From Dimorphilus gyrociliatus (Eukaryota > Animalia > Annelida): a stretch of 64,000 nucleotides of DNA. The notes under the pieces are model-generated. The model was not told where the DNA came from. It saw nothing but the letters and a program-made list of their open reading frames with translations, and searched no databases. Where the stretch lies: the NCBI GenBank assembly GCA_904063045.1, contig CAJFCJ010000019.1, positions 3,478,684 to 3,542,683 on the forward strand, given 5' to 3'. Shown piece by piece: positions 1 through 64,000 of the stretch (positions are counted from its first letter, which is position 1; every line of letters starts with the position of its first letter). Both the position numbers and the translations under genes were made by a program.

Positions 1-1138
1 AACAATCCAGGATAAATAAGTTGCAGCTCTAGCTCTTAAACTTTCGTCCAAACTCTGATTATTCATTATTCCGAATAAAAGTTCAAAAATTGAACCAATA
101 AAGGGCTGTATTATTGGAACTTCATATTCAAATAAATCATCGAAAACTTCAAGAGATTCTAAAGCCATAGTTTCGTCCGTTTCGATTAATTTGTTAATTA
201 CTCTAATTATTTCTGGAATAAGGGCTCTAAACTTTTTCTGCAATAAGACATGAGTTATTTAAATGTTTCGACGTTGGTTGTACTTAACTAGGCAGTCACT
301 TTCCACGTTTACGACAAGGTGTTGAGCTGTTCTGAAAAATAAACAACTTATACTATAAAACAGACCAGTTCGCTACTCTTCGCTACCACTGATAAAATGC
401 TTCCTATTCTAATTATCAGACAAATTTATAAAACAAAATCATGGCCAAATAAATAAATTCAACTTGCTTGATAGTGTAGAAAAGAATTCCTGGTTCAGCA
501 TCCTTTAATCTTTCGTTACAAAGTGATATTAATGTAGGCATTAGAGGGAGCAAGCTATCCGTTGCATAATCTGCCACCAAACTCAAAACCCACATTCCTA
601 GTTCTCTAATGTTAGCAGCTGAGTTAGAGCAAGCTTCATGGAAGAAGTTCATCAACTCTGGCCAATCATGTTCATTTACTCCGAATCTAGCAATGCTACC
701 AATTAAGGCAACAAGAGACTTTTTGACAGGCTTTCTAAAAAGAAAAGGAACAGTAAAGTGAATGTCAGAAAGCTGTAAGGCAAGCTTACGTGTTTTCAGT
801 ACAGACGAGTTGAATTGTATCTTTTCTGAGGATAGATTTAATATCACAGTGCATTGAGTGCCACTTTTCTTCTTTTGCCACGCATTTTCTCAGCAATATG
901 CAAGCATATTGACGTATACCATCATTTTGATGTCGAAGAAGAGAGCAAAGAGCGCTAACTCCTTCCTGTGTGTCAATAGCCTTTGATATTTGCCTAGAAA
1001 TCTGAAAAGCAGAAGACCACGTGTAGCCGGCTATCATAAAAACTTGACAAAAAAACATTTAAATCTTACTTCATATATATGGGCATTGTCACCACTAAGT
1101 ATTTGTAACAAGAGTTTCTCCAATAGTTCTGCTGCCAT
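1..1138 (-). CDS. IPO4: Importin-4 (5' part; continues beyond window start), multi-exon
   Basis: Spliced translation MAAELLEKLLLQILSGDNAHIYE|ISRQISKAIDTQEGVSALCSLL...IRQYACILLRK...DWPELMNFF...RELGMWVL...KKFRALIPEII...ALESLEVFDDLFEYEVPII follows the importin-4 N-terminal HEAT repeats. ATG at 1138. Confidence 0.88.
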
Positions 1139-1412
1139 TTTCTAATACTTATTTTGTTTCAAATCCGTAGGAACGTCAAAAATGACATCATTTACGATTT
1201 TATCCCTTGTATATAGGTGGCATTAGTTTTTGCACCAACTTCCGTCGTCTGCTTCGTACGACTGCAGAGTGTATAGAGAAACTCCACTCGGTTTCAATGA
1301 GCAGCTTAATTCCGTTCTGCTAGTATATCATTGTCGTTAAGTCTTAAAAGTTTAATTGTTTGGAATTATCTATATACTTCATTAGTAACTCGTCTATAGC
1401 AGATGTCAGACA

Positions 1413-2957
1413 ATGCAGAGAAAATACGTTAAACAAATTAGTCAAATACAAATTTTAAATCAGCTGTCTTCCCAAGAAGAAAGCACCGACGATTTTGAAT
1501 TTAATGAAATACCAGCAAATGTTTTTGCACAAGACTTACAAAAGTTGATGTTGAGGTTTGTTCTGATAAATTAATTTTTTTGCAAGTTCATTTACATAGA
1601 GGAAGTGTATCTTTAAATTACGTCATAACAGACTAAGAGGAGAGAATATATCAAAGAATGGACGTTTTGTTCAATACGCTAAGCTGCATGAGTCAGAATT
1701 ATATAAAGACTATAAAAAGAAAGCAATGGCTTTAAATTTTATCAATTTATCTGGGTTATCAGAAAATCAAAAGAAGGCGTTTTTCATAAGTATCCTTTCA
1801 CAGAAAGCAACTACGCATAGAGTAGTCCATTGAATCGTATATAATAAAAAAGAGTTGGCCTATTTTTATTATCTAATCAATTGTATAACCAGGTATTGTA
1901 TTCGATACCTTTTACTAATTTATATGACAATTAAAAATCGACAAACCTCATCCCATTTGGTTTGTTGAATTTGGTTTTGAGGCTAAACATTGTAGTTTAC
2001 ATTGACGCAGTGGGCCTTCATATTTTATCGACATATTCAAGAGCAGCATATATTTTTGCATAATTTAGACCAGTTATTTGTGAAATTATCGTGAACTTTA
2101 CTTAGTCTAATTGGATTGATATATCTACGTTGATTGGTTTGTTCGAATAGATAGCCAACATTTAGCGGCAGTCTTTTAAGTGTTCCCGCAGCTCTTAGAA
2201 TATTCAATTAATCTTATATTGAACTAGCTATTTTTATATGCGCAGTCTGAAATATTGATCATTATATCTCTTTTGATGACGTTTCCTTAATAAGTTGTTA
2301 ACAGATATATACAACGCTCTAACTATACATGGTTTAACTGAATGCGACAAATTACCCTCTTCACCTCTCGATCTTAACCAATTTTGGAAAGTGACATCCT
2401 ACTGTATTGGAAGAGAAACTTATAGTCTTGATGATATTGAACATGGCATTTTGAGGTGTAACAGACCACACCCAGTGGCTGTAGAACGACCATTTGGGGA
2501 ATCGGATTCCAGATTAAAATATGTTTGCAAAGAATTTGATCCTAGGATCCATTTTGCTCTAAATTGTGGTGCATTTTCTTGTCCTCCAATTAACGTATAC
2601 AACGAAAATAATTTAGAAGATGCATTGACCTTAGCAACAAAAAGTTTCTGCGAGCTTGAAGTAAAAGTCATTGGAAAGGATCTGGTATTGTCTCAGCTTT
2701 TCCAATGGTACAGATCAGACTTTGGATCGACAGAAGTCGAAGCAATTAGGTAAACGTTATCTTCTATCGAGATTTCTTTGATTAATTTTAATTAAATAAC
2801 TTTATTGGATAGATGGATTCTAGCTTATCTTAGTGAAGAAAGCGCAAGCCCAATAAAGGATTTATTATTCTGTCTTGAACGAATTGGAGGAATTTCTATA
2901 CGATATCAACCATACAATTGGAACCTTAATAACTTGGATGTGACTGATATGGACTAG
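1413..2957 (+). CDS. DUF547-domain protein, multi-exon, with one U12-type intron
   Basis: Motifs AFFINIYNALTIHGL, SLDDIEHGILR, DPRIHFALNCGAFSCPPI, LSQLFQWYRSDFG and the C-terminal YQPYNWNLN are typical of DUF547. Exons join in frame. Confidence 0.88.
1790..2304 (+). other. U12-type (minor spliceosome) GT-AG intron
   Basis: Donor GTATCCTTT at 1790, branch site TTCCTTAAT at 2283-2291, acceptor ACAG at 2304. Removal restores the conserved FFINIYNAL. Confidence 0.85.
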
Positions 2958-4661
2958 CAACTAGCAATGCACTCCATCAAAATGGCATTTAACAATGGTG
3001 TAGTTCAAATGAAGCTTCTGTCTCATATTCCATTGCATTTAATTCGTACCTAATTAACTCCCTAAGTAGATTAGGGATTGAAGACTGTATGTAATTGTGT
3101 GCTTCCTCGGTGCTTGTGTACGGTCTTGCCACGCGAGACATTTCTTTTATGAACATGCGTTCAAAATGATTTTGGCAAGAATAGTTAGAATAAACGAATT
3201 TTTTTCATCACTTAATAAAGATTTCAAATAAGAGAATCATATGCAACAGATGATAATTTACCCAAATCGTATAGAAGAAAGAGGGAAAAAAAGCTCTGAG
3301 AGTGTGTGCTAAGTCAACACATTCTGCATTTTATGACAATTTATGATCTGTACAATTTCTTTACAATTCTGCAATGATAAGGGAAATTACAATATAATTA
3401 TCAATTTTACAACATTTTCACAATGTATCCCAGCAATTTTAAATTAGTAATAACCTAAAGTATATAGATTAATCCATATTATAGGTTACATGGGTGTATT
3501 TATATATTTCATTTACCATAAAGAACAACCTTCTAAATGACCTTAAATATAGATTTCCCGGGAAATTTATACGCCATCTATGACGTAAAACGTGCAGTTA
3601 GAAAATAGAATTCATACGTTATACACTTGTGAAAACTAATTGAAAATTTTAAATAGTAATAATGTAATTAATAATTTATTTTTGTTTTTGTGCCAAACAC
3701 ATCTGACCAACTCCATACGGTGCCAAAATATTTACCGTTAAAAGTCATTCATTTGTTCTATTTTCATTATATTTACTCAGTCATACTTTTATATTAATAT
3801 TTATATTCATTTTCATTTGGTTCTCGATATATGAGCTTTAGGAAAACTATAGATTCAATATAGAAGATCACTTTAAAAGCATTTTTAAATTGCTAAATTT
3901 GCCAAAATTCAATTTTTTCCCCCATAGAAGATAAGATGACATCTCTATCTTATTAAAGACACTTAAATGACCGATCTTGTTAGCAGTCCTACTTTTCGAA
4001 GATAGAATTTTTTTTATTTACAGCTTTAACCTACTGAATCGTAGTCATCCAATAAAGTTCGCTTTCATTTTTTTCGACTGTATACAAATATGAAAGGAAA
4101 ATTGCATTACACCAATTTTACTATACAACAAAGAATCATTTTGTTCAGGGTCAAGAGACATAACCTTCATCTTTAACATTTCTTATTAAATTGTAGTTAG
4201 ATTCTAAATTAGTTCGAGACGATGTAAAGTGTGTATAGAGTATAGTACATTAGCTTAAATGCATGCGAAATTTACTAATATGGTTTGTTATTATGTTTTA
4301 TGACGCAAAAGAACATTTTTAAGAAAATTTTTTAAGATATTTAAACAAAATAAAAATTCCTTGTCATCATGAAAAGTTATTAGAGAGTGGCACAAATATC
4401 TTTAGAGAGGCTACTTACATCATAATAAATATTTAACAAAATACACGAATAAATCACTTTTTATGACGATGATCTTCATGTAACAACGAAACCTTTGTTC
4501 CCTATGTGAGATAATTTTTTGTTAAATTCATTTAATCATTTACATTAGATATCAATGTTACTCAGAGCATCATTTTTGATAATACAATTACGCCTACAGT
4601 GCAAGTATAAGTATTTAGGATTTTAGAAAGTACTCCTCAATCCTTTGCGAACTTACTGAAC

Positions 4662-5894
4662 ATGGCACCTACAACAATGTACATGCTTAAATTCGATAGA
4701 TGTAAACTTAGAGCCAGAAAGGACTTCTCTTGTGGTGAAAACGATTGTCTAGTTTCAATATTTGAGGCAACACCTTGTAAAATTATAGTTGAATTTGATG
4801 GAAGCGCTGAAGCAGGAAGAATTGGTTTTTGCCGAGAGATATCCCATAAAAAACAAGTAGACGCAATTATCGACAGAATAGATAAAATTAGATTGAAGCC
4901 TGAACAGGATAGATTCGTTTGTTCTGGAAATGAAGAAAGGTAAATAAATCGCTTGCTAAATTCATAATAAAATAGCTAAACAAATTTTTCAATTCTTAGA
5001 TTTAGAAGCAAGATTACTGAACAAATTTTGAAAGGAGATCCAATTAAATTTATCCTTCCAGCATTTCCAGGAAAGTCCAAAAATAATCGGACCAAAACTC
5101 TTTCACACAAACCAGATATGGCGGAGTTGTTGTCCTTAAGACATTTAGAAGAATTCTGCTACGACGTTCGGGATATTTATAGTGAAGGAGTTGAATTTGT
5201 CATTTTTGGCGATGGAAGACTATACGGTGAAATTTTGGAATACGGTGACAATGTAATTCAAGAGTACATAGATATATTTTGCAGTTTTATTAAAAACAAC
5301 GTAAAGCATCATTTTACATTATCTGTTACATCATGAGAGCATACATCATTTTTTCTATTTTCTCAGCAATTGAAATATGAAGATGCAGATTCGCTTTACG
5401 GAAATTTAAACTTTGACGAAGTTCGCCAGAAAGTTTATAAACTATACGAAGTTGATTTAGCCACTGTTGACAAACTTATTAGAACTAATGAGAATATTAA
5501 TAGAGTATATCTTGGTTTCTTAAGATTTTTTCAAGATGAATTTGCAACAACAGACACTTTTCAAAATGTTTCAAACAAGGAAAAGAAGAGAATTCTTAAA
5601 GAAAAAGCCAGACGTTTAATAAGAGCAAATTTAACCTACAGTAACATGATTCAAAATATATATTCCGACTATTTAAGATTTTCCATCCACGCTCATGACA
5701 ATTCGGAAAAAGTAGGCATAAGCTTAAGCGACTCCAGATCTTCAGGTTCTCCGTGGCACAATTGCGCTATAAAGATGAAAGATGGGACATGGAACTTTAT
5801 AAAAAGAAAAGAGGCGGAAGAGAAAAACGCTATTCTAAGGGGTAATATCGGCAGTGAGGATATCGACAGCCTACCTTATTTCGAAGAAGTGTAA
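4662..5894 (+). CDS. Isocyanide synthase (Dit1/PvcA/IsnA; pyoverdine/dityrosine biosynthesis family), 3 exons, 368 aa
   Basis: Exons 4662-4939, 5000-5300 and 5367-5894 are joined by GT-AG introns of 60 and 66 nt into one open frame. Family motifs PIKFILPAFPGKSKN, KPDMAELLSL, FGDGRLYGE, VYLGFLRFFQDE, RFSIHAH, KVGISL and SPWHN occur in the expected order. Confidence 0.88.
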
Positions 5895-6294
5895 AATAAA
5901 TATTTACTATTCTTTTACTACCTGGCAAAATAAAATTTTTGCTGCTTCCCTAAGTGTAAAAATTGATAATTTGATATCTATCAATCTATCTATCAATAAA
6001 CGTTTTCTTCATACGAAGAGAATGAAAGAGAAAGAGAGAGAGAGAGTGAGAGAATACTTGAATTACACGCATTTTACTAACAATAAAGAACAGGGTCAAA
6101 AATACAACCTATAACTCATATTCAGTTTATTTTCAAATTGTATTTTGTGTAGTCAAAAGAAAAAGATACAATAACAAACATTTTTATCATTTGGACGGAC
6201 ACTAGCCTTGAATTGTTCAAGCAAAAAAAAAGACAATAAAAAGAATACTGTACTACGTAAAGCAAGCAACGACAAGATAAATATTAAAACAAAA

Positions 6295-9200
6295 TCAATT
6301 CTTCTGACAAACGTTAAAAAAATCTAATGGTTTATCATCATCATCATTATTATCTCCAAATTTTGTAGAGGTATCAAGTTGAGACAATATTCGGTCTTTT
6401 TGTTTTCTTACGTTGGTTTCCAAATCTTTAAGAACAAATCCACTATCCTTGATTGTTTTACCTCCCCGTTTCCACATTGTGTAAAATTCGTTAAACGTTC
6501 CAGCGTATAATTTATTAAATATTGGAAACACCAACATTCTTATATTACTTTCCCTAAATATAATGAAATGTCGAGGTTAACTTAAATATTTATACAAGGA
6601 AATATAAATTACTTGTTTATTAGTCCTTCTCTGAGACATTGTAAGCACATTCTAGTTATGTTTATAGACATAACGCAAAAAGGAAAATTCTGCAATAAAA
6701 CAATGAAATAAAAAAAAGTAAAATGTTTATGTTATAAACTATTTCAATTACTTGAGTTTCGTGGAGAGAGAGCTTATAAATTTTATGTCCAAGGTCAACG
6801 TGAGAGGTCATTAAATAAAGAATTTGTAATAGACCAAGGAAGCCTGTTCCCCTAAGATCAGTGGATGGATCAGTGCCTAGTGACAAATTTATTTAAAATA
6901 TTTCATAAGTCACGAGAAGAGAATGATTGATGTACCTTGGAAACCTATATTCTCCCAATGATTTCCATATCTGGGACAATCAAAACGAGAGCCAGTCAAC
7001 AGTTTAAAAATTGTTTGTAGCACACGTATATGCGTTTCACAATTGTTATCGAATTGATCTGTAAATATTAATAGAAACTTAATTAAAAATTTACATAGAA
7101 CTTTCTGCCTTTCTTACATGCAGCCATACAAAATATAAACAATCGATCTTCTTCTAAAGTTTTGTTCAAACTCGGTGGGCCACAAAATAGACTTTTTACT
7201 GTGGCAAAGAACCCTTTCTTATTTACTGTCGTTTTCACTTTTTCCTGTCAGAGAAAATTTGGTAATCAGTTTCCAATCTACAAGTAATTTTAGTAAAAAA
7301 TTTTTATACAGAATATGGTAGCCAATTTAGTTTTCTACACTCTCTTTCGGCATCTTTAAATGTTATTGTTGGTGAAGCCAGCCTAGAGGTAATTTCAGTT
7401 TCATCTGATAAAGGAAAATAGGGTTATTAATCATTCCTTTTTGAATTTGTCTTTAAATATAATAACCTTACCATCAGTTGATTGTTCAGCAACTTCAACA
7501 GTGTCAACTTGATTCCATTCATTTTCCTCCACAGCATTGTCATTAATTTCAATTCGAATCTATTAAGTGTCAAAGTAAATAAAAGAACTGATAAAAATAT
7601 TCATTTCATAGAATAACCTTAGATTCAACAGTAGCACAAGGCGGACTCTGTTGGTCAGTGGTTTTGTCTGTTATGGACTCTTCTTTCTCTTCTTTACTGT
7701 GATCTTGAGTAATTAATACAGTTGGAGCTGCTTTAATTTCAATATCATCGAAATCCGACTAAAAGGGTTAGAAAGAAGGTTTTACAAATACATTTCATTA
7801 CGTAATTAAACGTTACCACTAACCTCTTCTGCGATCTTTGTGCTCTGGGCATGTAGGAGTTCTTGTAATTTAATTCTAGCTTCATCGTCTACATCATCAG
7901 AATTCACCGAACTATCTACAGCCTGCTTATCAAGGGTAGGTGTTATACTTAAATTATTATCCTGTATAGTTGATTCAACTGGAAGTTTTTCTTCTTTCTT
8001 GTTAGTTGATTCAACAACTGATTTGTCTTCTCTATCTTCAAAGGTTGTTTCCCTATTTCTCATACTATCCTTGGCTTTATCAGATTTAAGTAAATCAGAG
8101 TCATCAGCCTCCTCTTCTTTAGCGGTACTAATTGTTGCACTTGGCGCTGATTCTAAATTATTTTCTTTCTCTTCGTCATTCTTGAGCGAAGAAACTGGGT
8201 CTAAAGAATTTAAAATATCCATCATGTTACCTGAAATTCCTTGTCCATATTCATTCCCGGCACTTTTATCATTTTCAACGTGAGTTTCGTAATCTGCAGA
8301 CATTCCTGTATCTATTCTTAAATCAACTACATCTTTGTTGTCTGCTTCTGGTACTTCACAACTTGCTTCATCTAAAACCTCTAATAGTTTATTCACTGCA
8401 ATTTCTTCGTTGCTCATTTCTGGTTCTTTTGACATAACTTCATGCGCAATAGCCTCACTATTATCATCAGTTGTAATACAAAAATTGTTTGGTTCCTGAG
8501 CATTGTTTTTCTTTTCTTCTTGTAAATCATTTTGGGTTTTGTCAAATTCCATCTGTGAAGGAAGGCGAATGGAATCTACATCCGTTTGATTTTCAATTGG
8601 TGAATGGGTGGACTTCTCAGATAGCTCACAAGTCGTATTTTCCTGTGATTTTTCCATTTCAATATGTTCAATAGCAGAAGTTACATATGCACTCATGCAG
8701 TTGGTAGGTTCTGACTGAGTAGAGTCTTCGGATGGCTTACAAACTGAGCTTTCCTGTGACTTTTCTAATTTCGCATTATCAGAAGCAGGATTTTCATTCT
8801 CACTCATGCTGTTCTTAGGTTCTGAATGAATAAAACTTTCGAGTGGTTCACAAACTGAATTTTCCTGTGCTTTTTCCAATTCTACGTTGGCATTCAAACC
8901 TTTCTTAAGTTCCGAATTATTGAAATCCCCGCACTGTTCACCAACCAAAATATCTTGTGATTTTTCAACTTGGATGTCGTCAAAAGCATGCGTGTTTACG
9001 CCTTTCTTAGGCGTTGAGTCCTCAGACGGCTCAGAAATTAAATTGGTGTGCGTATTTTCTGGTTCTGCTTGTGCATAAACAGTGGTTTGATTTATAGGTT
9101 CTGAATGGGTAGAATTTTCAGAGAGATTGCAAATCGGACTTTCTAACTCAGGTTTAATGGGCGAATTTACATTAAAACTGTTTTGATTGATATTTGATGA

Positions 9201-9645
9201 AAGTGATACAGGGTCATCATCTTCCGTTTGTGTAAGATTCTATAAAAACAATATATACTTGTAGAAAAGGAGGGATTTTATATAAAAATCTTAACCGTGG
9301 TTGAAGGTTCGTTTAAAGGAAACAGGGCATTAAGTAGTGAGGAGGGTATATTTTCACTTCCAAAATTATCATTCTGTAAACTTTGTCCTGTATCATCATG
9401 TTCATCCAGCAAGATATCCACATGAGCCTACAATTCAATCAATGAGCTATTTATTAGTATTTTTGAAGTGGATATCACTAATATCAACTCTTGGAGTTGG
9501 GTATGAAATTAATTACGTTATGAGGTGTTGATGCTGTTTCATCAGACGCTGGATTATTCGGAATTTGAACTATTTTACCCTCACATTCCGACGTCATCCT
9601 TTGCGAAATTACGGACTTCACAGATATGGAACTGCATTGGCTCAT
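6295..9645 (-). CDS. ELMOD3: ELMO-domain protein (ELMOD3-like) with a long acidic low-complexity N-terminal region
   Basis: C-terminal exons read GFQG|[17 protein letters not shown]...[11 protein letters not shown]...[19 protein letters not shown], matching ELMOD3. Start is ATG 9645 or the in-frame ATG 9597. Confidence 0.85.
8585..8890 (-). repeat. 111-nt (37-aa) degenerate coding tandem repeat, 3 copies, plus a decayed copy near 9090-9150
   Basis: TTCCTGTG anchors at 8640, 8751 and 8862 are exactly 111 nt apart. Peptides are [22 protein letters not shown] and [11 protein letters not shown]. Confidence 0.8.
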
Positions 9646-9650
9646 AGTTT

Positions 9651-9659
9651 AAGATGGCG
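9651..9659 (+). promoter_or_regulatory. YY1-type motif AAGATGGCG overlapping the MRPS18C start, within the ELMOD3/MRPS18C bidirectional promoter
   Basis: Exact AAGATGGCG. Similar (A/G)ATGGC(G/C) motifs recur at other housekeeping 5' ends (about 19801, 24740, 28430, 33210). Confidence 0.5.
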
Positions 9660-10476
9660 CCCTCCATGCTGGTTTGGCGGTCACGCGGTTTACAAGCAAT
9701 TTCTCAAAGTTTGTCTTTATATGCCCGATCAAATTTTCTCAGAACAAGTTAGTGAGTTTTATAAAAACTTAAAAATACTTTATTTACTTTAAACAAATGT
9801 ATATAATCTACTTTTGTTCTACTTGTTTACAAAAGCCGTATTATCGCTCTCTTGTAGAGCAAAATCCTTCTGATTCAATGCAAGTAAATTAGGAAAATAA
9901 AAAAACATTTTTACCTACAGCAAATCCTATTCGTGCATATGCCTCAACTTCTTGTCCTAACCAAAATATAAAGTCATCATCAACGGATGACAAACCTGTA
10001 GAGGCAAATGAGAAGGTATAATAATTTAATATTCGCATCAATTTTTTACTATCGTGCTTTCATCAATAGGGATTTGTCGATATCGAAAATCCATATAAAA
10101 AGGAACCTCAAAGATGTATAATATGTAAACACAACATAGAATTGGATTACAAAGTTAGTATAGTAAAAAAGTTAAGACTTAATTTAATTTTTGTACCCCT
10201 TGACAGAATGCTAGACTCCTTAGTCAATTTATTTCACCATATACGGGAGGAATATATAATCGAAGTGTAACCGGACTGTGTATTTATATGCAAAAAAGAA
10301 TCGCCAAGTTGATAAGAATGTCAAGGAGAGCTGGTAATTAATTATATAACCCTTTGAAGTACGTGAATTTATTTGCATCTAAAAATCTTTTTTTTTAAGG
10401 TTATATGGGTTACACGATGAAAAATCCGGATTTTCTTTCCGATCCAAAGTTGTTTGATCATTTCAAACGGAAATAG
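9654..10476 (+). CDS. MRPS18C: Mitochondrial ribosomal protein S18C, multi-exon (not in the ORF track)
   Basis: Manual splice gives MAPSMLVWRSRGLQAISQSLSLYARSNFLR (presequence-like)...IENPYKKEPQRCIICKHNIELDYK|NARLLSQFISPYTGGIYNRSVTGLCIYMQKRIAKLIRMSRRAG|YMGYTMKNPDFLSDPKLF. Confidence 0.9.
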
Positions 10477-12129
10477 AAATTAAAGAAATTTATGTTAAAC
10501 TAAATTCAGAAATTGTTACGTTTTACGTTTTATAAAAATTTAACAATACAATCAATAAACTTTAGTGTTTCATTATAAAAAGACTTACCTTTTTAAGTTA
10601 ATAGATCTTCTATACTTGTCAAAATATTACTACTAATATTCAAGTCTAATAAAACGTTCGTAACCCTGAAATGACCTAGGTCCCATTCTTAACAATCTAA
10701 TCAATCATTCCAAATCCCTCTACAGATTAATTTTCCGAGCAGGATCAACTGGATAGTGATGTGCAAATATATTTGCAAGTTGCAAGCACAGATTGTTAAT
10801 AACATAGCAAGTAACATGTTTTTATATAGACGACCGATTATATACGAATTCTGGATAAAGAGCAGTTAAATAGAAGAGAAGCAGAAATGCGTCAAATCTA
10901 TAGAGCTTATAAAGTTCTACTTCGAAGGAAGTTATTTTACCGAGACGCTGAAGTTTTATTTGTTTCGAATGATATATGCTGAGGGCTATTCCCACGGGTA
11001 ATCACGAATTTTGTTTTAGCTCTTTTTTTATCCAATTTAACGATTATACTTGAATTTCTTACTGAATAATATGGAAAAATGATAAGTTAAGAATAAGTGG
11101 CTTTATAATTACTATAAAATATTTTTACTACCCTTTTCTTCTCTTTTTATCAAACTAACGTTTTCTTTGAACTACCGAAACAATCTATTTCTTTATAAAT
11201 AAAAATTTAATATTCCACATTATATTATAGCTTATGGGTGAAGAAGAAAAGAGAATTGCATCATTATTGGTTGATAAACAAAAATGAATGAAGCTATAAT
11301 TTATGGTTGATATCTGACACGCCTTCTCGGCATTTTTAATCTAGGTTACTAATTACCATAAACTATTTACTTATAGTTTAAACAAAATTGATAAGTCGTT
11401 AACGCTGTTTTTTTGGCATTTAGATTTGTTTGATTTAAGAGAAAATAATTAGAATCTTTGAATATGTTTTCGTATAATTATTAGGTAATTTTAATATAAG
11501 GAAAGAAGATAGACTGAATGGAAAGAATAAAAGAGGAAAAATAAATGATTATACACTCTTTTTTCCTTTATCTTGTCTTTTCATGTCAGAAAACCAATAA
11601 AAATAACTTGTTTCTCTAAAAAGCTATTTATTTATAATGAATTTCTGTACGCGATATGGTTGATCCTTACATCCTAGGCCTATGTCTTTGGAATGTTAAG
11701 GGAAGTTCTTTTCTTTGCTATTCGACAGCAATACAATGAAGAGATTGACGGACTTGGACAACGGTGATTAGTAGAATGCAATTTAATAGAATTTTTTTTT
11801 TTATACTTTTAGTTTCCGTTTTTAGTACAGATTTGTGAAAAGATTTATTTACAGAAACAATTTTTGACGCGTTTTAAGGTGGCATGTTCTTTTTATTATA
11901 ATACATTCTTTTTAATTTGAACTTCTTTTCTCTTCATTTCTTTTTATTGTTGTTGTTATTTTTCATTGATTTTATAAACATTGTATATATTTAATAATAT
12001 AATTTACTTTAATGAATATTAATGAATACATTCGATTATTCGTGTAAAATAAACAAACAAACAAAATCAGTATATTTTCAATTCAGTTCAAATGAAAAGG
12101 TAAAGGTCAGATTTTTTTTTAAATTATTT

Positions 12130-42657: not shown

Positions 42658-44700
42658 AAGGGAACACATTTTCCGTTGAATTGGCAAACTTTTTTTTTTA
42701 AACAAACATAAAAAAAAATCTAAAAATACTGTGCAGGGAGCTTTTTACAATTTGTAATGACATTAATTTGTACAATTATTATTTTATTTGTATAGATATA
42801 CTCTATATACAGTTGTATATATTGCTTATGTATATCTCTTCTTCCTTCTCCTCCGACTATTTGTTATTTACTAGATAATTGATAATATTTTAGCATTTTT
42901 GGTGCTGCTTGATAAACTATCAGAAGCTTATTCCATTATTCGTCTCATTCATCATTTCATTCGATTACGTTGTGAATTAAAACGTTTTGTTGTTATCCTT
43001 TGTTGTTATTTCAAATAAGCATTTAGTAAAAACAAAAATAATCTATTGTATATTGTTGTCGTTGTTGTTTTTTTTGTTTTTTCTACTTAATATAAATTAT
43101 GACAATGAATATTCTATTATTTTCCCTATATCTGTAATTTATAGAATTTCTTCTATACTATAATCTAAATATACAGTATATACACATTCTTATTATCGTC
43201 TAAGTGGTAACAAAAAAAAAATAACCTTTCTATGAATAATACTAAGCTAAACGGAAAATTATAATAATAGATTCTAATAAAACGGTAACTAAAATGAAAA
43301 TAAAAGAGGAAGGAAGAAAAGAATAAATAGGATAATAGATTAGTCTTTTCATCATTTTCTTTTTAATCCAACTATCAGGAGTGAAAAAAAAAATCCAATG
43401 TAAGAAAATCGTGATAAGGAATTACGTCATCATAATGCTTAGTTTAAAGTTTTAAGTTTCGTAAAATTGAATCTATACATTAACGCTGACAAAGAGAAAC
43501 ATGGCTATCGTGTGCGTCTATTTAATTATGTAAATATCCGTCTGTGCTTTACCCTTCTTATTCATTTTTTTTCTTTTTTGTGCAAATGTTTTGTGTATTG
43601 ATGCGAAAACTGGAAATTTGCATTTAAAAAGAAAAACAATACATATATATATTCAATATTCTGCTTAAATCTCTGTTCAAAAATTCAAACTACGCTAAAT
43701 ATTGGTAATTTAATACTATTAAATGGAAAATTTTTTACCAACCCCCCACCTTCTCCACCTATCGCTCTCCTCTCTCTCTTTTCGCTGCTCTTTGTGCTTT
43801 TTTTGTGCAGTATCTTAGCTTGACACGCGTGCTATACGAACGCTCTATCTATTGTTTTCTAGGGCCATAAAAATAATATATTACGTTAGCTGTTAACCCT
43901 TAGCTGAAATCATGTGTTTATAGAATTTGTCAAATTTCCGGGAATTGAGAAATGATATAAATGATATCAGATTTTTCTTATTCAATGCAACAATACGGTT
44001 TTAAATAAAACAAAGAAGAGGAAGTTAGAAGACAAGAGAAATTTTATCTCTAACAGTGACTAAGGACTTATGAAAATCTAATTACTATGAAAGAAATTTA
44101 AAATAGCAGATGTTCTTAACGTTGATAAGCTATATAAGTAGCGAAAGTAGATTATACAAAACTTGACGTATATAAAATTTTCATCATCGATTATCTTAAA
44201 CATATTGAGACTGATCCCTTATCATGAATTATTGATGAATTGCTGTTCATACGCTTAAACTATTTTTTATACAAGAACAGATAGAATGTTAGTAACTAGA
44301 TCAGAGAGAGAGAGAGAGAATTACAGAGAGAAAATGTATTTTTGCAAAAAGAACAAATCAACCGCATATATGTATATTTATCGCCTTTTACGCACTTCGT
44401 TTACGAAATAATCCAAACAGCTGACGAAGCGTTTTTTAAAAAGTATACCTTGAAAATTATTTTGCAGTGTTTGCCATTTTATTGCCAATATGTCTTTTCA
44501 AATTAGCATTTAAATTAACCCAAGTATTTCTATGAAATAAGGCTTTTTTAATAATATGTTCTTCTCTTACTGTCTTCACGATTTAACGATAAACGCGATT
44601 CTGATTAATATTTTAATAAATTTTTAAATTTAAACTGTTATCATTTATATATTATGCTATTTATATATATATTACAGTCATTCTATTCATTTATATACAC

Positions 44701-44724
44701 AACAACAACAACAACAACAACAAC
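44701..44724 (+). repeat. (AAC)8 microsatellite
   Basis: Direct reading. Confidence 0.95.
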
Positions 44725-44895
44725 ATCAAAAAAAAAGACTAAAACAGCAAATTTTTCTTTATTAAAACCTAAAAATAGAAGAAATTAATAAAAAACAACT
44801 ATCATTTAAAAATAAAAAGGGTATAAACTATCGATTTGCAGTGCGAAAACTATTAAAATTTTCGTCGTTTTTAGAAATATTTAAAGGTTAAAAAA

Positions 44896-47800
44896 ATGTC
44901 GGAAAGTCAATCGGCAAGTGAATTAAATGATTGGAGAGTTTGTCATAAATCTAGGAATAAATCAAGTAATTTGATACGGAGAGGAATAATTCTAGTTTAA
45001 TTAATTTGTTGAATAAATTCGATATGTTTTTTCATTTAGAATCAAAGATTGGGGGATCAAGAGGTAATTTAAAAAAATCATCTAGTGTAAAGAATCCAGC
45101 AAAGAAGGTGTCGTCTTTTAAAAAGGCTGGATCGAACAGTCGACTAGCTAAAAAACCATCTGCGCCTACTAAAAAGTCGAAAGATAACTTGAAAAAGAAT
45201 AGTAAATATAATAGTGTGAGGGAAGTATCAAGATCTAGAAAAGATGAAGAAGAAGGCTGTTGTCCTTGTCTGGGGTCAGGGACACAAGAAAAAGGAAAAA
45301 GAGCTAAGGCTGTAAAAAGTGCACGAGGACGCTCGTCTCCGGTTTCACACAGAGGAAAACAAGGCGTGAAGCCAAAAGAAAAATTCTCTCCTTCCGTAGA
45401 CATTAAAAAGCCTGCATTAAGGAAGATATCTTCCAAAAAGATGAATAAGCCCTCCCTGCAAGTTCAAGAAACACTTTCCATTTCTAGGCCAGTAAAGCAA
45501 AGTCTTGAAGTACCAGTTGAAAAATTCCCCCCACCATCACCTCCTGAACTTCCACGAGATGATGACGTTGATAAGAGAAATACCGAACCGGATTTAATTG
45601 ATACAACAATCTCTATTAACAAAGAAACGGATGAGTCAGTACATGAGCAAAAGAAATTAGGTCAAACACCGTCCAAATTACAATCATCGCAAGATGACTT
45701 ACCGGTTACACCGGATAGGTTTACGTCAGAGGAGAAGAATGTCGAACAGATGCGTGCCGACAAGGAAATGGATAATTTAACACCGGTGGAACCTAAGACG
45801 GAAATTTCAATTCATTCAGATATTCATAAGAAAAGGACAGAGGAGAGAGAATTCTCTGAACCTCTTAAAGAGAATACAAATAGCTTAAAACCAGTTGATT
45901 CAACAAAGGAAAATAATACAAACTATTCAAAGAAAAAATATAGAAGGGATTTAATACCATTTTTCCTTAAAGGGAATTATGGTTCAGTAAAACCTCTATT
46001 CGAGCTAAATGATCTTTGGTTCAGATCAGTTGATGATTCAAAAGATTATATAAATACAACAACAATAGCAGTAGAACAAGCTGAAAAAGGTATATTTGAA
46101 ACCCTCGACGAAAATGATGAGTTGACAAAATTATTTATTGAAAAAATCAGTTTATCCAAAGAATTGTCTGACAAGGAATTTAAGTTAAATACTGAACTGG
46201 AAAATAAAAGGGAACTACGCCTACACTTTGCAAAAATCAATTCATTGACCTCAGATGGAAATTATAAACAAATTAGCACCATTTTTGATAGTTTATTAAA
46301 GGGACCTAGAACTATTTCAAAAACATCTCAATTGTCCACCAAATGGACGAAAGAACAGGCTCTCAATTCGGCATCTGTTCTTTTTCAAAAAATAACTAAA
46401 AAGACAGAAGAAAAGGAAATAAAACAAGAAAAAGAGCAGGAAAAAGAGCAGTCTAAAATAAAAACTAACACATCCATTTCAACGAACAACGAAGAAACAA
46501 AAGAGAGCGCTTGGCAGCTCGCCAAACGCTATGACTTTTCCTCGGATCCAAACTTTGAGGAAAAGAGAAGGAACAATAGAGATAAATTTCTAAAACTACT
46601 TGAAGAGCATACTTTATATAAAGGACCAACGAGAGGATCTTACCAGATGCCCATAATCGATTTTCCCTTATCAGTTCCAGCTCTTAATAATAACGTATTA
46701 GGAGACAACCAATTAAGGGATCTGTATTTATCCCATTGGAGGAAATTAGTACCTAATTGTGAACCGAACTTTTCTGCTATTCCAAAGCTAAAATTTATCA
46801 ATCCTTCTTTTATTACTTTGGTAAAAAGTAAACAAACGGAGAATATAGTGCTTTTAGGTGTTGGTAAAAAGTCGATAGTTGTTGCCGGCTATATGCAAGA
46901 TTCAGGAAATTCAACGTCCGAAATATTGATGGAATCGAGTTGGAATTTGCAAGTTGAAGGACGCCTCAATAATTACTCCGGGAGACCGACAGTTATTAAT
47001 AATTGTAATGCTACCGGTCAATTAGCGGTTGCAATTAAGATATATAAGGCGTCTTCGAATGATGCTACGGCTGTCAATTTAGTGAAAGAGGCTGTTATGA
47101 TGAATTACGCTAATAGAAATGTTAAATTTGGTGGCCCTCAATTTATGGGCTTGGTTAATTTATCGAGTAATAAGGAATTTCTACCGATTGGCATTGTAAG
47201 TATACTAAACGGAGATCCAGAGACTTTTGAAGTTGTTACATTGGACCGTTTATTATGGCAAGAGGTGTGCAGTCGACTAGAAAACCCGCCAAAGCAAATA
47301 CTCGAAAATATCCGTTGGATGAAATTACTTCTCAACTTGACGAAACTTTTGCATAAGTATCATCGTCGTCTTATTGTTCTTAATAAGCTGAGGATGAACT
47401 CTATCGTTCTGAGATATATCGACGGAAAAGGTTGGACTAATCCAAAACCAACCAATTTATCCGAAGCTACGTTACTCAAAGGATACTCAAAGTGCCTTAA
47501 TTATCAACTTACAACTATTTCTAAGGTTAAATCGAACGGAGCAGGTGATACATTAGCTACTGAAAATAGGTCGTTTTCAGCCGATATTACCGCCCTTGGT
47601 AATATTATTAGAGATGTGAATTTAGCTCTAAATCTGGGACTAGAAGGCATAGTTGAGTATATACAATCAGATACACCGACGCGTGATTATTGGTCAACTT
47701 GTGATGTGATTGAAGCCCTGGAGGGTGCTATGCGTGAAAGGCAACTTGAAATGAAAAAGAAAGCTGAAGAAGCCCAAGTGGCGCCTTCTGTCGGAGTTGA

Positions 47801-47942
47801 GAAATTAAAGAATCTTTTCCGAACTTCCATACAGCAACCGTTAGAGGAGAAAACAAGCAAAGCATATGCTACAATCGGAACAAAGTATACATCAAATTCT
47901 TCCATTAGCGGAGATTTTTGCTTTAAATGCTGCCGCCGTTAA
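44896..47942 (+). CDS. About 1000-aa protein with a Lys/Ser-rich disordered N-terminus and a C-terminal degenerate protein-kinase fold (pseudokinase)
   Basis: A short first exon (ATG 44896) splices in frame to the 978-codon ORF. Kinase landmarks LGVGKKSIV, VAIKIY, LVKEA and SADITALG appear in order; HRD and DFG are absent. Confidence 0.6.
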
Positions 47943-48159
47943 AGCTATAAATTAATAAAGTAGTAAAAAGAATAGTTTAAAAAAGGACTTACGAACAGTT
48001 AACAGAAACGTTAAAACAGGCCAACATTGTGACTGTCAACAGTAAAGTAAAAAATGTGCTAGTTATTTTTTTTTAATAAAAACACATCTTGTTAACATAT
48101 ACTGTAAAATTATTAATGTAAATACACTTAATAAAAAAAGAATAATGTTAATTTGGTAT

Positions 48160-49421
48160 TTAGTCGTATGGTGATGGAGGAACGACTCCCTGAGCTAAAT
48201 TTTGTCGAATTTGCCACCTCAAATCCTTACGTTTCTTTTCAGACGGAACTTGATAATTATTACCAGAGAAAACTTTGGGTTCTTTTTTAGTGACTACATC
48301 ATCTTTGTAAAGCATTAATTCTCTTATGTTCCATCTTAGTTCTTTGTGCTGCTTTTCGCCAGGCGCTTTTTGTTTTTTCCATATCTCAGCATACTTCTGA
48401 TGTTTAGCGACAGGATCACACTTTCTAACATTTTTATTATGAGGGTTAATCATCATTGGTTTAATAACCGATCTTGGACGGTCGAAATTTTCATCGATTC
48501 TAAACATTGGCTTAAAAAATAATTGTAACTTTTAATTTTAATTCACATCTCTTAAGATATTAAACAGCTAACCTGTAAATTGCTTGACTGAGGAGGGGCT
48601 GATTGGGGCCTGACTTGAGTATGCTTTTCTTGTTCTTGGTACGCTCTAGCTCGTAAATTGGCCAAACGTCTATTAACTCTTTCGACAACATCGTCTAACA
48701 GAAGGTATGATGTTATGAAATATATTATAGAGAAACTTATTTACGAACCTGCTTCACTCTCAGTAAATGATTCGTCAATGATCGTTTTACCCTCATCTTT
48801 TCTAAGCGTTTTCCTTTTCATAACATTCGATTTAGTAACGCGAGGAATAGATGGTTCAGTATCATAATCTGATGTCAAAAAACTTGTTTCATCCTCGTCT
48901 TCGTCTGTTAAAGTGGCTGATGTTGTGGTACTAGACATATTTGCAGTCGGAACTCTAACAGTTTTCCCATTTTCCTGTAAACAATTTAGAACTTAGATAT
49001 GAAAGAGAGTGCTTTTTTCATACTTTTCTGAATGTCGGAATGTCTTTCATATTAGACTGGATGCCATATGTACTCTTGAAAACATTTCTATTCACGGGAT
49101 ATGTAACTTTAGGATCATAATTTTCCTTAACGTTATTGGATCGAGATACGATTGGTCCTGATGATTCGCTAGTCTGAGACGAAGTTTCACTACCGGCTAA
49201 CGAATTACTTTTACTCCTCTCACTTTCTACTAATTTTTCAAGATCTAGGGAATGGTAACAAAAAGTATTAGGTGTAAGTTAACAAAGAATATTTAAACTC
49301 CACCTTTCTTAAAAGCTATTAATCTATCTCTTGGCACATTCCTGTAACCGAAAGTTTCTAATTGCTCCTTTATCTCATCTTCAGTAAAGCCTAGGGAATT
49401 TTCAGAAGGTGTGCGGGACAT
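48160..49421 (-). CDS. HYLS1: Centriolar/ciliogenesis protein HYLS1
   Basis: N-terminal FTEDEIKEQLETFGYRNVP. C-terminal KCDPVAKHQKYAEIWKKQKAPGEKQHKELRWNIRELML...NNYQVPSEKKRKDLRWQIR. Confidence 0.9.
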
Positions 49422-50201
49422 CTAGAGAAACAATCAACTTATCAAGCGTTTCAAAACAAGTTAAGACTTGCCAACACATTAAGAAATTTAATATTGCAAA
49501 CTTAACAAATTTTACCACTGATCAAAGCGATATAATATCTAAAAAATCTCACAATAATTATTTTCTATTTTTGATATCTTGATGCTGATTTTTATGATGG
49601 AAATTCTGGTTGGAAATGTTGTTCTATTCAAATATCAGCCATATTTAAATTTTAGCAAAACATTCAACCTCCCAGTAACTAAAACTGGTTGAGATTCGGG
49701 GGTCTGCCTAAATCACAAGAGAGTCAGCAACTTAATCTATAAAGTTATATAAATCTCTAATTCAAAATTTAAATCTTGATGGTTTGGATTCCACCAAGTA
49801 ATATCAGATAATAAGATAATGTGTAATTGTTTGAAAATATTCTTCAAAACAGATAAAGCAATATAGATGACAATAGAAGTTTGTTTTAGACAATTAAAAA
49901 TGTTAGATTTGGTTGAGTCCAATAGATGTATATTTTAGCAACGTAATTCAACGTTGACACAGAGAACGTAATAATAGAATATAAACTCATATTTCTGATG
50001 TAATAATACGTAATATTTTAATATATATATAAAGATTTTACCGTTTATTCACGTAATGAGTGTCCTTTTATGACATAGGGTATATATTCAAGTAAAAATT
50101 ATCATACATGTGTTTGGATGGCGACAAAAGAGGCTTCTTACTAAAGCCACTTCGCCGATATATAGGTTTTTACAATAAATCTGTAATTTATTTTCAGAGA
50201 T

Positions 50202-51608
50202 ATGGCTGAACAAACTGTTTCAAAAGACTTGGAGGACGTCAAGATCGAAGATGATAGAGTCGATCCATGGAAAGTTGAGTGTAATTCTCTAAAGGGAATA
50301 GATTATGATAAACTTATAAGTAATTATTATCAAAATTTTAGTATGAATGTATAAATGTATATTTGTTTTCGTTAATAATAGAAACATTTGGAAGTAGTAA
50401 AATTGATCAAGCATTGATTGATCGAATTGAAAAAATAACAGGCAAACCTGTTCATCCCCTTTTGAGAAGAGGCATTTTCTTTTCTCATAGGTAATTTAAG
50501 TTTATTTCATAACGAAATACAATACTAAAGATGGAATATTTTAGAGATTTAAATATCATTTTGGATCTGTATGAAAAGAATCAGCCATTCTACTTGTATA
50601 CGGGTAGAGGTCCGTCTTCTGAATCCTTACACATGGGGCATTTGATACCATTTATTTTTACAAAGTGGTTACAAGATACCTTTGACGTGCCATTAATTAT
50701 ACAATTAACGGACGATGAGAAATTCCTATGGAAGGATTTAACCGTTGAGGAGAGCAATCGTTTAGCATTTGAAAATGCAAAGGATATTATTGCTTGTGGA
50801 TTCAACAAAGACAAAACCTTTATTTTCTCCGATATCGACTATATCTCTTCATCTAAGGCTTTCTACGTGCAAATGTTGAAAATTCAAAAGTGCGTTAATC
50901 TAAATCAAAGCTGTAAAATTTTTGGTTTCGACGAAACGAGTTTCATTGGCAAAATTTCTTTCCCGGCTATTCAAGCAGCCACAGCTTTTTCTGCAGCCTT
51001 TCCACAAATCTTTAACGGAAAGACGAACGTTCCCTGCCTTATACCTTGTGCTATTGACCAAGATCCGTATTTTCGATTGACAAGGGATATTGCACCCAGA
51101 CTGAATGCTCATAAACCGTCTCTTATTCATTCTGGTTTTATACCCGCTTTACAAGGAGCGACCACAAAAATGAGTGGAAGTGTTGCAACTAGTTCAATCT
51201 TTTTAACCGATACACCTAAACAGATTAAAACGAAAATTAATAAATATGCTTTTTCGGGAGGAAGAGACACCATTGAAGAACATAGAGAAAAAGGCGGTGA
51301 TTATACTGTCGATATATCATACAAATACCTAACGTTCTTCCTAGAAGATGACGAAGAGCTCGAGCAGATCAGACAAGTAAGTAAAAGTTTAAGATTTCTG
51401 TTATTGTTGTACTCAAACATATGTTTATTTCCCACTTGTCATTCCACAGGACTATTCGAGCGGAAAACTATTAACTGGAGAACTAAAACAGAAAACGATA
51501 AAAATAATACAAGGTATTGTTGCTGATCACCAAGAACGAAGAAAGAACGTTACTGACGAAGTTGTTAAAGAATTTATGAGTATTAGAAAGTTAGCGTTTG
51601 AATACTAA
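50202..51608 (+). CDS. WARS1: Cytoplasmic tryptophanyl-tRNA synthetase
   Basis: [66 protein letters not shown] and [13 protein letters not shown]. Confidence 0.98.
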
Positions 51609-51802
51609 ATATGTGTTTATTTCTCTCGCTAACCTGATCACCGGTCTCCAGTTTAATTTAATGTCTGAAATAGAAAAGTTGAAAAAAAAGAACTTTTCAT
51701 AAAATTAAAAGATTTTTTATTAACTTGAAAAAATAGAAAACAGAAAAAATAACATTATTATTATGCAATAATTCTCTCAGTTCATAAAGATAAAAATAGA
51801 TC

Positions 51803-53963
<2,161 letters not shown>

Positions 53964-55055
53964 TGTTGAAATTTTAAAAAGATATCGATTTTTAAACGTG
54001 ACGTTTAACAAAAGCGCTGCGAGCCTCCACCGTAAATAGACTAATCGAGAAGGGGCAACTTATTATATGCAAATAACCCTTACGGATGGAACGAATCAGC
54101 TACGAGGCCATTCTTGCGATGATGTGATTGGTTAGGGCTTCTGACGATCCCTAAATGATTGACGGTTAAATGAACGGCGTTTAGAAAGCTGGACAAAATG
54201 ATTCTTAACGAGTGCATGTAATCTTGAATGAAATCGGACAAGATTACGTCGAACCGACCGAAACCGACTTTGATTATGATCAGCTATCGGGCGAAGCGTG
54301 ATCAGACCTTTCTCCGCGCTTCCTCGTCACCCTAGGAAGCCGCAGGCGTCCAGACGACCAAAGCACTTTGATCGAACATTTCCGTGTATCTTAGGCCTGT
54401 GATCATCAATTTGCTAACGAACTCTTCATTTTCATTAATCGACTCGTGAAAAACTGATAATGACTTCCTAAGGTAACAAGTGGAAACATTGTTCTCCTTG
54501 TTTTTAAGAGAAAGTGGTGCTAGCGTAAAATGACGAATTTTTAGGGTCGAAAGGAGTCAACAACGGGGGGTGGCAGGTGGAGCGCGCTTTAGCGGCAATG
54601 TTTGATGTTGGACAGGCCGTCGCGTGGGAGGTGAGAAATGCAGGTATGCGGGATCGGGAAGGTTGTAAATGAGTTTAATAATTCTTTAAATCAATTCGTT
54701 TAATTCTAAGGCAAGGCAATATAATTAAACAAGTATTTTGCGCTTAACACACTCTTCTAATGCTTTCCGATAGCTCCCGCAGCTACTTAACCCTTTTGTA
54801 TGCGTAACAAACTCTGCATTGTTTGAGGGCTTCCAATTGTTACTCTCAAGTACTTCCTTCTGTTTTTCGACTTAAACAATTCGCATTCAATCTGTTCGTT
54901 CTGTTTTACCTTCCGACATTCAACACGTTGAACGTTTAATTTCCGCAAAAACAATTAAACAAGTAGCAATAATTTTCATAATAGCCTAAATGTTTATTTT
55001 ACGGTCCCGCATCCTACAATTGATTTATTTCAAATGCCCTCCTCTCCCTCTCCCT

Positions 55056-55086
<31 letters not shown>

Positions 55087-55539
55087 CCTCTTTAAATGTT
55101 CAATTATAGAGCTTATAACTATTCTTAGAAAATTGATTGAAGAAGTCACAAAGGTCTTTCTCTATAAGAGCAGAGTTATATACTTCTTAGAAAACTTTCC
55201 GATCAATGTCATAGGTGAAGAGGTTGAAGAGTAAATGAATAGCAAATGTTCTACTTTTGAGACTACTTTATTGAATTATGATTACTAATAGTTCCCTTGA
55301 AACTTAAATGCTACCTAAACTTCCTCTATCTTTAAAGTATTACGTAACTTTTTATCTTTAGCGGTTTTTGAAAAGTTTATTGCTATACAATGTTAATTTG
55401 TTTTATTCACTTAATCAAATCTTCATTGAGCTTTATTGTATCGAGATATATGATTATCTCTCTGCTCCGCTGATAATCTATCGTAGCTTATTTTCAAAGC
55501 TTTTTGGGAAGCAGTTATAGGCAGGAGGAAAAGAGAAGA

Positions 55540-55542
<3 letters not shown>

Positions 55543-55572
<30 letters not shown>
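55543..55572 (+). repeat. (TC)15 microsatellite; a further CT-rich tract lies at 55036-55089
   Basis: Direct reading. Confidence 0.95.
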
Positions 55573-55576
<4 letters not shown>

Positions 55577-57803
55577 CTCTTGCTCAAGTATACAACAACA
55601 AAAAACGTTAAATTCTATAAAGAAATCAAAAAGCATTAAGTTCTCAATAGTAATATTTTACGTAATATAAAAGTTTTCTGAATGCTAGACTCTTTGTATA
55701 CAAAATATACTGAATGAGTTAAGGGAGAAGAAGAAGGAGTAGAAGAATAGGAAAAACGGTATTTTTAAAAACGGTTATTTTTATTCCTTTCTTCTATATG
55801 ACTAATTAAAAAACTATGTTCTTTAGCTGTCGTTTTTTCTCTCCTTCTCTTTTTTCTCTATTCTCGAAACTTTCCACTATTTATTAACTATTTATACATA
55901 CAAAACACAGTATATTATTATAGAGATATATATGTATTTTCTCTTTTTGGTATCTTCAAATAACATTATTTACTTTTATCTCAGTGAATAATAAGAGCCA
56001 ATCTGAATCCTTTTCGTACTCTTCGCACATTTTATAAACATTACAAAGTAGAAAGAAAATACTATTGTATTACATATTACAATTTGTTTGATTTTCTATC
56101 CAACTAAGATAATTTTTAAAGGTTCGTTTGTTCTTTTTATTTTTATTAAAAAAACAGAATTTTCGCTGCAGTTTGATGAATGAAAAAGAAGCGAAAAGTA
56201 ATTATAGCAATTAGCACTATGGAAAGTATTACGTAATCATTATACCGTTCCTCTTATGGGACGCATGGACTAGACAGATTACACAGAGATATACTCTCGT
56301 ATTTGAAAAAAAGGAATAGAATTTATTCCTTGTTCATGTGCTAAATACACCGGAAGTCTTTCACTGTTTGATAATACAACTCACTAATTAGAGTGTAATT
56401 TCATAAAATAGCAAAATAACTATATAATGATACAAGTAAACAACGTAAGAAATGATTAAAAGCATTGCTAAATCTTTTATTCATTGAAAAATAAACGTAT
56501 GAATACTAAAGAGAATTGAAATATGATATATCTATAGCATAAATAGAAAGCAGAAACCTTAAGTGTGTTATAATTAAAGGTATTCGTGTGGTATTTAAGT
56601 CACTCACCATTAAATACCTGCGGTAAAAGTTTTACGCAGACTGTTTTCAGTTTAAGTTATAAAAGAAATGATGGCATCTGGTTATCTTACGATCTTTTAG
56701 GAAGACATGATTATAATGTTGGCTTAAATCTTCGGGTCGAGATTTTCCCTTTGTTGTATCGAGTGTTTGGAACAATGTGCTAAGTATATAAATAGTTCGT
56801 TCAACAAAATAGATGATACTTAAAGTAGCATTCAGGGTCATAATCTCTTTAAGGTAATAAACTAATTATTTATGATTCTCCGTTGTATCTATTATGATTT
56901 ACAGGCTGAATGAATGAAATATTACACAAACCATAGATTAATAGAGCTTTCTCTTTTTCACTTTTAACGGTAAAAAGGAATGTTGTACCTGCTTTGCACT
57001 TAGTAAGGAAACACGCTTTCTGTGATATTTCGATTACGGAATATTACGTCACACTACCTCCCGTTACGGGAATAATTAAATAGATCGATAATATTATCAT
57101 TGTAAAAGTCACTTTCTGGAGCAATACTTTTCTTTAGACGAATGCCGACAGTCTTTACATTCAACTTTTAATCAATCGCAAATTAGTCGCTTCTTTCATT
57201 AACGTTTTCCATTTTTGTTCTTTTTTTCTTCTCTTCAAATGATTACCGACCAAAATATTTAAATAACTTTGTATTGAATTTATTTTAGTCATAATAATGA
57301 TTTTATAGCCAAAAATTGACAATATTTCTAAAATATCTGAATAATAGCTTGCACCACTATAAAGGATTTATAATACCCATTGAATAGAAGAGATAGAGAT
57401 AGAGTGAATATATTCTGCTTTTCATAAACAAAAAGTTTATATATATATATTTATATATAGAACGAAAATCTTTGCCTGGCGATTTGTTAAATAGTAAAGA
57501 AAATGTTGCTCTCTTTTAGTTTATAATTATGTTTTGAGTATAACCATTAGGGGAAGATCTTTTGCAGAATCCAAGATATGGACTTTATAAAGGAAGTGGA
57601 AGACTAACCAGTTTTGCCTATAATAGCGCCATCTATTGCTCATTGAAGAGCAACAACTGTGGTATATTTTGTGATAAAATTTTCATTGTTTTTTATTCAC
57701 TTATTTGCCGGCGAATAACCGATTTAGACAGGAAATAGCCCGCGAACCATTTTTGTGAACCATTCCACTTCGTTTTTTGAACTCTTTTAGGTTACAAGCA
57801 AAT

Positions 57804-58349
57804 ATGGCTGACTCCATAACAGTGTATTATACAAGCGTTTCAAGCGATATGCAGGTATGAAAAAATAATTTATATAGAGTTGTAATAAAACGAATAATTG
57901 TTATAAGATTTTCTATGAAGGAAGAATTACGCCATTTGCTTTTTAATAAAAAAAAAACATGATTTATGTATTAGAATTGTTTATATAATTGTGTTCTAAA
58001 GTAGAGCATAGTATGACCTTATCCATTTTTTTCAGTTGAAGCATAAGCAAACTTACATCCTTAATATTTTGGAGAGCAAAAAGATTGATTTTACTGTAGT
58101 TGATATTGCGGTGGAACCGGAAGCGAAGGAAAAAATGAGGGAAATTTTGGAAAATCCTAAAGCTATTCCACCACAACTATGCAAAGGAGATGTATACTTA
58201 GGGGTACGACTATTACTTACATAATAAATCATCAAATATTAAAATCCAATGAATAACTCAATGATTTTTTTTCGTCATCCATATAGGACTATGAAGCATT
58301 TTATGATGCAGTCGAAAATAGCGAATTAAATACTTTCCTAAGACTTTGA
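57804..58349 (+). CDS. SH3BGRL: SH3BGR-like glutaredoxin-fold protein, 3 exons
   Basis: MADSITVYYTSVSSDMQ|LKHKQTYILNILESKKIDFTVVDIA...MREILENPKAIPPQLCKGDVYLG|DYEAFYDAVENSELNTFLRL. Confidence 0.88.
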
Positions 58350-59166
58350 AAAGTTAAAGAGAGCCGAAAAGGAAACTATCAACTTTATATATGGCGCTTT
58401 GTTCTTTTATATATCCAATTAATATTCGCTGCAAAGGATATTTTATTAACGGAAACCATTTGAAACATCTAGTTTATTATTAATCTCTTGAAGAATCTTA
58501 TTTTTTTCTCTTTGACCAACAATTTATGAATGTTGGTGTAATTTTTATGATGTTCGTTGTCTATCTAATATTCTCATTTTTTGGTGTTTTGGCTTATTTC
58601 ACACGCTTGTTTTTCGAAAAATAAAACACATAATATACCTATTTATCATTCTATTTCTATTAATATATCAATATACATACTTGAATATGTTGTCGTCGTA
58701 AACAAATGCTAAGCCAAGACTGCTAGATTTATTCGCGATAATCGGCAATAATTTTAAGTAGGTTTAGTAGGGATGAATAACGTAATACTAATGAAATTAT
58801 GACTTAGTCTAAGTTTAAAGATGGTATGATGCTAATATGATAGTCATAAGTGTGGCAGCGTGCCAAATCTAATCGCTATGACCACCAAATCGCTATGACC
58901 ACTGAATATACTGTATATCTATATATAGATATATAACTATATTGTAATTATTATAGTATATAGAACACAGTTTTTCTCAATTGTCTTTTAATAGGCTTTG
59001 CCAGACAATAATATGACAATTAATATCAATCCTATCTAATTTGTGAATACCCTTGTCAGGAAAGGGTCGGGAAATAGGCCTATAAAGTAAAAAAAAAGCG
59101 CATACAGATCAGGTAACCACGTTAGCTCCTGTAACAACGTAAACAATAGACTTTTAAGGACAAACA

Positions 59167-59869
59167 ATGGAAACGCCTGCAGAACTTCGAGCTCCAAAAG
59201 GAAAAACTATTAGGTAATTAATAAACAATAGTTTTGTAGAGGAATGTCAACTCTTTAAGTAAAAATTTAAAATTAAAATGGAGATAAAGTTGAAGTAGTA
59301 TCTACGGTAAACATGGCCATTTTCTTTCATTTGATCACAGGAATCCTGTCAATTCAAGACTCCATCCTATAATTCCTCGCTTATACATTCCAGAATGGCA
59401 AAGAGACATGAAGAATCGAAACCTGCTTATAAAAGTACCTACTATTTCTTTTCAATTAATTAACTAGTCTTCATTTAATACAAATTCATCAAACTTCTAG
59501 AATGCCGAAGAAGGAGGAATTCCCCACTACGAACACGATGTCAATCTCTTCTTAGATAAGAGAGAGCAATTATCCTACAACGTAGAGGATAGAGATAGAG
59601 TTCACGCAAAGTATTCGCTACCGCCCCGCTCTCTTTTACTTCGTCCACCGTAAGAAGCAATTGTTTAATATTTCAAATCAATTATGTATACAAGTTGTGT
59701 TTCATTTTTACTCAATAGGTTTCATCATCATTCAAGTAAGTACCAAAGTACTTTGATGCAACGCCGGGATGATCCAAACGAGAGATACGGTCATCAATTC
59801 AGCAAGAATACGGAAGATTGCTATGAAACATACGATAAGGAGAAAACTGTCAAACTCTGCGCTATATAA
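59167..59869 (+). CDS. TEX43: TEX43/SPMIP10-like axonemal microtubule inner protein, 4 exons
   Basis: IIPRLYIPEWQRDMKNRNLLIK|NAEEGGIP...LFLDKREQLSYNVEDR...SKYQSTLM parallels the recalled TEX43 sequence IPRRYVMPWKENMIFRN...LFLNHSERL..GEDR...SRYQSTVI. Confidence 0.7.
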
Positions 59870-60223
59870 CAAGAAGTCTTTGTAAAATGAAAATATTAAG
59901 AAACGAGTATTACAGTAAACTCTATAAAAAATATTCACTACGTATCAGTTATCATCACGTTTTTGTGTATATTTTAACAATGCAACTGGCCCGTAAAAGT
60001 CTTAAGAATATGGATTGCATTTGTTGATAATACTTCTTTTTATATATATATATATACATACACAAAAAGAGTTTAATGCTTTAACTTTTTATCAAAATTC
60101 TCTGGCTGGCTATAAAAACATGATAAGAATGTTTTTAACCGCAAAAGGAAAACATTCTATTCTTAATATGACGCCATCTATAGGGCTCTCTTTCTTTTCT
60201 CTCTATTGAAGGCGCCGTACGTT

Positions 60224-60236
60224 GTATCCTAGCGAC
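60224..60236 (+). promoter_or_regulatory. X-box-like element upstream of RSPH9
   Basis: GTATCCTAGCGAC lies about 80 nt before the ATG of a motile-cilia gene. Confidence 0.5.
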
Positions 60237-60316
60237 CGTTGTCTAAACATATAGGCCTCTAGCTGACGACAATCTCGATTTTAAGAAGGGAAATAAAATA
60301 AACTTCAACTTTCGAG

Positions 60317-61220
60317 ATGAATTCGATTGATTTAAACGTGAATATTGACTATTTAGGCAGCACAGGAGCTATATTAAATCCTGAGCAAAAAGCAATAATA
60401 CAAACTTCCTTATGTCTACTGAAAAAGAATGAAAAGTTTGCTAAAGTTTATTTTTGGGGTAAGATCTTAGGTGTTAAACAGGATTACTTTATCGCTCAAG
60501 GTGTTGATGACAACGAATTTGGAGAAAGGAAGATGTTTTATTCAAGAGATTGCAGTCAGTGGAAGGCGTTACCTATCGTCACAGAGTCAATGAGAGCTCA
60601 AGCTAAACTCATTAAAGGTCGTTTTATTGGTAGCCCTTCTCACGAATTCGAGCACATTCAGATTAAGGACAGATCTGGTGAGGAAGAGGATCCGGAAGAA
60701 GAAACTATAGTGGTCAGAGAGGAGGATCGCCTAGCGGCTGTTATACACGAAATTGATCATGACGTTCGAATTGTGCCAAGAGCGGCTTATTTTATGAAAC
60801 CAATCACTGGAAAGGTTGAAGAGAATAATACCTTTGAAGGTTTAACGATTTCGGAAGCTGCAAAATTATGTAATTATACTCACTTCCGAGAGCCAAAGGA
60901 GAGTGTAATAAAGGAGATTTGTATGGAGAAGGCAGAAACAGACAAAAGTTTAGATTTTATGGATCCTATTGATGCCGATATACCTAAAGGTAAAGTATCG
61001 TAATAATCATATAGTAACTATTTTTCCAAATTTTAACTATTAACTTTTCAAACAAATAGGTTCGTGGAGTCTGAGGTTTGAAAGAGGATCTGGTCTAGTT
61101 CTAGTAAATAGCCTACTTTGGTTAGGCTATTATTTCTTTCACGTTCCACAATCAGACGTTTATGGATCGGTTTATTTCGGGACAGGAGAGAAGAACATTG
61201 ACCTTCCTTTCATGATTTGA
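60317..61220 (+). CDS. RSPH9: Radial spoke head protein 9, 2 exons
   Basis: VYFWGKILGVKQDYFIAQG, IKGRFIGSPSHEFE, EEDRLAAVIHEID, IVPRAA, TFEGL, HFREP, LDFMDPIDADIPKG|SWS...GTGEKNIDLPFMI. Confidence 0.96.
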
Positions 61221-61495
61221 AAAAAATAACGTATATTATTATTATAAATTTTCGAATTATGTAAAAATTTCTACTTTGCAAAAATCAAAATAAAATAAAA
61301 AAGATATAAAATACAATAGTTTTGTTTATGTCTAAAGAAAACGTGTTATGAATAAATACCAATGAATCAACGATTGGGTTTACTTCAATCAATTCAAAGA
61401 TAGGCCTTTAGTTTTATTTGCAGAGAACCCCCATTCTCCTATAGCAACGACAAAAGTGTTCTCAGCACAGAGAAGAAAGTGAAAGCAGAGCTAAT

Positions 61496-62038
61496 ATGCA
61501 GGGATACTGTCACTGGTCGAACAATCAACCAACAACAAGTAACCAGTGTTATGGTTCTTTCTACGAGGAGCCGATTCCGTCGGCTGATCCATCTAACTCA
61601 TCCTATGTTGCTAAGGAAATGATAGAAGATAATGCTGAAAGGAAGTCGAAAGTTATTGATAGCCATCGAAGACCTTTCAGTAATATAGCATTTTATCCTC
61701 CTATGTATTCTGGAACAGTCACATCTGGCGTCAGAGGAGTTTCAAACGCACTTGCTGAATCTAATAATCCTTGTAGGTCAATTTGCTCTCTTGGAAATCG
61801 AAAGAATAAGTTTGATATTAACAAGGGTTATGAATACGGTGCGAAATCTGTAAAAGAAAAGTTGGGTAAAGTACCGTCTACAAAACAAGGAGCTGGGTTT
61901 CGCGCGTCTTACCCACGGTACAGTAAACCTACAGCAGTGTCTTACTCTGGGGACGGCCTAGGCCAAAGAGATGCTTATACCTGGCATACAGTTGCTGGAT
62001 CTTTGGTGCATGTTAAACGGGAATATCTTAAAAGTTAA
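61496..62038 (+). CDS. Uncharacterised 180-aa single-exon protein, possibly ciliary
   Basis: Long ATG-initiated ORF in AT-rich DNA with coding-like composition. X-box half site ATAGCAAC at 61441-61448. No family recognised. Confidence 0.6.
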   Translation: MQGYCHWSNNQPTTSNQCYGSFYEEPIPSADPSNSSYVAKEMIEDNAERKSKVIDSHRRPFSNIAFYPPMYSGTVTSGVRGVSNALAESNNPCRSICSLGNRKNKFDINKGYEYGAKSVKEKLGKVPSTKQGAGFRASYPRYSKPTAVSYSGDGLGQRDAYTWHTVAGSLVHVKREYLKS

Positions 62039-62102
62039 AAGACTAATGCTTCCTGCTTATTAGCTGAATTTATTAGTGCGTTTTTTTTTCAACCTGCATA
62101 TA

Positions 62103-63963
62103 TTAAAATTCGATAACATTTGCTTCGATTCCTTCTGCCTTTAACATTTCTAGCATTTTGTCATAAATTTCTTTGGACATTGGCAGATGTAACCCAGATT
62201 TGAACGAATATTCGTTCTCTAGTAAAATTCTAGCTCCAATCGCCAAAGTGCCGCCAGTTGTTTTTGCCATGGCACTCATTTCCGGTTTACCGTTAAGTTT
62301 AAGTTCAATATTTACTGTTTTTTTAGAACCATCCTCTTTTAAACCAGTCAATTCAATTCTCATAAGCATTAAATCAAATTCGCCTTTACCTGAAAATCAG
62401 TTAAAGTTTCTTTTTTTCAATGTTATAATTATAGAAAGTTCCTTTTACCAAAAGAGCAATTTTTATTCAACTGCTCAGCTAATGCTGACAATAGAGTCCC
62501 ATTTTTTATTACATTACGTTCAGTATTCAATAAGCCTAACCTGAAATAAATCTTTATAAAAAAGTAAGAAATTTCTTTCAAAGGACATACTTTTCTAGAT
62601 TTTCGATTTGAATGTTAGAAAGTTGTAATTTATCAATCAAGCTTCTCTTCACTTGAGTCAAGTCTCCTTCACATGACAAAATTTTCGACCATATCTCTAT
62701 CTTTTAAATTTAATAACAAAAGTTATCGCGTAGAACATTATCATTATTACATATTTAAACGATTTATTACCCAACTGATAGGCGAGGTATCTCTATCCAA
62801 ATAATCAAGTTTTTCTGTAGATAACAATCCCAAATCATACAGACATTTTGCAACGTCCATATATCCCTTTTGATTAAATAAATATTCATTAATATTCGTT
62901 TTAAGCAATGAATTTGTGAAAATAAATAACTTACTTTGTAGCGTAGACTTCCTCTAAAACACGTATGGGCTTCTTCAATGTCATATAATTTGAGATATTT
63001 GATAGAATCATAGTTTGGATAACCTTCTAATGGATATTCTTGAAAAAATGGAAAACTTCTTTCTAAACCTTTAAATGTTCCACCTTTACCAAGGTTTACA
63101 ATCTTTCAAAAACGAAATTTTAAATATGAAATTGTTTACAAAAATACATTTCAATTTAATTTCAATTACCTCTCCATTTCGTTTAAACATTGGTTCTCTA
63201 ACGAGAGCTTGTAGAACTCCTTCCGGAGACCAACTTATTTTATACTTTAATGGATTGTCAGCAAATTCAAGAGCGGGGAGACCTCCAACCCACGCTATAT
63301 AGGACTCAATGCGATATCCATTTTTTCTTAATTTTTCTATGCCACTACAAGTTAAGGCATGATCTATTCCAGGACAAACACCAAGTTCCATGATAACAAC
63401 AATTCCCGCGTCAATTATTGCTTGTTCGTAAGATTTTATTACATCAGAACAATAGGATGGTAAGACTAAATTCTTACGGCTTTCCAGGCATAGTTCTAAT
63501 AATTTATGATTTAAATTTACCGGAACGCATCTACATTGAAAATGTTCTTAAGTAATAGATGTTAAATCAAAGCTAATTAATTTACCCAACAATCAAGTCA
63601 TTTGCTTTAAGCAAATCCATAGCTAATTCCCTTTGATCTAGACTCATAAGAACGCATTTAAAATTGCCATTCTGCAATTTGTTTTTGAGTGCGTCTAATT
63701 CACTTTGTAATGGAGAAGCTAAGTAGAAGAATAGAATATTCGCATTTGAGTATATGAAATAATCAAGGATAAATGATGTTATTTAATTCAAGTAGTAGAA
63801 ATAGCTACTTACCTACTGTTACTGTGAGTTTAGGGCATTTTAAGAAATAATCTATAATTGCAATTGACACTCGTCCTGCCCCTACAACTAAGATACTCTT
63901 ATTTTCGGTGATATTCCACATTTTGTAGAGTTCTAACTCATTGTGAAGCAATTTAAAAAGCAT
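62103..63963 (-). CDS. Saccharopine dehydrogenase/reductase-like protein (SDH domain of AASS, apparently stand-alone), multi-exon
   Basis: Rossmann motif SILVVGAGRVS, then ELGVCPGIDH, WVGGLPA..ADNPLKYKISWSPEG, LEGYPNYDS, FRGSLRYK and MAKTTGGTLAIGA. In-frame ATGs at 63963 and 63921 lie just before the Rossmann motif. Confidence 0.85.
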
Positions 63964-64000
63964 AAAGTAATACAGAGGGCGACACTGATTCGAAAGTACT

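What the first reader, a model, noticed from the sequence alone, without database searches (positions are those of the whole stretch)
4662..5894. Intact, intron-bearing isocyanide synthase (Dit1/PvcA/IsnA) gene in an animal chromosome
Seen: three exons with canonical short GT-AG introns give an uninterrupted 368-aa protein. It carries the isocyanide synthase motifs in order (LPAFPGKS, LSHKPDxAE, GDGRxYxE, YxGFxxF, RFSIHAH, GISL, SPWH), has host-like AT content, and sits between ordinary animal genes (IPO4, DUF547, ELMOD3, MRPS18C). Established: this family (yeast Dit1, Pseudomonas PvcA, IsnA, fungal ICS) converts the alpha-amino group of an amino acid such as Tyr or Trp to an isocyanide using ribulose-5-phosphate, and is characteristic of bacteria, fungi and oomycetes rather than animals. 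Inference: an old horizontal acquisition, domesticated by intron gain, that could give an animal its own isocyanide or N-formyl amino acid chemistry (metal chelation, antimicrobial defence, or a dityrosine-type cross-linking precursor for cuticle or egg cocoon). There is no fused TauD or NRPS domain and no P450 or dioxygenase nearby, so any tailoring enzymes would be unlinked. The first ~65 aa are an extra N-terminal segment I cannot assign.
Basis: partly seen in the sequence, partly recalled or inferred. Interest (0 to 1): 0.93.

Follow-up and report, generated by a model that had tools for sequence, protein, structure and literature searches.

The report
Expressed isocyanide synthase gene in an annelid
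A small marine worm, most likely the annelid Dimorphilus gyrociliatus, carries and transcribes its own intact copy of an enzyme family otherwise known from bacteria and fungi, which turns amino acids into isocyanides or N-formyl amino acids, so an animal may make this chemistry itself.

Summary
Exons 4662-4939, 5000-5300 and 5367-5894 (+) give a 368-aa protein. Exons 2 and 3 match Pfam PF05141 (DIT1_PvcA) at E=2e-26 and 7e-31, and also the solved PvcA and PIsnA structures.

A public transcript contig with 0 mismatches removes both introns (60 and 66 nt, GT-AG) and ends in poly(A) at 6118. Flanking genes are animal-type, and codon usage and intron size are host-like.

An intact ortholog lies in the same gene order in a related species: 72.6% aa identity, dN about 0.17, dS saturated. 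A 44%-identical paralog, DgyrCDS8449 of Dimorphilus gyrociliatus, has its two introns at different positions. The window is therefore very probably D. gyrociliatus.

28 of 32 family-conserved columns are kept, including every one conserved at 0.97 or more.

In trees the worm genes form one clade inside an unnamed environmental subfamily, mostly on eukaryote-like contigs. This subfamily is separate from the named bacterial clade and from the fungal Dit1 clade, so horizontal origin is likely but the donor is unresolved.

No dioxygenase or P450 lies nearby. Substrate and product are untested.

I found no paper on an animal isocyanide synthase. First-stage notes flag two more such loci elsewhere in this genome.

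The parts
4641..4661 (+). 5' UTR (start of the transcript contig; the true start site may lie further upstream)
   Evidence: X3 record 11 starts at 4641. There is no ATG between 4641 and 4661.
4662..4939 (+). Exon 1 coding part, aa 1-92 plus 2 nt of codon 93
   Evidence: A 157-nt contig of the coral metatranscriptome X1 also lies on 4687-4843 with no mismatch.
4662..4829 (+). Lineage-specific N-terminal extension, aa 1-56, with no family assignment
   Evidence: The family HMM aligns only from residue 57. There is no significant Pfam or NCBIfam hit. It is 55% identical in the ortholog, with dN 0.28 and dS 1.30. It is not shared with paralog P0002.
4940..4999 (+). Intron 1, 60 nt, GT..AG, phase 2
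   Evidence: joint 4937/4998, cut +2, GT..AG, in the X3 transcript contig.
5000..5300 (+). Exon 2, N-terminal half of the PF05141 domain (LPAFPGKS, PDMAE, GDGR)
   Evidence: Pfam E=2.1e-26, profile positions 1-87. PvcA structure 3e59 E=9e-17. A contig of X2 lies on 5013-5250 with 7 differences in 238 nt.
5301..5366 (+). Intron 2, 66 nt, GT..AG, phase 0, containing an in-frame stop
   Evidence: joint 5300/5367. The ortholog has an intron at the same position.
5367..5894 (+). Exon 3 coding part, C-terminal half of the PF05141 domain (RFSIHAH, GISL, SPWH), stop at 5892-5894
   Evidence: Pfam E=7.2e-31, profile positions 127-269. PIsnA and PvcA structures E about 3e-5.
5895..6118 (+). 3' UTR with AATAAA at 6083-6088 and a poly(A) site at 6118
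   Evidence: X3 record 11 ends at 6118 with a loose end of A's. Sequence read.

Best explanation
This is a real, expressed, host-encoded gene of a dinophilid annelid, most likely Dimorphilus gyrociliatus. It encodes a catalytically competent stand-alone member of the isocyanide synthase family (PF05141; PvcA/IsnA/Dit1).

Shown here: the gene structure, splicing and polyadenylation; integration between animal genes; host-like introns and codon usage; an intact syntenic ortholog under strong purifying selection; a diverged paralog with different intron positions; retention of the family's invariant residues; and a PvcA/PIsnA-like fold for the paralog.

Inferred: an ancestor of these worms acquired an intronless ICS gene from a non-animal source. 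The gene then duplicated, and each copy gained its own host-type introns.

Inferred from family knowledge: the enzyme condenses the alpha-amino group of an amino acid, probably aromatic, with ribulose-5-phosphate. The product would be an alpha-isocyano acid or, as in yeast Dit1, an N-formyl amino acid. Any tailoring enzymes are unlinked.
For: Gene model and Pfam match. NCBIfam and PDB matches are to PvcA and PIsnA only.

Spliced poly(A) transcript with 0 mismatches. The 39-kb source contig spans 2200-8100.

Neighbours are an importin, DUF547, an ELMO-domain gene, SH2, C1q, an axonemal dynein light chain and HYLS1.

Neighbouring genes have introns of 58-67 nt, and the D. gyrociliatus median is 66 bp (PMC7854359). 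RSCU correlation with host ORFs is r=0.81 and GC3 is 0.295, both within the host range.

The ortholog on L001 keeps the same gene order and exon lengths, with 72.6% aa identity, dN 0.16-0.18 and saturated dS. The X2 variant differs at 13 synonymous and 5 non-synonymous codons.

Paralog P0002 is DgyrCDS8449. Its introns lie after aa 206 and aa 297, and none is shared with the window gene.

28 of 32 conserved columns are kept, including all at 0.97 or more.

The P0002 model has pLDDT 87.8 and matches 9dh4, 9dhm and 3e59 at TM 0.74-0.88.

Trees: the worm clade has support 100/99, inside an unnamed clade at 100/93 and 97/94. That clade is separate from the named bacteria (100/97, 99/97) and from the clade holding the Penicillium Dit1-family protein (96/97).
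Against: No enzymology or metabolite data exist. Substrate and product are unknown.

The NCBIfam PvcA equivalog cut-off is far from met (62.5 and 32.2 bits against 600), so PvcA's specificity cannot be transferred.

No partner dioxygenase or P450 was found in the window.

The donor is unresolved. Several nearest relatives sit on eukaryote-like contigs, one of them animal-like. Ancient eukaryotic ancestry with loss is therefore not excluded.

Three conserved columns differ in all three worm proteins (S to G before DGR; D to E/K; R to A/G, the last probably an alignment shift caused by a one-residue insertion), and a fourth (T to S) differs in the window protein and its ortholog but not in P0002.

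The species assignment is indirect, and the fold was modelled only for the paralog.
Confidence: 0.7

Rival explanations
1. The gene is Dit1-like rather than PvcA-like. The enzyme would make an N-formyl amino acid such as N-formyl-tyrosine. This would be oxidatively cross-linked into a protective extracellular layer (egg envelope, cocoon or cuticle), not released as a free isocyanide.
For: Yeast Dit1 belongs to the same Pfam family. It yields formyl tyrosine and is not replaced by PvcA (PMC7345447). The window protein stands alone with no adjacent Fe/2OG dioxygenase. This architecture is shared by Dit1 and PvcA alike (PMC5974471).
Against: In the tree the worm clade is not inside the clade that holds the fungal Dit1-family reference (Penicillium, 8-row clade 100/100 within 96/97). 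No Dit2-type P450 was seen in the window. Nothing in the sequence separates the two chemistries.
Confidence: 0.2
2. The gene was not transferred into the worm lineage. An ancient eukaryotic ICS gene was inherited vertically and lost in nearly all other animals.
For: The enclosing 20-21-row clade is dominated by eukaryote-like contigs. L004 carries ARMET, RhoGAP, RRM and kinase fragments. L007 carries a class-A GPCR and PDZ genes. L009 is a transcript-like ICS+RRM fusion. L011 is sparse with GC 0.34.
Against: An AU test rejects joining the worm clade with the animal-context pair P0022/P0006 (p=0.0012, group chosen after seeing the tree). The same clade also holds compact high-GC contigs with MFS and type III PKS neighbours. 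The two worm paralogs share no intron position, which fits an intronless ancestor. No other named animal appears among the listed hits. The published survey found the family only sporadically outside bacteria and fungi (PMC5974471).
Confidence: 0.15
3. The gene is an assembly artefact or comes from a contaminant or symbiont, not the worm.
For: The family is otherwise microbial. The window's own product was not found in the protein collections searched.
Against: One 39-kb contig of the source run spans the gene and both neighbours. An independent assembly of a related species has the same gene order. Introns, GC and codon usage are host-like. The spliced poly(A) mRNA is identical to the genome.
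Confidence: 0.01
4. The protein keeps the fold but has been put to another use, as a non-catalytic binding protein or an enzyme with different chemistry. In that case the family name would mislead.
For: There is a lineage-specific 56-aa N-terminal extension of unknown role. All three worm proteins share S to G before DGR and a one-residue insertion between the conserved R and N. There is no linked pathway partner.
Against: All near-invariant residues are retained (K118, S119, K125, D132, E135, D164, G165, R297, S299, H301, K308, P322, W323, H324) and the protein is under strong purifying selection.
Confidence: 0.05

Closest known systems
PvcA (Pseudomonas aeruginosa, PDB 3e59) and PIsnA (PDB 9dh4, 9dhm): bacterial L-Tyr/L-Trp isonitrile synthases
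   Same: Same Pfam family, PF05141. Both halves of the window protein align to them (E=9e-17 and 3e-5). The same conserved motifs are present. The paralog's model superposes on them at TM 0.74-0.88. Like PvcA, it is a stand-alone single-domain protein.
   Different: Identity is only about 25-30%. The NCBIfam PvcA equivalog cut-off is not met. It lies in a different, well-supported clade from all named bacterial sequences. There is no adjacent PvcB/IsnB dioxygenase. It has spliceosomal introns, a poly(A) mRNA and an extra 56-aa N-terminus.
Yeast and fungal Dit1 (dityrosine spore-wall pathway) and fungal ICS proteins (IcsA, XanB, CrmA)
   Same: These are eukaryotic members of PF05141. Dit1 and IcsA are also stand-alone single-domain proteins (PMC5974471).
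   Different: The Penicillium Dit1-family reference falls in another clade. Fungal proteins usually sit in clusters with a P450 and an MFS transporter, or are fused to a dioxygenase or NRPS module. Here the neighbours are housekeeping animal genes.
DgyrCDS8449 (CAD5119865.1, UniRef A0A7I8VVW4), an uncharacterised Dimorphilus gyrociliatus protein
   Same: It is the closest named protein: 44% identity over residues 66-367, in the same clade at 100/99, with the same host-type short introns.
   Different: It lies at a different locus, next to prenyltransferase and CNRIP1 genes. Its intron positions differ, its N-terminus is different and shorter, and it is 346 aa long.

Membership tests
Isocyanide synthase family (Pfam PF05141 DIT1_PvcA) | Significant match to the family profile above the curated gathering score | tested here: met
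   Exon 2 scores 93.5 bits and exon 3 scores 108.1 bits, against a cut-off of 26.4. The profile built from A1 aligns residues 57-368 at 304.5 bits.
Isocyanide synthase family (Pfam PF05141 DIT1_PvcA) | Retention of the residues that are near-invariant across the family | tested here: met
   28 of 32 columns that are at least 90% conserved in 229 non-dinophilid sequences are kept, including all conserved at 0.97 or more. Which of them are catalytic was not established here.
Isocyanide synthase family (Pfam PF05141 DIT1_PvcA) | PvcA/PIsnA-type three-dimensional fold | tested here: inconclusive
   This was met for paralog P0002 (pLDDT 87.8; TM 0.74-0.88 to 9dh4, 9dhm and 3e59). The window protein could not be modelled because a spliced product has no reference.
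Isocyanide synthase family (Pfam PF05141 DIT1_PvcA) | Ribulose-5-phosphate-dependent conversion of an amino-acid amine to an isonitrile (or formamide) | not testable with these tools
   This needs recombinant enzyme assays.
L-tyrosine isonitrile synthase PvcA equivalog (NCBIfam NF045653) | Score above the equivalog cut-off (600 bits) | tested here: not met
   62.5 and 32.2 bits for the two exons, and 121.8 bits for P0002. It is therefore not filed as a PvcA equivalog, and the substrate is unassigned.
Isonitrile biosynthetic gene cluster (ICS plus Fe/2OG dioxygenase, or Dit1 plus Dit2 P450 and MFS) | A tailoring enzyme or transporter next to or fused with the ICS | tested here: not met
   There is no PF02668, P450, NRPS or MFS hit among the window's ORFs of 90 aa or more, or among the flanking smaller ORFs. 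Short exons could have been missed.
Horizontally acquired gene domesticated in an animal | Physically integrated in host DNA with host-like introns and composition, and transcribed | tested here: met
Horizontally acquired gene domesticated in an animal | The gene tree nests the animal sequences inside an identified non-animal donor lineage | tested here: inconclusive
   The worm clade sits in an unnamed environmental clade that mixes eukaryote-like and compact high-GC contigs. The sister relation to P0011 was 99/83 in one tree and collapsed in the other.
Horizontally acquired gene domesticated in an animal | Absent from other animals (patchy distribution) | tested here: inconclusive
   Apart from D. 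gyrociliatus, no named animal appears among the listed hits. One relative, P0022, lies on an animal-like contig, and it is not sister to the worm clade (AU p=0.0012). Animal genomes could not be searched directly.

The most novel reading that the evidence does not exclude
Dinophilid annelids run their own amino-acid-derived isocyanide (or N-formyl amino acid) pathway from a small family of host-encoded ICS genes. These genes belong to a previously unrecognised, largely eukaryotic ICS subfamily that has entered animal genomes more than once. This would be the first animal-encoded isocyanide synthase. It would also open a tractable laboratory model for animal isonitrile chemistry in metal binding, antimicrobial defence, or cross-linking of cocoon or cuticle.
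Probability: 0.4. Interest if true: 0.8.

Novelty: new member of a known kind. Interest (0 to 1): 0.62.

Why it matters
Isocyanide synthases are treated as microbial natural-product enzymes. The ICS papers I retrieved and scanned by title and abstract are about bacteria and fungi. The broadest published survey mentions metazoans only as an 'outlier' (PMC5974471).

This gene is intact, spliced and expressed, and selection has maintained it across species. It sits in a culturable miniature annelid with a compact sequenced genome. That makes animal-encoded isonitrile or formyl-amino-acid chemistry directly testable.

It also adds a clean case of gene domestication: the paralogs gained introns independently, and composition has fully adjusted to the host.

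Finally, it points to an uncharacterised, mostly eukaryotic ICS subfamily visible so far only in environmental data.

Tried and rejected
- The spliced 368-aa product has no reference, so exons were searched separately. I did not type it into any tool, and so could not model the window protein or look it up exactly.
- The ESM Atlas search with exon 3 gave only meaningless phage 'hypothetical protein' neighbours at 0.69.
- Exact look-ups of single-ORF window proteins and of exon ORFs, meant to name the source record, found nothing. The species assignment therefore stays indirect.
- A profile search built from the enclosing clade returned no named member except a distant Penicillium protein.
- Paper searches for the SRA and JGI accessions of the relatives found nothing.
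- The HGT compendium has no supplementary files held as text.
- A 'Trichoplax' hypothesis for the host was dropped once the D. gyrociliatus paralog appeared.
- The weak PRKCSH_1 hit on exon 1 (E=0.052) was dismissed as noise.
- The MRPS18C neighbour was not found among the ORFs scanned.

Full report
**1. What is in the sequence**

The + strand between 4662 and 5894 holds three open segments joined by two short GT..AG introns, 4940-4999 (60 nt) and 5301-5366 (66 nt). Spliced, they give a 1107-nt CDS of 368 codons plus a stop.

Pfam-A places exon 2 on positions 1-87 of PF05141 (DIT1_PvcA) at E=2.1e-26. It places exon 3 on positions 127-269 at E=7.2e-31. Both scores are several times the gathering score. 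The unmatched middle of the profile corresponds to a loop that is short here.

The only solved structures that match either half are PvcA (3e59) and PIsnA (9dh4, 9dhm, 9dhn). NCBIfam returns only the PvcA model, far below its equivalog cut-off. The protein is therefore a family member but not a PvcA equivalog.

**2. The gene is real and expressed**

I laid public runs on 2200-8100.
- Run X3 (2017, 'organism A') behaves as a transcriptome assembly. One 1360-nt contig covers 4641-4937 / 4998-5300 / 5367-6118 with no mismatch. It skips exactly the two predicted introns and ends in a run of A's about 30 nt after an AATAAA at 6083-6088.
- Contigs of the same run splice the flanking DUF547 gene and the downstream minus-strand ELMO-domain gene through introns of 58-67 nt.
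- A marine metatranscriptome (X2) carries contigs on exon 2 (7 differences in 238 nt) and exon 3 (23 in 460 nt). Of the 18 exon-3 codons whose differences were listed, 13 differ synonymously and 5 non-synonymously.
- A coral metatranscriptome (X1) has an identical fragment of exon 1.
- The source run X4 has a single 39-kb contig spanning the whole stretch.

**3. The host**

The window carries an importin, DUF547, an ELMO-domain gene, SH2, C1q, NBR1-like, EFL1, an axonemal dynein light chain, HYLS1, radial-spoke and C2H2 zinc-finger genes. This is an animal gene set.

The closest named protein is DgyrCDS8449 of the annelid Dimorphilus gyrociliatus (P0002, 44% identity).

Several things fit the compact D. 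gyrociliatus genome, formerly named Dinophilus gyrociliatus, whose median intron is 66 bp (PMC7854359):
- the 60-66-nt introns;
- the GC of 0.32;
- two organism labels (2017 and 2020) for identical sequence;
- presence in marine and coral samples;
- first-stage notes of two more ICS loci 'in the same genome'.

This assignment is indirect, because exact look-ups meant to name the record failed.

**4. Integration, adaptation to the host, and selection**

ICS codon usage correlates with the pooled host ORFs at r=0.81, where host genes range from 0.58 to 0.85. GC3 is 0.295, where host genes range from 0.25 to 0.34.

Contigs from two runs of a related organism (SRR23372228, SRR23372216) carry the same gene order; the 26-kb one reads importin, DUF547, ICS, ELMO-domain gene, SH2.
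- Projecting the exons onto it gives an intact 368-aa ortholog.
- Exon lengths are identical and the introns are 51 and 72 nt.
- Exon nucleotide identity is 71%, against about 50% in the introns and flanks.
- Amino-acid identity is 72.6%, dN is 0.16-0.18 and dS is saturated.

The gene has therefore been kept under strong purifying selection across a deep split. An assembly artefact or contaminant is excluded.

**5. Paralogy and introns**

DgyrCDS8449 lies on CAJFCJ010000011.1 between prenyltransferase and CNRIP1 genes. Its two introns are phase 0, 66 and 61 nt long, and lie after aa 206 (AIR|TNENIN) and aa 297 (GTP|WH).

The window gene's introns lie in codon 93 (phase 2) and after aa 193 (phase 0). 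None of the four positions is shared. The simplest reading is an intronless ancestor that duplicated, with each copy then gaining host-type introns.

**6. Competence of the enzyme**

I aligned 229 non-dinophilid family members and found 32 columns that are at least 90% conserved. The window protein keeps 28 of them. These include every column conserved at 0.97 or more: K118, S119, K125, D132, E135, G156, D164, G165, R297, S299, H301, K308, P322, W323 and H324.

The four differences are:
- S to G before DGR, shared by all three worm proteins;
- D to E;
- T to S;
- an apparent R to A, which looks like a one-residue insertion between the conserved R and N.

An AlphaFold model of the paralog (pLDDT 87.8, pTM 0.86) matches PIsnA and PvcA at TM 0.74-0.88. 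The window protein could not be modelled, because a spliced product cannot be referenced.

Residues 1-56 lie outside the family profile and match no family. They are not shared with the paralog. They are conserved in the ortholog at 55% identity, with dN/dS of about 0.2. This is a constrained, lineage-specific extension of unknown role.

**7. Where it came from**

A full scan of 1.84 billion representative proteins with exon 3 found only two relatives below E=1e-30, the ortholog fragments and DgyrCDS8449. Everything else is at most 36% identical.

In mixture-model maximum-likelihood trees of 96 and 99 sequences:
- the three worm proteins form a clade (100/99);
- that clade sits inside a 20-21-row clade (100/93 and 97/94) of unnamed environmental sequences;
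- all named bacteria (Aquimarina, Nostoc, Fischerella, Symploca, Kofleriaceae, Hyalangium, Bdellovibrio and others) form a separate clade (100/97, 99/97);
- the Penicillium Dit1-family protein and an MMETSP protist sequence fall in a third clade (96/97).

Members of the enclosing clade lie on varied contigs:
- a GC 0.42 contig with ARMET, RhoGAP, RRM and kinase fragments (L004);
- a contig next to a class-A GPCR and PDZ genes, which is animal-like (L007);
- transcript-like contigs encoding an ICS-RRM fusion (L009, L010);
- a sparse GC 0.34 contig (L011);
- compact GC 0.59-0.67 contigs with MFS and type III PKS neighbours (L005, L008).

An AU test rejects uniting the worm clade with the animal-context pair P0022/P0006 (p=0.0012). 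The caveat is that this group was chosen after I had seen the tree.

Horizontal acquisition by a dinophilid ancestor is the best reading. The donor, and even whether it was bacterial or eukaryotic, is open. Vertical descent with massive loss keeps some probability.

**8. Function**

From established family knowledge, ICS enzymes condense the alpha-amine of Tyr, Trp or Val with ribulose-5-phosphate to give an isonitrile. Yeast Dit1, in the same family, gives N-formyl-tyrosine for the spore-wall dityrosine layer and is not replaced by PvcA (PMC7345447; PMC5974471).

No dioxygenase, P450, NRPS or MFS gene was detected in the window. Any tailoring steps would therefore be unlinked.

I commit to a catalytically active amino-acid isonitrile or formamide synthase. 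Isonitrile is somewhat more likely than formamide. The substrate is unassigned.

**9. Novelty**

Among the 85 ICS papers found from 2019 on, none of the 40 listed concerns an animal enzyme. The 2018 survey lists oomycetes, one amoebozoan and one moss, and mentions metazoans once as outliers. No paper links D. gyrociliatus to this family.

The paralog is already in NCBI and UniProt as an uncharacterised protein carrying the Pfam domain. I found no database entry for the window's own product, although the search design cannot exclude one.

This is a new member of a known enzyme family in an unexpected host, not a new kind of system.

Noticed in passing
L007:1843-3105 (Logan contig of SRR13325274): A second ICS homolog in an animal-type context. 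P0022 (420 aa, uninterrupted ORF) lies next to a class-A rhodopsin-type GPCR and PDZ-domain genes. It belongs to a different sub-clade from the worm genes, which suggests a separate entry of ICS into another animal.
   Followed up: partly
L009:137-2107 and L010:141-2111: Transcript-like 2.2-kb contigs encode a 656-aa fusion of an ICS domain with an RRM_1 RNA-binding domain (P0018). I have not seen this architecture described.
   Followed up: no
L005:824-7749: A groundwater metagenome contig (GC 0.59) carries a co-oriented row of type III polyketide synthase, MFS, MFS and a 582-aa ICS (P0028). It is a candidate isonitrile gene cluster within the same subfamily as the worm genes.
   Followed up: no
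window:45006-47942 (+): An uninterrupted 978-aa ORF with no Pfam match. This is unusually long for a single exon in this intron-rich window.
   Followed up: no
window:6030-6050: A (GA)n microsatellite lies inside the ICS 3' UTR. The read-laying tool skipped 6013-6058 as a repeat.
   Followed up: no
window:3410-4640: The 1.2-kb stretch between the DUF547 3' end and the ICS 5' end has no transcript coverage in X3. It presumably holds the ICS promoter and was not analysed.
   Followed up: no
same genome, other pieces (scan notes): First-stage notes list further intron-bearing bacterial-type genes in this genome: a PQQ dehydrogenase, a GlnT/GmaS ligase, a PLP decarboxylase, a CPBP/Abi protease, a nitrilase and a DUF218 gene. 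None has been checked. Together they hint at a broader set of acquired metabolic genes.
   Followed up: no
L003:2851-4282 and L003:6605-7361: The paralog DgyrCDS8449 is flanked by a prenyltransferase-repeat gene and a CNRIP1 gene. As at the window locus, there is no obvious biosynthetic cluster.
   Followed up: partly
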